A stretch of 64,000 nt of DNA. Origin: Gemmatimonadales bacterium (GTDB lineage: Bacteria > Gemmatimonadota > Gemmatimonadetes > Gemmatimonadales > GWC2-71-9). The stretch is taken from NCBI GenBank assembly GCA_035695405.1, contig DASSED010000157.1:28407-92406 (forward strand), read 5' to 3'. Positions 1-64,000 of the stretch are shown one piece after another. Numbering within the stretch: the stretch's first letter is position 1; every line of letters begins with the position of its first letter. The translations under genes were made by a program, and so were the position numbers. The notes under the pieces were generated by a model. It was not told the origin of the DNA. It was given only the letters and a program-made list of their open reading frames with translations, and searched no databases.

Positions 1-1105
1 CCCCGATGCAGGGATATCGGGTGGCCCATTCACAGAATCGGAGGCGGATCCGCTCCCCCAAGCGAGCCGCGCGGGCCGGGATCGCCTCCGTCTCCATGGC
101 GTTCAGCACGGCGAGCGCGGCGGCGCAGGCGAGCGGATTCCCGCCATAGGTGCCGCCGAGGCCACCGATTTGGGGAGCCTCCAGCACATCGGCCCTTCCG
201 GTAATTGCAGCGAGCGGCAGCCCGCCGGCGAGCGACTTGGCAGTGGTGATGAGATCCGGTACCAGATCGTAATGCTCGCAAGCGAAGAGCTTCCCGGTCC
301 GGCCAAAGCCGGTCTGGATCTCATCCGCGATGAAGAGGATGCCGTGGTCGCGGGCAAATCCGGCCAGGGCCGTCACGTACTCTGTGGGCGCGGGGACAAA
401 GCCGCCCTCACCCAGCTCCAGCTCCATGATGATCGCTGCCACCGAATCCGGATCGACGATCGAGGCGAACATCTGCTCCAGCCTTTCCCGGCTGGCCATA
501 CAGCAGTCTTCCCCGCTTCCCCGCGTTGGAGCTTCCCCGCAGCGATAGCAGTAGGGGAACGGAATCCGATACACCTCCGGAGCGAACGGCCCGAACCCTT
601 TCTTGTACGGCATCACCTTGGAGGTCAGCGCCATGGCCAGATTGGTACGGCCATGAAACCCGTGCTCGAAGCAGACCACTGCGGACCGGCCGGTGAAATG
701 TCGAGCCACCTTGATCGCGTTCTCCACCGCCTCGGCGCCACTGTTGACCAGAAAGGTGCGCTTGGGATGATCGCCCGGCGTGATCCGATTGAGCCGCTCG
801 GCCAGCTCCACATACGGCTCGTAGGTGGAGACCGGGAAGCACACGTGGGCAAAGTGGTCGAGTTGAGTTTGGACCGCCTCCACCACGGAGGGATGCCGAT
901 GCCCGGTGTTCACCACGCCGATCCCACCCCCGAAGTCGATCAGCCGGTTGCCGTCGGCATCGGTGATGACTGCGCCTTCCGCGTGCACCACCGCGATCGG
1001 CGTGACGGCCGGAACTCCCCGGGGCACCGCCTGAGCCCGGCGCGCCAGCAAAGCCCGGCTCCTCGGGCCGGGGATCTCGGTCACGAGCTGTATCACGCCA
1101 GACAT
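1..1105 (-). CDS. gabT: 4-aminobutyrate (class-III, PLP-dependent) aminotransferase; C-terminus lies beyond the left window edge
   Basis: Absent from the supplied ORF track because the frame stays open to base 1. Manual minus-strand translation from ATG 1105-1103 gives MSGVIQLVTEIPGPRSRALLARRAQAVPRGV..IDFGGGIGVVNTGHRHP..GFHGRTNLAMALT..DEIQTGFGRTGKLFACEHY..TTAKSLAGGLPL, which are typical GabT/class-III motifs. The plus-strand ORF 170..1168 is its antisense shadow. Confidence 0.85.
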   Translation of the reverse strand, partial: MSGVIQLVTEIPGPRSRALLARRAQAVPRGVPAVTPIAVVHAEGAVITDADGNRLIDFGGGIGVVNTGHRHPSVVEAVQTQLDHFAHVCFPVSTYEPYVELAERLNRITPGDHPKRTFLVNSGAEAVENAIKVARHFTGRSAVVCFEHGFHGRTNLAMALTSKVMPYKKGFGPFAPEVYRIPFPYCYRCGEAPTRGSGEDCCMASRERLEQMFASIVDPDSVAAIIMELELGEGGFVPAPTEYVTALAGFARDHGILFIADEIQTGFGRTGKLFACEHYDLVPDLITTAKSLAGGLPLAAITGRADVLEAPQIGGLGGTYGGNPLACAAALAVLNAMETEAIPARAARLGERIRLRFCEWATRYPCIG

Positions 1106-1164
1106 GGGGCCTCACACCGGGAAATTAGAGTGAGCCGTAAGATGTACGAGGGGTCGTCCTTGAG

Positions 1165-1201
1165 GTAAGAGGTGAGAGTGGGCGCTCTTCTCCCCTCTTA
1201 C
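1165..1201. promoter_or_regulatory. Imperfect 13-nt inverted repeat (candidate operator) in the divergent gabT / transporter promoter region
   Basis: GTAAGAGGTGAGA (1165-1177) pairs with TCTCCCCTCTTAC (1189-1201). The outer 8 nt are perfect (GTAAGAGG/CCTCTTAC) and 12 of 13 positions pair overall. It lies between the divergent starts at 1105 and 1257. Confidence 0.3.
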
Positions 1202-1256
1202 TTCCCACTGTAGTTTGTAGCGTTCCTCTTCATACCCTCTGAAGGAGTGACCACCC

Positions 1257-2423
1257 ATGAACTGGCGTATGGGTTTAACCGGATGGGCCGTGCTCCTGAC
1301 GACGGCATGCGGCGGTGGTGACAAACCAGCGGCGGGCGGTACCACGAAGGCAGAAAAGATCTCGATCAACCGGACGAACGACGCCCGAGCCGACGCCCAA
1401 ACCTACCTCAAGCAGCTGTGTCAGAAGCCCATCGGCGGCGAGCTCAACTTCATGGTGTGGGAGGGATACACCGATACGCTCTTCACCCGGCCTTTCGAGG
1501 ATGCCTGCGGGGTCAAGGTGAATGCCACCTACATGGGATCGAGCGACGACCTGGTGGCAAAGCTTCGTGCCGGAGGCGCCGAGACCATCGATATCATCTC
1601 ACCCTCCAGCGACGCGGCCACGGCCATTGTGGAGGCAGGCCTGGCCGCCCCGATCGATCTCTCCCGGGTGCCGAGCTACGAGGATCTGAGCAAGGGGTTC
1701 CGCGAGCTCAAGCTGGTACGCAAGGGCGATTCAGTCTACGGCATCCCATGGGCGTTCGGTCCCAACCCGCTGATCTACGACACCAGCAAGGTCAAGGCGG
1801 CTCCCACCAGCTGGGGCGAGCTCTGGGACAAGAAGTACCGCAGCAAGCTCTCACTCCAGGACGACATCGCCACCCTTTACATGGTGGCCCAGTATCTCGG
1901 CATGGACGATCCCAAGGATCAGAGCCATCTCTACAACTTGTCCGACGCGGATCTGGCGAAGGTTAAAGCTAAGATGCTCGAGCTGCGTCCCAACGTGCGG
2001 AAGTATTGGGTCACGGCCGGTGACATGACCCAGCTGTTCCAGAGCGGTGAGGTCGTGATGGGTGAGGGCTGGCCGCTCATGACCAATCAGCTTCGTCAAG
2101 CCAAGTTCCCCGCCGGCGAGACCATCCCCAAGGAGGGCACTACTGCCTGGGCGGATCATTTCATGCTGACCAAGGGCGCCAAGAATCTGGATGCCGCTTA
2201 CGCGTGGCTGGAATACTCGGCCCAGCCGTTTACTCAGAAGCTGCTCTATGACGTGACGGCCTACATCGTCGCGAATCCCGACGCGAAGAGTTATATGACC
2301 AAGGAACAGTCCGCCAGCCAGCGGGACATCTCGGATTACGGCACCAAGGTCAACTTCTGGCAATGGAGCCCGCGGCGGGAGAAGTATCAGGAGATCTGGA
2401 ACGAGGTGAAGGCAGGAAAGTGA
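1257..2423 (+). CDS. Spermidine/putrescine-type ABC transporter periplasmic substrate-binding lipoprotein (PotD/PotF family)
   Basis: ORF 1257..2423. GAAGGAG RBS at 1241-1247. Lipoprotein signal LLTTAC-GGG. Family-1 polyamine-binding-like body (FMVWEGYTD, GIPWAFGPNPLIYD, WADHFML). Confidence 0.85.
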   Translation: MNWRMGLTGWAVLLTTACGGGDKPAAGGTTKAEKISINRTNDARADAQTYLKQLCQKPIGGELNFMVWEGYTDTLFTRPFEDACGVKVNATYMGSSDDLVAKLRAGGAETIDIISPSSDAATAIVEAGLAAPIDLSRVPSYEDLSKGFRELKLVRKGDSVYGIPWAFGPNPLIYDTSKVKAAPTSWGELWDKKYRSKLSLQDDIATLYMVAQYLGMDDPKDQSHLYNLSDADLAKVKAKMLELRPNVRKYWVTAGDMTQLFQSGEVVMGEGWPLMTNQLRQAKFPAGETIPKEGTTAWADHFMLTKGAKNLDAAYAWLEYSAQPFTQKLLYDVTAYIVANPDAKSYMTKEQSASQRDISDYGTKVNFWQWSPRREKYQEIWNEVKAGK

Positions 2424-2424
2424 A

Positions 2425-3502
<1,078 letters not shown>

Positions 3503-3516
<14 letters not shown>

Positions 3517-4450
3517 ACAGAGGTCAGTCCTGGACCTGATCCGGGCGCGACCGGGACTCCAGACCTTTCTTGCGGCAGCAGTTCCGGTCGGCTTCGTCGC
3601 GACGCTCCTGCTGATACCCTACGTGCTGCTCCTGGTGCAGTCGTTTTGGCGGCTTCAGGGCGGTTTCATCACCCACGAGTTCACCCTAGAGAACTATCGC
3701 CGGCTCTTCGGGACCGACCTCTACCCCAACACCATCCTGTTCTCGGCCGGCATCGCCCTCAGGGTCACGCTCTTCTCGCTGCTCCTGGCCTATCCTCTCG
3801 CGTATCTCCTGGCCTTCAAGGTGAAGCGCCACCGGAACCTCATGTACATGGCGGTCATTATTCCGCTCTGGGTGAGCTACCTGGTGCGCGCCTATGCCTG
3901 GAAGATCATCCTGGGACAGGAAGGCATTCTGAACGGCTTGCTCCAGGCCGGCGGCTTGATTCATCAGCCGCTGGCATTTCTGCTGTACAGCCGCTGGGCC
4001 GTGATCCTGGCCCTGACCCACATCTACACCCCGTTCACCCTGATGCCCATCTACGCGGTGCTCGAGGCCATGCCGCCGGCGCTGAAAGAGGCGAGCCAGG
4101 ATCTGTATGCCAACCGCTGGCAGACCTTCTTAAGAGTGGTGCTGCCTCTGTCTCTGCCCGGAGTGTTGGCCGGATCCACCTTTGCGTTCGTGCTGAGCAT
4201 GGGCGACTTCCTCGCTCCCCAGCTACTCGGCGGAAACGACAGCGCGTTGATGGTCTCGAACCTGGTCTGGAGTCTCTTCGGCGTGGCGTACAACTGGCCC
4301 CTGGGGGCCGCGGTCTCTGTTATCGTGCTGGCGCTGACCCTCTTCCTGCTCTGGTTGGCGAACAAACTGGAGTCGCGCTCCAACTACGGCGGTGAGGTGG
4401 AGGGGCGGACCGCGGGGCAGGTCATCGCGACGACCCGAGGGGGCAAATGA
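3503..4450 (+). CDS. potB: ABC transporter permease (PotB-like)
   Basis: Six-TM MetI-type permease with the EAA-like loop (LKEASQDLYANRWQTFLRVVLPLSLPG). The track ORF starts at 3236, inside potA. GTG 3503 (14-nt overlap with the potA stop at 3516) is the most plausible start but remains uncertain. Confidence 0.8.
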
Positions 4451-5271
4451 GACGGACCACCCGTCCGCCGGACCGCCTGTCTGCCGCATTATGGGCCGCC
4501 GGGATGGCGGCGTTCGCCTTCATATATCTCCCCCTGGTCGTAGTCATCATCTATGCCTTCCACGACTCGCCCATCATCGCATGGCCGCTTCAACTGGGCA
4601 CCCTGAGGTGGTTTACCGCCCTGGCTCACGACCGCGGCATGATTGCCGCCGCAATCGCCAGCCTCAAGCTGGCGCTTCTGGCCGTGGCCATCGCGCTCCT
4701 GGTGGGAGTGCCGGGGGCCTTCGTGCTGGACCGGCACCAGTTTCCCGGTAAGACGGCGTTCCGCCGGCTGGTGCTGCTGCCGCTCATCCTGCCCGGCATC
4801 ATTACCGGTGTCGCCCTGCTCAGCTTCTTCAGCTTCGTGAAGCTCAGCCTCTCCAGTGGCTTCCCCTGGGTTCCGGGCTGGCCGGTTGTGCTGGGACATG
4901 CTGCCGCCCTCACCTCGGTAGTCATTACCCAGGTCTTTGCCCGGCTCCAGCGGCTGGATCGGGCTCAGGAGGAGGCGAGCCAGGATCTATACGCCAACGA
5001 GTGGCGGACCTTCTGGAACGTCACCTTCCCCAACATCAGAACCGCGGTCCTGGGCGCGGGACTGCTGGTTTTTACACTGAGCCTTGATGAGATCGCGGTG
5101 ACGTTCTTCCTGATCGGCCGGCAGAACACGTTGCCGCTTCAGATCTGGGGCCTGCTCCGACGGGGTATAACCCCAGAGGTAAATGCCGCAGCCACGGTCA
5201 TTTTCGCCATCTCAGTGGGGGTCATCGTGATCTGGGCCCGGCTGCTTCGTGAGGATGAGCCGGCTCGATAA
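4447..5271 (+). CDS. potC: ABC transporter permease (PotC-like)
   Basis: ATGA start/stop overlap with potB. Permease with the EAA-like loop (EEASQDLYANEWRTFWNVTFPNI). Confidence 0.85.
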   Translation: MRRTTRPPDRLSAALWAAGMAAFAFIYLPLVVVIIYAFHDSPIIAWPLQLGTLRWFTALAHDRGMIAAAIASLKLALLAVAIALLVGVPGAFVLDRHQFPGKTAFRRLVLLPLILPGIITGVALLSFFSFVKLSLSSGFPWVPGWPVVLGHAAALTSVVITQVFARLQRLDRAQEEASQDLYANEWRTFWNVTFPNIRTAVLGAGLLVFTLSLDEIAVTFFLIGRQNTLPLQIWGLLRRGITPEVNAAATVIFAISVGVIVIWARLLREDEPAR

Positions 5272-5296
5272 CCGAAGCAACGCCGTAGCCAATTAG

Positions 5297-5312
5297 GTGC
5301 ATATCTATGCAC
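5297..5312. promoter_or_regulatory. Perfect 7-2-7 palindrome GTGCATA-TC-TATGCAC in a locally AT-rich stretch (candidate operator/promoter element)
   Basis: Read directly from the sequence. It sits in the AT-rich part (about 5285-5390) of the 364-nt gap between potC and the next gene. Confidence 0.3.
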
Positions 5313-5635
5313 TAAACCGCGTGCCACCTCCTATCTCCTTTGTTGCTCGTAAGTTAGTCCCGCATATAAAGTTTCGTCCGACTGGTCTGCCAAAGGCAGG
5401 GTGACGGGGGGACTGGACAGGGGGTGGGGGGTCAGAGCTACTATGGCAGGGTGCCGGCCTCCCCCGGAGGCGGGTACGTTTGCATCCTCCGACCAAGCGG
5501 AGGGTCCACTCTCACAGCTGACGATCTCCTTGAGCTGTGAGCCCCCATCAGCGGCGGGGGCGAGGCTTCGCAGGCGACAGGGTTCCGCCGTCGGGGCCAG
5601 ACCGAGTGCCGCGCCAACAATGAAAAGAGGAGTTT

Positions 5636-6874
5636 GTGAAAGTCCTGGTGTTGGGCGCCGGCGCGGTGGGGACCGTGTCCGCCCTCAAATTCGTGCAGGA
5701 AGCGATGCTCGAGAAGCTCGTCATCGCCGACGCGGTGTCCGCCCGCGCCTCCCTCCTTGCGGACCGGCTCGATGATCACCGGGTTTCGGCATTATGTCTC
5801 GATGCCGGCGATCGAGCGGCAATAGCCCGAAGTATCCGTCAGAACGGTATAACGATGGTCCTGAACGCGGCGCTGCCGGCGACCAATATCGCTGTTATGC
5901 GCGCCTGCCTGGAAGCAGGCTGCGACTACATCGATCTCGCCAGCGCCGGTACCGATGCGGATGGCATTCCGAAGATGGAAGACCAGTTCGCCCTGGATGC
6001 CGAGTTCAAGGCCGCCGGTCGGTTGGCCCTGCTGGGGATGGGGGCTGATCCCGGAACCACCAATGTGTATGCCGCCTACGCGGCCACGCACCTGCTCGAT
6101 ACTGTCACCGAGTTGCGGGTGCGGGACGGCGATAACTCCGTGTGCCTGGGGCACGACGGTTTTCTCGCCGCATTCAGTCCCTGGGTGATGATCGACGAGT
6201 GTCTGTGCAAGGCCGTGAGCTACAAAAACGGCCGCTACTTTCTCGAGGAGCCGCTTACTGGCCTGGAAGCGTTCGATTTCCCCGAGTTGGGGGTCCTCAA
6301 ATGCTATTACGTGGACCATGAGGAGTCCAAGACGCTCCCCCGGTTCTTTCCCCATGCGCGAGTGATCGACTTCAAGCTCTGCATGGGCGATGAAACCGTG
6401 GAGACGCTTCGAGTCATGAAGCGTCTGGGTCTGTCCGGCAAAGATAGGATCCGGGTGGGAGATCAGTCGGTCGCGCCTCGCGATCTGGTGGTCTCGTTGC
6501 TTCCCGATCCCCGGGACCTGGCCGGTCGTCTCCACGGCAAGACCTGCGTGGGAACGCTGGCGAAGGGATTCAAGAACGGTGAGCCGAAGGCGTACTACAT
6601 CTATAACGTCGCCGACCACCAGGCTGCCTACGAGGAGCTCGGCGTTCAGGCCACCGCGTACCAGACCGGAATCCCTCCCGTCATTGCGGCGTGCCTGATC
6701 TCCCGCGGAGTCTGGCGCGGGACCGGCGTGATGTCGCCGGAACAGTTCAACCCTGATCCGTTCCTTCAGCGGCTCACCCGCGAGGGCATGCCCTGGCACG
6801 TTCGGGAGGACACCGCTCGGTTGGAAGTGCCCCGTGCCCCGCTTCGTCCCTCTCGGGAAACGGTCGCGGCTTAG
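5636..6874 (+). CDS. Saccharopine dehydrogenase family NAD(P)-binding protein (substrate not assignable)
   Basis: GTG start with AAGAGGAG RBS at 5624-5631. N-terminal Rossmann motif MKVLVLGAGAVGTV. Length and layout (..CLEAGCDYIDLAS..) match the saccharopine / carboxynorspermidine dehydrogenase family. Confidence 0.8.
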   Translation: MKVLVLGAGAVGTVSALKFVQEAMLEKLVIADAVSARASLLADRLDDHRVSALCLDAGDRAAIARSIRQNGITMVLNAALPATNIAVMRACLEAGCDYIDLASAGTDADGIPKMEDQFALDAEFKAAGRLALLGMGADPGTTNVYAAYAATHLLDTVTELRVRDGDNSVCLGHDGFLAAFSPWVMIDECLCKAVSYKNGRYFLEEPLTGLEAFDFPELGVLKCYYVDHEESKTLPRFFPHARVIDFKLCMGDETVETLRVMKRLGLSGKDRIRVGDQSVAPRDLVVSLLPDPRDLAGRLHGKTCVGTLAKGFKNGEPKAYYIYNVADHQAAYEELGVQATAYQTGIPPVIAACLISRGVWRGTGVMSPEQFNPDPFLQRLTREGMPWHVREDTARLEVPRAPLRPSRETVAA

Positions 6875-6892
6875 GGAACCGGCTCAATCAGC

Positions 6893-6937
6893 CAAAAAAC
6901 CAGGCCTGCTCTAGTAGAGCGGGCCTGGTTTTGGTTT
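6893..6937 (+). terminator. Rho-independent terminator (potentially bidirectional: A-tract, stem-loop, T-tract)
   Basis: AAAAAA-CCAGGCCTGCTC-TAGTA-GAGCGGGCCTGG-TTTTGGTTT, about 20 nt after the stop at 6872-6874. Confidence 0.7.
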
Positions 6938-7087
6938 CCGGGCACTCGGGTGCTGGTCCGACGGGTCTGTAAGTCGGCCATCGCTTCCATAAGGTCAGGC
7001 CGAGCATTCAGCCATCAATCCTTTTGTGCTAATTTCCCCGAGACCCCAGCTGATGCTGAACCGACCCTTCTGATGGTGGAGCACGCT

Positions 7088-8587
7088 ATGACCAGCACGG
7101 CTACAGCACCGGGCAAGCGACCCAAGTCCCAAGTTGCCCGGTACCAGATGTACATCGACGGAAAGTTCGTCGATGCCAAAAACGGCAAGACCTTCGACGT
7201 TTTCGATCCCGCCACTGAGCAGGTTATCGCCACCTGTCCCGCTGGCGACAGCACCGATATAGACCTGGCCGCCAAGGCGGCCCATAAAGCATTCTACGAT
7301 AGCTGGAAAGCAGTCACCGCTCAGGAGCGGGGCCGGATTCTCCTTCGGCTGGCTGAGCGGATCCGCGCTCGGCGCGCCGAGCTGGCCGAATTGGAGACCC
7401 GAAACTCGGGCAAGCCGATCGTCGAATCCGAGTTCGATATGGACGACACCGCCACATGCTTCGAGTACTACGGCGGCCTCGCCACCAAGATCAACGGCGA
7501 AGTACTGCCGGTTCCGGCGGATGCGGTGTCCTTGGCCCTGCGGGAGCCGGTGGGCGTCGCGGGGCAGATCATTCCCTGGAACTATCCCATCATGATGGCG
7601 GCGTGGAAGATCGCTCCCGCCCTCGCGGCGGGCTGTACCGTCGTTCTCAAGCCCGCCGAGCAGACCCCCCTTTCGATTCTCGAGCTGGCCAAGGACTTCG
7701 AGTCGGTGGGGCTTCCGCCAGGAGTGGTGAACATCGTCACCGGCGACGGTCCCTCAGCGGGCGCCCCGCTGGTGGCCCATCCCTCAGTGCGAAAGATCGC
7801 TTTCACTGGCAGCGCCGAAGTGGGCAAGCTCATCATGCGGAACGCCGCGGATCAGCTCAAGCGGGTATCACTCGAGCTGGGAGGAAAATCGCCCAACATC
7901 TTTTTCGCCGATGCCGACTTCGAGAATGCAGTCGATGGTGCCCTGTTCGGTACCTTCATCAACCAGGGCGAGGTCTGCTCCGCCGGGAGCCGGGTCCTGG
8001 TGCAGAAGGACATCTACAAGAAGTTTGTGGACGCCACCGCGGCCAAGGCCAAGACCATCAAGCTGGGCAACGGGCTGGACCGGGAGACCAAGATGGGTCC
8101 GCTGGTGAGCGCCGAGCAGCGGGACCGCGTGGCTCGGTATCTCCAGGTGGGCCGGGGTGAGGGGAAAGTTGCAGTGGGCGGCGGAACCCCGAAGCAGTTC
8201 GACAAAGGCTGGTACGTCGAGCCCACCATCTTCTACGACGTGGACAACTCGGCCAAGATCGCCCAGGAAGAAATCTTCGGTCCGGTCATGACGGTGATTC
8301 CCTTCACCGATGAGGCCGACGCCATCAGGATCGCCAACGAGACCCCCTACGGCTTAGCCGCCGCGGTCTGGACCCGCGACATCTACAAGGCGTTCCGGGT
8401 GGTGAAGGCGCTTGAAGCCGGCATCGTCTGGGTCAACCACATGCAACCCACCTATGTCGAGGCTCCCTGGGGCGGCTATAAGGCCTCAGGCTTCGGCCGG
8501 GAGCTGGGTCGCTGGGGCGTGGAGGAGTACCTGGAGACCAAACAGGTGTACATCAATCTGGATGAGAAGCCGATTGGATGGTATTAG
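7088..8587 (+). CDS. NAD(P)-dependent aldehyde dehydrogenase (betaine-aldehyde / aminobutyraldehyde dehydrogenase-like)
   Basis: Catalytic motifs LELGGKSP and FINQGEVCSAGSR, plus EEIFGPV. The track ORF begins at 6950, but ATG 7088 (GGTGGAG RBS) gives the usual N-terminus (MTSTA..YQMYIDGKFVD). Confidence 0.9.
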   Translation: MTSTATAPGKRPKSQVARYQMYIDGKFVDAKNGKTFDVFDPATEQVIATCPAGDSTDIDLAAKAAHKAFYDSWKAVTAQERGRILLRLAERIRARRAELAELETRNSGKPIVESEFDMDDTATCFEYYGGLATKINGEVLPVPADAVSLALREPVGVAGQIIPWNYPIMMAAWKIAPALAAGCTVVLKPAEQTPLSILELAKDFESVGLPPGVVNIVTGDGPSAGAPLVAHPSVRKIAFTGSAEVGKLIMRNAADQLKRVSLELGGKSPNIFFADADFENAVDGALFGTFINQGEVCSAGSRVLVQKDIYKKFVDATAAKAKTIKLGNGLDRETKMGPLVSAEQRDRVARYLQVGRGEGKVAVGGGTPKQFDKGWYVEPTIFYDVDNSAKIAQEEIFGPVMTVIPFTDEADAIRIANETPYGLAAAVWTRDIYKAFRVVKALEAGIVWVNHMQPTYVEAPWGGYKASGFGRELGRWGVEEYLETKQVYINLDEKPIGWY

Positions 8588-8591
8588 AGGA

Positions 8592-8685
8592 GTCGCCAGT
8601 CGTCAGTTGTCAGTCGCGAGCTTAAGTCGCGCGTTATCCATGGTGCAGGTGCTTTGAGACTGTCTGGCGACTGACGACTGACGAC
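8592..8685. repeat. Heptad-repeat (NNNAGTC-type) inverted repeat forming a 19-bp stem between convergent genes
   Basis: 8599-8617 GTCGTCAGTTGTCAGTCGC pairs with 8667-8685 GCGACTGACGACTGACGAC (18 Watson-Crick pairs plus 1 G-T). GTCGCCAG (8592-8599) also pairs with CTGGCGAC (8664-8671). Both arms are built of 7-nt units. Confidence 0.6.
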
Positions 8686-8688
8686 ACC

Positions 8689-10386
8689 TTACAACGCCGG
8701 CCCCTCCCCAACCATCGCCCGCCGAACCAACGGGATGGGCGGACCTCCGTACGAGAGAAACCGGTCGTGAAACTCCTTCCATGCGCTCCGACCTCCGCGG
8801 GACTTGGTCCAGTCCTCTCGTAAGTTCCGGATCATCAGCTTTCCCAGCGTGTAGTTGAGATAGGCCGGATCATAGGTGCCTCGAAGCGCCTGCTGCCGGG
8901 CAGTGCCGGGGTCGGTGTACGCCTCCTCCCGGAACAGACGGTCTGACTGGGCCACCGTCATACCCTTGGTATGGAGACCGATCGCGGATAGGAAGCGCGC
9001 GTTTCGGAGCAGCGCGTTGGCCAACTGGCCGATGTGGGTCTCGGGATCACCATTGCCCAACCCCGCTTCCCACATCATCTCCTCAGTGTAGTGGGCCCAG
9101 CCTTCGGCAAAGGCGTAGCCCACGAATACCTGGCCGAATTTGGAGGTTGACCGGTTGGAGTGCAGGAAGTTGAGGAAGTGGCCGGGCCACACCTCGTGCA
9201 CACTGGTGAACAGGAGGTCGGCCACTCCGGGTATGTAGGCCGCCTGCTCGGCCGGAGGCCATTTCGGGTCCGGGGGAGCGATGTAATAAATGGAAGGGAT
9301 GTTCTTCTCGTAGGGTCCCGGGATGTCGATATAGGCAAAGTTGAAGCGCTGATAGGGCGGCGCCTCGTGGACCAGGGCCCGCTCAGTCCCCGGCACGGAC
9401 ACCAGATCCTTGGCTTTCACGAACGCTTCCAGCGTATCCAGCTGGCGAGTTGCCGCCGCCACCGCGCCGCCCGCCGGTTTGTGGGCACTCATCTTTTCGA
9501 CGCATTGCGTGATGGACCGCTTGGGGGCGAACCGGGCGCAGGCTTCCTTGAGTGCCTTGATGTTGCGGTCCATATCCGCGCGGCCGATCTTCTCCAGCCG
9601 GTCGAGCGGGACATCCACCATCTCGGTTGATTTCAGCATGTCCTGAAACAGCTCAGGGCCCATGGCATACCCCGTCGTCCCCCGCTTTTGCTCCTGGGCT
9701 AGCCATCCGTCGATATCCTTGAGCGCCTGCACCGCGGCCCCGTTTGCCCGGGTGAACTCCTGCCGGATGAGCGTATCTCGCACCGAATCAAAGGCGGCGG
9801 GCACGTCCTTCTCCAGGTAGCTGGCGAGTCCCCCGAATCTCCCTCGGCCGATGTCGGCGTAGGCTTTGGGCAGCGGGGTGTGCAGGTTCTTCCGGATCTG
9901 CGACAACGCGGCGGGCAGGCCGGAGGCCCACCGGGTATAGGACTTCATCCGCTGGGCCAGCGGCGCATAGGGCCGTGCGAGGTATACGTTGGGATCGATC
10001 TGGTCGGTATACCAGCTGGGGTTCCGGTGAGGCCAGTCGGCTCGCTCGATCCAGAATAGGTCACGGTCGATATCCGCAACCAGGTAGTCCCGCTCGAAGC
10101 GGCTCGTGGGATCGCTGCTGTCGATGGGAAACGCCGTGGCGCTATCCCGCAAACCGTGAAGCCGCTGGATCCAGGCTTTGAGTCCCGGATCAGTCCAGTC
10201 GGGGAATCGGCCATCGAAATCGTGGCGCCCCTGATAAACAGCGAAGAGTGGGTTTGCCTGGAAGTAGGTCTCCAGAAACCCGGAGACGAAGCCGTTCCAG
10301 TCCGATCCCGAGCGGTGTCCGGCCGGCGCCCGGCATCCTGCCGTCAGTGCCAGGACCAGAGTCAACGCTGCCATTCGTGGGTACAT
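8689..10386 (-). CDS. DUF885 family lipoprotein (metallopeptidase-like HExxxGH motif)
   Basis: Signal/lipobox LVLALTAGC. HEVWPGHFLNF motif and overall length are typical of DUF885. Confidence 0.75.
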   Translation of the reverse strand: MYPRMAALTLVLALTAGCRAPAGHRSGSDWNGFVSGFLETYFQANPLFAVYQGRHDFDGRFPDWTDPGLKAWIQRLHGLRDSATAFPIDSSDPTSRFERDYLVADIDRDLFWIERADWPHRNPSWYTDQIDPNVYLARPYAPLAQRMKSYTRWASGLPAALSQIRKNLHTPLPKAYADIGRGRFGGLASYLEKDVPAAFDSVRDTLIRQEFTRANGAAVQALKDIDGWLAQEQKRGTTGYAMGPELFQDMLKSTEMVDVPLDRLEKIGRADMDRNIKALKEACARFAPKRSITQCVEKMSAHKPAGGAVAAATRQLDTLEAFVKAKDLVSVPGTERALVHEAPPYQRFNFAYIDIPGPYEKNIPSIYYIAPPDPKWPPAEQAAYIPGVADLLFTSVHEVWPGHFLNFLHSNRSTSKFGQVFVGYAFAEGWAHYTEEMMWEAGLGNGDPETHIGQLANALLRNARFLSAIGLHTKGMTVAQSDRLFREEAYTDPGTARQQALRGTYDPAYLNYTLGKLMIRNLREDWTKSRGGRSAWKEFHDRFLSYGGPPIPLVRRAMVGEGPAL

Positions 10387-10439
10387 CCGGCCTCCCTTTC
10401 AGTGTTGCCAACGTCCGTTTCTTGCCGTTTGTTTCGCGT

Positions 10440-12215
10440 ATGCACGACAACATTCCGGTGGTGAACGCCACCGAGCTGGATGCCGCCCTGCTCCAGGCCA
10501 CGATCACCCTGGCGCTCGCCGGCCTCTGCGCTTTTCTCTATGCCCGCTACCGAAAGCCCTATCTCGCCTGGTGGACGGGTGCGTGGGGACTCTATCTCCT
10601 GCGCATTGCCGCCATCACCAGCTTCCTGCTCACATCCAACCGCGTCTGGCTCTACTGGCATCAGGTCGTAACCGGATGGACGGCGCTGGCCTTACTGTAT
10701 GCCGCCCTGGTCTTCTCCCAGCAGGTTCGGTGGCGGCCCTGGTACCTGGCGCTGGTGGTCTTTCCTCCCGCTTGGTCATACGTAGCTATCTACCAACTGC
10801 AGCATTTTCTCTGGGCCGCAGGCCCCGCCGTGTTATTCCTCAGCCTTGCCACGCTCTGGACCGGTTGGGTCTTCTATCGCTATCGCCGCCGAGTGGGCTC
10901 GAGCGGGGCTACCCTCCTGGCCGCGGCGTTCGGCTTCTGGGGACTGCATCATCTCGATTATCCGTTCCTCAGGGCCCGGGGGAGTTGGGCTCCCTGGGGT
11001 TACTACCTGGACATCCTCCTGGCGCTGGCCGTAGGAGCGGGCATCCTGTTACTGGTACTCGACGATCTGCGGCGAGGATTGGGCGCACTCTCGGCTCTAT
11101 CGAGCGATCTCCAGCGCGCCGGACGAGAGCAGGATGTGCTCGACGCGCTCCTGGCCCGGCCGCTGTCACTCCCCGCGGTTCGGGGCAGTGCCCTCTACGC
11201 CATCGAGGGCTCCGGGACTGCTTTCGTCCGGGGCGCCGGAGTGTGCGCCGAGTGGACCTCGGGGGCTATGTCGCCCTCGGCTGCTGGGGTCCTGAACCGA
11301 GTCATCGAGACAGCCCGACCCCAATTCAGCACCGAATGGTTCGAGACCACCAGCGGGAAGCGACCGGTCTACGAATATGTCGCGGTACTTCCCATCTTCA
11401 AAAACGGGCTGGTCAGCGCAGCGCTGGTGCTGGTGGGACACGCTCGCGATCCGTTCACGGCGTTGGACGACAAATTTCTGCTGGCTCTGGGGCATCAGGT
11501 CGGCGCCGCGTTGGAAAACGCGGACCTGTACAGCCGGCTCGAGGCGCGCACGGTGGAGCTGGCGCGCCTCTCTGCCCGCATGATCGAACAGCACGAGGAG
11601 GAGCGCCGCCGCCTCTCCCGCGAGCTGCACGATGAGACAGCCCAGGTTTTCTCCGCGGTCAAGATGGAGCTTCAGGTGCTGCGGGACAATCTCCGGCCGG
11701 AGCATGGGCCACGGCTGGATCAGATTCTGACACTCATCGACACCGGGATTCGGAGCATTCGCAGCGTCACCAACGATCTTCGGCCTTCGCTGCTGGACGA
11801 CCTGGGGCTGCTGCCGGCGTTGCGCTCCCTGGTGGCCGATTTCAGCGAGCGCAGTGGCATTCAGACCGGCCTGGCGGTTCCATCCAAGCTGCCGCCCCTC
11901 TCCCGCGAGGCCGAGCTGGCGCTTTTCCGGGCACTCCAGGAGGCGTTATCCAACGTACTTCGCCACGCGAATGCCCAGTCGGTCGAGATCGGGATTTCCG
12001 TCAGTACTGAAGGGGTATTGCTTCAGGTGAGCGATGACGGCAAGGGACTGCCGGCCGGCATTCCGATCGAAGCGCTCGAGCTGCACGGGCACATGGGTCT
12101 GGCCGGCATGCGAGAGAGGATCATGGCGCTGGGCGGCACCGTTCGCCTGCGCCCGCAGCATGGCGCCGGAGCTCTGCTGGAGGTGCTGGTGCCGGCCGAG
12201 TCCGGCGGAAGCTGA
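10440..12215 (+). CDS. Membrane sensor histidine kinase (multi-TM N-terminus, GAF-like region, HisKA_3, HATPase_c)
   Basis: H-box RLSRELHDETAQ and ATPase motifs (NVLRHANA, DDGKGLP, GLAGMRERI). ATG 10440 (MHDNIPVV..) is used rather than the track start 10248, which would overlap the divergent DUF885 gene. Confidence 0.85.
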   Translation: MHDNIPVVNATELDAALLQATITLALAGLCAFLYARYRKPYLAWWTGAWGLYLLRIAAITSFLLTSNRVWLYWHQVVTGWTALALLYAALVFSQQVRWRPWYLALVVFPPAWSYVAIYQLQHFLWAAGPAVLFLSLATLWTGWVFYRYRRRVGSSGATLLAAAFGFWGLHHLDYPFLRARGSWAPWGYYLDILLALAVGAGILLLVLDDLRRGLGALSALSSDLQRAGREQDVLDALLARPLSLPAVRGSALYAIEGSGTAFVRGAGVCAEWTSGAMSPSAAGVLNRVIETARPQFSTEWFETTSGKRPVYEYVAVLPIFKNGLVSAALVLVGHARDPFTALDDKFLLALGHQVGAALENADLYSRLEARTVELARLSARMIEQHEEERRRLSRELHDETAQVFSAVKMELQVLRDNLRPEHGPRLDQILTLIDTGIRSIRSVTNDLRPSLLDDLGLLPALRSLVADFSERSGIQTGLAVPSKLPPLSREAELALFRALQEALSNVLRHANAQSVEIGISVSTEGVLLQVSDDGKGLPAGIPIEALELHGHMGLAGMRERIMALGGTVRLRPQHGAGALLEVLVPAESGGS

Positions 12216-12216
12216 G

Positions 12217-12870
12217 ATGAACGAGAAGCCGATCCGGGTCCTGGTGGTCGATGACCACACGATCGTACGGACCGGCATCCGCCACGTACTGGAGAGTGAG
12301 GCCGGCTTCGAGGTCGTAGGCGAAGCGGCCAGCGGAGCCGAAGCGGTGTCCCTCGCCACAGCGCTGCAGCCGGATGTCGTGCTGCTCGACATCAGCATGC
12401 CGGACGGATCGGGGCTGCAAGTGGCGAATCGTCTGAGCCGGGAGACGGCTCCGCCCCGAGTGCTGATGCTCAGCATGCACAGCAATGCGGAGTATGTGCT
12501 GGAGAGTGTACGGGCCGGAGCCCACGGCTACCTGCTCAAGGATGCCGCGGCCACGGAGCTTCGAAGCGCCATCCGGGCTGTGTGCCGGGGCGAGTCGTAC
12601 TTCAGCCCGCCAGTCGCCGGCAGCTTGAGCGCCGCGGTTCGGGGCGACCACGATGCGCACGCCTCACTGGTCTCTCAGCTCACCGGCCGGGAGCGCGAGG
12701 TGCTCCAGGGTATTGCTCGGGGGCTTACCAACAAGGAGATCGCGGCCGAGCTGGGAATCAGCCACCGCACCGTGGAGACCCACCGGGAAAGCCTCATGCG
12801 AAAGCTCCAGATCCGAACCGTGGCGGAGCTGACCCGGCTGGCGCTCGCCACCGGAGTCATCAGGAGCTGA
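12217..12870 (+). CDS. NarL/FixJ-family response regulator (REC + LuxR-type HTH)
   Basis: ATG lies 1 nt after the kinase stop. IRVLVVDDH.., LLDISMPDGSG, and HTH LTNKEIAAELGISHRTVETH. The track start at 12034 is an upstream extension inside the kinase gene. Confidence 0.9.
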   Translation: MNEKPIRVLVVDDHTIVRTGIRHVLESEAGFEVVGEAASGAEAVSLATALQPDVVLLDISMPDGSGLQVANRLSRETAPPRVLMLSMHSNAEYVLESVRAGAHGYLLKDAAATELRSAIRAVCRGESYFSPPVAGSLSAAVRGDHDAHASLVSQLTGREREVLQGIARGLTNKEIAAELGISHRTVETHRESLMRKLQIRTVAELTRLALATGVIRS

Positions 12871-12891
12871 CCGCCACATTATGTTAGGACG

Positions 12892-14043
12892 ATGACCGAT
12901 CTCAAGCCGTTCGCTCCCCATGCTCCACCCGGTGCTGTGGATCCGAAAGCGCGTCCACGCACCGGCATCGTCATGCTGAACCTGGGTGGGCCGGCGACGC
13001 TGGACGATGTAGAGCCGTTCCTACTAGAGCTCTTCGCCGATCGCGAGATCATCCAGCTGCCGTTCCAGCGCTGGCTGGGACCCTACATCGCCCGCCGGCG
13101 GACCCCGAAAGTCCGCGGTCTCTACGCCGCCATCGGTGGCGGGTCTCCCATCCTTCGATTTACCGAAGCCCAGGGACGCGGCATGGTCGCCCGGCTGGAC
13201 CGGGTGTCACCCGGGTCCGCACCCCACAGGTTCTACGTCGCGTTCCGCTATACCCGCCCGAACAGCGATGACGCCTTGAGGCAGATGCGGGCGGATGGAA
13301 TCGAGCGGGCCATCGCATTCACCCAGTATCCTCAGTTCAGTTGCAGCACGACCGGCTCCAGCCTCAACGAGCTGTGGCGGGCGGCATCTCGTACCGGGCT
13401 TCAGAATGCGTTCGAGTGGAGCATCATCGATCGCTGGCCGGTGCACCCGGGTTTCATCGAAGCGATGACCGAGACGGTGCGGGATGGTCTGGATCAGTTC
13501 GACCCTGCCGACCGGGATCGGGTCCTGCTCCTGTTCAGCGCCCATTCATTGCCGCTGGATGTGATCGATCGGGGAGACTCGTACCCCCAGGAGATCGGGG
13601 CGAGCGTACAACGGGTGGTGGAGCGGCTGGGCACGGAGAATCAGTACATCCTTGCCTATCAATCCGATGTGGGGCCGATCCGGTGGCTCGGCGCGCGCAC
13701 CGAACAGGTCATCCGCCAGCTGGGAGCCCGGGGCCACAAGCACGTGCTGGTGGTTCCCATCGCGTTCACCAGCGATCACATCGAGACGTTATCGGAGCTG
13801 GATCGGGAATACGGGGAAGTGGCCCATCAGGCGGGGATCACGCACTATCGCCGTGCGCCGGCCCTGAACGACCGGCCCCGGTTTCTGGATGCATTAGCCG
13901 AGATCGTCCGGGACCACTTGAGCTCGGGTGAGACGCACAGCACCCAGTACTCACTCCGGTGCGCTGGATGCACCAACTCGCAATGCAGGAATATTTTGAG
14001 GCCGGTGGGGAGAGAGTCGAGAGTCGCGGGTCACGAGTCATGA
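12892..14043 (+). CDS. hemH: Ferrochelatase with C-terminal Cys-x2-Cys-x4-Cys motif ([2Fe-2S]-type)
   Basis: GIVMLNLGGP, QYPQFSCSTTGSS, and a C-terminal RCAGCTNSQC. Confidence 0.9.
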   Translation: MTDLKPFAPHAPPGAVDPKARPRTGIVMLNLGGPATLDDVEPFLLELFADREIIQLPFQRWLGPYIARRRTPKVRGLYAAIGGGSPILRFTEAQGRGMVARLDRVSPGSAPHRFYVAFRYTRPNSDDALRQMRADGIERAIAFTQYPQFSCSTTGSSLNELWRAASRTGLQNAFEWSIIDRWPVHPGFIEAMTETVRDGLDQFDPADRDRVLLLFSAHSLPLDVIDRGDSYPQEIGASVQRVVERLGTENQYILAYQSDVGPIRWLGARTEQVIRQLGARGHKHVLVVPIAFTSDHIETLSELDREYGEVAHQAGITHYRRAPALNDRPRFLDALAEIVRDHLSSGETHSTQYSLRCAGCTNSQCRNILRPVGRESRVAGHES

Positions 14044-14047
14044 TGTC
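14012..14047. repeat. Tandem heptads GAGAGTC GAGAGTC GCGGGTC ACGAGTC ATGATGTC covering the last codons and the stop of hemH
   Basis: Read directly. The first 14 nt are the exact reverse complement of 55661-55674. Confidence 0.6.
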
Positions 14048-14141
14048 GTCATTCTGAGAGAGTAAAGAGGATCCCTCAGACACCTTTGGAGAGATCCCTT
14101 CGCACTGCTGAGGCAGGCTACTTCGCTTCGCTCAGGGTGAC
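14045..14141. repeat. GTCATYCTGAG-type imperfect inverted repeat element between convergent hemH and hemA
   Basis: GTCATTCTGAG (14049-14059) and CTCAGGGTGAC (14131-14141) form the termini. Inner GAGGATCCCT / AGATCCCTTC segments are present. Same terminal motif as 50976-51009. Confidence 0.5.
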
Positions 14142-14155
14142 ATAACCGCGACTTA

Positions 14156-15349
14156 CTACTCCTGCCGCAAACCCCGACTCACCGGATAGAGCACCCGCCG
14201 CACCAGACGATCCGCCATCTGTCGCACGACCTCGCGCTGCGAAGGGGAGATGTCGCCCAATTGGTCCAGCGCCCGGTTGGATTCCTCCTCCGCCAGCTGA
14301 ATGCCGAGGCGATGCAACTCCGCCAAACGAGGCGCCACGGCGTGGCCCCGAAGACTCAATCCCAGTCTTGCCAGCTCATCGTCGATCAACCGCTCCGCCT
14401 CGAGCAGCGCCTCAGAGGCAGCGGCCGCGGCCGGGCAGCAAAGCCGCTGGAGATCGTCCAGATCGAAGAGCTCGACACCGATGATGTTGCGGGCGGTTGG
14501 TTCCACGTTGCGGGGAATGCCGAGGTCAATGACCGACAGTTTCCAGTTGGCCCGAGGAGCCATGACCCGGTCCAGATCCGCGTGACTGACAACCGGATGG
14601 GCCGAAGAGGTTGCGACGATCAGGAGATCAGCGTTTCCTATAGCCCTCGCTGACTGCTCCATCCCGGCGATTGAGGCTCCCCAGGCCTGGGCCAGTGTCC
14701 GTGAGCGCTCCGGCCGGCGGCAGAGCAAAGCGACATTCCTGACTCCGCGCTCCTGGAGTGCCCGGAGAATCCCTTCCGCCGCCTCTCCTGCCCCCATCAC
14801 CACAACCACCTTCTCATCCCGTCCGCCGTCCCACTGATCGGCAATAAGTCCCACTGCGGCGGAGCTCACCGAAGCGGGGTGACGTCCCAGGACAGTCTCG
14901 CGGCGCACCCGGCGGCCGGCACTGAGAGCCGCAGAAAAGATGAGATCCATCTCCCGGGTGGTGGTGCCCTCGGCTCGAGCCGCATCGTACGCCCGCCGCA
15001 CCTGGCCCAGAATTTCGGTCTCCCCCAGCACCTGCGAGTCGAGTCCTGCCGCGACTACGAAGAGGTGACGGATCGCGGCCGTTCCATCCAGACGAACGAG
15101 GTTGCTCACGGCATCTGCGCCTCGTGCTCGAGCGAGGCTACGGAGCCATGCGTCACCATCCTGCTCGCCGGTCCAGTAGTACTCCACCCGGTTGCAGGTA
15201 GAGAGAACGATGGCGGTCTGGCCGGCGAGACGTGACCGCTGTAGCAGCGCAGCGGTATCGGCCCGGGTAAGGGCATACCGTTCGCGCTCCTCAACCCTGG
15301 CCGTATGGTGGCTTATGCCAACGAGATGGAATGATGGCTCTGGCCTCAC
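14156..15349 (-). CDS. hemA: Glutamyl-tRNA reductase
   Basis: LSTCNRVEYY active-site motif, an NADPH-binding VVVMGAGEAA, and a typical dimerisation tail. Confidence 0.9.
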   Translation of the reverse strand: MRPEPSFHLVGISHHTARVEERERYALTRADTAALLQRSRLAGQTAIVLSTCNRVEYYWTGEQDGDAWLRSLARARGADAVSNLVRLDGTAAIRHLFVVAAGLDSQVLGETEILGQVRRAYDAARAEGTTTREMDLIFSAALSAGRRVRRETVLGRHPASVSSAAVGLIADQWDGGRDEKVVVVMGAGEAAEGILRALQERGVRNVALLCRRPERSRTLAQAWGASIAGMEQSARAIGNADLLIVATSSAHPVVSHADLDRVMAPRANWKLSVIDLGIPRNVEPTARNIIGVELFDLDDLQRLCCPAAAAASEALLEAERLIDDELARLGLSLRGHAVAPRLAELHRLGIQLAEEESNRALDQLGDISPSQREVVRQMADRLVRRVLYPVSRGLRQE

Positions 15350-15423
15350 ATCACAACGGTAGGATTTCTCGTGAGGGCTTACAATCCGCGCTGCTACGGA
15401 GTCGGGTTCCGTAGTATCCCGGA

Positions 15424-15454
15424 GAAAACCACACCCCGGAGGGCCGGGGTGTGG
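15424..15454 (-). terminator. Rho-independent terminator of hsp20
   Basis: Minus-strand reading: CCACACCCCGG-CCCT-CCGGGGTGTGG followed by TTTTCTCC. It starts about 25 nt after the hsp20 stop. Confidence 0.7.
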
Positions 15455-15479
15455 AGGTTACACCTGATCTCCAGTGCAG

Positions 15480-16064
15480 TTATCGCTGATTACGGCCGCC
15501 GTTGCCGACTTCCTCTGCCTCGGCGCGAGATGCACGAGAGGTGCTGCCCTGCTTCGTGGAACCAGGGGCCTGATTTTCCTTTTGAGTGCGAACCTGGGTT
15601 GCTCCGCTCCCGGAAGCGTTGACCCGAATCTCCCTCGGGCGAGCCCGCTCTGACTTGCGGATGGTGACGTCGAGCAGGCCGTTCTCGAAGCTGGCTTCGA
15701 TCCGGTCCGGATCAACCGTGTTGGGGAGCACGAACGTGCGCTCGAACGTGCCGTAGATCCGCTCGATCCGATGGACTCGCTCGTTGTTCTCCTCCGATTC
15801 CTGCTTCTTCTCGCCCCGAATGGTCAGAACATTGTTCTCCAGCGAGATGCGAACGTCATCGGGATCGATGCCCGGAAGCTCCATAGAGATCCGGATGCTG
15901 TCCTTGTCCTCCGATACATCCGTGGCCGGAAGCCAATTGGCACTCAGGATGTTGCCACCCTGTTCGGAAAACGGCAGACCGCTGAAAGCCTCGTCCAGAA
16001 TCCGGTTCAGCCGCTGAAGTCCAAAGAAATTGGCGGGGTTTTCACGCCGAGTGATTGATGCCAT
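15480..16064 (-). CDS. Hsp20/alpha-crystallin small heat-shock protein with a long polar C-terminal tail
   Basis: ATG 16064 with AGGAGGAG RBS. MASITRR..WLPATDVSEDKDSIRISMELPGIDPDDVRISLENNVLTIRGEKK.. The track start at 16208 is an upstream extension. Confidence 0.85.
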   Translation of the reverse strand: MASITRRENPANFFGLQRLNRILDEAFSGLPFSEQGGNILSANWLPATDVSEDKDSIRISMELPGIDPDDVRISLENNVLTIRGEKKQESEENNERVHRIERIYGTFERTFVLPNTVDPDRIEASFENGLLDVTIRKSERARPREIRVNASGSGATQVRTQKENQAPGSTKQGSTSRASRAEAEEVGNGGRNQR

Positions 16065-16149
16065 GACTCCTCCTGTCAAATACAATCCAGAGTTTGCCCG
16101 ATGATGGTTATGGCCGACTGCTGGCAATCGACAGAAGCAGTCCGCGTGC

Positions 16150-16188
16150 CATCCTAAGGGGGCTTTCACCGCCAATTTGGCGCAAGGA
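16150..16188 (-). promoter_or_regulatory. Possible heat-shock (sigma-32-like) promoter upstream of hsp20
   Basis: Minus-strand CTTGCGC (16186-16180), then about 17 nt, then CCCCCTTA (16162-16155). This resembles CTTGAAA-N13-17-CCCCATNT, but the spacing is at the long end. Confidence 0.25.
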
Positions 16189-16253
16189 AATCCGCCGCTG
16201 GCAGACACCTGGAACCATTTGTCCAGTCTGGTAACAGCCTACGACATGAGGTT

Positions 16254-16727
16254 TTACCGGCTCGAGCTCTTGACTGCTCCCTGGTACATCGCAATCAGGC
16301 GGCGCATTCGCTCGATGTGGCCCGGCAACTTGGACCGGTCCAGGGTTGCCGTGGTTCCGGCTCCACCGCCCAGCTCGTTCATAGCCGAGTCGCGCAGCGT
16401 CCTGAAGTCGCCGGAATCGGCGTATCCAGCCCGATAGAGGTCGGCGGCCATGGAGTTTACCAAGTCTCCCGCCAGGTTTTTGTAGGCGGTCAGGTTATTG
16501 GGATCCACCGGTTGGCTTCCGGAAGCCATCAAGTTCAGTTGATTCTGCACTGCCGGGATGAGTCTGGGCGCCTGGAGCTCGGCACCACTATTGGTCCCCT
16601 CCACGCCCGCAGTCTTGGCACTGCTGTCGGAATCAGCGGTGTACGCGGAGGCCGATGCATTTCCGGCGTGTTCGCGCGAGCAGCCGAGCAGAAGCAGGCC
16701 GGCCGCCAGCATAAGAGCTCGTTGCAT
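16254..16727 (-). CDS. Hypothetical lipoprotein
   Basis: ATG 16727 with AAAGGAGTG RBS. Signal/lipobox LLLLGCS. No family recognised. Confidence 0.6.
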   Translation of the reverse strand: MQRALMLAAGLLLLGCSREHAGNASASAYTADSDSSAKTAGVEGTNSGAELQAPRLIPAVQNQLNLMASGSQPVDPNNLTAYKNLAGDLVNSMAADLYRAGYADSGDFRTLRDSAMNELGGGAGTTATLDRSKLPGHIERMRRLIAMYQGAVKSSSR

Positions 16728-16809
16728 ACCCACTCCTTTGCGCCTCAGGTTCTCCGCAGCAATCAACCATCCCTCCGGATGAGGGTCGGTGTTCCCGCTC
16801 ACCCGACGG

Positions 16810-17820
16810 TCAGTGAATCAGGGTTATGGGTGTGGGCCGCCCGATGAGGAGCATGGCGTCTACCGCCCGGCGAAGGGCAAAGCGGGAGGGCCAGAACTCC
16901 AGATGAAAACCCTCCTGCTCCACATCGTACACCGGCTCTCGGACAGCATCGGTTGTGCTATCCAGTTGAGTGGCGAAGGTTGCGCTCCGCTTACCCATCA
17001 GGAAGTCGTACATGCGAGTGGCGGGCAGGCCACCCTCCTGCCGGGCATCGGTGAGAATGCTATACAGCTGGGTGCTATCCTGCGTGAGGTACCCGGCGAA
17101 CCAGTGATCGAACCGATCATGGACCCGGCCCAACCGGACCTCTCCTCCGATCTCCTTCAGTCCGTGATAGCCTCCCATGAAGATGAGCACCCGCCACTCG
17201 GGATGCTCCCGAACCACCTTCTCGAACCCTTGTGCCATCCACACGTCCCGGTTGACGAAGCCACCGGTGGCCATATGCTCCGTGAGCGGTGCGATGGGCC
17301 AGCCTCGGAGATCGGCGGCCAGTATGTGGACTCGATGTGCCGGATGCTTGGCGTTCCAGTGATACACCGCGCGATAGATCCCCAGGTATTCGAGACTGAC
17401 GCCCCAGTGGGAGCGCAGCGTTCGGGGATGGTTCAGCAAGATAGAGGTGTCTTCGGGCTGGGAAGCGAGATAGTGGTCGATCCATTCCTGCTGCTCGGAG
17501 GCCACCTCCAGCGCGAGCAGGTCGATCGAATACTGGCTGTTCTGTCCCCGGATGAGCTGCGCGACTAGCAGCTTGGGCTCGGCGATCGGGTGGATATCGC
17601 CCAGAAAGACTATCTGATGTTGGCTGAGGGCCTGCTGGACGAACGATAGCGGATCGGAGGGAGGTAGAGCGGAGAAGGCGGAAAGAGGGGAAGCGGAAAT
17701 AGAAAGCAAGCGGAAAGAGCGGAAAAGGCGGAAAAGGCGAAGTGGAAGAAAGCGCGGACGAATAGACGGAGCACTGCTGGGGTTCAAACAGACTTTCCTG
17801 GCGTTTGCGTTGTCCGACAT
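16810..17820 (-). CDS. ChaN/Tiki-superfamily-like protein (haem-binding-uptake-like fold); start uncertain
   Basis: IVFLGDIHP and LIFMGGYHG motifs resemble the ChaN / erythromycin-esterase / Tiki GxxH pair. The first ~50 codons are encoded by the GCGGAA repeat array and read like a signal peptide (..RLFRLFRSFRLLSISASPLSAFSA). Confidence 0.55.
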   Translation of the reverse strand: MSDNANARKVCLNPSSAPSIRPRFLPLRLFRLFRSFRLLSISASPLSAFSALPPSDPLSFVQQALSQHQIVFLGDIHPIAEPKLLVAQLIRGQNSQYSIDLLALEVASEQQEWIDHYLASQPEDTSILLNHPRTLRSHWGVSLEYLGIYRAVYHWNAKHPAHRVHILAADLRGWPIAPLTEHMATGGFVNRDVWMAQGFEKVVREHPEWRVLIFMGGYHGLKEIGGEVRLGRVHDRFDHWFAGYLTQDSTQLYSILTDARQEGGLPATRMYDFLMGKRSATFATQLDSTTDAVREPVYDVEQEGFHLEFWPSRFALRRAVDAMLLIGRPTPITLIH

Positions 17821-17906
17821 GTCCGCTATTTACCGCTCCTTCCGCTTCGGTGCTCCGCTTCTGTTTTTCCGCCTTCCGCTTCTCTTCGTCCGCCTCTCTT
17901 ACCTCC
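17650..17906. repeat. Inverted arrays of GCGGAA(A/G)-type 7-9-nt units (purine-biased left arm, pyrimidine-biased right arm)
   Basis: The left arm (about 17655-17775) contains GCGGAGAAG, GCGGAAAG, GCGGAAAT, GCGGAAAG, GCGGAAAAG x2 and similar units. The right arm (17821-17906) contains CTTCCGC / CCGCTTC units. Both arms begin GGAGGTA(A)GAG when read outward to inward. Confidence 0.6.
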
Positions 17907-19008
17907 GAAACAACTTCCCCAGCATACCGGTGTTCAAGACCGATTCGAAGGCGTGTCCCAGTTCCTCCATGCTGCCATACCGCCCGGCTGGGTCGACCGT
18001 CAGCGCCTTGCTGATCACCGCCTCCAGCTTGGCCGGGAGGTCTGCCCGCGCGTCTCGCAGCCGGAGCGGCGCTCCCCGCAATCGGGCTATCATCGTTTCC
18101 TGAGCGCTCTTCCCGGCGAATGGGAGCTGTCCGGTAAACAGCTCGAACGCGAGCACGGCGAGGGCATACACATCGCTACGCCCGTCGAGTGGCTTTCCCC
18201 GGATCTGCTCGGGGCTCATGAACTCCGGGGTGCCGAGGACGATGCCCGTAGCGGTGAGCTTCACCACGTCGGGACCTGCCCGACGCTCCTTGGCCAGTCC
18301 GAAATCCATCACTACCGCCCGGAAACCGGTAGGCATGGTGGGGTCGGGCACCAGCATCACGTTTTCCGGCTTCAGGTCACGATGAATGATCTGGAGGTCG
18401 TGAGCGTGGGCCAACCCGTGGCACACCTGAACCAGGAGCGGGATGCCATCGGCCACTGAAAACGGACCACGACGGGACTCGTGCTCGCTCAGCGGCTCGC
18501 CTTCCAGGTAAGGCATCACCAGGTAGATCAGATGCTCCGGGGTCTCCCCCAGCCGAAGAATGGGACAGACGTTGGGGTGATTGAGGCGGGTGGCAATGGT
18601 GGCTTCGCGGCGCAGGCGCTCCACCGAGGCGGGATCACGGGAGAGCCGGGGGATGAGGATCTTGACCGCGACCGCCTTCCCGGTTCCGATCTCCTGAGCC
18701 TGATAGACGTAGGACATGCCGCCTTCGCCCAGTTTCCGCGCGATCTGATAGCGCTGATCCAGCACTTGTCCCGTGAGCGACGCGACCCGCGCGTTCAGCT
18801 TCTCTTGAATCGCGCGCTCCTCGTCCCACTCCAGCGGGGGCCGGCCCTCCGCCGAATCGCGCGAGCGGTTCATCCGACCGGCCGGAACGACCGGAGCAGG
18901 GGCCTCGGCCGAGACGTCACTCTCGACCAGCAGCGATCCGTCTTTCACGCAGAACCGGGCGGGTGCGGCGTATGTGGATTGGCAGCGCGGGCAACGCCGG
19001 TTACTCAA
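17899..19008 (-). CDS. Ser/Thr protein kinase with N-terminal zinc-ribbon
   Basis: TTG start in a TTGA overlap with the upstream stop. CPRC..FCVKDG ribbon. Kinase motifs GEGGMSYVY, VAVK, HRDLKPEN, DFGLAK, SPEQ. Confidence 0.9.
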   Translation of the reverse strand: MSNRRCPRCQSTYAAPARFCVKDGSLLVESDVSAEAPAPVVPAGRMNRSRDSAEGRPPLEWDEERAIQEKLNARVASLTGQVLDQRYQIARKLGEGGMSYVYQAQEIGTGKAVAVKILIPRLSRDPASVERLRREATIATRLNHPNVCPILRLGETPEHLIYLVMPYLEGEPLSEHESRRGPFSVADGIPLLVQVCHGLAHAHDLQIIHRDLKPENVMLVPDPTMPTGFRAVVMDFGLAKERRAGPDVVKLTATGIVLGTPEFMSPEQIRGKPLDGRSDVYALAVLAFELFTGQLPFAGKSAQETMIARLRGAPLRLRDARADLPAKLEAVISKALTVDPAGRYGSMEELGHAFESVLNTGMLGKLFRR

Positions 19009-20435
19009 TCGCGGAACCGATTCCGGCCGTCGCTCTTGGCCCGGTACAGATGGGTATCCGCCAGCCGGAGGAGCGATTCACCGTCGCTCACCCGCTCGTC
19101 GGGATAGGATGCGATGCCGATGCTGATGGTCACTCGGACTGGCTTTCCCGGCTCGCCAAAGTCGTGGGTCGAGACCCGCCGCAGAATTCGCTCGGCGAAG
19201 TTCCGGGACTCGGCGCTGGTTGTCTCGGGCAGCAGGACCACGAACTCTTCGCCCCCGTAGCGCGCCACGATGTCGACGGAGCGCTGTTCCCGCTTCAACA
19301 GGTTGGCCAGCTGCTTCAACACCCGGTCGCCCACCAGATGGCCGTAGGTGTCGTTGATTTGCTTGAAGTTGTCGATGTCCACCATCATGCCGGTCAGCAT
19401 GGTGGCATAGCGGGCGGCCCGATCCATCTCCTGCTCCAGCTTGTCCATCATGGCGCGGCGGTTGAAGCAGTTGGTCAGCGGATCGGTCTCGGCCAGATGC
19501 CGCATCTGTTCCTGGCCCAGCACGGCGTTCTCCAAATCATACGCCCGCTCCAGGGCAGCCACCGCCGCGATGATCACCTCCTCGGCGAACTGCACATCGG
19601 TTTCATTGAGCGGCGGATCGTCACTGGTAGTGCGGAGGAAGAAGACGCCGGCGGGCCGCTCGCGCAGGGAAAATCGGATCGCGACGGCTGAGCTGGTCTG
19701 AACCGGCCGCCCCTCGGCCGACCACTCCTCCCGGACTTCCTCATACAGTGGATCGGTCTGGACATCCCGGACCAGAACGACCTCACCGGTCGTCATGGCG
19801 TGGCGGATTTCGGGATACCGTTTGAGCTCCACTGCAAGATTGTGTAGCGTCGGATTCTCGAAAGCGGCGACGACGATCCCGCTCTCCTCGTCCTGACCCG
19901 CGATGATGATGGAGCAGCGGGCGATGCTCAGAGCCTGCGCCACCCTTCGTACCAGAATCCCGTAGATCTCTTCCGGCTTGAGGGAGGCGGTAACCTCCTG
20001 CATGATGTCCATCATCTCGGAGCGGGATCGGGCCTCGGCTCGAGCCTGGTTCAATTCCCGTCCCACTCTCAGATGAGCCTTCACCCGGGCCAGCAGCTCT
20101 CGCACCCGGAACGGCTTGGGGATGAAATCGGCCGCCCCCAGGCCAAGTGACCGGACCGTGGCCTCTTCCGGCGGCATCGAGGAGATCATGAGCACCGGAA
20201 GATCCTTGAAGCGGGGATCGGACTTGACCCGCTGCAGCAGCTGGAGGCCGTCCACCTTGGGCATCATGATGTCGAGCAGCAGGAGATCGAACTGCTCCGC
20301 CGTCAGGTGCTCGAAGAGATGCTCGCCCCCGGGGGCGGTGAATACATCGTATCCATTTTCCTTGAGAATCCAGGAGAGCGTCCTTGAGAGGGCCTGATCG
20401 TCATCAGCTACCAGAATCTTGGGAGCGACGGTCAC
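19005..20435 (-). CDS. Response regulator receiver - GAF - GGDEF diguanylate cyclase
   Basis: KILVADDD.., LLLDIMMPKVDG, a central GAF-like region, and the GGDEF domain with RYGGEEF. Confidence 0.9.
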   Translation of the reverse strand: MTVAPKILVADDDQALSRTLSWILKENGYDVFTAPGGEHLFEHLTAEQFDLLLLDIMMPKVDGLQLLQRVKSDPRFKDLPVLMISSMPPEEATVRSLGLGAADFIPKPFRVRELLARVKAHLRVGRELNQARAEARSRSEMMDIMQEVTASLKPEEIYGILVRRVAQALSIARCSIIIAGQDEESGIVVAAFENPTLHNLAVELKRYPEIRHAMTTGEVVLVRDVQTDPLYEEVREEWSAEGRPVQTSSAVAIRFSLRERPAGVFFLRTTSDDPPLNETDVQFAEEVIIAAVAALERAYDLENAVLGQEQMRHLAETDPLTNCFNRRAMMDKLEQEMDRAARYATMLTGMMVDIDNFKQINDTYGHLVGDRVLKQLANLLKREQRSVDIVARYGGEEFVVLLPETTSAESRNFAERILRRVSTHDFGEPGKPVRVTISIGIASYPDERVSDGESLLRLADTHLYRAKSDGRNRFRD

Positions 20436-21442
20436 TGCCGCACCAGGCGCCGGAACAGATCGGGATCGACATTGCCGCCGCTGACCACCGCGACGGTCGA
20501 GTTGGTAGGTTGGACTTTGCCGCTCAGGAGAGCCGCTGTGGTGATGGCGCCCGACGGCTCGGCGGTGATTCCCAGCTCGTGGTGCAGGAAGCTCACACCG
20601 GCGGCAATCTCATCTTCGGTCAGCAGCACGGATTCATGCACCACACTGGACAGGATGGCAAAGGGAATGGTGCCGATGGCGAGCGGCAGCAGGCCGTCGG
20701 CCATGCTCTCGGTGCTCTCAAGCTGCACCGGTGTGCCCGCCTCCAGCGCCCGCGCGAGCTTGGGCGCTCCCACCGGCTCCACGCCGATGACCCTAACTCC
20801 AGGTTTGAGGGCGGAAACAGCCGCTGAGATTCCAGCGATCAGCCCGCCGCCGCCCACCGGTACCACGATGGTTTCGACCGATGGGCGATCCTCGAGTATC
20901 TCGAGGCCGCAGGTGCCCTGGCCGGCAATGACGTCGAGGCTCTCGTAGGGCGGTATCAGCACCAGGCCGCGCTCCTCCGCGATGAGCCGCGCCTTCTCAT
21001 GGCGTTCCGTGGTCCGATTTCCGGCGATCACCACCTCGCCGCCGAGACGCTTGACGCCCTCCACCTTGATAGCGGGAGCTCGTTCCGGCATGACTACGAC
21101 GGCGGGGATACCGAGCACCCGGGCGGCGTAGGCCACCGCTTGGCCGTGGTTCCCACTGGAGTAGGTGATGACTCCGGATTGCCGTCGCGATACGGGGAGT
21201 CGGGATATGGCCGCGTAGGCTCCCCGGATTTTGAATGCCCCGACTGGCTGCAGCTGCTCACACTTGAGCGCAATTGGAATACCCAGGCGCTTGGCCAGGG
21301 ACGGAGCATCGAGCAACGGCGTTCGTACGACTGTACCCTCGATGGCCTGGGCCGCCGCATGTATGGCCTCGAGCGACACGGCCGGCGGGGAATCCACGAC
21401 TCCCCTGGGCGCTGGGGCCCGGCTATCGGCGGCTGAGGTCAT
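20432..21442 (-). CDS. PLP-dependent threonine/serine dehydratase (threonine ammonia-lyase-like, short form)
   Basis: KCEQLQPVGAFKIRGA PLP-lysine motif, SSGNHGQAVAYAA, GGGGLIAG. GTGA overlap with the downstream regulator start. Confidence 0.85.
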   Translation of the reverse strand: MTSAADSRAPAPRGVVDSPPAVSLEAIHAAAQAIEGTVVRTPLLDAPSLAKRLGIPIALKCEQLQPVGAFKIRGAYAAISRLPVSRRQSGVITYSSGNHGQAVAYAARVLGIPAVVVMPERAPAIKVEGVKRLGGEVVIAGNRTTERHEKARLIAEERGLVLIPPYESLDVIAGQGTCGLEILEDRPSVETIVVPVGGGGLIAGISAAVSALKPGVRVIGVEPVGAPKLARALEAGTPVQLESTESMADGLLPLAIGTIPFAILSSVVHESVLLTEDEIAAGVSFLHHELGITAEPSGAITTAALLSGKVQPTNSTVAVVSGGNVDPDLFRRLVRQ

Positions 21443-21461
21443 CGATAATCATAAACGAGCC

Positions 21462-23957
21462 TCATTCGACCGCGGCAGTCGGGGTGACTTCGTCGCCGCC
21501 GGCGGCCTCCTCCGTTCCTCCTTCATCTTCCTTGACCACCCGGGCCACGTCGACGACGGCATCGCCGGAATCGAGGTTCATGACCTTGACCCCCTGGGTG
21601 TTGCGGCCGATGACCCGAATCCCATCGACCGGCAGCCGGATGATGACGCCGTGCCGGGTGATCATCATCAGCTCGTCATCGGGGATGACTTCCTTGAGCG
21701 CCACGATGGGTCCGGTCTTCTCGGTCTTCTTGAGCGTGATGATGCCTTTGCCACCCCGCTTCTGGACCCGGTAATCCGAGAGCTCCGAGCGCTTGCCGAA
21801 CCCCTTTTCGCTCACGACCAGCAGGGTAGCATCGCGGCGCACCACTACCATCCCGATCACCTCATCACCCTTTTCCAGCTCGATGCCTTTGACACCGGTG
21901 GTGGCGCGGCCCATGTCGCGCACGTCGCCCTGGTGGAAGCGGATGCTCATCCCGTCCTTGGTGGCGAGCACGATGTCACTGTTCTGATCGCAGACTTGGA
22001 CGTCGATCAGCTCGTCGCCCTTTTCGATGTTGATGCCGCAGATACCGTTAGCCCTGACGTTCCCGTAAGCGGATAGCACCGTCTTCTTCACGGTCCCCTG
22101 GCGGGTTGCGAAGATGAGGCACTTGTCGTCGGTGAATTCGCGCACCGGGACCAATGCGGCAATCTGCTCATCGGGCCGGATCGCGATACAGTTGACCACC
22201 GGCTTCCCCCGGGCCGCGCGGCCCGCTTGGGGTATCTCGTGCACCTTGAGCCAGTACACCTGACCCTTGTTGCTGAAGAACATCAGATAGTCATGGGTGC
22301 TGGCAATGAAGAGGTGCTCGACCCAATCGTCGGCCTTGAGGTCGGCGCCGTTGAGGCCCCGCCCGCCGCGGCGCTGCCGTTTGTAGGTGGTGATCGGGAT
22401 CCGCTTGATGTAGCCGCTGTGGGAGATGGTGATGACCATGTCCTCTTCGGCGATCAGGTCCTCGACCGTGAATTCCCCCTGGTCAGCCACGATCTCCGTG
22501 CGGCGGTCGTCTCCGAAGATGCGGGCGACTTCCTCCATCTCATCCTTGAGGATGGTCATGCGCTTGGGCTTCGATGCCAGGATTCCCTTGAGCTCCTTGA
22601 TCGTGGCTCGCACCTCCTTGAGCTCCGCCTCTAGCTTTTCGATCTCCAGTCCCGTCAGCTTGGCTAGACGCATGTTGAGGATGGCGTCGCTTTGCTTCTC
22701 GCTGAACCCGAACCGCTTGCGGAGCCTGGCGTCGGCCTGGGCGGTATCGTCCGAGCCCCGGATGATCTTGATGACTTCATCGATGTGGTCGACCGCGATC
22801 TTCAAGCCGTCGAGAATGTGCTCCCGCGCCTGAGCCGCCTCGAGATCGAACTGGGTCCGCCGGGTGATGACGCTGTGCCGATGATCGATGAAGTGCTGCA
22901 GCAGCTCCTTCAGGTTCATGATCTTGGGGGCGCCGTTCGTTAGCGCCAGCATGATCACCCCGAAGGTGGTTTGCATCTGGGTGTGCTTGTACAGCTGATT
23001 GAGCACGACGTTGGGAATGATGTCGCGCTTCAGCTCGATGACGATCCGCATCCCCTCCTTGTCCGACTCGTCGTTGATCCCTACGATCCCCTCGATTTTC
23101 TTTTCCGCCGCCAGCTCGGCGATGGCCTTGACCAGATTCTCCTTGTTGACCTGATAGGGGATCTCGGTCACCACGATCTGCGAGCGGTTACTGGTCTCCT
23201 TTTCCTCGATCTGTGCCCGGGCCCGCATGACCACGCGGCCTCTTCCGGTCTCGTAGGCTTCCTTGATGCCCTCCCGGCCATAGATGTAGGCGCCGGTCGG
23301 GAAGTCGGGCCCCTTAATGGCCTTGCGCAGCTCGCCGATAGTGGCGTCGGGGTTGTCGACCAGCAGCTGCACCGCCTTCACAACTTCGCGGAGGTTGTGC
23401 GGAGGGATGTTGGTGGCCATACCCACGGCGATGCCGCTGGATCCATTTACCAACAAATTGGGAATCTTCGATGGCAGGACCGTGGGTTCCTGCAGCCGGT
23501 CGTCGAAGTTGGCCTGGAAATCGACCGTGTTCTTGTCGATGTCCTCCAACATCGTCATGGCGATGCGAGTCAGCCTGGCTTCGGTGTAGCGGTATGCGGC
23601 CGCCGGATCGCCGTCGACTGAGCCGAAGTTTCCCTGTCCATCGACCAGGGGGTAGCGCAGCGAGAACTCCTGGACCATGCGCACCAGCGCGTCGTACACC
23701 GAGCCATCCCCATGGGGGTGGTACTTTCCCAGCACGTCTCCCACGACCGTGGCCGACTTCTTGTAGCCGCGTCCCGGCACCAATCCCAATTCGTTCATGG
23801 CATACAAAATCCGCCGATGCACCGGCTTCAGGCCGTCGCGTACGTCGGGCAGAGCGCGCGAGACGATGACGCTCATCGAGTAGTTGATGAACGACTGCTG
23901 CATCTCCTCTTCGATGAGCCGGGGCAGAATCCGTTCGCGCGAGTTCGGTGCGGTCAT
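21462..23957 (-). CDS. gyrA: DNA gyrase subunit A
   Basis: AMNELGL.., [18 protein letters not shown], the GyrA box (QKRGGKG) and C-terminal beta-pinwheel repeats. Confidence 0.95.
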
Positions 23958-24147
23958 GGTGGTCCTGTGCTATGGTTGCAGCCTTGGGGGAGGCGTCGAG
24001 CCGGAGAAATATAGTCGGAACGAAGCTCTCGCTGCAACTCGGCGCACAGGGTCAAAATGAAGGTGGCACAAGCACTTAGTCCTACAGGTGCGGTCGGGTC
24101 CGGGAGCCCTCAAGACGGGGTCGCCGCAGGACGATACTTACAGCACT

Positions 24148-24834
24148 ATGCCCCGAGCCGCGCGTCTCCTTCTCCTGGCCCTGATCGTCGGGTCCCGCAG
24201 CCTTTCGGCCCAGGCGAAAGCCCAACCGCAGCCGCCTTCCCGTGGGTTCGACAGCTTCATCATGCTGGTGGTGCCGCGAGATACCATCACCATCAAGCGT
24301 CAACTCCGCGCGGCCGCTGAGGCGGTCACTCAGGCCGAAAGTCGCCGGCAGCAGGCCGAGACCATGCGACTCGGTGCCCGAGGCAGCATCGAAGCGAAAA
24401 AGGTCGAAGTGACCCGTCTCAAGGAGCGGATCAACCTGGCCAAGAAGGAGAATCGCGAGGCCGATCGGCTGGGTCTCGAGGCGGAGCGGAAGGCTGCGGA
24501 ACGGGAGCGGGGATTGCTGGAACGGCGGGAAGAGCTACGTCAGGCTGAAGGTGACCTCGAAGCCACCCGGGGGGAGCTGGCCACCCTTACCCAGAAGGCA
24601 TTACAACTGGAGTTGCAGCTCGCGGTTCGACGGGCTGGCCGCTTGCGCACCCCAATCGGCGGCGCGGGAGGAGCGAGTCTGGATCGAGTCATAGGAGAGC
24701 TGGAAAAGCAGACCCTGGAAGCCCAGCGGGCCCAGTCGGCGTACGCGCCAGTGGTGGCGGACCGCGAGATCAAGGTGATTGACAGCCGGTTGGATCTCCT
24801 GGAAGCACAGCAGAAAATCCTGGGCGGCGATTAG
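24148..24834 (+). CDS. Secreted coiled-coil protein, function unknown
   Basis: ATG 24148 gives the signal peptide MPRAARLLLLALIVGSRSLSAQA. The rest is E/R/K/L-rich heptad-like sequence. Confidence 0.55.
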   Translation: MPRAARLLLLALIVGSRSLSAQAKAQPQPPSRGFDSFIMLVVPRDTITIKRQLRAAAEAVTQAESRRQQAETMRLGARGSIEAKKVEVTRLKERINLAKKENREADRLGLEAERKAAERERGLLERREELRQAEGDLEATRGELATLTQKALQLELQLAVRRAGRLRTPIGGAGGASLDRVIGELEKQTLEAQRAQSAYAPVVADREIKVIDSRLDLLEAQQKILGGD

Positions 24835-24837
24835 TCC

Positions 24838-25026
24838 TTACGCTGCCGTCGCGCGTTCCCCAAAGTTCGGCCAAACTCCCATTTCATTTCGTACCAGAAG
24901 CACCGTCTCGGCCCCCCGGCCCAGTACCGGAATAGATACCGGCTGCCGAATCTCCCCGATGGCAGACCCCTCGCCGTCCATCACTCGATAAATCGTCATT
25001 GGGTTCCACGCGGTGAGTCTGACCAT
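24838..25026 (-). CDS. 62-aa ORF, possibly a remnant or stand-alone blade of the lipoprotein family at 31495/32616
   Basis: GAGGG lies 9 nt upstream of the ATG. TIYRVMDGEGSAIGEIRQP..VLGRGAETVLLV resembles the C-terminal RRYHVVDRRGQLVEEIHLQ..ILAIGLNSAMVVV. Third-position GC is lower than in neighbouring genes. Confidence 0.25.
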   Translation of the reverse strand: MVRLTAWNPMTIYRVMDGEGSAIGEIRQPVSIPVLGRGAETVLLVRNEMGVWPNFGERATAA

Positions 25027-25164
25027 GGTAGTGCCCTCACGTCGTATGATTCACTGTTGAAGCAACTTTCCATCCGGCAACGTACCATGAGATGCTCTCA
25101 ATCCCCGGAAGGTTGCCTCCACTTCCGGGGTCCATCCGCGAGGGCAGTTAGCAACCAAAACCGG

Positions 25165-25752
25165 ATGGAGTATGTCAGAGATGCGGTTCGAATCCACGAC
25201 CTTACGCTCCGGAGACGGGTGGACGACAAGGAATTGATTGCCCGAGTCTTGGAGGGGGATCCGAGCGCCGAGCGGCGGCTGTACGACGCGCACGTCGATC
25301 GGGTCTTCCGGCTGGTCTACCGGATGGCCGGCGACCTGGACCGGGCCAAGGATTACACCCAGGAGACCTTCATCCGGGCGTTTTCGCGGCTGGCCGATTT
25401 TCGAGGGGAAGCGGCGCTGTCAACCTGGCTTGGCTCCATCGCCATTTCCGTCGCGCTCAATGGCTTGAGAAAGGTTCGCCGAATGAGAGACCGAGAAGTT
25501 GCCCTGGATGAGGCTCCCCAGATGGGCCGGCTCTCGGTGGAAGCTGAGCCGGACCTGAAGACCCGGCTGGCGCAGGCGATCGATGGCCTTCCCGATGGGT
25601 ACCGGGCGGTGTTCGTGATGCATGATGTGGAGGGCTATACCCATGAGGAGATCGCCAGCTCGCTCGGGGTCCACCCGGGGACCTCGAAGGCTCAACTGTT
25701 CCGGGCTCGGGCCCGGCTGCGAGAGGCTCTCGCTGACTTCGCGAAGGACTGA
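25165..25752 (+). CDS. ECF-type RNA polymerase sigma factor
   Basis: Region 2 (RLYDAHVDRVFRLVYRMAGD..AKDYTQETFIRAF) and region 4 (DGYRAVFVMHDVEGYTHEEIASSLG..GTSKAQLFRAR). The start could lie up to 25057. Confidence 0.85.
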   Translation: MEYVRDAVRIHDLTLRRRVDDKELIARVLEGDPSAERRLYDAHVDRVFRLVYRMAGDLDRAKDYTQETFIRAFSRLADFRGEAALSTWLGSIAISVALNGLRKVRRMRDREVALDEAPQMGRLSVEAEPDLKTRLAQAIDGLPDGYRAVFVMHDVEGYTHEEIASSLGVHPGTSKAQLFRARARLREALADFAKD

Positions 25753-25757
25753 CAGGC

Positions 25758-26405
25758 ATGCTTGACGATCGGTTCGACGACCAGCTGCGGGATGCGGCCC
25801 GCGATTACAACGCACCGCCGGAGACGCCGCGTGACGAGATCTGGGATCGGATTGTGGCTGCTCGTACGGATAGAGCGGACGAATCGGAAAAAGCGGTCCG
25901 CTCCGTTCGTTACTTCCGCCCGCTCGCACTCGCCGCGGGGATCGCGGCGCTGCTGGGGCTGGGCGTCGAGTTGGGCCGGCTGACCGTTCACACCCCGCAG
26001 CCGGTGGCGGTTGCCCCCTCGGCTGTGATGACTCCCAAGGTGAGTGCCGCTGCTTACCAACTCGCCACCACTGAGCATCTGGGCCAGGCCGAGATCTTTC
26101 TGACACTCTTTCGGGCATCCGTGCGCCAGGACGGGGGCGGCAACGAGCGCCTGGCCTCTGCCACCGCCCGAGAGCTGCTGGCCAGCAACCGTCTGTTGCT
26201 CGACTCTCCAGCGGCCAAGGATGCGCGGACCCGAGCGCTGCTCCAGGACCTGGAGCTGGTCCTGGCCGAGATCGCGCAGCTGTCGCCGCAACCCAGGTCG
26301 CGTGACCTGGAGTTGATCAAGGAAGGTTTGGACCAGGGAGGAGTCATCTCCCGACTGAGAATTGCCGTCCCTGCCGGCGGCAGCACAACCCAAGGAGCAC
26401 TCTGA
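25758..26405 (+). CDS. Putative anti-sigma factor (single-pass membrane protein)
   Basis: Starts 5 nt after the sigma gene. Short cytoplasmic N-terminus, one TM segment (LALAAGIAALLGLGV) and a periplasmic domain. Confidence 0.5.
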   Translation: MLDDRFDDQLRDAARDYNAPPETPRDEIWDRIVAARTDRADESEKAVRSVRYFRPLALAAGIAALLGLGVELGRLTVHTPQPVAVAPSAVMTPKVSAAAYQLATTEHLGQAEIFLTLFRASVRQDGGGNERLASATARELLASNRLLLDSPAAKDARTRALLQDLELVLAEIAQLSPQPRSRDLELIKEGLDQGGVISRLRIAVPAGGSTTQGAL

Positions 26406-26406
26406 A

Positions 26407-27909
26407 ATGTTCTGGGCCCACGTTGGACTCGCTGTGGCCGCGTTCGGCTCTTTAAAAGGTGGATCCACCAGCCGACCGACGTTGGCTGCTGCACCGATCG
26501 CTTCGTTGGCGGCGTTGGATGACTCGATGCGAGTCTCCCCACCGCCGCCTTGGCTGCAGTCGGACCCTGCGGATTCTCTCTATCGCTCGGGACGTGAGGC
26601 TCTCAACCGGCGGGACTTCAGCGCCGCGGCCGATCTCTTCGGCCAGATTCATCGCCGGTTTCCCAAGTCCGGATATGCGGCCGACGCCCTCTATTGGCAC
26701 GCATTCGCCTTGTATCGAATCGGTGGCACCGGTGCCCTGCACGAGGCCTTAGGGTTGCTCCGACAGCGACAGAGTCGCTTCCCCAGGGCCGGCTCCCAAG
26801 GCGATGCGGCCTCGCTGGAGGGACGGATCCAGGGCGAACTGGCCCGGCGGGGTGACAGCCAGGCAGCCGAAGCGGTGGCCGAAGCCGCCTCTGCGGCCGC
26901 CGTTCAAGTCCCCGGTCCACCTACGCCACCTACGCCACCTACGCCACCTACGCCGCCCACGCCGCCAAATCCCCCGGTACCGCCGGAACCCCGGGCAAAG
27001 GAGAAGGGATTTCGGGAGCGCGACAAGTGCGCCGAGTTGGACGACGACATGAAGCTCGCGGCCCTCAACGCCCTGCAGCAGATGGACGCGGCCAAGGCTC
27101 GCCCGGTCCTCCGGAAAGTGCTGGCGCGGCGCGACCCGGGCTCCGTCTGCTTGCGGCGCAAAGCGGTGTTCCTCATCGCCCAACAAGAGGAGCCGGGCAC
27201 CGAGGATATCCTGCTGGAATCGGTACGGACCGATCCGGATTCGGATGTTCGGCGTCAGGCGGTCTTCTGGCTCTCGCAGGTCGGCACCGATCGCGCGGTA
27301 GGAGCGCTGGACTCGATCCTCCGGTTTTCCCAGGACGCCGATATCCAGGACAAGGCCGTCTTCGCCTTGTCGCAGCACGACAGTCCTCGCGCGCAGCAGG
27401 CGCTGAGAGCTTACGCCGAACGCTCAGAGATCCCCGAGCGCATGAGGGAAAAGGCCATCTTCTGGCTGGGTCAGAAAGGATCAGCCGACAACGCAGCCTT
27501 CCTGCGTGCACTGTACAGCCGGCTCCAGAGCCAGGAGCTCAAGAAGAAGGTCCTCTTTTCATTGTCGCAGATGGGTGGTGAGGTGAATGGTCGCTGGTTG
27601 CTCGGGGTGGCACGGGATAGCTCTCAGACTCTGGAAATGAGGAAGCAAGCGCTCTTCTGGGCCGGTCAGAGCGGAGTCTCCATCGACGAGTTGACCCGGC
27701 TTTACGACCGCATCGGAGATCGCGAGATGAAGGAGCAGCTCGTCTTTGTCTACTCCCAGCGGGACGAGCCGGCGGCGCTCGACAAGCTGATCGACATCGC
27801 GAAACGGGATTCCAGCGCTGACCTGCGCAAGCGGGCGCTCTTCTGGCTGGGCCAATCCGAGGACAGCCGCGCGGTGAAGGCCCTGCAGGAAATCATCGAG
27901 CAACCCTGA
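26407..27909 (+). CDS. Secreted TPR + proline-rich linker + HEAT-repeat protein
   Basis: ATG lies 1 nt after the upstream stop. At least seven repeats of the (R/K)xA(V/L)FWL(S/G)Q... type and a PTPPTPPTPPTPPTPPNPPVPPEP linker. Confidence 0.8.
   Translation: MFWAHVGLAVAAFGSLKGGSTSRPTLAAAPIASLAALDDSMRVSPPPPWLQSDPADSLYRSGREALNRRDFSAAADLFGQIHRRFPKSGYAADALYWHAFALYRIGGTGALHEALGLLRQRQSRFPRAGSQGDAASLEGRIQGELARRGDSQAAEAVAEAASAAAVQVPGPPTPPTPPTPPTPPTPPNPPVPPEPRAKEKGFRERDKCAELDDDMKLAALNALQQMDAAKARPVLRKVLARRDPGSVCLRRKAVFLIAQQEEPGTEDILLESVRTDPDSDVRRQAVFWLSQVGTDRAVGALDSILRFSQDADIQDKAVFALSQHDSPRAQQALRAYAERSEIPERMREKAIFWLGQKGSADNAAFLRALYSRLQSQELKKKVLFSLSQMGGEVNGRWLLGVARDSSQTLEMRKQALFWAGQSGVSIDELTRLYDRIGDREMKEQLVFVYSQRDEPAALDKLIDIAKRDSSADLRKRALFWLGQSEDSRAVKALQEIIEQP
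26917..26961 (+). repeat. In-frame 9-nt tandem repeat CCACCTACG x4 plus one degenerate copy (encodes PPT repeats)
   Basis: Read directly from 26917-26952 (perfect copies) and 26953-26961 (CCGCCCACG). Confidence 0.85.
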
Positions 27910-27915
27910 GCGGCC

Positions 27916-28656
27916 ATGGGAACGAAGATCGCCACGCTCCTTCTGCTGACGCTGCTTCCTGCAGGCGTCACTGCCCAGTCGCTGGAGCAGCGCATCACGG
28001 GGGTGGGGTCCGGTACGGTTCATCTCAGCTTTGCGGCGCGTCCCGGCGTCTGCGGCGAGGGAGGCCAGACCTTCACCCAGGGCCGGAGCGATCGAGATTG
28101 GGAAGCAGACTGCGAGGCACAGCCGGTACGAGCCGCGCTGGAGGTGCGCAACCACCGGGTTACGGCGGTTCGATCTTATGTTGGAGGACGGTGGAAGGCG
28201 CGGAGCTCGGCGTTGGATCTCGGCACCGTTGGATCCCGGGAGGCGGCCGCGTACTTCCTCTCGCTCGCGGAACAACCCCGCATAAGCGGAGATCCGGTTC
28301 TTCCAGCCGCGTTGGCCGATAGCGCAACGGTCTGGCCGGCGATGCTGCGTCTGGCCCGTCTACCGGACATTCCGCTGCAGAACCGGCGCTCTGCAGTGTT
28401 TTGGCTCTCCCAGGCTGCCGGTGCGGCGGCGGGACGGGCGCTCGACTCCATCATCAGTGCCCCGGAAGGGGAACGCGAACTCCGTAAGGAAGCGGTCTTT
28501 GCGCTGTCGCAGCGGTCAAGCGAGGAAGCGGTGCCGGCGCTCATTCAGATTGCGAAGCGCAATCCCGACCCGGAGATACGAAGAACCGCGCTCTTCTGGC
28601 TAGGTCAGAGCGAGGACCCGAGAGCGCTGGCCTTGTTCGAAGAAATTCTCCGCTAG
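27916..28656 (+). CDS. Secreted HEAT-repeat protein (shorter paralogue of the preceding gene)
   Basis: Signal peptide LLLLTLLPAGVTAQS. Repeats RRSAVFWLSQ, RKEAVFALSQ, RRTALFWLGQSEDPRA. Its C-terminus is nearly the same as that of the upstream protein. Confidence 0.8.
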   Translation: MGTKIATLLLLTLLPAGVTAQSLEQRITGVGSGTVHLSFAARPGVCGEGGQTFTQGRSDRDWEADCEAQPVRAALEVRNHRVTAVRSYVGGRWKARSSALDLGTVGSREAAAYFLSLAEQPRISGDPVLPAALADSATVWPAMLRLARLPDIPLQNRRSAVFWLSQAAGAAAGRALDSIISAPEGERELRKEAVFALSQRSSEEAVPALIQIAKRNPDPEIRRTALFWLGQSEDPRALALFEEILR

Positions 28657-28770
28657 AACGCAACCCTTCCGCAAATCCCGCCATCTAAGTCTCGCGTTCG
28701 GTCCGGCGCGGGAGACCGCCATCGCGCCAGACCCCCCAAGAATCTCACAGCCGCAGCCGGGGGACCTCGA

Positions 28771-31431
28771 GTGGCCGATCCGTCAACCGCTCTCGCGCTC
28801 TACCTCGCTCTGATGAGTGTTGCTCCCCCTCCTCAGCGTGACACCGTGCCCAAGCCAAGTGATCGGGCGGCGGTTCACGCCACCCGTGTGAGCCGCGAGC
28901 TCATCGTCGATGGGATTCTGTCCGAGGCCGACTGGATCGCTGCCACTCCGGTGACCGGTTTCACTCAGCGCGAGCCCCACGAAGGGAAGCCGGCCACTGA
29001 GCCCACCGAAGTTCGAGTGCTCTACGACAATGATGCCTTGTACGTGGGCGCGCGGCTCTTCGATAGTCATCCCGATTCGGTCCGGGCCCAGCTGGCCCGG
29101 CGGGACCGGATCACCAGCTCGGATCGCTTTCTGGTATTCCTGGATTGTTATCACGACCGCCGCACCGGATTCTTCTTTGGGGTGAACGCGGCCGGCACGC
29201 TCTATGACGGAACCCTGTACAACGACGACTGGGACAGCGACACCTGGGACGGAGTATGGGAGGGCAGGGCCACACGCGACTCGCTCGGCTGGACCGCCGA
29301 GCTCCGGATTCCCTATTCGCAGCTACGCTTTCAGCGGCAGAAGCAGAACCGTTGGGGGATCAACTTCAAGCGGGAGATAGCCCGTCGGAACGAGACCGAC
29401 TACCTGGTACGGACACCCAGCAATGGCAGTGGTTTCGTATCCCGATTCGTAGACCTCGTGGGCGTTGAAGAGGTAGCGCCGCCGCCCCGGCTCGAGCTCC
29501 TACCGTACGTCACCACCCGGGCAGAATACACCGGCCACGAGCTGGCAGATCCGTTCAACGACGGGTCTCGTCTGGGAGCCGGGCTAGGCGGAGATCTCAA
29601 GTGGGGGATCGGCAGCAATCTGACGTTGGATGCAACGGTCAATCCGGACTTCGGTCAGGTGGAAGTGGATCCGGCAGTAGTCAACCTGAGTGATGTCGAG
29701 ACCTTCTTCGAGGAACGCCGGCCCTTCTTCGTCGAAGGCGCCAGCATCTTCGACTACGGCTCAGGAGGAGCCAATGACTTCTGGGGATTCAACTGGGCCA
29801 ACCCCAGCTTTCTGTATAGCCGCCGGATCGGGCGGGCGCCTCAGGGTGAGCTGCCTGACGATTACGATTACTCCAACGTGCCGAGTGGCAGCAACATCAT
29901 TGGTGCCGCGAAGCTTTCCGGCAAAGTGGGGAACTGGAGCCTGGGGGCCCTGAGCGCCGTCACCAGCCGGGAGCACGCCCGCTTTTCTCTGGGAAGCCGG
30001 CGTTGGCAGCAGGAGGTGGAACCGCTCACCTATTACGGGGTGTACCGGGCCCAGAAGGAGCTGTCGGGGGGACGCCATGGCCTCGGGTTTATCGGCACTG
30101 TGACAGCCCGGTCCTTCGACGAAGCGACACTGCGAAGTGAGCTGAGCAGCACGGCTGCGGGGTTCGGGATCGATGGCTGGACCACGCTCGACAGGGATGG
30201 CGTATGGGTCATCAGCGGCTGGAGTGGCCTGAGTCGGGTAACCGGCACGGCAGAACGGATCCAGGCGCTACAGGAGAGCTCGGTCCACTACTTCCAGCGA
30301 CCGGACGCGAGCCACTTGGGGGTAGACCCGACGGCCACCGCTTTGGCCGGCTACGCGGCCCGCGTGTCCCTGAACAAACAGAAAGGCAACTGGATGTTCA
30401 ACTCGGCAGTGGGCGTGGTCGATCCCAAGTTCGAGGTGAACGATCTCGGCTTCCAGTTTCGGGGCGACCAGATCAATTCCCACGTCATGTTCGGTCACAA
30501 GTGGACCACACCGGGCCGGATGTTCCGGAGCTGGCGCCTCAACCTGGCCGGCTTTCGGAGCTATGACTACGGCGGTGACGTGACCTGGACCGGGCTGTTT
30601 CTCACCGGCCTGTACGAGCTGAACAATTTCTCGACCGGCCGTTGGTTTGTGGCCTACAATCCCCGGACCCTCAGTGACCGGCGGACTCGGGGCGGACCAT
30701 TGATGGTCAACCAACCCGGCGTCGAATGGGACTTTCAGCTCGACTCGGATCCCAACAGGCGATGGATCTACGGCTTCGGTCTTCACGGCAACCACTATAA
30801 GGAAAACTGGGAGCAGAGCTGGAGCGCGCGGGCGGCGCTCGAATGGAAACCCGGCGCTCGCGTGTCTCTCAGAGTGGAGCCGCAGATCGAACGGATCGGC
30901 ACCTCGGCGCAGTACGTGGACACATTCGACGACGCCCTGGCTGCCAATACCTTCAGGCACCGCTACGTGTTCGCCGACCTCAGACAAACCACCCTCTCCG
31001 CCAGCCTGAGGCTCAACTGGATCTTCACGCCCCAACTCAGCCTCGAGGTTTATGCCCAGCCCCTCCTGTCCTCGGGCCACTACACCGGGTTCAAGGAGCT
31101 GGCTCGGGCCCGCAGCTTTGCGTTCAACCCCTACCCTGAACCCGCTTCAACCTCGGACCCGGACCGGATCGTAGTGGACCCGGACGGTACCGGACCAGCC
31201 GAGTCGCACGAGATCGACGATCCGAACTTCTCTCTGGCTTCGCTGCGAGGAAACGCCGTCTTGCGATGGGAGTACCTGCCCGGCTCCACGCTTTTCCTGG
31301 TCTGGACTCAGACTCGCTCGGACAGCGAAAGCATCGGCACATTCAACACCGGACGAGCCCTCGATCGCCTGTTCGCCGCCACCGCCGACAACATCTTTCT
31401 CATCAAGATTTCGTATTGGTGGAATCCGTAG
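28771..31431 (+). CDS. DUF5916 / carbohydrate-binding-family-9-like large beta-rich (outer-membrane-type) protein
   Basis: The N-terminal module (DGILSEADW..VTGFTQREPHEGKPATEPTEVRVLYDNDALYVGARLFD) recalls DUF5916 proteins. Long beta-rich C-terminus ending ..ISYWWNP. The GTG start is uncertain. Confidence 0.7.
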   Translation: MADPSTALALYLALMSVAPPPQRDTVPKPSDRAAVHATRVSRELIVDGILSEADWIAATPVTGFTQREPHEGKPATEPTEVRVLYDNDALYVGARLFDSHPDSVRAQLARRDRITSSDRFLVFLDCYHDRRTGFFFGVNAAGTLYDGTLYNDDWDSDTWDGVWEGRATRDSLGWTAELRIPYSQLRFQRQKQNRWGINFKREIARRNETDYLVRTPSNGSGFVSRFVDLVGVEEVAPPPRLELLPYVTTRAEYTGHELADPFNDGSRLGAGLGGDLKWGIGSNLTLDATVNPDFGQVEVDPAVVNLSDVETFFEERRPFFVEGASIFDYGSGGANDFWGFNWANPSFLYSRRIGRAPQGELPDDYDYSNVPSGSNIIGAAKLSGKVGNWSLGALSAVTSREHARFSLGSRRWQQEVEPLTYYGVYRAQKELSGGRHGLGFIGTVTARSFDEATLRSELSSTAAGFGIDGWTTLDRDGVWVISGWSGLSRVTGTAERIQALQESSVHYFQRPDASHLGVDPTATALAGYAARVSLNKQKGNWMFNSAVGVVDPKFEVNDLGFQFRGDQINSHVMFGHKWTTPGRMFRSWRLNLAGFRSYDYGGDVTWTGLFLTGLYELNNFSTGRWFVAYNPRTLSDRRTRGGPLMVNQPGVEWDFQLDSDPNRRWIYGFGLHGNHYKENWEQSWSARAALEWKPGARVSLRVEPQIERIGTSAQYVDTFDDALAANTFRHRYVFADLRQTTLSASLRLNWIFTPQLSLEVYAQPLLSSGHYTGFKELARARSFAFNPYPEPASTSDPDRIVVDPDGTGPAESHEIDDPNFSLASLRGNAVLRWEYLPGSTLFLVWTQTRSDSESIGTFNTGRALDRLFAATADNIFLIKISYWWNP

Positions 31432-31464
31432 CATCCCGAGCAGGTCCGCCGATCCCCAAGGTGT

Positions 31465-31489
31465 CGCTCATGGCTGAGCGTTTACCTTT
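31465..31489 (+). terminator. Weak terminator-like hairpin
   Basis: CGCTCA-TGGC-TGAGCG followed by TTTACCTTT, 34 nt after the stop at 31431. Confidence 0.3.
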
Positions 31490-31494
31490 CGCTC

Positions 31495-32568
31495 ATGTCG
31501 AGACTACGTCGGAGCGCGTTGGCGGTTCTTCTCGCCCTCTTCGGAGCATGTAACTCTCCCAATACCAAAGCGCCGGTGACCATGCTTCCGGCCATAGGCG
31601 ATACACTGGGCACCTCCTATTCCGAGGTGACCGATGCGGCGTGGCTGGCCGGAAATCGCTGGGCCGTGCTGGCGCCAAGCGATAACACCGTCGGACTGGC
31701 CGACTTCGGCGAGAAAAAGGTGACCGCGCTGGGCGGTGAGAGATCCAAGGAACTGCGCAATCCGGCCAGCCTCTTCGTTGCGGGTGACACATTATTCGTG
31801 GGCGACTGGGGACTGCGCCGGATCTCGGTCTGGACCCCTGCCGGTCGCCTGGTGCGCTCCATCCCTGCCCCGGCTTCCCTGCGGGGCGCGCTGCCGCGAG
31901 CGCGGGATCTGGGCCAGCGGTTCTATGCCGAGCTGAATCCCTCGCCGGGGCAGGACGGCAGCGGCAACCGGGATTCAGCCGCCGTCGTTCGGTCCGACGC
32001 TCAACTGATCCGGGCAGACACCATTGCTCGGCTGGCCCCTTTGGATATTGCGGAGGTGCAGGGCGACGCTGGGCGGCGGTTCGAGCGGCGGGTATTCAGC
32101 GGGGTGGACCGCTGGGGTGTGTTGCCTGACGGATCGCTGTGGATCGGTCGGGTCTACCCCAACCGGGTAGATTGGCGGGAGCCGAATGGGCATTGGCTTC
32201 GGGGCCAGGATTTACCCGATCGGGTGCTGGAAGTCACCCGTTATGACCGAGAGCTCTTTCTTCGAAAGTTTCCGCCCGAGCTGCGGAGAACCGCGCAAGA
32301 GCTCCCGTTCGCGGCCTTGAAGCCGCCGTTCGAATGGGCGACAAACGATGCGCGAGGGCAGGTCTGGCTGGAGAAGTCGAGGGCGCCGGCCGATTCGGTT
32401 CGTCGGTACCATGTCGTGGATCGTCGGGGCCAGTTGGTGGAGGAGATCCATCTTCAGGGGCAAGGACGGATACTCGCGATCGGGCTGAATTCGGCCATGG
32501 TCGTGGTGCCGTCCCCCCATGGCGTCCGGTTGATCAGGGTCCCATTGCCCCATCAACCATCACAGTGA
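31495..32568 (+). CDS. Hypothetical lipoprotein (beta-propeller-like)
   Basis: Lipobox LLALFGAC. Shares RVDWREP, KPPFEWA and GQVWLEKSR motifs with the next gene. Confidence 0.7.
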   Translation: MSRLRRSALAVLLALFGACNSPNTKAPVTMLPAIGDTLGTSYSEVTDAAWLAGNRWAVLAPSDNTVGLADFGEKKVTALGGERSKELRNPASLFVAGDTLFVGDWGLRRISVWTPAGRLVRSIPAPASLRGALPRARDLGQRFYAELNPSPGQDGSGNRDSAAVVRSDAQLIRADTIARLAPLDIAEVQGDAGRRFERRVFSGVDRWGVLPDGSLWIGRVYPNRVDWREPNGHWLRGQDLPDRVLEVTRYDRELFLRKFPPELRRTAQELPFAALKPPFEWATNDARGQVWLEKSRAPADSVRRYHVVDRRGQLVEEIHLQGQGRILAIGLNSAMVVVPSPHGVRLIRVPLPHQPSQ

Positions 32569-32615
32569 ATCGTCGGCTCATTATCGGGTTGGTCCCCGAT
32601 GCTGGAGGGAATGGC

Positions 32616-33716
32616 ATGAAGCTGCTCTCGATCTGCGGAGTGGCGGCTGTGGTGTTGGCCGGTTGCAATCGCGCCAGCAGCCAGAGTCCCAAACTCGAGG
32701 CCAAGCTGCCGTCTCACTTCAACAACATCAGCAATGTGGTGGAGCTGAGAGATGGCACCATCGTGTTTGCCGACACCAAGGACAAGCTCTTTGTCCGGGC
32801 CAACCTCAAAAGTGGCCACGTGGATACCCTCGGCACTCATGTCGAGAGTTTGCCGGCCGACGGTCCTCCGGGTCAGTACAAGTTTCCCGGGTGGGTGGCA
32901 CACCTTGGGGGAGACACGCTGGCGCTGGTGGACTTCAGTGCCATTCGAACCACGCTCTGGAGCGAGCGAGGAGAGCCTCGAGGTGTGCTTCCTATAAAGG
33001 AAGTGGCGGGCAAGACTCCCATTTTGCTGTACGACACCACCGGCCACGGCTACAAGATCGACTATCAAGCGGTGCTCGGCGGGGGTGAGCCCGGGCGTTC
33101 AGTGAGGCCGGACAGCATCCCGGTGCTCCGGTTTACCCTCGCTGGAGGTGCGGTAGATACCGTCGGCATGCTCGCGTCGCCCGAGTACGGCGATGCCACC
33201 TTCGGCGAGCAGGTACAAGAGGCGGCTACGGTTTTTTCGCCCAATGATTTCTTCGGAGTGCTGCCGGATGGGACCGCCTGGATCGCCCGGGGTAAAGAGA
33301 ATCGGGTGGACTGGCGCGCGCCCGGAGCCACGTGGGTAGAAGGGAAGTCGCACGACTATACCCAGGTGCCCGTGACCCAGGCGGACAAGGACCGGGTGTT
33401 GGCGCAAGTGAGGGAGCACGGGAAGCAGTTCGGAATGCCGCAGGACTTGCCTATTCAGTATCCCTTTGCCGAGCACAAACCGCCCTTTGATTTCGCAATG
33501 GCCAATCCTAAGGGTGAGGTGTGGCTCCAGCGTCCCCGTTCGGAGGAGAATGCGCCGCTGGTCTACGATGTGTTCAATCGCAAGGGCAACTGGGACCGCG
33601 CCGTTACGCTGCCGAGCGGGGCGACCCTGGCAGGATTCGGTGGGAGTGGGGTGCTGTATGCCAGCCTCAAGAACCGGGATGGAACCCGAACCGTGGGCCG
33701 GTTTCGGGTCAACTAG
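32616..33716 (+). CDS. Hypothetical lipoprotein, paralogue of 31495..32568
   Basis: ATG 32616 gives MKLLSICGVAAVVLAGC. Motifs RVDWRAP, KPPFDFA, GEVWLQRPR. The track start at 32334 lies inside the upstream gene. Confidence 0.7.
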   Translation: MKLLSICGVAAVVLAGCNRASSQSPKLEAKLPSHFNNISNVVELRDGTIVFADTKDKLFVRANLKSGHVDTLGTHVESLPADGPPGQYKFPGWVAHLGGDTLALVDFSAIRTTLWSERGEPRGVLPIKEVAGKTPILLYDTTGHGYKIDYQAVLGGGEPGRSVRPDSIPVLRFTLAGGAVDTVGMLASPEYGDATFGEQVQEAATVFSPNDFFGVLPDGTAWIARGKENRVDWRAPGATWVEGKSHDYTQVPVTQADKDRVLAQVREHGKQFGMPQDLPIQYPFAEHKPPFDFAMANPKGEVWLQRPRSEENAPLVYDVFNRKGNWDRAVTLPSGATLAGFGGSGVLYASLKNRDGTRTVGRFRVN

Positions 33717-33725
33717 CTCCCGTTG

Positions 33726-34451
33726 CTAATCGAGGATCGGTGGCTCGTCTCCCGGAGGGGTGTTAGGGCCGGATCGATCGGACTGGCGCCGATCGCGCCG
33801 CTGTCCCTCCTCGTACCACCGCCGGGTGATCTCACCGGCGAGCTCCCGGTTTCCCAACCCAAATGCCAGCCCCACGGCCAGTGCGGCGGCACCCAGGATA
33901 AGGGTGAACGCTGCGGTCACGATCTCTTCGGCCACGCCCACCTGCTGTAAAGCCATAAACAGCGCAATGATGATCACCGCTGCCTTGGCGATCTTGGCCA
34001 GGGTCGGCACGCCCGACACCCCGCCGGCCGATGCGACTATCAGACCACGGACAAACTCGCCGACGATGATCCCCAGGATCACGATGACGATGGCCGAGAT
34101 CAGCGTGGGGATGAAGGCCAACATGGCACCGAACATCTGATTGATGCTCTCGAGGCCCAGGGCCATGCTGGCGAGCAGAATGACCACCAGCATCACTAGC
34201 CAGAAGATCAACTTTGCCAGGGCACGGACCGGATCGAGCCGGGAGCCGGTGCGGCCGACGACTTCATCAAACCCGCCGACAGCCGCCATGCGGTTGAAGC
34301 CGAGCTTCTTCAGGATATCGTCGGCCCAGCGCTGAGCCTGCCGGGCCAGAAAATATCCGGTCAGCAGGATGACGGCGGCCCCGATCAGCGCCGGCAGGAC
34401 GTTGCCGATCTGCTTGGCCCCAACCACGATTCGTTCCCAGAGATCGGTCAC
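33726..34451 (-). CDS. Conserved-TM-helix-repeat membrane protein (MscS N-terminal-like repeats, no channel core seen)
   Basis: Four to five TM segments with repeated ..ILLTGYFLAR.., ..ILGIIVGEFVRG.. type helices and a charged C-terminal tail. GTGA overlap with the upstream gene. Confidence 0.6.
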   Translation of the reverse strand: MTDLWERIVVGAKQIGNVLPALIGAAVILLTGYFLARQAQRWADDILKKLGFNRMAAVGGFDEVVGRTGSRLDPVRALAKLIFWLVMLVVILLASMALGLESINQMFGAMLAFIPTLISAIVIVILGIIVGEFVRGLIVASAGGVSGVPTLAKIAKAAVIIIALFMALQQVGVAEEIVTAAFTLILGAAALAVGLAFGLGNRELAGEITRRWYEEGQRRDRRQSDRSGPNTPPGDEPPILD

Positions 34452-35485
34452 GGTGCCACCTCGATGACGAGTTTGCCGGTCTGTTCACCCCGTTGCAGCC
34501 GCTCGAACGCGTCGAGGCTCTGATCCAGCGGGACCACACGATCGATGATGGGCCAAAGTCTTCCCTGCCGGGCGAGACTGACGATCTCAGCGTACTCGCG
34601 CCGGCTACCCAGGGTCGAGCCCAGGAAACTCCACTGGTGCCAAAACAGTCTGCGGAGGTCGAGCGTGACGAAGGGTCCGGTCGTGGCCCCGCACGTCACC
34701 AGTCGGCCCCCCCGTCGCAGCGACCGCAACGAAGCCTGCCAGCTGCGCTCGCCGGCGTTGTCCACCACAACGTCGGCTCCCCGGCCGGCGGTAATCTCGC
34801 GGACCGCGGCCGGCACATCATCCTTGTTGTGCTGCAGGGCGAATTCGGCCCCCATTCTTCGAGCCAGCTCGAGCTTCGGGTGCGAGCCGCTGGTGACGAT
34901 GGTTCGCGCGCCCCGCAGCAGGGCGATCTGAAGTGCCGCGAGCGCGACACCGCCCCCGATCCCGACAATAAGCACTGTCTCCCCTGCCTCGAGCCGAGCC
35001 CGGGTCACCAGCATGCGCCAGGCGGTCAACGTGGCGAGGGAAAACGCAGCGGCCTCGGCCCAGGGCATCTCTTCCGGCACTGGCGCGAGATTCCCCGCGG
35101 GAACCACGATATACTCGGCGATCGTTCCCGAGCAGTGCTCCCCCAGGACGCGAATCCTGGAGCAGAGAGACTCTTCCCCATTGGTGCAGGCCGGGCATTC
35201 GCCACAGGAAATCGTGGGGTTTACCATGACGCGGGCGCCGAGCCGGAGCTGCCGTACCGCGGACCCCACCTCGTGAACCGTCCCCGCCCCGTCCGACCCC
35301 ACAATGTGGGGAAACGAGTAGGTGACGCCGGGGAGCCCGTCCGCCACGAACAGATCGAGGTGGTTGAGGGCGCCGGCTTTCACCTGAACCAGGACCTGAT
35401 CCGGTGATTCGATGTGGGGCGTTGGCAACTCCTGTACCCGGAGCTGCTTCAGCCCGCCCGGCGCCGTCAAAACGAGCGCCTTCAT
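34448..35485 (-). CDS. Zinc-type medium-chain alcohol dehydrogenase/reductase (MDR family)
   Basis: GSDGAGTV, structural-zinc Cys cluster CGECPACTNGEESLC, and nucleotide motif LIVGIGGGVA. Confidence 0.85.
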   Translation of the reverse strand: MKALVLTAPGGLKQLRVQELPTPHIESPDQVLVQVKAGALNHLDLFVADGLPGVTYSFPHIVGSDGAGTVHEVGSAVRQLRLGARVMVNPTISCGECPACTNGEESLCSRIRVLGEHCSGTIAEYIVVPAGNLAPVPEEMPWAEAAAFSLATLTAWRMLVTRARLEAGETVLIVGIGGGVALAALQIALLRGARTIVTSGSHPKLELARRMGAEFALQHNKDDVPAAVREITAGRGADVVVDNAGERSWQASLRSLRRGGRLVTCGATTGPFVTLDLRRLFWHQWSFLGSTLGSRREYAEIVSLARQGRLWPIIDRVVPLDQSLDAFERLQRGEQTGKLVIEVAP

Positions 35486-35498
35486 GCTGAAAGCCGAA

Positions 35499-37811
35499 TC
35501 AGAAGGAGGGTGTCAGGACCTGCTCCCCGGGCCTGAGAGGGATGGCAACTGGTTGGCTTCTCGGCGCCGTAGATTGCAAGAAGAGACTGAATTCGACCCG
35601 ACCTTTGGCCGCGTCGATGATGCGGCCCACCACGTAGGCTATCCGGTCGCCTTCGCGCGATAATCCCAAGGAGGCGATCGGGTGTTCCGTAGCGAATAGC
35701 TGGCCGGCTCTCCCCGCGACGCCTCCCCGCATGACTTTCGATCCTTTGGACTTACCGCCGATCTCGGCCACGTAGATGAGATCTCCCGTGGGCAGGAACC
35801 TCGGATTCCATTCCCGTCCCGGGCTCTTGGTCATCCGGCGCTGATTGCTCCCGTCCGGATTCATGGTATAGATCTCCTGATTTCCATCCCGGGTCGACAC
35901 AAACGCAATGGTGCGGCCATCGGCCGACACGGCGGGCGATGTATTCCGGCTGGGACCCATGGTAAGCGATCGATTCTCGCTGCCATCCAGCGCCACGAGG
36001 GCAATCTGGGTGGTCGCACCGGTGGTGGCGGTGTACAGCACGTGCTTTCCATCCGCGGTCCACGCGGGCTCACCCTCGTTAGCCGGATTGGACGTGAGTC
36101 GCTTGAGGTTCTTCCCATCGGCATCGGCCACATAGATGTCGTAGCTGCCTCCGGCACGGTTGGAGCTGAACGCAACTCGCGTGCGGTCAGGGGACAAGGC
36201 AGCTTGAATACTGGTGGCAGTGTCTACTAGGAGCGGTAGGAAGTCGCCGGGAGCAGTGGAACGAAGCTGGTAAATTCCATAGCTTCCGCCGCGGTTGGAC
36301 ACCAGCAGCAGATCTCCCGTGACATATACATGGGCCGTGGCACTGGTTCCCCAAGGGGCCGCTGCCGTGACCAGAGCATGCCCGGTTGCCAGCGCATCGA
36401 TGACCCCTTCTCTCGCCAGAGCCACCTCGGGGTGATCCGAGCTCCATTTGACGCCGGTCGCCTTGTTGGACGTTCCGCCCTGATCCTCCCGCAGCAGCAC
36501 GGTCAAGCTGGTACGCTGGCCCACTAGAAGCCCGACTCTGCCAGGCTCGATGGCGATTTCCCCTGCAACAACCTCAACGGTCCACACTGCCGGCGTAATC
36601 CCCGGCAGGGAAGCGGTGAGCAGGGTGGTCCCGAGCGCTTTGGGCGTGAGTATTCCCGACGCTGCATCGAAGGATGCCACCGTGGAGTCACTCAGCTTCC
36701 AGGTAACCCGGGCCTCGGGGATGGGGCTCGAATCATCCGCCTCGGCCACGGCGGTAAACTGGCGAGTCGCCCGGAGGGGGACCTGAATGGTGACGCCCTG
36801 GTGAGGAGACACCACCAGAGCCTCGGGAAGCGGGTGAACGGTAACGGTCGCTTTTCGGGACAGGGACGAGACCGAGGCGATGATTTCCGCCTGGCCCGGG
36901 GCTCGGGCCCGCACGACGCCGGTGGGGCTCACTGTGGCCACCGTGGTATCCGTCGATCTCCATTCCAGAGAGCCGCGGATCTCCCGATTGCTTTGGCTGG
37001 GTACCAGAACCCGGAGCGTGTCGACTTCATCTGGACCGAGGGAGAGCTTGGGGCGAGAGAGCACAAAATCGCCGGCGGCGACTTCCACCGGCAAGGTCGC
37101 CATCAGCAGGGTCCCGGTCGAGGCCTGAATTATGGTCTTGCCAGGACTGATGCCCGAGACGGTACCCAGGCTGTCGACTGAAGCGATCTCAGGCCGCAGG
37201 GACCTCCACGTCACCCGGCCTAGGGGTGCCGGCGATCCATCCTCCCGCTGGGCTTGCGGGAAGATCCGAGAGGTTTCGCCGGGAAGTAGGGTTAACGAAG
37301 CGGGCTCGAGTGTGAGGACCGATGCGGCCGGAGCCGTCCGGGCCGAGCCGGTAATGAGCACAGCGAGTGAGGCCCGTTTTCCCTGGGAGCGGGCCTCGAT
37401 CTTGGCGAGCCCCGGACTGATCCCGAGGACGGTACCGTCCTTCCGGACCTGCACGATGAGCGTGTCGGAGCTCCAGAAGGTGATTTTCGCGGAGGGGATG
37501 AGATTGCCCCGCTGATCGAAGGCCGTGGCGAAGATCGCCTGCTTCTGGCCCACGCCGAGGGTCATTGTCTCGGGTGTCACCTGCACGTCCGACACCGCTT
37601 GGGCCTGTCCGGACACGGCCGGGGCAAAGGCCGTAAGTACAAGGCCTGATAATATATAGCCGCGCGACCACGACCGGAGACCGCGGCGCCCGCGGACCCC
37701 AGCGATCAGGACTGAGAACACCGGTTGATGGATTCCCCAGAGAGGTGGAGCGTAATAATAGCGCCCGTCCGAGGAGCCCGCATGATAGAGGAGGTGCAAC
37801 GGCTTGCACAA
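35499..37811 (-). CDS. Secreted protein with multiple Big_2 (bacterial Ig-like) domains and a C-terminal TolB-like PD40 beta-propeller
   Basis: Repeated ..V/ATVS..G.V.A...G.A.I.A.. Ig-like modules. PD40 repeats (SPDRTRVAFSSNR..DIYVADADG, PAWTADGKHVLY, PAVSADGRTIAFVS..EIYTMNPDG). The start is either TTG 37811 or GTG 37721. Confidence 0.8.
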   Translation of the reverse strand: MCKPLHLLYHAGSSDGRYYYAPPLWGIHQPVFSVLIAGVRGRRGLRSWSRGYILSGLVLTAFAPAVSGQAQAVSDVQVTPETMTLGVGQKQAIFATAFDQRGNLIPSAKITFWSSDTLIVQVRKDGTVLGISPGLAKIEARSQGKRASLAVLITGSARTAPAASVLTLEPASLTLLPGETSRIFPQAQREDGSPAPLGRVTWRSLRPEIASVDSLGTVSGISPGKTIIQASTGTLLMATLPVEVAAGDFVLSRPKLSLGPDEVDTLRVLVPSQSNREIRGSLEWRSTDTTVATVSPTGVVRARAPGQAEIIASVSSLSRKATVTVHPLPEALVVSPHQGVTIQVPLRATRQFTAVAEADDSSPIPEARVTWKLSDSTVASFDAASGILTPKALGTTLLTASLPGITPAVWTVEVVAGEIAIEPGRVGLLVGQRTSLTVLLREDQGGTSNKATGVKWSSDHPEVALAREGVIDALATGHALVTAAAPWGTSATAHVYVTGDLLLVSNRGGSYGIYQLRSTAPGDFLPLLVDTATSIQAALSPDRTRVAFSSNRAGGSYDIYVADADGKNLKRLTSNPANEGEPAWTADGKHVLYTATTGATTQIALVALDGSENRSLTMGPSRNTSPAVSADGRTIAFVSTRDGNQEIYTMNPDGSNQRRMTKSPGREWNPRFLPTGDLIYVAEIGGKSKGSKVMRGGVAGRAGQLFATEHPIASLGLSREGDRIAYVVGRIIDAAKGRVEFSLFLQSTAPRSQPVAIPLRPGEQVLTPSF

Positions 37812-37914
37812 GCAATGAGGATGTGCAAGTTATATGTCCTAGTGACCGCAGGGCGCATCCGCGCCTCGAAACCGGCGGCGGGTTGCGCCGCACTTGGGTT
37901 GGGAGGGAGCTAAC

Positions 37915-38355
37915 ATGGCGGACCTTCATTATATGGAGATGGGCTGGTCCGGCTCTGGCTGGATGGACCCGCTGCCGATGGAAAGCACGCCAGCGTCCAC
38001 TCCCGCCTCGACGCCTTCGTCCTATGACGATTTCGGTGAGTCTCCGGCCCGGAGCCGCAGTGCTGCACCCCGGAGATCAGCCAAGAAATCGAGTCGGAAG
38101 TCATCCGCCCGTCGTTCGTCCAAGAAGGCCTCTCGCAAGAGCTCCAGGAAATCAGCCAAGCGCGCTGCCAAGAAGGGTGGCAGGACCTCCGCCAGAAAGC
38201 GGAGCCGGGGTTCGGCTCGCAAGAGTGCCAGCCGGCGCGGCTCCTCCCGGAAAAAGAGCTCCCGGCGGTCGTCCGCCCGGAAGAAGAGCTCCCGGCGGTC
38301 GTCCGCTCGGAAGAGCGCAAAGAAGGGACGCGGGGGCCGCGGCCGCCGGAGGTAA
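37915..38355 (+). CDS. Polycationic Ser/Arg/Lys-rich protein with a short acidic, Trp-containing N-terminus (histone-H1/protamine-like composition)
   Basis: ATG 37915 preceded by GGGAGGGAG. MADLHYMEMGWSGSGWMDPLPMES.. is followed by about 100 residues that are almost only S/R/K/A/G. Third-position GC is high. Contains a 27-nt segment duplicated with 30-nt period (38254-38280 and 38284-38310). It is the only plus-strand gene between two minus-strand genes. Confidence 0.6.
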   Translation: MADLHYMEMGWSGSGWMDPLPMESTPASTPASTPSSYDDFGESPARSRSAAPRRSAKKSSRKSSARRSSKKASRKSSRKSAKRAAKKGGRTSARKRSRGSARKSASRRGSSRKKSSRRSSARKKSSRRSSARKSAKKGRGGRGRRR

Positions 38356-38361
38356 TGCCCG

Positions 38362-40290
38362 TCAGGGTCCCTTTTCCACCCGGGCCAGGGCTGCGGCACA
38401 GTTGATCAGCGCAATGTGAGTGAAGGCCTGGGGAAAGTTGCCCAGGAACTCACCGGTCAGCGGGTCGATCTCTTCGGAGTAGAGTCCCACATGATTGGCG
38501 TGCCGGAGCATACGTCGGAACACCCGCTCCGCACGCTCCCGCTCGCCGATCATCGCGAGCCCTTGCGCCAGCCAAAAGGTGCAGATCGAAAAGGCTCCTT
38601 CCTCGCCCTCCAGACCGTCGGGATGGCGGTAGCGGTAAACCAGCTCACCATCGAGCGTGGTGAGCTCACGCGCCACGGCCCGCACGGTGCTATGTACCCG
38701 GGGGTGATTCCACGGTAGAAACCGAACCATGGGAATGGCGAGCGCGGCGGCGTCGAGTGCGTCGCTGTCGTAGGACTGGACAAACGACTGCCGCGCCTCG
38801 CTCCAGCCCCGCTCCATGATCTCGGCGTGAAGGGCATCGCGCGCCGCCCGCCAGGCCACTGTGTCGGACTCGAGATTCAGCTCCTCCGCCATCCGAACTC
38901 CCCGGTCCAGCGCCACCCAGCTCATCACTTTGCTGAACACGTAATGGCGAACATCGCCCCGCACTTCCCAGATACTGGAGTCAGGTAACTGCCAGTTCTT
39001 GCTTACCCAGTCCACCAAACCCCGGAGGACCCGCCAGGTGCCTTCGGTCATCTCGTGCTTCCGGCGCCAAATATCCGCCGTTTCCATCACCTCGCCGTAC
39101 ACGTCCAGCTGCATCTGCCCGGCGGCGCCGTTGCCGACCCGAACCGGGCGGGAGTTCCGATACCCCCCCAGGTGATCGAGCTGCCGCTCGATCAGGTCCC
39201 GCCGTCCATCGATGCCGTACATGATCTGGAGATGCCCACCGCCCTCATGGCGGCAGACCCGCTTCAGGAAGCGCATAAACTGGTCGGCCTCGCGGTAATG
39301 ACCCACGGCATCCAGGGCCGCCAGGGTAAAGGCTGCATCTCTCAGCCAGACGAACCGATAATCCCAGTTTCGGAGGCCTCCGATCGTCTCCGGGAGGGAG
39401 GTCGTGGGTGCTGCGATCATGGCCCCGGACTCGGCATGAGTCAGCAGCTTCAGGGCCAGAGCCGAGCGCTTCACCATGCCACGGAAAGGGCCACGGTATC
39501 GCACCTTGGAGGACCACTGCTGCCAGAAGGCCGCGGTATTATCGAGCTTCCGGCCGCTCTCATACCGGTCCACGGGGTGAATGTCGTCGTCGTCGTAGCG
39601 GAGAACCACCCACCGCTCCTCGCCTTTGGTCAGCTCGAAGCGGGTGGTGGCCGTGGACTGCTCGACCATCCAGTCGAATGGCTTGCCGCTGGAGAGGGTA
39701 AGGACCTGGTCCGTCCGGTCGGTGGCGAACAGTCCCGCCTTGAGCAGCTCGAGACGGGTGGTTCGGGCTCCGTACTCGAAGCGGGGCATGAAGACCATGC
39801 TCATGAGCGCTTGCCCCCGGGTACAGCGGAGCCGGCGATGGATCTCGGGGTGCGCTCCGAAGGGCCGCCCGTCCTCCGCTACGGGCATGAAGTCCGTCAG
39901 CGTGACGATGGCCCCCTCGGCGGTGCGAAACGTGGTCTCGAGAATGTTGGTCCGAGGGAGATAGCGCTGCGAGGAGGTCCACCTGCCCTCCGGGTGGATC
40001 GCCCAGGTGCCCCCACGCTCATTGTCCAGCAGGGCGGCAAAGACGCTGGCGCTGTCGAAGCGGGGTAGACAACACCAATCAATGGAGCCATCGAGACCCA
40101 CCAGCGCGGCGGTTCTCATGTCTCCAATGAGCCCGTAGTTGGATATCGGCTGAAATCGGATGGCGCCTGAGCGCCGGGCGGGTGAATCGGATGGAGCGAG
40201 TGGTTCCGATGGCGCGAGTGGCTGTTGTATGTCGGTCATCGCACCCAAGTATAAATCGTGTGAAGTGGATCTTGCATCATCGGAGCTCAT
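38362..40290 (-). CDS. Glycoside hydrolase family 15 (glucoamylase / trehalase-like)
   Basis: IGDMRTAALVGLDGSIDWCCLPRFDS N-domain, (alpha/alpha)6 catalytic-domain motifs (NWDYRFVWLRDAAF, GEEGAFSICTFWL). An alternative start exists at 40239. Confidence 0.85.
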   Translation of the reverse strand: MSSDDARSTSHDLYLGAMTDIQQPLAPSEPLAPSDSPARRSGAIRFQPISNYGLIGDMRTAALVGLDGSIDWCCLPRFDSASVFAALLDNERGGTWAIHPEGRWTSSQRYLPRTNILETTFRTAEGAIVTLTDFMPVAEDGRPFGAHPEIHRRLRCTRGQALMSMVFMPRFEYGARTTRLELLKAGLFATDRTDQVLTLSSGKPFDWMVEQSTATTRFELTKGEERWVVLRYDDDDIHPVDRYESGRKLDNTAAFWQQWSSKVRYRGPFRGMVKRSALALKLLTHAESGAMIAAPTTSLPETIGGLRNWDYRFVWLRDAAFTLAALDAVGHYREADQFMRFLKRVCRHEGGGHLQIMYGIDGRRDLIERQLDHLGGYRNSRPVRVGNGAAGQMQLDVYGEVMETADIWRRKHEMTEGTWRVLRGLVDWVSKNWQLPDSSIWEVRGDVRHYVFSKVMSWVALDRGVRMAEELNLESDTVAWRAARDALHAEIMERGWSEARQSFVQSYDSDALDAAALAIPMVRFLPWNHPRVHSTVRAVARELTTLDGELVYRYRHPDGLEGEEGAFSICTFWLAQGLAMIGERERAERVFRRMLRHANHVGLYSEEIDPLTGEFLGNFPQAFTHIALINCAAALARVEKGP

Positions 40291-40789
40291 GACTCAGCTT
40301 CCTAAACCTCTTCGACGACATATGCGAGCCTCAACGCTCCTTCTGGCCGCTTTGTTTCTGGGATGCGGCCCTGGCGCAGGGACGAAGTCCGCCACTTCGG
40401 CTGATACTGCGGGCGTGTCCCACCAGTTGACCGCGCAGTTGACCCGGGCGGCGGCTGACTGGAACCGGGGCGATCTGGACGGTTTCGTGTCGGACTACGC
40501 TCCCGAGAGCACGACCACGTTCGTGGATGGACGCCGGTCGCGCCATGGGTTCGAGTTCATTCGTGAGCGCTACCGCCCGCGCTTCGAGCCTGGGGCTCAG
40601 CGAGACAGCCTCCACTTCGAGGAGCTCGAGGTCAGGCCTCTCCGATCGGGCCTGGCGCTGGTAACTGGGCGCTATGTCCTGCAACGCGCGGGCCAGATCA
40701 CCTCGAGCGGGCCTTTTACCCTGGTCATGGAATCCCGCCCTCAGGGCTGGCGCATTCTTCACGATCATACCTCCAGTGATCCCCGCTAG
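40289..40789 (+). CDS. SnoaL/DUF4440-like (NTF2-fold) lipoprotein
   Basis: Lipobox LAALFLGCG. AADWNRGDLDGFVSDY..WRILHDHTS is typical of DUF4440-type proteins. An alternative start exists at 40322. Confidence 0.6.
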   Translation: MTQLPKPLRRHMRASTLLLAALFLGCGPGAGTKSATSADTAGVSHQLTAQLTRAAADWNRGDLDGFVSDYAPESTTTFVDGRRSRHGFEFIRERYRPRFEPGAQRDSLHFEELEVRPLRSGLALVTGRYVLQRAGQITSSGPFTLVMESRPQGWRILHDHTSSDPR

Positions 40790-42149
40790 ATCGCGACTTC
40801 TGGCGGCGGGCGTCTTCATATTGATGCTCGGGTGCCGCGCTGCGGCGCCAAACGGACTTGCCCTGGTCGGGGCGACGCTCATCGATGGCACCGGAGGCCC
40901 ACCCCTCGCCAACGCAGCGATCGTCATTCGCGACGGCCTGATTGAATCTGTCGGACCTCGAGCCGGGTTCGAGCTGCCCAAGCAAACGGCCGAAATCGAT
41001 GTGAGCGGACGCTGGATCATCCCCGGCCTGATCGACGCCCACAGCCATCTGGCGCCGGCAGCCGGCTGGGCCCCCGCCCGCTATCTGGCGTGGGGCGTCA
41101 CCACGGTGCGAGACCTCCATGGGTCTCTGGTGACTGTGCTCGGAATCCGGAAACGGGCTAACCACGGCCCAATCGCCCAACCCCGGGTGTACGCGGCTGG
41201 GGCAATGATCGACGGCCGCCCCGCGACCTACCCCGATGCCATTGCCGTGAGCACTGAAAATGACGCCCGCAAAGCAGTGGATCGCCTGGTGAGCGCCGGC
41301 GCCGACCTGATCAATGTCTACACCCGTGTCGATGGTCCGCTGCTGCGCGCCATCGTGGATGAGGCCCGGGCGTTCAACCTGACTGTCACCGGCCACCTGG
41401 GGATGACTGACGCCCTTACCGCCGCCAGGAACGGCATCTCGGCCATCGAGCATCTGAGTGGAGTAGCGGAAGCCGCCAGCCGAGATCCTTCGGCTCTGTT
41501 CGCCGCGCATTATCGGGGCTTTCTCCCAGGCTGGACCGCCTCCGAGCGGAGCTGGGCCGATCTCGATTCGGCCGCTCTGGACCGCGTGGCTACCCGACTG
41601 AACGAACAAAAGGTCACCCTGATTCCCACTCTGGTTTTGCACGAGACCCTGAGTCGACTGAATGATCCCGCTTTACTGAGGAATCCGGCACTGGCCGACG
41701 CCCCCGCTACCGTGCAGCGGGATTGGGATGCGGCGGGCTTCATAGCCCGCGCGGGATGGACCGATGCCGACTTCGATTCTTTTCGGCGGGCCCGGACCAA
41801 ACAGGATCTCTTTCTCCGGATTTTCTCGGCAGGAGGAGGACGCATAGCCACAGGGACCGATGCCTCGAATCGCATGCTCGTTCCCGGCTACAGTGAGCAC
41901 CAGGAGTTGGAGCTCCTGGTGCGGGCCGGGCTCTCGCCGCGCGAGGCGCTCCGAGCCGCTACCCGCAACGGGGCCGTGCTGCTCGGGGTGGATTCGATTG
42001 GTCTCCTGGCGCCGGGCAAGGTGGCCGATCTCGTGGTGCTCAGCAAAGACCCACTGGCCGATATCCGAAACACCCGCGCCATTCAGTCGGTGATGATCCG
42101 CGGCAAGTTGCTCAACGCCGATTCCATCAGAGCGGGCTGGCAGCAGTGA
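40776..42149 (+). CDS. Amidohydrolase-family metallo-hydrolase lipoprotein
   Basis: GTG 40776 gives the signal/lipobox VFILMLGC. IIPGLIDAHSHL metal motif and a TIM-barrel amidohydrolase layout. The track start at 40674 lies inside the upstream gene. Confidence 0.85.
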   Translation: MIPARSRLLAAGVFILMLGCRAAAPNGLALVGATLIDGTGGPPLANAAIVIRDGLIESVGPRAGFELPKQTAEIDVSGRWIIPGLIDAHSHLAPAAGWAPARYLAWGVTTVRDLHGSLVTVLGIRKRANHGPIAQPRVYAAGAMIDGRPATYPDAIAVSTENDARKAVDRLVSAGADLINVYTRVDGPLLRAIVDEARAFNLTVTGHLGMTDALTAARNGISAIEHLSGVAEAASRDPSALFAAHYRGFLPGWTASERSWADLDSAALDRVATRLNEQKVTLIPTLVLHETLSRLNDPALLRNPALADAPATVQRDWDAAGFIARAGWTDADFDSFRRARTKQDLFLRIFSAGGGRIATGTDASNRMLVPGYSEHQELELLVRAGLSPREALRAATRNGAVLLGVDSIGLLAPGKVADLVVLSKDPLADIRNTRAIQSVMIRGKLLNADSIRAGWQQ

Positions 42150-43048
42150 CTGCGCCCATCGACACGATAGAGGCGATCGATCAGATCCGCCTCTATTTCG
42201 CGCCTCTGGCCACCCGGCAGGGTATCCTCGCGCGCAGGAGCCTGGGGCAGCCCACGCCAGAGGATGACGCAGTGGCAGGCGCGCTGGTCAAGCGGATGCT
42301 GGACGAGATCGGCCCCGATGGCAGCGTCAATGGCGGTGTCGTGGCTACGATCTGGCGCGCCCACGAGCTACTCGATCTGGGGTGTGACACCAACGAAGCT
42401 GAGTGGGGGCGGCTGATGAGCTGGGTTGTGGATCTCCAGCGCCGGCCGGGATCTTTCAGCCAGGGGTGTACCCCCGCGCGTCACTCGTATCGCGCCTGCC
42501 AGCACTTCATCTCCGGTTTCTTCTCCCCGGCTCCTCCGGAGCAGCGCATCACCCCGATCATGTTTCCCTGCGGCAAGGTGTTTCGCGCCGAGCCGGCGGC
42601 GCGCTTTGCCATCAGCTGTCTGGCGCTCCGAGCCGCGCTGCGCGCGGGGCTGGGGGATCGGCAGCAGATCGAGCATCACACCACGAGCTTGATCCAGCTG
42701 CAGCCCCTGTGGGCCGACTGGAACGGCTACTTTGCCCCGGACGTCATTGTCTCGGGAGTTCACTCTCTGGCCTTCGCCTCCCCAGCCCAGCGCCAGATGG
42801 TGCCACGACTGGGTGAAAGCATCGTCGCCCACCAGGGCGAAGACGGCACCTGGACCAATGCGGATCTGTTTCACACCCTGGACGCGTTGTTGGCCGTGGG
42901 GTCAGCCGAGGCGCGCGAAACCATCCGCCGGGCCGTCCCCGCGCTTTTGCGCCGGCAGCGGCCCGATGGCAGCTTCGGCTCGACCGCGCAGCAGGAACGG
43001 GCACTGATTGCGTTGCGGGCGTTGATCTGGGTCGAGCAGGAGGGATAG
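42146..43048 (+). CDS. Hypothetical Cys-containing protein with prenyltransferase/squalene-cyclase-like (alpha/alpha toroid) repeats
   Basis: GTGA overlap with the upstream stop. Repeat-like QGEDGTW and QRPDGSFG motifs. The family assignment is weak. Confidence 0.45.
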   Translation: MTAPIDTIEAIDQIRLYFAPLATRQGILARRSLGQPTPEDDAVAGALVKRMLDEIGPDGSVNGGVVATIWRAHELLDLGCDTNEAEWGRLMSWVVDLQRRPGSFSQGCTPARHSYRACQHFISGFFSPAPPEQRITPIMFPCGKVFRAEPAARFAISCLALRAALRAGLGDRQQIEHHTTSLIQLQPLWADWNGYFAPDVIVSGVHSLAFASPAQRQMVPRLGESIVAHQGEDGTWTNADLFHTLDALLAVGSAEARETIRRAVPALLRRQRPDGSFGSTAQQERALIALRALIWVEQEG

Positions 43049-43083
43049 ACTGCCAGGACTCACATTGCGTCCGGGAGAGTCCC

Positions 43084-44163
43084 ATGTCCGAGAAGCCCAG
43101 AGATCAGAAGCCCCGCATCCGGCTCACTGCCTTATCCCACGGGGCCGGTTGAGCCTGTAAGCTCGGCGCCGCCGATCTGGCGCAGGTACTGCGCCACTTG
43201 CCCCTGGTTCAGGATTCTCGGGTCCTGATCGACGCCGCCACCCGCGACGACGCCGCGGTATTCGTGTTATCTCCCGATCGGGCCCTCGTGGCAACCGTGG
43301 ATTTCTTCACGCCTATCGTGGACGACGCCGCCACCTGGGGACGCATCGCCGTGGCCAATGCCCTGAGTGATATCTACGCCATGGGCGCCACTCCACTCTT
43401 CGGCCTCAATCTGGTCGGCTGGCCCCGGGATCAGCTGCCCTTCGATACGCTCGGTGAGCTGTTGCAGGGTGCCGCCGACATGGCGCAACGGGCCAAGTGC
43501 CTGATCCTGGGCGGCCATTCGATCGATGCGGTGGAACCGACATTCGGTATGGCGGTCATCGGGGAGGTTCACCCGGACCGGATGCTGACCAACGCCGGCG
43601 CGTGCGCCGGAGACGTTCTGGTGCTGACCAAGCCACTGGGCACCGGGATTCTCGCCACGGCGCTCAAGCGGGACGCCCTGCTCGAGACCGGAATGACTGA
43701 GGCCATTCATTCGATGACGACGCTGAACGACGGCGCATCCCGCGCAGCGCTTCGGGTAGGGGTGAGTGCCGCCACCGACGTGACCGGTTTCGGCTTGATC
43801 GGCCACCTGACCAATATGCTGGAGGCCAGCAAGGTGGCGGCGGAGATCGCGTTCGAAGCGATCCCGATACTGCCGCACACTCGAAACCTCGCCTCGAGAG
43901 GCATCGTACCGGGCGGCACCGAACGAAACCTCAAGGCGGCCGAGAAGGTGGATTGGGCTGCCGATCTCACCACCACCGATCGCTATCTGTGCGTTGATGC
44001 CCAGACCTCCGGTGGGTTGCTGCTGGCCGTCCCACCCGAGAACCAAGCGGCGATCCTGTCGGCACTGCAGGAGGAGGGCACTCCCGCAACGGCCGTCATC
44101 GGACGCGTGGTCGCCGGGGCAGCTGGCCAGGTGCGTGTTGTACGCCGGCTGGGGGAGAGCTGA
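43084..44163 (+). CDS. selD: Selenide, water dikinase (selenophosphate synthetase), selenocysteine-containing (in-frame TGA at 43150-43152)
   Basis: ATG 43084 (GGGAGAG RBS). Translation reads MSEKPRDQKPRIRLTALSHGAG-TGA-ACKLGAADL.. and continues into the track ORF 43198..44163 in the same frame. The TGA aligns with Cys17 of E. coli SelD (SHGAGCGCK). The body matches SelD (DDAAV, TVDFFTPIVDD, GGHSID, TDVTGFGL, VPGGTERN, QTSGGLLLAV). Confidence 0.85.
43178..43196 (+). promoter_or_regulatory. Candidate SECIS hairpin
   Basis: TGGCGCAG-GTA-CTGCGCCA is an 8-bp stem starting 25 nt after the TGA. The apical loop lies about 34-36 nt after the TGA and contains GU. Not validated by any SECIS model. Confidence 0.35.
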
Positions 44164-44166
44164 CCG

Positions 44167-44391
44167 GTGTCGCCCATTCGTTGGACCACTGACCGGATGG
44201 ATCAGCTGGAGCGGGCCGCACGGGATGGGCTTCGGGTGGCGCTCTCACGGCGAGGGACCGAGTACATCGTGGTGGCCACCCGAGTGGGGGCCGCGGGCCC
44301 GCATGAGGCGCTCGTGGCCAGGTTGCCGATGACCGGTGAGGAGCTGACCTTCCGGCTGGATGAGCTCGACAGCTTTCAGGTCATCGAATGA
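44167..44391 (+). CDS. 74-aa hypothetical protein
   Basis: GTG start 3 nt after the selD stop and ATGA overlap with the rnhA start, which suggests translational coupling. No family recognised. Confidence 0.45.
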   Translation: MSPIRWTTDRMDQLERAARDGLRVALSRRGTEYIVVATRVGAAGPHEALVARLPMTGEELTFRLDELDSFQVIE

Positions 44392-44999
44392 GCCCCACCG
44401 TGGTGCATCTCGACGAGAGCTGTCTGGGAAACGGCAGGGAAGGGGAAAATCCGGGCGGGGCTGGTGGCCTGATCGAGGTTCGAAGCCGGGGCCGAATCCA
44501 GCGGCGGGACTTCTATGCCTACGCTCCGGCATCGACCAACAATCGCATGGCGCTGACCGGCGCTATCACGGTCCTGCGGTTGCTGGCCGCCAAAGGTAAG
44601 AGGCTCCGGGTGCTCATGGTCTCCGATTCCGAATACCTGGTCAAAGGGATGCGCGAGTGGGTGTCCGGTTGGGCGGCGCGGGGATGGACCCGGAAGGTGG
44701 GCCCCATCGAAAATCTTGGATTGTGGCAAGACCTGACTGATGCCGCACGGCTCCATGAGGTGCAGTGGACCTGGGTCAGAGGCCATCGAGGACACCCTAA
44801 GAACGAGTACGCCAACGACCTCGCCATCGCGGCAGCACGCGAAGGGAAGACCTCGCCCGGACCCGTCCAGTCGGAGTTCCTGGACTGGCTCGAGCGCAAG
44901 CAGGGCAAGGGCCACTTCCTCGGATACGATCCGGACGCTGCATTCCAGCAGCTGGAGGGCCGCCTCGCGGCCGGAGAGAGTTTCGCTTTAGCGGAGTGA
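44388..44999 (+). CDS. rnhA: Ribonuclease HI with C-terminal extension
   Basis: DESCLGNG, NNRMAL, SDSEYLVKGMREW, HPKNEYANDLA catalytic DEDD context, then about 50 extra C-terminal residues. Confidence 0.85.
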   Translation: MSPTVVHLDESCLGNGREGENPGGAGGLIEVRSRGRIQRRDFYAYAPASTNNRMALTGAITVLRLLAAKGKRLRVLMVSDSEYLVKGMREWVSGWAARGWTRKVGPIENLGLWQDLTDAARLHEVQWTWVRGHRGHPKNEYANDLAIAAAREGKTSPGPVQSEFLDWLERKQGKGHFLGYDPDAAFQQLEGRLAAGESFALAE

Positions 45000-45010
45000 G
45001 ATTCGCCTCG

Positions 45011-45904
45011 TCAGGTGCCGCGGCGGAGGGTATAGCTCAAGAGGACCCGGCCGGTAACATCGTCTCCCGGAGCACCGTAGATCTCTCCCGACACTGCGAA
45101 GCGCTTATCCGGACTCCAACTCGCTCCGCCGAACAGAGCCCCGCGGGTGAGATCGACCTCGATTTTGCGATTGTCCAGCTGCCCAAACTGGTTGGTGAAA
45201 TTCACCTGAAAGCGAGGGTGGAGCAGGTTCACTCCGCCCCCGATGAAGGGCCGCAGCTGGCCCCCGGCCAGGGTCCAGGAAAGCGCACCTTCGGCACCGA
45301 AGGCGTTGGGATGGTAGTGATCGTCGGACAAGGTACCCTGGAAGCATTCGCTGGTGGGATCCCTGAGCGCCGCGGCTTCGCAGGTGATCGGCGCACGTAT
45401 CAACCCTCCAGTTCCATGGACTCTGACCGCAACGATGGCCGGAGTATTGGAAATTGGAAAAACCCGCTGCAGTGCCACCCCGATCAGTTCCGCCCTCACG
45501 CCATTGAGCCGAATAGGTGGGATCCAACTTCCCTCCAACACGAATCCACCGGGCAAGCCAAGTGTGACTCGAGGCCGGAGCTCGGCAAAGAGCAGATCGG
45601 TGTGTTCGGGCCCCTTCCCAGGCCGGCAGATGGTCGGGGTCCGGATCTCTCTATCTATCTCGGGAAGGTAGGTGGCTTCGAACGCGACATTGATACCGCC
45701 GCGGTCCACCACTTGCGGAGCTTCTGCCAGACTGAAGCTCAGGGGGACGGCGAGCGCGGCGAAGAGTTGGGCCTCGTGTGAGTCCTTGGGAGGAAAGCAG
45801 TCCCCTTGCCCCCACAGTCGCGCAACCAGCACCAAGAGGCCCAAGCTGAGAAGCATCAGCGACTTTCGGCACCGAGCGTGGGGACCTTTCATTACCGGGA
45901 TCAT
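45011..45904 (-). CDS. Hypothetical outer-membrane beta-barrel protein
   Basis: Signal peptide LMLLSLGLLVLVARLWG and alternating-hydrophobicity strands throughout. The plus-strand ORF 44996..45781 is the antisense shadow. Confidence 0.6.
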   Translation of the reverse strand: MIPVMKGPHARCRKSLMLLSLGLLVLVARLWGQGDCFPPKDSHEAQLFAALAVPLSFSLAEAPQVVDRGGINVAFEATYLPEIDREIRTPTICRPGKGPEHTDLLFAELRPRVTLGLPGGFVLEGSWIPPIRLNGVRAELIGVALQRVFPISNTPAIVAVRVHGTGGLIRAPITCEAAALRDPTSECFQGTLSDDHYHPNAFGAEGALSWTLAGGQLRPFIGGGVNLLHPRFQVNFTNQFGQLDNRKIEVDLTRGALFGGASWSPDKRFAVSGEIYGAPGDDVTGRVLLSYTLRRGT

Positions 45905-45960
45905 TGATTTAGCCTCAACGCCCTAAGTCGGTGAAGACCATCGGAAGGGAGATCTAAGCT

Positions 45961-47331
45961 TTGGGATTATACAGCCTGCGATCTATCTGCGCGGCTTCGG
46001 CACTCCTGGCAGCTGCATGGCTAATTGGCTGCAGCGACAGCTCTACCACCTCAGACAGCGAGCTCGACAACCAGGTACGAGGGGGCATGGCGGCTGCGCA
46101 CGTGACAGCACTGACCCAGCTGCCCAGCGCCGATCCGGCGCTGGTCCGATTGGGCCAAGCGCTCATGTTCGACAAGATCTTGAGCGGCAACCGGGACGTC
46201 TCATGCGCCACCTGCCACAACCCGATCAACAGCACCACCGATGGTCTGTCGCTCTCGATCGGCACGGGCGGCACGGGAAGCGGGCCGAGTCGGGCTTTAT
46301 CCCAGGCTCCCCAGTTTGTGCCTCGCAACTCCCAGGAGCTGTTCAATCGAGGATACCCGGAGTTTACCCAGATGTTTTGGGACGGCCGGGTTTCCCGCTC
46401 TACCACTGGTGAGCTTCAGACTCCGGCCGGAGACCGTCTGCCAGCAGGTTTGTCCGGCGCTCTCGCAGCTCAGGCGATGATGCCGGTCACCACCCGATTG
46501 GAAATGCGAGGCCGAGCCGGAGACGTGGATCGCTTCGGCGCACCCAATGAGCTGGCTCAGTTTGGCGATAATGAAGAGCCCGCAGTGTGGGCCGCGGTCA
46601 TGCAGCGCATCCTGGCCATCCCCGAGTACGTCTCCTTGTTCCAGGCCGCCTATCCCGCAGTGGCTCCCTCCGATCTCGGATTTCAGCACGCGGCCAACGC
46701 CATCGCCGCTTTCGAGACCGACGCGTTTACCTTCGACAACTCTCCCTTTGATCGCTACATCGGGGGAGACAACGGCGCCTTGACCGAGGAAGAGAAACGA
46801 GGAGCTCTACTCTTCTTCGGCAAGGGAAATTGCGGCGCCTGCCATGTGGGGCCTCACCTCACCGACCAGCAATTCCATAGCCTGGGAGTTCCTCAGATCG
46901 GTCCCGGATTCAGTCCGGAAAGCCCCGAAGACCACGGCCGAGAACGGGTCACTGGGGAGCCGGACAATCGATATCAGTTCCGCACTCCTCCGTTACGCAA
47001 TGTGGAGCTGACCGGACCCTACATGCATGACGGCGCGTACACCACCCTGGAAGCGGCAGTTCGCCACTACCTGGATACCTTTGCGGCGCTCCGCTCCTAT
47101 GATCCAACCCAGTTGCGAGAAGATCTGCCCTCGACCTATCTGTCCAACGGCTCCACTCTGGATGCGATGGCCGCCTCGATAGACAATCGGGTCGGGGTTC
47201 CGCTCGAGCTCACGGATGCGGATGTCGGCTCCATTGTGGCGTTCCTCAAGTCCCTCACCGATCCGGCGGCGCGGAGTCTGACCGGCACGATTCCAGCCAG
47301 CGTCCCCAGCGGCCTGCCGGTAGGCGACTGA
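45961..47331 (+). CDS. Di-haem cytochrome c peroxidase (CCP/MauG family) lipoprotein
   Basis: Two CxxCH motifs (CATCH, CGACH). PPLRNVELTGPYMHDG motif. Lipobox AAAWLIGC. Confidence 0.9.
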   Translation: MGLYSLRSICAASALLAAAWLIGCSDSSTTSDSELDNQVRGGMAAAHVTALTQLPSADPALVRLGQALMFDKILSGNRDVSCATCHNPINSTTDGLSLSIGTGGTGSGPSRALSQAPQFVPRNSQELFNRGYPEFTQMFWDGRVSRSTTGELQTPAGDRLPAGLSGALAAQAMMPVTTRLEMRGRAGDVDRFGAPNELAQFGDNEEPAVWAAVMQRILAIPEYVSLFQAAYPAVAPSDLGFQHAANAIAAFETDAFTFDNSPFDRYIGGDNGALTEEEKRGALLFFGKGNCGACHVGPHLTDQQFHSLGVPQIGPGFSPESPEDHGRERVTGEPDNRYQFRTPPLRNVELTGPYMHDGAYTTLEAAVRHYLDTFAALRSYDPTQLREDLPSTYLSNGSTLDAMAASIDNRVGVPLELTDADVGSIVAFLKSLTDPAARSLTGTIPASVPSGLPVGD

Positions 47332-47334
47332 TCC

Positions 47335-47982
47335 GTGAGCGAGCTGGAGCGCCTCTACCGCCAGTTGGTGCGTAGCCTCTCGGCCGGAGACCCGGCCCGA
47401 CTGCACCAGCCGCTCCAGCTTTCTGAGATTCGCGACAGCATCCTTCCCTACCGTTCCAACCGCCGCGCCTTGCAACTGGAAACCAGTGAGGATTACGAGC
47501 TGGCGCTCATGCGGCTCTGCGCCGGAGAAGGTGGTCTGGCTCGAACCGAGCCCGAAGAGGTTCAGGTAGAGTTCGCAACCGAGCTCAGAAGCAGGAATCC
47601 AGATCTCACTCTGCTCCACAAGCATGAGCAGGTCTCACTGCGACTGGCACCGGAGCCGCTGCGTCAAATCCTCCGTCCATCGAACGACCTGAAGTATGCG
47701 CCACGGGAACAGCGCCAACCGGCAGTGCAGCCTCGGCCACCGCAGTCGGCTCCGACCAAGCAGCCAGCTCCTGCCAAGCAGTCCGCTCCTGCCAGGAAGA
47801 AGCTAAAGGAAACACCTCCCCACTGCGTGAGCTGCGAAGCGGCGCTGCCCCCTGGCCGCAAGGTGCAATTTTGCCCAGAGTGTGGGGCGCGCCAGTCACC
47901 CACCCACTGCTCTCAGTGTCGCACCGAGCTCGAGCCGGGTTGGAAGCACTGTGTTGGGTGCGGTGCAGCGGTGAACCCGTGA
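47335..47982 (+). CDS. Hypothetical protein with C-terminal double zinc-ribbon
   Basis: GTG start 3 nt after the upstream stop. CVSCEAAL..FCPECGAR..CSQCRTEL..CVGCGAAV. Confidence 0.55.
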   Translation: MSELERLYRQLVRSLSAGDPARLHQPLQLSEIRDSILPYRSNRRALQLETSEDYELALMRLCAGEGGLARTEPEEVQVEFATELRSRNPDLTLLHKHEQVSLRLAPEPLRQILRPSNDLKYAPREQRQPAVQPRPPQSAPTKQPAPAKQSAPARKKLKETPPHCVSCEAALPPGRKVQFCPECGARQSPTHCSQCRTELEPGWKHCVGCGAAVNP

Positions 47983-48055
47983 TCGACAGCTCAGGGGTTA
48001 TATTTCCAGTTCCAATGCTTCCCATGCCAGCACTTTCCTCGCCGGATTCCCCCGC

Positions 48056-49264
48056 GTGAGCACCCCCAGCACATCTGACGTGGTCTTTCTGTCGGGTGCT
48101 CGTACCGGATTCGGAAGCTTTGGCGGGACCCTCAAGGATTTCTCCGCCACCGATCTGGGAGTGATCGCCGCCCAAGGCGCGCTCAGTCGAGGGGGGATTG
48201 ACCCTCAATCCGTTGAGCACGTCGTTTTCGGCAACGTCCTGCAAACCTCGCCCGACGCCATTTACCTGGCACGGCACATCGGGCTCAGGGCCGGCGCGCC
48301 AATCGATACTCCCGCCGTTACCGTCAATCGGCTGTGCGGCTCCGGCTTCGAGGCGGTGGCCCAGGCGGCACAGCAGATCGTACTGGGAGAGTCCCGGGTG
48401 GTGCTCGCCGGTGGAACCGAGTCGATGAGTCAGGCCCCTCACGTGGTCCGGGGAGCTCGCTGGGGACTCCGGCTGGGTCCTGCTGCCCCTCTGGAAGACA
48501 GCCTGTGGGAGGCGCTGCGAGACCCGAGTTGCGGGCTTTCGATGGCTGAGACCGCCGAGAAGCTGGCCGAGAGATATCGCATCGGTCGCCAGGCAGTAGA
48601 CTGCTACGCAGCGCGCAGCCAGTCCTGCGCGGCGTCCGGATGGAAGACCGGGGCGTTCGAGGACGAGACGGTGGCGGTCACCATTCAGAATCGAAAGACC
48701 CGACAGTCGGAAGAGTGGAAGTCGGACGAGCACATGAGACCCGCCACAAGCGTCGACGCACTCGCAAAGCTCCCGCCATACTTCAAGAAGGATGGGGTTG
48801 TCACCGCGGGGAACGCCTCCGGCATCTGCGACGGCGCCGCGGCTCTGGTCTTGGCCAGCGGACGCTATGCTGAGGAACGCGGATTCCGACCGCTGGGCCG
48901 GCTCCTTGCCTGGGCCAGTGCCGGCGTCGATCCGAGCACCATGGGATTGGGCCCGGTGCCCGCGTCGCGCAGGGCTTTGGAACGTGCCGGGCTCGGGCTC
49001 GAGGATATGGACCTGATCGAGGTCAACGAGGCGTTCGCCGCCCAGTATCTCGCTGTCGAGCAGGAGCTCGGGCTCGACCGAGAACGCACCAACGTGGACG
49101 GTGGGGCCATTGCCATCGGGCACCCACTTGGCGCCAGCGGCGCCCGGATCACGCTTCACCTGCTGCACGCGCTCCGCCGGCGGGGAGGGCGCTACGGCCT
49201 GGGCAGTGCGTGTATCGGCGGAGGACAGGGCGCGGCCGTAGTAGTCGAGGCTTTCTCCAGCTAA
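48056..49264 (+). CDS. Acetyl-CoA C-acetyltransferase (thiolase II)
   Basis: VNRLCGSGFEAV (active Cys), NEAFAAQ, GHPLGASGAR, CIGGGQG. The 520-aa minus-strand ORF 47606..49168 is an antisense shadow. Confidence 0.9.
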   Translation: MSTPSTSDVVFLSGARTGFGSFGGTLKDFSATDLGVIAAQGALSRGGIDPQSVEHVVFGNVLQTSPDAIYLARHIGLRAGAPIDTPAVTVNRLCGSGFEAVAQAAQQIVLGESRVVLAGGTESMSQAPHVVRGARWGLRLGPAAPLEDSLWEALRDPSCGLSMAETAEKLAERYRIGRQAVDCYAARSQSCAASGWKTGAFEDETVAVTIQNRKTRQSEEWKSDEHMRPATSVDALAKLPPYFKKDGVVTAGNASGICDGAAALVLASGRYAEERGFRPLGRLLAWASAGVDPSTMGLGPVPASRRALERAGLGLEDMDLIEVNEAFAAQYLAVEQELGLDRERTNVDGGAIAIGHPLGASGARITLHLLHALRRRGGRYGLGSACIGGGQGAAVVVEAFSS

Positions 49265-49273
49265 GGGCGAGCC

Positions 49274-50137
49274 ATGGATCTCCTGGTTCCGGCACTGACC
49301 ATCGCCGTCGTCTATTCGTTCCTGAGCCTTCGGGTGCTTCGCCAGTACGAGCGCGGGGTGAGCTTCTTTCTCGGACGCTTCTGGGGCACCAAGGGACCGG
49401 GTCTCATCTTCCTGCCGGCCGGATTCGCCAGCCAGAAAAGGGTGTCGCTCCGGATCGCTGCGCTCGATATCCCGCCTCAGGACGTTATCACCCGCGATAA
49501 CGTGTCCGTGAAGGTGAACGCGGTGTTATACATGCGGGTGAGCGATCCATCCAAGGCGGTACTGGAGATCGAGGATTATCACTACGCCACCAGCCAGCTG
49601 GCCCAGACCACTCTGAGATCGGTGCTGGGGGAAGTGGAGCTCGATGAGCTTCTCTCCGACCGGGAGAAGATCAACGCGGTTCTCAAGAAGATCATCGACG
49701 AGCGTACCGAGGCGTGGGGAATCGAGGTGTCCGCAGTCGAGGTCAAGGACGTCGATTTGCCCGACCAGATGAAGCGGGCCATGGCCCGGCAGGCGGAGGC
49801 CGAGCGGGAGCGGCGGGCCAAGGTGATCGCCGCCCAAGGAGAGCTCCAGGCCTCCGAGACGCTGGCCCAGGCGGCTCACACCTTGGCCAAGGAGCCCAGC
49901 GCGCTGCAGCTGCGTTATCTCCAGACGGTCACGGAAATCGCAGCGGAGAACAATTCCACCACGATATTCCCCATTCCGATCGAGCTCTTCCGTCCCTTCC
50001 TCAACCAGATTGCCGGAAGTACGCCCCGCTCCGGTGGCTCCTCGGAGCCGGCCACACCGGCGTTGCCCGCCTCCGAGATCTCCTCCCTGATGTCGCAGCT
50101 TCGAATCGAGGCGGCAAAGGCCCCTCCCAAGGAGTAG
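49274..50137 (+). CDS. SPFH/band-7 (stomatin-like) protein
   Basis: N-terminal TM segment, [10 protein letters not shown].., [17 protein letters not shown].., and the A/E-rich ..[16 protein letters not shown].. region. Confidence 0.9.
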
Positions 50138-50138
50138 C

Positions 50139-50984
50139 ATGAGCGAGGGTCCTACCGCCCGGATCGACCGCGCCGCTCTCGAGCGGATCATCCACCGTGC
50201 GGCCGAGCTGCAGAGCGCCGAGCAGGAGATCGGTGATACCCTGACCTCAGACGAATTGATTACACTCGGCCGGGAGGTGGGAATTCCAGTGCGCTATCTC
50301 CAGCAGGCGCTGCTGGAGGAGCGCACCCGGATCGCGGTTCCTGCGGCCATGGGGCTGCTCGATCGTATCGCCGGTCCCGGACAGGCGGTCGCTCATCGGG
50401 TCATTGCTTGCGAAACTGAGGCGGTCGAGCGCTCCCTTTTGAAATGGATGGAGACCAATGAGCTGCTCTGCGTGCAGCGCGCCCTGCCCGGCCGGATCAC
50501 CTGGGAGCCGCTGGGAGGACTGTACGCGGTGTTTCGCCGCTCCACCGCAGCGCTCGGGTCCGAGTCACGGCCCTTCATGTTGTCCCGCGCCGCGACAGTT
50601 TCGGCCATCATACTCCCGCTCGAATCCGGCTACTCCCACGTCACATTGACGGCCGATGCCGGCCCCACACGAGGCGGCTACGTCGGTGGGAGCGCCGCTC
50701 TGGCGACCTCCGGCGCCGCCGCCACTGCCATCCTGGCTACCCTGGGAGCCGTGCTGCCGCTCGCCTTGATACCGCTGCCGGTGGCATTGGCCCTGGGGTA
50801 TACTGTGCTCCGGCGTTATCCGCCGACTCTGGCCCGCCTCCAGCTCGGGCTGGAGCGAGCCCTCGATTCCGTGGAACAGAGCGCCGGCAAGCCTCAACGC
50901 CAGCTGACCGAGCGGACGGCAGGGATACTCGGTCTGCTTGCCGAGGAGGTCCGTAAGGCACTCAAATCACCCTCGTCATCCTGA
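50139..50984 (+). CDS. Hypothetical membrane protein coupled to the SPFH gene (not NfeD-like)
   Basis: ATG lies 1 nt after the SPFH stop. Soluble N-terminal domain of about 170 aa followed by two Ala/Gly/Leu-rich TM segments. The last codons and the stop lie in the TCATCCTGAGCGCAGC repeat. Confidence 0.55.
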   Translation: MSEGPTARIDRAALERIIHRAAELQSAEQEIGDTLTSDELITLGREVGIPVRYLQQALLEERTRIAVPAAMGLLDRIAGPGQAVAHRVIACETEAVERSLLKWMETNELLCVQRALPGRITWEPLGGLYAVFRRSTAALGSESRPFMLSRAATVSAIILPLESGYSHVTLTADAGPTRGGYVGGSAALATSGAAATAILATLGAVLPLALIPLPVALALGYTVLRRYPPTLARLQLGLERALDSVEQSAGKPQRQLTERTAGILGLLAEEVRKALKSPSSS

Positions 50985-51009
50985 GCGCAGCTATCATCCT
51001 GAGCGCAGC
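50976..51009. repeat. Direct repeat TCATCCTGAGCGCAGC x2 (period 18), GTCATYCTGAG family
   Basis: Copies at 50976-50991 and 50994-51009. The second continues GAAGAACCCCGCAGGATTGC. It contains the stop codon of the upstream gene. Confidence 0.6.
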
Positions 51010-51056
51010 GAAGAACCCCGCAGGATTGCTGGGAGACGCGACCATTGCCTGAGATC

Positions 51057-51953
51057 ATGAAGGTCGGCGTACTGGGATGCGGACTCATGGGAAGCGGTAT
51101 CGCTCAGAGCGCGGCAGCCGCTGGATTCGCCACGGTGGTCCGAGATGTGGCGGACCCACTGCTGGAGAAGGGACGCACCGGGATCACTAAGTCGCTGGGC
51201 AAACTGGTGGAGAAGGGGAAGCTGACGGCCGCGGACCGCGATGCCGCTTTGGGGAGGCTCTCTTTCCATACCGGACTCGACGCCCTGCGCGATGCCGATT
51301 TTATCATCGAGGCAGTCACCGAAGATCTGGAGCTGAAGAACCGTCTCTGGCAAGAGCTCGACCGGCTCTGCCCTCCGAAAACGATCTTTGCGTCCAACAC
51401 CTCGAGCCTCTCCATCGCCGCCATGGCATCGGCCACCCGAAGGCCGGACCGCTTTGTCGGCCTCCACTTCTTCAATCCCGTACCGTTGATGCCTCTGGTC
51501 GAGGTGATCGGTACGGTCACCACCAATCAAGAGACCTTCGAGCGTGCGCTGGAGTTTGCCCACCGGTTGGGTAAGGAACCCGTCATTGCCGCCGACAGCC
51601 CGGGGTTCATCGTCAATCTCCTGCTGGTTCCCTTTCTCCTTGACGCGGCCCGGGCCCGGGAGCGTGGGGTCGCCAGTACCTCGGACCTTGATCGCGGGAT
51701 GCAGCTGGGTTGCGGGCACCCTATGGGGCCACTCACCTTGATGGACTTTATCGGACTCGACACGGTGGTCCGCATCGCGGACATCCTGTTCGATGCCTAC
51801 CGGGAGAGCCGTTATGCTCCTCCCCCACTGCTCCGGCGCATGGTCCTGGCCGGTTATCTTGGCCGGAAGAGCGGAAAGGGCTTTTATGATTACAGCGCCG
51901 ATCCGCCGGTGCCGGTCGAGCTGGGCCTTGGAGGGGTGAGGGGTAAGCGGTGA
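51057..51953 (+). CDS. hbd: 3-hydroxybutyryl-CoA / 3-hydroxyacyl-CoA dehydrogenase
   Basis: MKVGVLGCGLMGSGIA Rossmann motif, NTSSLSI, HFFNPVPLMPLVE, GFIVNL. ATG 51057 is preferred over the track TTG 51045. Confidence 0.9.
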   Translation: MKVGVLGCGLMGSGIAQSAAAAGFATVVRDVADPLLEKGRTGITKSLGKLVEKGKLTAADRDAALGRLSFHTGLDALRDADFIIEAVTEDLELKNRLWQELDRLCPPKTIFASNTSSLSIAAMASATRRPDRFVGLHFFNPVPLMPLVEVIGTVTTNQETFERALEFAHRLGKEPVIAADSPGFIVNLLLVPFLLDAARARERGVASTSDLDRGMQLGCGHPMGPLTLMDFIGLDTVVRIADILFDAYRESRYAPPPLLRRMVLAGYLGRKSGKGFYDYSADPPVPVELGLGGVRGKR

Positions 51954-52023
51954 GCGGGCCGGTCCCTTTTCCGCTGCTCACCGGTTACCGCCACGCACCG
52001 CTCTCAACTTTGCTGGAGACATC

Positions 52024-52644
52024 ATGCTCGGCTACGACTGGCCTCGGCTGCACGCTGCGCTCAACGATCTCCCGACTGCCCTGCTCCTGATCGCCGTGCT
52101 GTTCGATGTCCTAGCCCTGGCGCGTCGCAGTCAGACCCTCCGAGCCGTGGGATTCTGGACCCTGATGGCTGGTGCGGTGGGGGGAGTGTTGGCGGTTATT
52201 TCGGGCCTCCAGGCTGAGGATCACATTCAGCATGGGGAAGAAGTGCACCGGGTCATGGAGACCCACGAAACCCTGGCGTTGATCACCCTGGGGACCTTCG
52301 CGGTGTTGGCGCTGTGGCGGCTCGTACGCGAACGCCGGATGGGGAGTGGGGAGCGCCTGGCCAGCGTGCTCCTCTCAGTGGGCGGCTTGGGGGTGATGTT
52401 CGCTACCGCGATCTACGGAGGCAAACTGGTCTTCGAGCATGCGGCGGGAGTGCCCAGCGCCGTGCTGCAGGCAGAGCTCAAAGAGCGGAGTGAGGGCCAT
52501 CATCATCACGCTGCCGGCGAATCGGACGAACCCAGTGACGAGCCCGCCGACGCCCAAGACAGCTCAGCCGGACAGATCGACTCAGCCGGCGCTCTTCCTC
52601 ACACGCATACCCACCCACCCGGCACGCCGGCCCATCAGGACTGA
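52024..52644 (+). CDS. DUF2231-like membrane protein with a His-rich C-terminal tail
   Basis: Four TM segments. N-terminal HAALNDLPTALLLIAVLFD-type motif. Tail EGHHHHAAG...HTHTHPPGTPAH. Confidence 0.65.
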   Translation: MLGYDWPRLHAALNDLPTALLLIAVLFDVLALARRSQTLRAVGFWTLMAGAVGGVLAVISGLQAEDHIQHGEEVHRVMETHETLALITLGTFAVLALWRLVRERRMGSGERLASVLLSVGGLGVMFATAIYGGKLVFEHAAGVPSAVLQAELKERSEGHHHHAAGESDEPSDEPADAQDSSAGQIDSAGALPHTHTHPPGTPAHQD

Positions 52645-52647
52645 CGG

Positions 52648-53193
52648 GTGAAAGCCTCTCTTGCGCTGGTGGCCTGTGCGTTGGAGCTGGCGGCGTGCCG
52701 CCCGAATACGACTCGTCCACCGATCACTCCGTATCCTGAGGCAGCCGGCACCGAGGTCCGGCTTCCTGTCGTCGAGGCCACTCGGCACTTGGCGGAGGCC
52801 TTGAAGGCCGATTCGATTCCGACTCGCCAGATCCAGCTCCGCGATGGCTACATCGAGACCGGCTGGTTTCTTGCAGCCAGCGGACGTCCGGCACCGGCGC
52901 GAAAGTTTGGCCCGGGAGTGGTGCGGGTTCGTGCCTGGGCCGATCCGGCTCGCCCGGGTAGCTCGCAGCTTACGGTGGAGACCCTCTATCGGCCGGTCTT
53001 GGACCCTTCGTTACCCGAGCGGGAGCTGGAGCGGCAGGTACCCCGCAATCATCCGGTGGCGGTCAGGGTGGAAGGAGCGCTGAAGCAGCTGGTCGATCGC
53101 TACGGCGGAGCACCCGGCCCTCAAGCCGAGGCTCCCACCCGGCCCAGAAAGCCGAGTGAGCAAGTTGAGGGGGGAGGAGACGACTCGGAGTAG
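52648..53193 (+). CDS. Hypothetical lipoprotein
   Basis: GTG start 3 nt after the upstream stop. Lipobox ELAAC. Confidence 0.55.
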   Translation: MKASLALVACALELAACRPNTTRPPITPYPEAAGTEVRLPVVEATRHLAEALKADSIPTRQIQLRDGYIETGWFLAASGRPAPARKFGPGVVRVRAWADPARPGSSQLTVETLYRPVLDPSLPERELERQVPRNHPVAVRVEGALKQLVDRYGGAPGPQAEAPTRPRKPSEQVEGGGDDSE

Positions 53194-53195
53194 CA

Positions 53196-53990
53196 TCACA
53201 CCACATACGCCTGCACCCACCGTTCGAGCTGCGCCAGGTCAAGCGCGGCGTCTTTGCACGGTCCCGATGGGAGCGTCATCGTGAGACCGAGCACCGGGAT
53301 CTTACCCGCGACATCATGCAGGCCACTCACCATATCCCGCTCACACGCCACGGCGACCACTGCTCTCGGCCGCCGCTCGCGGATGACCCGCCGGGCAAGT
53401 TGCCCCCGGGTGGCAACGAACACCGGAACTCCGTACTTCCCGGCGATCCCGAGCACGCCGTCGAGCGTGACGCGAGAGAGGCAGCGCGGGATCAAGAGCA
53501 GAAGCTCTCCCTGATCGACCTTTCGCCCCCGCCTGATCGCCAGCTCGTTATACACCTTGACGGCGGCATTCTCGACCCAGTCGCGCCGGCCGAACTGCCC
53601 GGCCACCATCGACGTCAGCCGCATGAGGCCGAGAAACGGGCCCCGCTCCGCGAGGCGCTCGGGGAGGAGTGACCGCCCGACCTGGTGGGAAAGCAGCAGC
53701 AGCGCCCACCAGAGCCAGAGCACCGACGTAATGAGCAACAGAGCGCTCCATAGCATGGTCGGAGCCTTCGGATGCAGCGCGGCGATGCGGGGCGTGAGCA
53801 GGTAGAGCACCAAGGCGACCCCAGCCAGTCCGGCAGCGAGAGTCAGGGCCGACCAGCCGAAGAACAACACTGGTGGTGAGTCGTAATTGCCCTGATTGGG
53901 GAGCGGCTGACCGTCCCACTCATCCCACTCATGTCCGAGCCGGCGGTCGACATCGATGTGGATCAGTTGGGCCCGAGGTGCGTCAGCCAT
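53196..53990 (-). CDS. DUF116-like membrane protein
   Basis: Three N-terminal TM segments plus a cytoplasmic domain with LLLIPRCLS and VAVACERD motifs, which I associate with DUF116. The family call is from memory only. Confidence 0.5.
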   Translation of the reverse strand: MADAPRAQLIHIDVDRRLGHEWDEWDGQPLPNQGNYDSPPVLFFGWSALTLAAGLAGVALVLYLLTPRIAALHPKAPTMLWSALLLITSVLWLWWALLLLSHQVGRSLLPERLAERGPFLGLMRLTSMVAGQFGRRDWVENAAVKVYNELAIRRGRKVDQGELLLLIPRCLSRVTLDGVLGIAGKYGVPVFVATRGQLARRVIRERRPRAVVAVACERDMVSGLHDVAGKIPVLGLTMTLPSGPCKDAALDLAQLERWVQAYVV

Positions 53991-54018
53991 AGAGTGAGAA
54001 GATAGTTAGCTTTTTGCG

Positions 54019-55683
54019 ATGCTGCCTCCTCCCAAAATCAGAGGAATCTATCGCACCGATCCCAGAGCCCGTGCGGCCTACGCCGAGGGAGCGGGGATTT
54101 ATCGTATCGTGCCCCGGGCGGTGTGCGTGCCGGCACATGCGACGGACATCGAGCTGCTGGTCTGCTGGGCCGGAGATCACGGCCTACCGCTGGTTCCCCG
54201 AGGCGCTGGGAGCGCCATGGGAGGTGGTAACGTGGGAGATGGGGTCGTGGTCGATCTCACTGGTCTGCCTCGTCGCCTGGAGATAGATCCGGGCAGCCGG
54301 GTGGCCATTACCAGCGCGAACGTCACCTTGGCCGAGCTGAACGCCGCGGCGGCTCGGCACGGGCTGCGTCTTCCGCCCGATCCATCGAGTGGACGTTGGG
54401 CCACGGCCGGCGGTATGGTGGCCACCAACGCCGCTGGCGCCCGATCAGTGCGGTATGGCAGCGTTCGCCACTGGGTCCAGGGCCTCACTCTGGTGACCGC
54501 CGATGGAGTGAGCTCGACCCTGCGCCGCGGTCACCCGGCGAAGGGGTCGGCATCGGCGGTACTCGATCGCTTCGAGCGGCAGGCTCGTCATGCCATCACC
54601 GGAGCGGCCGGGCTGGTGGCCGCTCGCTTCCCGAAGACTCGGAAGAATTCCTCGGGGTATGCGCTCGATGCGTATCTGGCATCCGGTGATATCCTGGACC
54701 TCCTGATCGGTGCGGAAGGCACCCTTGGCATTATCACCGAGGTTGAGTGGCGGCTCGACCCGATCCCTCCCTGCCGCGCAGGGCTGCGAATGGCTCTGGG
54801 GTCACTCGACGAGTTGGCGCCCGCGGTCGCGAGCTTGAGCTCGCTCCAACCGTCGGCGCTGGAGCTGTTGGACCGAAGCTTTCTGGATTTGATCAGCGCC
54901 GATGAGGTCGGGAGTGCCGGCATCCGGTTTCCCGGAGCCGAGGCTGTGCTTCTGGTCGAGCTGGAGCGGGAAGACCCGACCTCGCTGAGGAACGCGCTAT
55001 CCGACGCTACCGCCCGAGCCCGACCGGTGGCGCAGTCCGTGGACGCGGCGTACTCCGCCGATGCCGCGGCCCGGCTCTGGGCCATTCGCCATGCCGCGAG
55101 TCCCATTCTGGCTCGGCTACCGGAGAGCCGGAGATCGCTTCAGGTCATCGAGGACGCCTGCGTCCCCCTGGATCGCATGAGTGACTACATTCGCGCCGTG
55201 CGACAGGCGGCGTCGGAGCGGGGAGTGCCGGTGGTGTTGTTCGGTCACGCAGGCGATGGGCATATCCATGTGAACCTGCTGCCGGATGTGACCCGCCATG
55301 GCTGGGAGGAATCGATCGCAGCGTTGATGGACCAGGTCAATCAGACAGTGGTCCAGCTGGGCGGGACTCCTACCGGAGAGCATGGGGACGGGCGGCTGAG
55401 GACCGGATGGGTGGAACGGGTGTATGGCCCCGACATCGTCGACCTGTTCCAGATGATTAAACGGATTTTCGATCCTCGCGGAGTCTTCAACCCCGGAATT
55501 ATTCTGAGCGGTGGTGAGCCGCCGATCCGCCGGCTCAAGGTGGGATCCGCGGCGGCGGCGCTCCCGGCCGACCTGGACCGCGGGCTTCGCGAGATCGAGC
55601 GGACCGGCGGGTATGGGCGGAGTAGATTGGAGTTGGCCGACGCCGACACCCTGGACCCTAGACTCTCGACTCTCAACTCTTGA
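54019..55683 (+). CDS. FAD-linked oxidase (GlcD / D-lactate dehydrogenase-like)
   Basis: PCMH-type FAD-binding N-domain (LVPRGAGSAMGGG), GEHGDGRLR motif, and a C-terminal FAD-oxidase domain. The last codons lie in heptad repeats. Confidence 0.85.
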   Translation: MLPPPKIRGIYRTDPRARAAYAEGAGIYRIVPRAVCVPAHATDIELLVCWAGDHGLPLVPRGAGSAMGGGNVGDGVVVDLTGLPRRLEIDPGSRVAITSANVTLAELNAAAARHGLRLPPDPSSGRWATAGGMVATNAAGARSVRYGSVRHWVQGLTLVTADGVSSTLRRGHPAKGSASAVLDRFERQARHAITGAAGLVAARFPKTRKNSSGYALDAYLASGDILDLLIGAEGTLGIITEVEWRLDPIPPCRAGLRMALGSLDELAPAVASLSSLQPSALELLDRSFLDLISADEVGSAGIRFPGAEAVLLVELEREDPTSLRNALSDATARARPVAQSVDAAYSADAAARLWAIRHAASPILARLPESRRSLQVIEDACVPLDRMSDYIRAVRQAASERGVPVVLFGHAGDGHIHVNLLPDVTRHGWEESIAALMDQVNQTVVQLGGTPTGEHGDGRLRTGWVERVYGPDIVDLFQMIKRIFDPRGVFNPGIILSGGEPPIRRLKVGSAAAALPADLDRGLREIERTGGYGRSRLELADADTLDPRLSTLNS

Positions 55684-55688
55684 ACTCC
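55661..55688. repeat. Tandem heptads GACTCTC GACTCTC AACTCTT GAACTCC at the 3-prime end of the oxidase gene
   Basis: Read directly. 55661-55674 is the exact reverse complement of 14012-14025. Confidence 0.6.
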
Positions 55689-55690
55689 TC

Positions 55691-56485
55691 ATGCCCCTCG
55701 ACACCACCGACGCCCGGCTCGTGACCGATCAGATCGAGATCCTTCGAGCCCCCCGGGTCACCCTTATCGCGCGGCCCCAGTTCCTTGAACCGGAGCATCT
55801 CCGGATCCAATGGAAGGGTGACTCGAGCGACGGGGAGCGGATCGCGGAGTTCGCCGGCCGGCTCTGCTACATGAGCCAGCATAACCCGGCGGGCCGGAGC
55901 ACCGCGGAGTATCTCCGGAACATCCTCCGGCAGGGGCACGGCTCGGTCTTCGAGCATTCCACCTATGTGATGCTCATCGAGGGGATCTCGCGCTCGTGCA
56001 GCCATGAGCTGGTTCGTCATCGCGCGGGATGGGGCTACTCCCAGCTCTCGCAGCGGTACGTGGACGAGTCTCACGCCGCCTTCGTCATGCCCCCGGCGAT
56101 CATGGGAGACCCGGCGCTCGAGGCGGACTGGATTCGTCAGGTCGAGTCGGCGCAGGCGGCCTACGTCGCGGCGGTCGAGCGGCTCATGGCCCGCTACGAG
56201 TGGGTGGAGGACAAGGTGCACCGCCGCAAGATGGCCCGCGAGGCCGCCCGGAGCGTCTTGCCCAACGCCACCGAGGTGAAGATCGTCGCCAGCGCGAACG
56301 TGCGGGCGTGGCGAACCATGCTGGAGCTCCGATTAGGCGAAGGGGCCGAGCTGGAGATTCGGCGGATGGCGGTGGCCTGCCTCCGCGTGCTCCAGGAAGA
56401 AGCGCCGGCGCTCTTCGCGGACTTCGAGATCTATCAGTCGAGCGAGGGAGGAGAAGCAGGACGTGTCGGGTTTCATAAGGTGTGA
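55691..56485 (+). CDS. thyX: FAD-dependent thymidylate synthase
   Basis: ATG 55691. ThyX signature ELVRHRAGWGYSQLSQRY (RHRxxSxxxxSxR). The track start at 55511 lies inside the upstream gene. Confidence 0.9.
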   Translation: MPLDTTDARLVTDQIEILRAPRVTLIARPQFLEPEHLRIQWKGDSSDGERIAEFAGRLCYMSQHNPAGRSTAEYLRNILRQGHGSVFEHSTYVMLIEGISRSCSHELVRHRAGWGYSQLSQRYVDESHAAFVMPPAIMGDPALEADWIRQVESAQAAYVAAVERLMARYEWVEDKVHRRKMAREAARSVLPNATEVKIVASANVRAWRTMLELRLGEGAELEIRRMAVACLRVLQEEAPALFADFEIYQSSEGGEAGRVGFHKV

Positions 56486-56490
56486 ACGGC

Positions 56491-56532
56491 GGTGAGTGGT
56501 GAGTGGGGGAAATTCGCTTCGCGAATTTCCCC
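56491..56532 (+). terminator. GGTGAGT x2 heptads followed by a perfect 12-bp hairpin (terminator-like, no U-tract)
   Basis: GGTGAGT GGTGAGT (56491-56504), then GGGGAAATTCGC-TTC-GCGAATTTCCCC (56506-56532), followed by AAAAA rather than T residues. Confidence 0.4.
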
Positions 56533-56639
56533 AAAAACTATTGTGCCCCCTAAAACTTTTTCTTACTTTAGTTACGTCGATTCGCATGCACTCGTCCTGG
56601 CTCGTCTCTCGCGGACGGCCTTTTTTGTAGAGGGCTCAT

Positions 56640-57743
56640 TTGGCAGTTCGGATCGGACTGGCCTTTAATCTCAAACCCGAGGCGCCGGCTAAGCCAGCCG
56701 GGGCGAAATCTGAATCCCCTTCGTCCGACGAGCCTCCCAGTCGGGCTCTCCGACCAGACCTCCATCAACCCGATCTCTACGCTGAATGGGATGAGCCCGC
56801 CACGATCGACGCGGTGGAGCGGGCGCTCAGCACCGTAGGCCAGGTCTATCGGCTCGAGGCCAACGGCAGCTTTCCCGCTCGGCTGGCGCTGCTCCGGCCC
56901 GACTTCGTCTTCAACATCGCGGAAGGCCTCTACGGCGCGAGCCGCGAGGCCCACGTCCCCGCCATCTGCGAGTTTCTCGGCGTTCCGTATCACGCCTCGG
57001 ACCCGCTTACCTGCGCCATCGCGCTGCACAAGGGACGGGCCAAGGAGATCCTCTCCTATCGGGGAGTGCCCACGGCGCCGTTCATCGTGGCCCACTCACC
57101 GGCCGATGCACGACGAGTCAAGCTGCCCTTCCCGCTCTTCGTCAAACCGGCGTACGAAGGATCGGGCAAGGGGATCACCACCCGGAGCGTCTGCCGCAAC
57201 CGGGTTCAACTGGTCAAGCAGGTCTCTCATCTGCTCGCCACGTACTCCGAGCCGGTGCTGATCGAGACCTATCTGCCGGGCGACGAGTTCACCGTGGCCA
57301 TCCTCGGCAACGGTGACGAAGCTCGCTGTTTGCCCATTATCGGCATGCGATTTGATACGCTGCCCCGCGGTGCGCCGCCCATCTATGGGTATGAGGCCAA
57401 GTGGATCTGGGATACGCCGGAGAATCCTCTCGAGATCTACGAGTGCCCTGCCGCCATCCCCGAAGGACTCGCGAGGGAGATTCGGGATGCGGCGCTGGCT
57501 GCCTATCACGCCTTGGAATGCCGCGACTGGTGCCGCGTCGACGTCCGCTGTGACGCCGCCGGTCGTCCGATGGTTGTCGAGCTCAATCCGCTGCCGGGCA
57601 TTTTGCCCGACCCGCGAGATCATTCCTGTTTTCCCAAGGCCGCGGCCGCGGCCGGAATGAGCTACGACGATCTCATCCGCGCCGTCGCCGATGTGGCCTG
57701 GCAGCGGATCAGCGGCCGTTCACTCCTGGCGGAGGTAGCCTGA
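56640..57743 (+). CDS. ATP-grasp ligase, D-alanine--D-alanine ligase family-like (substrate unknown)
   Basis: TTG start with GAGGG RBS. The Ddl-like layout (..FNIAEGLYGASREAHVPAICEFLGVPYHASD.., PLFVKPAYEGSGKGI, LIETYLPGDEFTV, VELNPLPG) carries an extra Pro/Ser-rich insertion near the N-terminus. Confidence 0.8.
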   Translation: MAVRIGLAFNLKPEAPAKPAGAKSESPSSDEPPSRALRPDLHQPDLYAEWDEPATIDAVERALSTVGQVYRLEANGSFPARLALLRPDFVFNIAEGLYGASREAHVPAICEFLGVPYHASDPLTCAIALHKGRAKEILSYRGVPTAPFIVAHSPADARRVKLPFPLFVKPAYEGSGKGITTRSVCRNRVQLVKQVSHLLATYSEPVLIETYLPGDEFTVAILGNGDEARCLPIIGMRFDTLPRGAPPIYGYEAKWIWDTPENPLEIYECPAAIPEGLAREIRDAALAAYHALECRDWCRVDVRCDAAGRPMVVELNPLPGILPDPRDHSCFPKAAAAAGMSYDDLIRAVADVAWQRISGRSLLAEVA

Positions 57744-58753
57744 TGAAAGTCGCCATCCTCTTCGACGCGGGCAGCGAAGAGTGGAGCCCTCAGGACGTCG
57801 CCGCAGTCGTGGCCAACGTCCATGAAGTGCGTGATGTACTCCGGCGTCGGGGGCACGAGGTTGAGCTCCTGCCGGTCCGGCAAGGAGACTTTCGCTGGCT
57901 CTCCCGGGCCCGCCGGGCCGATCTGGTCTTCAATCTCTGTGAGGGGATCAACGGCCACGCCCGCTTCGAAGACCTCGTGGTCGGTACCCTGGAGCTCACC
58001 GGCGTGCCCTTCACTGGATGCCGTACCTGGCCCACCAGCATCTGCCATCGCAAGCACGTCGCCAATACTCTGCTCTCCTCCGCCGGCGTGCCGGTCCCGG
58101 CGTTTACTCTGGCGCAGGCCAACAAGAGTCCGGCGGAGTTCCCTCTGCCGGCCATCGTCAAGCCTGCTGCGGAGGATGCGAGCGTCGGGATCGACAATGG
58201 CGCCGTCTGCACCAGCAAGCGGGCGCTGAAGCGCCGGGTGGCGCAGATGCTGGAGCAGTTCGAGGAAGTTCTGGTGCAGGAATACGTGCCCGGCCGGGAA
58301 TTCAACGTGGGCTTCATCGGCAAGCGAATGCTTCCCATAGCGGAGATCCGCTTCGAGGACCTGCCCCAGGGAACCTGGCCCATCGTGAGCTACGCGGCCA
58401 AGTGGATCCCGGGAAGCCCGGAGGACGAAGGCACCATCCCCGTGTGCCCGGCCGAGCTGCCGCCCGAGCTATACCAGCGAATCACCGAGGTCGCCCGGAA
58501 GGCGTGGGAGCACATGTGCGGCTTCGAAGGCTATGGCCGGGTGGATATGCGCCTCAACGAGGACGGCCAGCCGTACGTACTCGAGGTGAACCCCACGCCT
58601 GATCTCTCCAGCAACGCCGGGCTCGCCCGCATGGGCCGGGCATTCGGCTGGAACTACGACGAGCTGGTCATGCAAATCGTCGACGAGGCCCTGATGCGGT
58701 CCCAGAGCCATACTGCCGCCGACGCCCTGGTCAGCGGGGTGTCCGCCGCGTGA
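57743..58753 (+). CDS. Second ATP-grasp ligase, Ddl family-like (paralogue of the previous gene)
   Basis: TGATG 1-nt overlap with the upstream stop. MKVAILFD.., FNLCEGINGHARFEDLVVGTLELTGVPFTG, PAIVKPAAEDASVGI, VQEYVPGREFNV, LEVNPTPD. Confidence 0.8.
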   Translation: MKVAILFDAGSEEWSPQDVAAVVANVHEVRDVLRRRGHEVELLPVRQGDFRWLSRARRADLVFNLCEGINGHARFEDLVVGTLELTGVPFTGCRTWPTSICHRKHVANTLLSSAGVPVPAFTLAQANKSPAEFPLPAIVKPAAEDASVGIDNGAVCTSKRALKRRVAQMLEQFEEVLVQEYVPGREFNVGFIGKRMLPIAEIRFEDLPQGTWPIVSYAAKWIPGSPEDEGTIPVCPAELPPELYQRITEVARKAWEHMCGFEGYGRVDMRLNEDGQPYVLEVNPTPDLSSNAGLARMGRAFGWNYDELVMQIVDEALMRSQSHTAADALVSGVSAA

Positions 58754-59238
58754 GCGGCACGCTGATAACCGTCCGTCTCCGTCCCCTCAGCAGAGCCGAC
58801 CGGCCCCGCATCGAGGAAATCACTCGTGCCGTGGGTCGGTTTCGCGACGATGAAGTGCTCGTTGCGCTCGAGGTCTTCGACGCCGCTGCCGGTGGAGATC
58901 GGTCCTACACCACGCTCGGCGCCGAGCTCGGCGGCCGCCTGGTCGGCTGGATCTGTTGGGGTCCCACACCCTGCACCCTGGGCACTTTCGACCTCTACTG
59001 GATGGCTGTAGCGCCTGAGCTCCAGGGGGGCGGGATCGGTACCGCGCTGGTGGACGAGATGGAGCGGCGGCTCGCTGGAGCCGCGCGGCTCATCGTGGTA
59101 GAGACCGCGGGACGGGCGGTCTACGCCTCTACCAGGGCGTTCTATCAGGCGCGGGGATATCACCCAGTGGCGCTGATCCCCGAGTTCTACGGCCCGGGCG
59201 ATGATCAGGTCGTGTTTGTAAAGGAGATAGGGCGGTAA
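58750..59238 (+). CDS. GNAT-family N-acetyltransferase
   Basis: GTGA overlap with the upstream stop. Acetyl-CoA motif LYWMAVAPELQGGGIGTALVDEM. Confidence 0.8.
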   Translation: MSGTLITVRLRPLSRADRPRIEEITRAVGRFRDDEVLVALEVFDAAAGGDRSYTTLGAELGGRLVGWICWGPTPCTLGTFDLYWMAVAPELQGGGIGTALVDEMERRLAGAARLIVVETAGRAVYASTRAFYQARGYHPVALIPEFYGPGDDQVVFVKEIGR

Positions 59239-59276
59239 GGCGGTACGGCGGTACGGCGGTAGGAGTACCTACCGCC
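59231..59276. repeat. Tandem octamers GGCGGTAA GGCGGTAC GGCGGTAC GGCGGTAG, the last forming the hairpin GGCGGTAGG-AGTA-CCTACCGCC
   Basis: Read directly. It overlaps the GNAT stop codon and lies 20 nt upstream of the kamA ATG. Confidence 0.6.
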
Positions 59277-59295
59277 CGCAATCCTGGAGGCTGTG

Positions 59296-60417
59296 ATGGC
59301 GGAAACTTGGCAAGAGGTTCTCAAGAAAAATTCGATCGCCTCGCTGGAGGCGCTGGCCAGTAAGTTTGGTCCCGAGAACTTTCCCGAGCTCGACCGGCTG
59401 CGGCTCGCGGCCGAGAACTTCGAGTTCCGGATCTCGCCGGCCATGGTGGACCTCATCAAGTCTCCCAACGACCCGATCTGGCGGCAGTACGTGCCATCGG
59501 TGGAAGAGTTGGACGTGGTCGACGGGATCGTGGACTCGCTCAACGAAGATGCCGACAGCCCGGTACCGAACATCACCCATCGCTACCCCGACCGGGCCCT
59601 TTTTCTGGTCTCTCCGGTCTGCGCCACCTACTGCCGCTTCTGTACCCGCCGCCGGAAGGTGGGTGACCCCGAGAAGATCCCGATGTCGCAATTCGAGAGC
59701 GCCTTCCGCTATCTCGAGGAGCATACCGAGATCCGTGACGTCATCATGTCCGGAGGAGACCCCTTGCTCCTCAATGATCGCCGGCTCGAGGCCATCCTCA
59801 CCCGCCTCCGAGCCATCCCCCACCTCCAGATCATTCGGATCGGAAGCCGGATCCCCTGTCACCTGCCGGAGCGGATCACCCCTGAGCTCTGTGCCACACT
59901 CCAGCGGTTCCATCCGCTCTTTATCAACACCCACTTCAATCACCCCGACGAGCTGACCCCGGCGGCGGTCGCCGCACTCGGACGGCTGGCGGATGCCGGC
60001 ATTCCGCTGGGCTGCCAAACGGTCCTGCTCAAAGGCGTGAACGATACCCCGGAGGTGATGACCGAGCTGATGCAGCGGCTGCTGATGGCCCGGGTTCGCC
60101 CTTACTACATCTATATGGCGGACCAGGTCGCCGGGGCTGAGCACTTCCGCACCTCGGTACAGACCGGAATCGAGATCATGCGGGCGTTACGGGGATGGAC
60201 CAGCGGCCTCGCGGTCCCTTATTTCGTCATCGACGCGCCGGGGGGCGGAGGCAAGATTCCGATCTTGCCGGAGTACGTCGAAAGCATGAACGAGGACGAG
60301 GTGGTGCTGAGGAACTTCCGGGGGGAGCGCTACGTCTACCGGCAGCCCAGGGAAGAGGCAGGGGTCATCGAGCTGAAGCAGGAGCGGAAGCGCGCGGTCC
60401 GGCGCCGCTCGGCATAG
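59296..60417 (+). CDS. kamA: Lysine 2,3-aminomutase (KamA-family radical SAM / PLP enzyme)
   Basis: CATYCRFCTRRR radical-SAM cluster motif, SGGDPLLL, RIGSR, NTHFNHP, and LLKGVND are typical of KamA/AblA. Confidence 0.9.
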   Translation: MAETWQEVLKKNSIASLEALASKFGPENFPELDRLRLAAENFEFRISPAMVDLIKSPNDPIWRQYVPSVEELDVVDGIVDSLNEDADSPVPNITHRYPDRALFLVSPVCATYCRFCTRRRKVGDPEKIPMSQFESAFRYLEEHTEIRDVIMSGGDPLLLNDRRLEAILTRLRAIPHLQIIRIGSRIPCHLPERITPELCATLQRFHPLFINTHFNHPDELTPAAVAALGRLADAGIPLGCQTVLLKGVNDTPEVMTELMQRLLMARVRPYYIYMADQVAGAEHFRTSVQTGIEIMRALRGWTSGLAVPYFVIDAPGGGGKIPILPEYVESMNEDEVVLRNFRGERYVYRQPREEAGVIELKQERKRAVRRRSA

Positions 60418-62020
60418 GCGCCCTCATGGCGGCCCCTTCATTCACTCGCCATTCCGGCAATCCGCTGATCCATGAGTACGGGTCGATCTTTACGTTATCC
60501 AACCGTCGCTGGACCGCTGCCACGTTGACCAAAGAGTAAAGAAAAACCGCCGGCACATCGGCGTTGAGCGTATCCATGGCCTCGTGCCAGAGGCGCTTGG
60601 CGCTGCCGAGGTCCTCCTCCTTGGTGGCCGCTCGCACCAGTGAGTCGAAGGCGGCGCTCCCATAGTGCCCGTAGTTGGTGACTGACCAGCCCGCCCGGGT
60701 CCACTGTTCGTTCAGCCCCCGCGGACTCGGCTCGTCCAGATACGCCCCGATGTAGCTGTCGAATTTCCCCTTGGCGAGCCGCTCCTGGAAGACGGGGAAC
60801 TCGACAGTCGTTACCGTCGACTTCATCCCCACCCTTCTCCACGCCTCCTGTATCGCCAGAGCCAGCTGTCGGCGGGTACCGCTCGTTGCTGGAACCAGAA
60901 TGTCGATAGTTGCCGTCTGGCTAGGCCCCGAGAGCCGGTTCACCACCGCTTTCCCTTGCACCGAATCGAAGGACGTAGGTCTGATCCCATCATCCCAAAT
61001 CCAGAGAAGCTGGGACATCGGGCCCGGCGGCGCCTTGGTCCCCGCCCCGAATACCGCCTGGGCAATCGCCGGGCGGTCGATGGCCTGGGCCAATGCGCGC
61101 CGCAGGTCTCGATTCCCCAGCAGGGGATCTGGCCGTCCGCCCGCATCGGCCACTCGGAATGCCAGGAAGCCATAGACCGCAGCCGGGTACCTCATCAGCC
61201 GGAAGTTCGTGTCTGCCGCCACTCGCTGTACCCGGTTCGGCGCCCCGACGGTCTCCATCAGATCGGCTTCGTGACTCAGCAGCAGGTTGAGGGCGGCATC
61301 GGGATCGGAAGCGAAGCGCCAGATGGCCCGGCGAATGGCCGGCATCTTCTTCGCGTCGGACTCGATCGTGTCGGCCACCAGCGTCAGGAAACTGCCGCGC
61401 TGCCAGCCCGCGAGGTGATAGGGTCCGCTTCCCACCAGATGCGCCAGGTTGGTATCCGCAGCCCAACGCTCACGCGGAATCGTGTCCCAGATATGCCGAG
61501 GGAGCACTCTCACGTGATAGGTGGCATCGTACAGCTGTTCCGGTGACGGCTGGGTAAACACCACTCGCACCGTGTTGGAGTCCTCCGCCGTCGCGCGGAC
61601 TTTACCCTCCAGATAGCTCCGTGCCGGCGAGTCCAGGGTAGAGTCGGTAAAGACCTGAAACGAGAAGACCACGTCCTCGGCGGTCAGGGGTTTCCCGTCC
61701 TGCCACCGGGTGCCCGGCCGAAGGTGAAACCGCCAGGTCAGTGAGTCCACCCTCTCCCACCGGTCAGCCAGCCCGGGACGGAACGCACGCTGATCGATGG
61801 GCGAGCCGTGGGGCTCGAGATAGGCCAGGCGCGAGTAGATCTGATCGCTGATGTCTCTCGCAACCGTTTCCACCACGAGGGGTGGTATCAGGCTGCTGGG
61901 CTCACCGGTGGCGGCCACTACCACGGTGCAGTCGGCGCAGCCGCGCGGACGCTCCCCTCCGCATCCGACCAGGGAGATTCCAAGTACAACCACCAGCCAG
62001 CGACCCGAGGATCCAACCAT
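60365..62020 (-). CDS. ABC transporter substrate-binding lipoprotein, family 5 (peptide/nickel/opine type)
   Basis: Lipobox ISLVGCGG and family-5 layout (..RWQDGKPLTAEDVVFSF.., ..PGPMSQLLW..). Its last 53 nt overlap the 3-prime end of kamA. Confidence 0.85.
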   Translation of the reverse strand: MVGSSGRWLVVVLGISLVGCGGERPRGCADCTVVVAATGEPSSLIPPLVVETVARDISDQIYSRLAYLEPHGSPIDQRAFRPGLADRWERVDSLTWRFHLRPGTRWQDGKPLTAEDVVFSFQVFTDSTLDSPARSYLEGKVRATAEDSNTVRVVFTQPSPEQLYDATYHVRVLPRHIWDTIPRERWAADTNLAHLVGSGPYHLAGWQRGSFLTLVADTIESDAKKMPAIRRAIWRFASDPDAALNLLLSHEADLMETVGAPNRVQRVAADTNFRLMRYPAAVYGFLAFRVADAGGRPDPLLGNRDLRRALAQAIDRPAIAQAVFGAGTKAPPGPMSQLLWIWDDGIRPTSFDSVQGKAVVNRLSGPSQTATIDILVPATSGTRRQLALAIQEAWRRVGMKSTVTTVEFPVFQERLAKGKFDSYIGAYLDEPSPRGLNEQWTRAGWSVTNYGHYGSAAFDSLVRAATKEEDLGSAKRLWHEAMDTLNADVPAVFLYSLVNVAAVQRRLDNVKIDPYSWISGLPEWRVNEGAAMRAPMPSGAGPRASAPASAR

Positions 62021-62243
62021 GGCGTGCCTACCTATAAATGAAGAGCGGGGCCATATCGGGGGATCGTGACCTATTATCGGCTATCTCGGCAGCTAACGAC
62101 GCTTCCGGTTGGGGCCTCCAGCCAGCCGTCGTTTGTATCGCGCCGTGACAGGCTGCATCGAAATATTGCAAAGCCAGGCTGGGAGTTCCATGGCGTCTGA
62201 GTGTAAGTTATTACCTTACAAGCTCTTCTAAAAAACTACTGAA

Positions 62244-62260
62244 AGGCACACCGGTTGCCT
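62244..62260 (+). promoter_or_regulatory. Sigma-54 (-24/-12) promoter candidate
   Basis: AGGCAC-ACCGG-TTGCC has GG at 62245-62246 and GC at 62257-62258, the exact GG-N10-GC spacing of TGGCAC-N5-TTGC. It lies about 40 nt upstream of ATG 62300, which has an AAGGAG RBS. A sigma-54 activator gene follows downstream. Confidence 0.5.
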
Positions 62261-62299
62261 TGGGAGAGGCCGTTCCCCGACCCCTCACAAGGAGACCCT

Positions 62300-63079
62300 A
62301 TGCGTGGTCCGTTGAGTCGCGCCGTCAGCCTGACCCTCGCCTGTGTCGTCGCCGGCGGATGCAGCGATGCCGGTCCGTCCACCTCGAGCCAGGTGAGCTT
62401 CAATGTTGCGACACTGCCGGCCCCTGCGGCCATTTCGGGCACGGCCTTCGTAGTGAACGGCACGCCGGAGACGTTCATGGACGGCACCGGCAACACCCTG
62501 GTCATCAACAAGGTCGAGCTGGTGTTGCGCGAGATCGAGCTGCATCGCACCGGCGCAGTTGCGGAATGTGCCGGCGGCGGCGTCAGCGATGACTGCGAGG
62601 AGCTGGAGATCGGTCCCCTGTTGGTGGACGTCCCGCTGGGGACGCCGGGCGCGGCGCGGAGCTTCAGCGTCGAGCTGGCTCCTGGCTCCTATGACAAGGT
62701 CGAGTTCCAGATCCACAAAGCGTCTCCCTCGGATGATGGCAGCTTCGTGCAGGCCAATCCCGATCTGGCGGACGCCAGCGTTCGGGTGACCGGTACCTAC
62801 AACGGTACGGACTTCACCTACATCGGCCGCTTTGACGCCGAAGAGGAGTTCGGGCTGAATCCGCCGCTCGTCGCCAATGAGACCGGCGCCACCGATCTCA
62901 CGCTGTTCCTGGATCTGGACAAGTGGTTCCGGGATCAGTCCAGCTCCCTGGTGGATCCCAACACCGCCAACACGGGCCAGCCGAATGAGGGGCTCGTGGA
63001 GCAGAACATCAAGAGCGCCCTGGACACGTTCGAGGACGAAAACCACGATGGCCGTGACGATGGCCCTGACCATCAGTAG
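62300..63079 (+). CDS. Hypothetical lipoprotein (possibly DUF4382-like)
   Basis: ATG 62300 gives [21 protein letters not shown]. Beta-rich body. The minus-strand ORF 62285..63073 is an antisense shadow. Confidence 0.6.
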
Positions 63080-63093
63080 GGGCGGAGTTGGGG

Positions 63094-64000
<907 letters not shown>

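Follow-up and report, generated by a model that had tools for sequence, protein, structure and literature searches.

Some ATP-grasp enzymes modify proteins, RimK being one example, and the Ngg/AsnO pathway is said to have been described by Sagot et al. in 2010 as making the osmolyte dipeptide N-acetylglutaminylglutamine amide. Genes of this pathway are mentioned in a passage of PMC8070244. A lysine 2,3-aminomutase of the KamA type and a GNAT acetyltransferase form a known osmolyte pair, according to a passage of PMC3543383 that cites Pfluger 2003, and EpmB, which is a paralogue of KamA, supplies beta-lysine for EF-P (PMC2821294, PMC4739656). In addition, arginine decarboxylase, a deoxyhypusine-synthase homologue and agmatinase were described as a trio that forms a homospermidine pathway (PMC13625781). 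A search of the literature found no paper describing the gene set reported here, in which KamA and a GNAT are combined with a pair of ATP-grasp ligases. We consider the chances to be about even that this is an operon for a cytoplasmic amide compound derived from beta-lysine, as predicted from gene functions that were assigned from sequence.

Gene layout and non-coding elements

The four genes (G1 to G4) are co-directional and occupy positions 56640-60417 on the forward strand of the window, which is the whole stretch of 64 kb that was analysed and comes from a soil-type bacterium of the Gemmatimonadales, as established by a check of its open reading frames. G1 (56640-57743, TTG start, 367 aa) and G2 (57743-58753, ATG start, 336 aa) encode Ddl-fold ATP-grasp ligases of the G1 type and the G2 type respectively, G3 (58750-59238, GTG start, 162 aa) encodes a small GNAT acetyltransferase and G4 (59293-60417, GTG start, 374 aa, or 373 aa from an alternative ATG at 59296) encodes a KamA-type lysine 2,3-aminomutase. 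The ATG of G2 lies within the stop codon of G1 (cTGATGa at 57741-57745) with an overlap of 1 nt, the GTG of G3 lies within the stop codon of G2 (gcGTGAgc at 58750-58753) with an overlap of 4 nt, and the spacer between G3 and G4 measures 54 nt to the GTG or 57 nt to the ATG. A sequence-only reading had described four co-directional genes joined by TGATG and GTGA overlaps as one transcription unit. On re-reading, the same coordinates, strand and junctions were obtained, and both overlaps and a conserved promoter-like element upstream agree with the single unit; G1-G4 is one operon. The genes directly flanking the cassette have no relation to cell-wall synthesis. Neighbours of the mur, van or ftsQ kind were not found, and G1 and G2 were the only Ddl-like sequences found in the 64-kb window, in keeping with the earlier remark that the ligases lie away from any mur/ftsQ context.

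Just past the stop codon of thyX, a hairpin with a 12-bp stem (GGGGAAATTCGC / GCGAATTTCCCC) is located at 56505-56533 on the forward strand. It folds with -24.5 kcal/mol (z -5.7) and none of 200 shuffled sequences folded equally well, so the strong hairpin that had been noticed after thyX is borne out; it is the end mark of the upstream gene. The AT-rich, promoter-like stretch that had been reported 5' of the cluster was also recovered, as a dip in GC content to 0.55-0.56 around 56350-56800 (about 0.65 elsewhere) together with an element at 56533-56571 of the forward strand, AAAAACTATTGTG-N11-TTTTTCTTACTTTAG, which is conserved among relatives. Within this element, TTG at 56541-56543 and TACTTTAG at 56564-56571 are spaced by 20 nt. 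An alignment of 13 Gemmatimonadales loci shows both blocks to be nearly invariant 5' of G1 with diverged flanks. The shape of the element resembles the Bacteroidetes-type promoter (-33 TTTG / -7 TAnnTTTG), and a generic sigma-70 scan of the region upstream of G1 found no promoter.

The 5' leader carries a terminator-like hairpin and U-run at 56599-56626 of the forward strand (stem 56599-56620, U-run 56621-56626), directly followed by a Shine-Dalgarno sequence, GAGGG, at 56630-56634. The stem is kept in 10 relatives with compensatory changes at four of the eight pairs, and the window sequence folded alone was not significant (z 0.26). This arrangement looks like a putative attenuator. In the G3-G4 spacer, four tandem GGCGGTAN octamers and a hairpin partner are found at 59231-59276 of the forward strand. 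The repeat consists of 3.9 tandem copies of GGCGGTAC (59231-59261), the last of which makes up a 9-bp stem together with CCTACCGCC (59268-59276), and a Shine-Dalgarno sequence, GGAGG, follows at 59284-59288, 5' of G4. The octamer-repeat hairpin described earlier was therefore found as far as the repeats and the stem are concerned, but its fold is no more stable than that of shuffled sequence (z -0.77); a T-run 3' of the hairpin is absent. Since the length of the spacer varies among relatives, the repeat is probably local and not functional.

Residues and families of the four enzymes

Profile searches confirmed the families that had been named from the letters alone, namely two Ddl-like ATP-grasp enzymes, a GNAT and a KamA. 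G1 gave a match to PF07478 (Dala_Dala_lig_C) at 6e-35 and G2 one at 2e-28. The two ligases have 36% identity with each other, and G1-type proteins share 50-57% identity across phyla. Both ligases score under the cut-offs of the Ddl models, with 170 bits (G1) and 151 bits (G2) for NF002378 (cut-off 243, missed by 70-90 bits) and 142 bits and 133 bits for TIGR01205 (cut-off 246). G1 also has a low-complexity Pro/Ser/Ala linker after its first strand, which was present at variable length in every G1-type orthologue examined and corresponds to the Pro/Ser-rich N-terminal insertion first noticed in one of the ligases.

In the numbering of E. coli DdlB, whose reference sequence agrees with the alignment over residues 62-303, the ATP-grasp catalytic set (K97, K144, E187, K215, R255, D257, E270 and N272) is kept in 20 G1-type and 20 G2-type sequences. 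The D-Ala-binding set (Glu15, which lies ahead of that stretch, Ser150, Tyr216, Ser281 and Leu282) is incomplete in both G1 and G2. G1 keeps E15, S150, G276 and S281, of which Glu15, Ser150 and Ser281 are kept by the G1 type in general, and Leu282 is replaced by Cys or Ala in the G1 type. E15 is lost in G2, where the changes S150->A, Y210->V, Y216->W, G276->D, S281->A and L282->G are found; the G2 type in general lacks Glu15, Ser150, Ser281 and Leu282 and has gained Asp at positions 276 and 280. Tyr216 is replaced by Trp in all members of both types, G1 included, and His63 by Glu in both ligases. The signatures at the substrate positions differ systematically between the two types and each is stable across phyla. 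For the AF2 model of G2 (pLDDT 94.7), the best PDB matches were Ddl enzymes (TM 0.75-0.78). Judged by these residues and scores, G1 and G2 are Ddl-fold ligases and not true Ddl, and both are predicted to be catalytically competent with the Ddl specificity residues lost; a comparison of the substrate pocket with that of Ddl, proposed in the sequence-only reading, thus found the full D-Ala-binding set missing and the scores far under the Ddl cut-offs.

G3 matches PF13508 (3.5e-11) and PF00583 (2.6e-10) in profile searches and carries the acetyl-CoA-binding Q/RxxGxG/A motif as LQGGGIG. Its best NCBIfam match is RimI at 37 bits (cut-off 86), and the AblB family model gave no match at E <= 0.01. 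The nearest solved structure is PDB 2R7H (8e-26 over residues 17-160), a structural-genomics entry named 'putative D-alanine N-acetyltransferase of GNAT family'. This name is a guess, and no functional paper on 2R7H was found in the literature search. The assignment of G3 as an AblB-type beta-lysine N-acetyltransferase was rejected, given the missing AblB match and 2R7H as nearest structure. Of the AblB/YodP-like partner proposed earlier, the GNAT family stands and the AblB type does not, and the analogy with acetyl-beta-lysine is therefore weaker than was implied. Fusions of a G2-type ligase with a GNAT were observed in four proteins (P0127, P0130, P0132 and P0239).

G4 has Radical_SAM and LAM_C domains and passes the KamA family model TIGR00238 (286 bits, cut-off 199). 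The AblA equivalog TIGR03820 was missed (435 bits, cut-off 525) but is still the best-scoring equivalog, with glutamate 2,3-aminomutase at 385, arginine 2,3-aminomutase at 315 and EpmB at 235 (EpmB cut-off 369). G4 shares 49% identity with 2A5H and has retained the cysteines of the CxxxCxxC cluster (C125, C129 and C132) as well as R134, D293, D330 and K337, of which D293, D330, the PLP lysine K337 and R134 are kept in 107 of 107 cassette-linked KamAs. In the 2A5H literature, Asp293 and Asp330 are assigned to binding the epsilon-ammonium group of lysine, and they are replaced in glutamate 2,3-aminomutase. The residues of the G4 pocket are of the lysine type.

Gene context across lineages

Among the evaluable loci, 64 of 75 in genomes (Gemmatimonadota and Ignavibacteriales) and 48 of 60 in metagenomes have KamA adjoining the ligase genes, although these fractions are inflated because the rule for an evaluable locus admits short contigs once a partner gene has been seen. 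One G1-type and one G2-type ligase were observed beside KamA in Gemmatimonadota and Ignavibacteriales as well as in other lineages from metagenomes, and the KamA-linked loci include two of Ignavibacteriales (L079 and L080) and those of distant lineages (L086, L087, L089 and the Planctomycetes MAG L088). L088 has G2 and KamA only, and this pair, also seen in the KamA-G2 layout, is the smallest that recurs. Eleven Gemmatimonadales loci have G1-G2-GNAT without an adjacent KamA, and KamA is linked to the ligases without any GNAT in 23 + 8 metagenome loci; many lineages can do without the GNAT, but not without the ligases. The neighbourhood analysis, which had been suggested as a check, thus shows that the ATP-grasp pair and kamA occur together across phyla and not only in this genome. 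Given that several phyla share this gene set, the cassette probably builds a small molecule that contains beta-lysine. Among the neighbouring genes, none for transport, for a precursor peptide or for tailoring was found to be conserved with the cassette, and the lack of a conserved transporter argues against a secreted product, which had been considered earlier.

In a Thermodesulfobacteriota lineage, KamA is replaced and the G1-G2-type pair follows homospermidine-synthesis genes. Six loci (L171, L091, L092, L094, L137 and L153) have genes for arginine decarboxylase, a deoxyhypusine-synthase homologue and an agmatinase-type enzyme, with the ligase pair tightly 3' of them. This placement suggests that the pair acylates cationic amines. 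Because the homospermidine genes stand in for KamA there, the pair is not dedicated to beta-lysine alone, and because the active-site signatures of both ligase types are nearly the same in the two contexts, beta-lysine may not be the shared substrate. It is conceivable, if unlikely, that the pair joins beta-lysine to a polyamine, for example as beta-lysyl-homospermidine or beta-lysyl-putrescine, and that the operon types differ only in the adjacent genes for precursor supply. The shared signatures, the position next to a trio assigned to homospermidine synthesis (PMC13625781) and the acidic side chains that G2 has where Ddl binds its acceptor are all consistent with such conjugates. However, no locus was found to have KamA and polyamine genes within about 7 kb, the polyamine layout was observed in one moderately related lineage only and a search of the 64-kb window found no polyamine genes.

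We regard it as rather improbable that the cassette modifies a protein or another macromolecule, for example by ATP-grasp beta-lysylation of EF-P in a non-homologous replacement of EpmA, followed by extension and acetylation. The RimK-like precedent and the supply of beta-lysine for EF-P by EpmB speak for it, as do the weak RimI match of G3, a cassette that has no transporter and would need no other dedicated gene, and the presence of KamA and a deoxyhypusine-synthase homologue, which echo two known lysine modifications of EF-P/IF5A. On the other hand, G4 scores far higher for AblA than for EpmB, the small-molecule fold of Ddl is complete in both ligases, no target gene conserved near the cassette was found and bacterial deoxyhypusine-synthase homologues with such partners make free polyamine (PMC13625781). 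That KamA and the GNAT make N-acetyl-beta-lysine like AblA/AblB, next to two ligases that serve as alternative cell-wall D-Ala-D-X ligases and are placed there for unrelated reasons, is highly improbable: the osmolyte pair is known (passage in PMC3543383) and the Ddl and Van enzymes are the families closest to G1 and G2, but KamA is linked to the ligases without a GNAT in many lineages, G3 falls outside the AblB family, the ligases have changed specificity residues and miss the Ddl cut-offs, and cell-wall neighbours are absent.

Predicted product and comparison with known systems

For a beta-lysine-derived amide compound, G4 would convert L-lysine to beta-lysine, and G1 and G2, with their different pockets, would form one amide bond each through an acyl-phosphate. 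G2 would be the ligase that handles the cationic amine (beta-lysine) and G1 would carry out a more Ddl-like ligation of amino acids, a division of labour which draws on homology to the residue roles in Ddl. The GNAT would cap a free amine using acetyl-CoA. Together, these steps might yield an N-acetyl-aminoacyl-beta-lysine or an N-acetyl-dipeptidyl-beta-lysine, which can be viewed as a longer relative of N-epsilon-acetyl-beta-lysine. Its most plausible role would be that of a compatible solute or of some other metabolite that balances cations inside the cell. We infer beta-lysine as the ligase substrate, the separate roles of G1 and G2, the site of acetylation and the physiological role.

The cassette shares with AblA/AblB a lysine 2,3-aminomutase and a GNAT in one operon, and AblA is the best equivalog for G4, in which the lysine-binding Asp pair is kept. 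It differs in that G4 scores under the AblA cut-off (435 against 525), G3 belongs with its closest solved relative, 2R7H, and not with AblB, and two ATP-grasp ligases are added, which are retained across lineages whereas the GNAT is optional. With Ddl/VanA-type ligases, G1 and G2 share the three-domain Ddl fold and all ATP, Mg and catalytic residues, and an acyl-phosphate mechanism is expected; they differ in their scores (150-170 bits against cut-offs of at least 243), altered substrate residues and lack of a cell-wall gene context. The genes of the SpeY homospermidine pathway (PMC13625781) take the operon position of KamA beside the G1-G2 pair in L171 and five related loci, but their product is a polyamine and not a beta-amino acid, and they are absent from this window. 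The term 'ATP-grasp' has 0 occurrences in that paper, which does not connect the pathway with the ligase pair. The Ngg/AsnO pathway likewise relies on a GNAT and an ATP-grasp peptide ligase, which in some cases are parts of a single polypeptide, and yields a small peptide solute that is N-acetylated and has no exporter of its own, whereas its ligase is of another ATP-grasp subfamily and it has neither an aminomutase nor a beta-amino acid; the likeness would thus be one of pathway logic and not of homology.

The four-gene cassette and its conservation

Four co-directional genes were found at 56640-60417 on the + strand, exactly where they had been read from the sequence alone. These are the two Ddl-fold ATP-grasp ligases G1 (56640-57743, TTG start, 367 aa) and G2 (57743-58753, ATG start, 336 aa), the small GNAT G3 (58750-59238, GTG start, 162 aa) and the KamA-type lysine 2,3-aminomutase G4 (59293-60417, GTG start or ATG at 59296, 374 aa). 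Their assignment to these families was upheld by Pfam and NCBIfam profile searches, where G1 and G2 matched Dala_Dala_lig_C, G3 matched GNAT families and G4 matched Radical_SAM and LAM_C, with G4 scoring above the cut-off of the KamA-family model in NCBIfam. The closest homologues are Gemmatimonadales bacterium entries (77-93% identity), and cassette proteins are named in databases as 'D-alanine-D-alanine ligase', 'ATP-grasp domain-containing protein' or 'hypothetical protein'. NCBIfam release 20 was found to contain no model specific to G1, G2 or G3.

The family alignment retrieved 78 Gemmatimonadota and 2 Ignavibacteriales loci in a genome scan, and distant members used as seeds yielded 60 evaluable loci in a metagenome scan. 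KamA was observed to adjoin the ligases in 64 of the 75 evaluable genome loci, mostly in the order G1-G2-GNAT-KamA, and to occur in 48 of the 60 metagenome loci, where five others carry polyamine genes and seven a lone G2-like gene; these fractions lean high because the rule for 'evaluable' admits short contigs, which count once a partner gene is seen. Look-ups of distant homologues extended the KamA link to a Planctomycetes MAG (G2-KamA) and three further lineages. Together, the two scans and the look-ups uphold across phyla the co-occurrence of the ATP-grasp genes with kamA that the sequence-only reading had put forward for checking. The cassette ranges over Gemmatimonadota, Ignavibacteriales, Planctomycetes and Desulfobacterota-type lineages, and its layouts include G1-G2-GNAT-KamA, KamA-G2 preceded at 5 kb by a G1-like gene, and KamA-G1 facing a convergent G2. 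Many cassettes lack the GNAT, and fusions of a G2-type protein with a GNAT were also found. Eleven Gemmatimonadales genome loci carry G1-G2-GNAT without a nearby KamA (L003-L007, L011, L014-L016, L044 and L076). The GNAT at L007:9020-9649 has a low-complexity insertion of ~45 aa and is followed by SusC/SusD-like genes.

Clustering of the ORFs of 84 loci revealed no conserved transporter, peptidase, precursor peptide or other partner. Further partners were therefore rejected, as the ORFs cluster only into lineage-specific housekeeping neighbours such as an RlmI-like methyltransferase, AspRS, RecG and a two-component system. An M24-family (Xaa-Pro-peptidase-like) gene lies directly 3' of KamA in the Ignavibacteriales-type cassettes of one lineage (L079:7547-8734, L080, L086:10282-11472, L112, L116 and L129; 67-73% identity between loci) and could encode a turnover enzyme for the cassette product. 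In another lineage (L087, L096-L099, L102, L106, L119, L124, L128-L135, L145, L149 and L151), KamA-G2 is separated from the G1-like gene by genes for a histidine kinase, a sigma-54-type response regulator and an additional receiver protein, which hints at sigma-54-dependent control of this version.

In six loci (L171, L091, L092, L094, L137 and L153), from a lineage with a Thermodesulfobacteriota MAG among its members, the same G1-type/G2-type pair lies tightly downstream of genes for a pyruvoyl arginine decarboxylase, an agmatinase-type enzyme and a deoxyhypusine-synthase homologue. This trio makes homospermidine (2026 study, PMC13625781). The polyamine-type operon, in which the trio replaces KamA, occupies L171:462-5919, and L170 is also listed as one. 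Methyltransferases and extra GNATs are often present in these loci, together with a third ATP-grasp gene in L092 and L170 and two glycosyltransferases in L171.

Residue signatures of the ligases, KamA and the GNAT

The AlphaFold model of G2 (pLDDT 94.7) superposes over its full length on Ddl structures with TM 0.75-0.78, and both G1 and G2 score only 150-170 bits with the Ddl models, against cut-offs of 243 or more. Their residues were compared with E. coli DdlB, whose numbering is used here, for 20 G1-type and 20 G2-type sequences from cassettes of several phyla, a table which was later extended. K97, K144, E187, K215, R255, D257, E270 and N272 are retained in both types and therefore both should be catalytically active. 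The sequence-only reading had suggested comparing the substrate pocket with that of true Ddl, and the D-Ala-site residues proved to be altered, more so in the G2-type. Tyr216 to Trp and His63 to Glu are common to both types. The G1-type retains Glu15 (within a conserved AEWD motif), Ser150, Tyr210, Gly276 and Ser281, whereas in the G2-type Glu15 is lost and Ser150 is replaced by Ala, Tyr210 by Val, Gly276 by Asp, His280 by Asp, Ser281 by Ala and Leu282 by Gly. Cross-phylum identity is 50-57% for the G1-type and only 33-42% for the G2-type. By these sequence criteria G1 and G2 are Ddl-fold enzymes but not Ddl, and their contrasting signatures at the Ddl substrate positions identify them as distinct ancient lineages with different predicted pockets and not as redundant copies. 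The label 'D-alanine-D-alanine ligase' is probably wrong for thousands of database proteins of this family. An apparent Glu68 to Arg change in G1 was dropped, as the local alignment was off by one residue.

The Pro/Ser-rich insertion noticed in one ligase proved to be a low-complexity linker, which all G1-type proteins have and whose length varies. The ligases do lie away from cell-wall genes, with no second Ddl-like gene and no mur gene found in the 64-kb window. Two proteins with fused double ATP-grasp domains, P0277 and P0278, were considered as evidence of a G1-G2 complex and rejected; their different active-site signatures and the lack of a KamA neighbour set them apart as a separate branch. 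At L082:8001-11041 and in L083, a single 661-aa protein consists of two fused Ddl-like ATP-grasp halves, with an active-site signature unlike G1 and G2 and KamA absent nearby. Its gene is overlapped at the 3' end by a Peptidase_S58 gene; this is the DmpA family, to which beta-aminopeptidases belong.

The active-site signatures of the ligases are alike in the KamA and polyamine contexts with the sole exception of the Tyr210 position of G2, which is Val beside KamA and Cys beside the polyamine genes. This near-identity suggests that the pair would act on long cationic amines generally, beta-lysine being the substrate here.

G4 shares 49% identity with 2A5H, the lysine 2,3-aminomutase of Clostridium. 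The cluster cysteines, Arg134, Asp293, Asp330 and Lys337 are kept in G4 and in all 107 of 107 ligase-adjacent KamA genes. The best equivalog for G4 is AblA, yet its score falls under the AblA cut-off. Cys268 is missing from G4 and from all linked KamA homologues, and G4 also stops short of the C-terminal cysteine cluster. These cysteines form a structural Zn site in the Clostridium enzyme and, since they are absent, the G4-type oligomer may be built differently. G3 carries the acetyl-CoA motif. The AblB analogy drawn in the sequence-only reading is weakened, as the AblB model gave no match to G3 and its closest solved relative is 2R7H, a 'putative D-alanine N-acetyltransferase' of Desulfovibrio (8e-26), for which no functional study was found in a literature search.

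Junctions, spacer and upstream region

The TGATG (G1-G2) and GTGA (G2-G3) overlaps reported from the sequence are both present at the junctions. The G3-G4 spacer contains 3.9 tandem GGCGGTAC octamers, the last of which forms a 9-bp hairpin, followed by a GGAGG ribosome-binding site ahead of G4. Although the repeats and the stem of the proposed octamer-repeat hairpin exist, its stability is at the level of shuffled sequence and the spacer is unconserved, and it was rejected as a regulatory element.

Upstream of G1, the strong hairpin after thyX was located at 56505-56533 (z -5.7 against shuffles). When the sequence between thyX and G1 was aligned with 13 relatives, two near-invariant blocks, AAAAACTATTGTG and TTTCTTACTTTAG, stood out at 56533-56571 amid diverged sequence. 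This promoter-like element was found by conservation and not by consensus match, and a sigma-70 promoter scan of the region upstream of G1 gave no matches; in spacing and form the element resembles the Bacteroidetes-type -33/-7 promoter, and the predicted start site lies near 56578. It is followed by a hairpin with a U-run (56599-56626), which is conserved among relatives, with compensatory changes in 4 of 8 pairs, lies directly before the ribosome-binding site and TTG start, and looks like an attenuator. The AAAAACTATTGTG ... TTTCTTACTTTAG element and leader hairpin are also listed for L001-L017, L044 and L076. A usual riboswitch would need a longer leader than this one, and a riboswitch or known RNA was rejected after an Rfam search of 52000-64000 and eight cassette loci returned nothing meaningful. 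The thyX-end hairpin, the promoter-like blocks, the leader and the overlapping stop/start codons together make a single operon at 56640-60417 the natural reading, in agreement with the one transcription unit proposed earlier.

In non-Gemmatimonadota cassettes, a strikingly conserved promoter-like TTGACAA-N10-AAAAnATTATATTTG element (also seen as TTGACAA...TATATTTG) lies upstream of G1 (L079:3411-3520, L086:5704-5816, L089, L101, L112, L122, L129 and L169). The leader there is ~80 nt with conserved blocks and has no Rfam match; a shared structured leader RNA was rejected after RNAalifold on eight sequences gave no consensus fold. In the window, G4 shares the last 53 nt of its 3' end (60365-60417) with the 3' end of a convergent SBP_bac_5 gene on the - strand (60365-62020), which encodes a peptide-type solute-binding protein and is also the neighbour in L009. 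The longest thyX ORF (55511-56485) and the end of the FAD-linked oxidase gene (54019-55683) have ~170 nt in common; translation of thyX probably begins at the ATG near 55691.

Proposed product and known beta-lysine metabolism

In the pathway that we propose, KamA would provide beta-lysine and we infer the steps beyond it. G2, whose link to KamA is the tightest, has neither the alpha-ammonium site nor the acceptor-carboxylate site of Ddl and carries two new Asp; it would acylate beta-lysine. G1 is the better conserved of the two ligases and the closer to Ddl, and it may make or extend the amino-acid part; the GNAT would cap the free amine. The predicted product is an N-acetyl-aminoacyl- or N-acetyl-dipeptidyl-beta-lysine which would be retained in the cell.

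Alternatively, the product could be a beta-lysyl-polyamine conjugate, or the cassette could modify a protein, for example by beta-lysylation of EF-P, in which case an ATP-grasp enzyme would take the place of EpmA. Both belong to a wider idea in which G1 and G2 form a new class of amide ligases acylating long cationic amines, which would explain why the pair neighbours KamA in some loci and a deoxyhypusine-synthase-type polyamine module in others. The sister layout suggests a broader, uncharacterised acylated-cationic-amine chemistry; we nevertheless regard this ligase class with a beta-lysyl-polyamine or beta-lysyl-protein product here as rather unlikely. Plain synthesis of acetyl-beta-lysine beside unrelated cell-wall ligases is poorly supported because KamA remains linked to the ligases where the GNAT is absent.

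The earlier remark that no characterised pathway has this gene set agrees with our full-text literature search, which likewise gave no description of the cassette; the comparative-genomics survey of Iyer et al. 2009, which lies outside that search, may mention the neighbourhood. A paper on the TupA-like ATP-grasp CfmP was set aside as a precedent, its family being unrelated. The carriers of the cassette are abundant environmental bacteria, and at 3.8 kb the operon is small enough for direct heterologous expression. Its parts are all from known families, and it is their combination and likely product that are new. In bacteria and archaea beta-lysine is mainly an osmolyte precursor, a fermentation intermediate, a modifier of EF-P and an antibiotic building block; a self-contained cassette in which beta-lysine formation is coupled to two dedicated ligases would extend this list by an unrecognised branch of beta-amino-acid metabolism.
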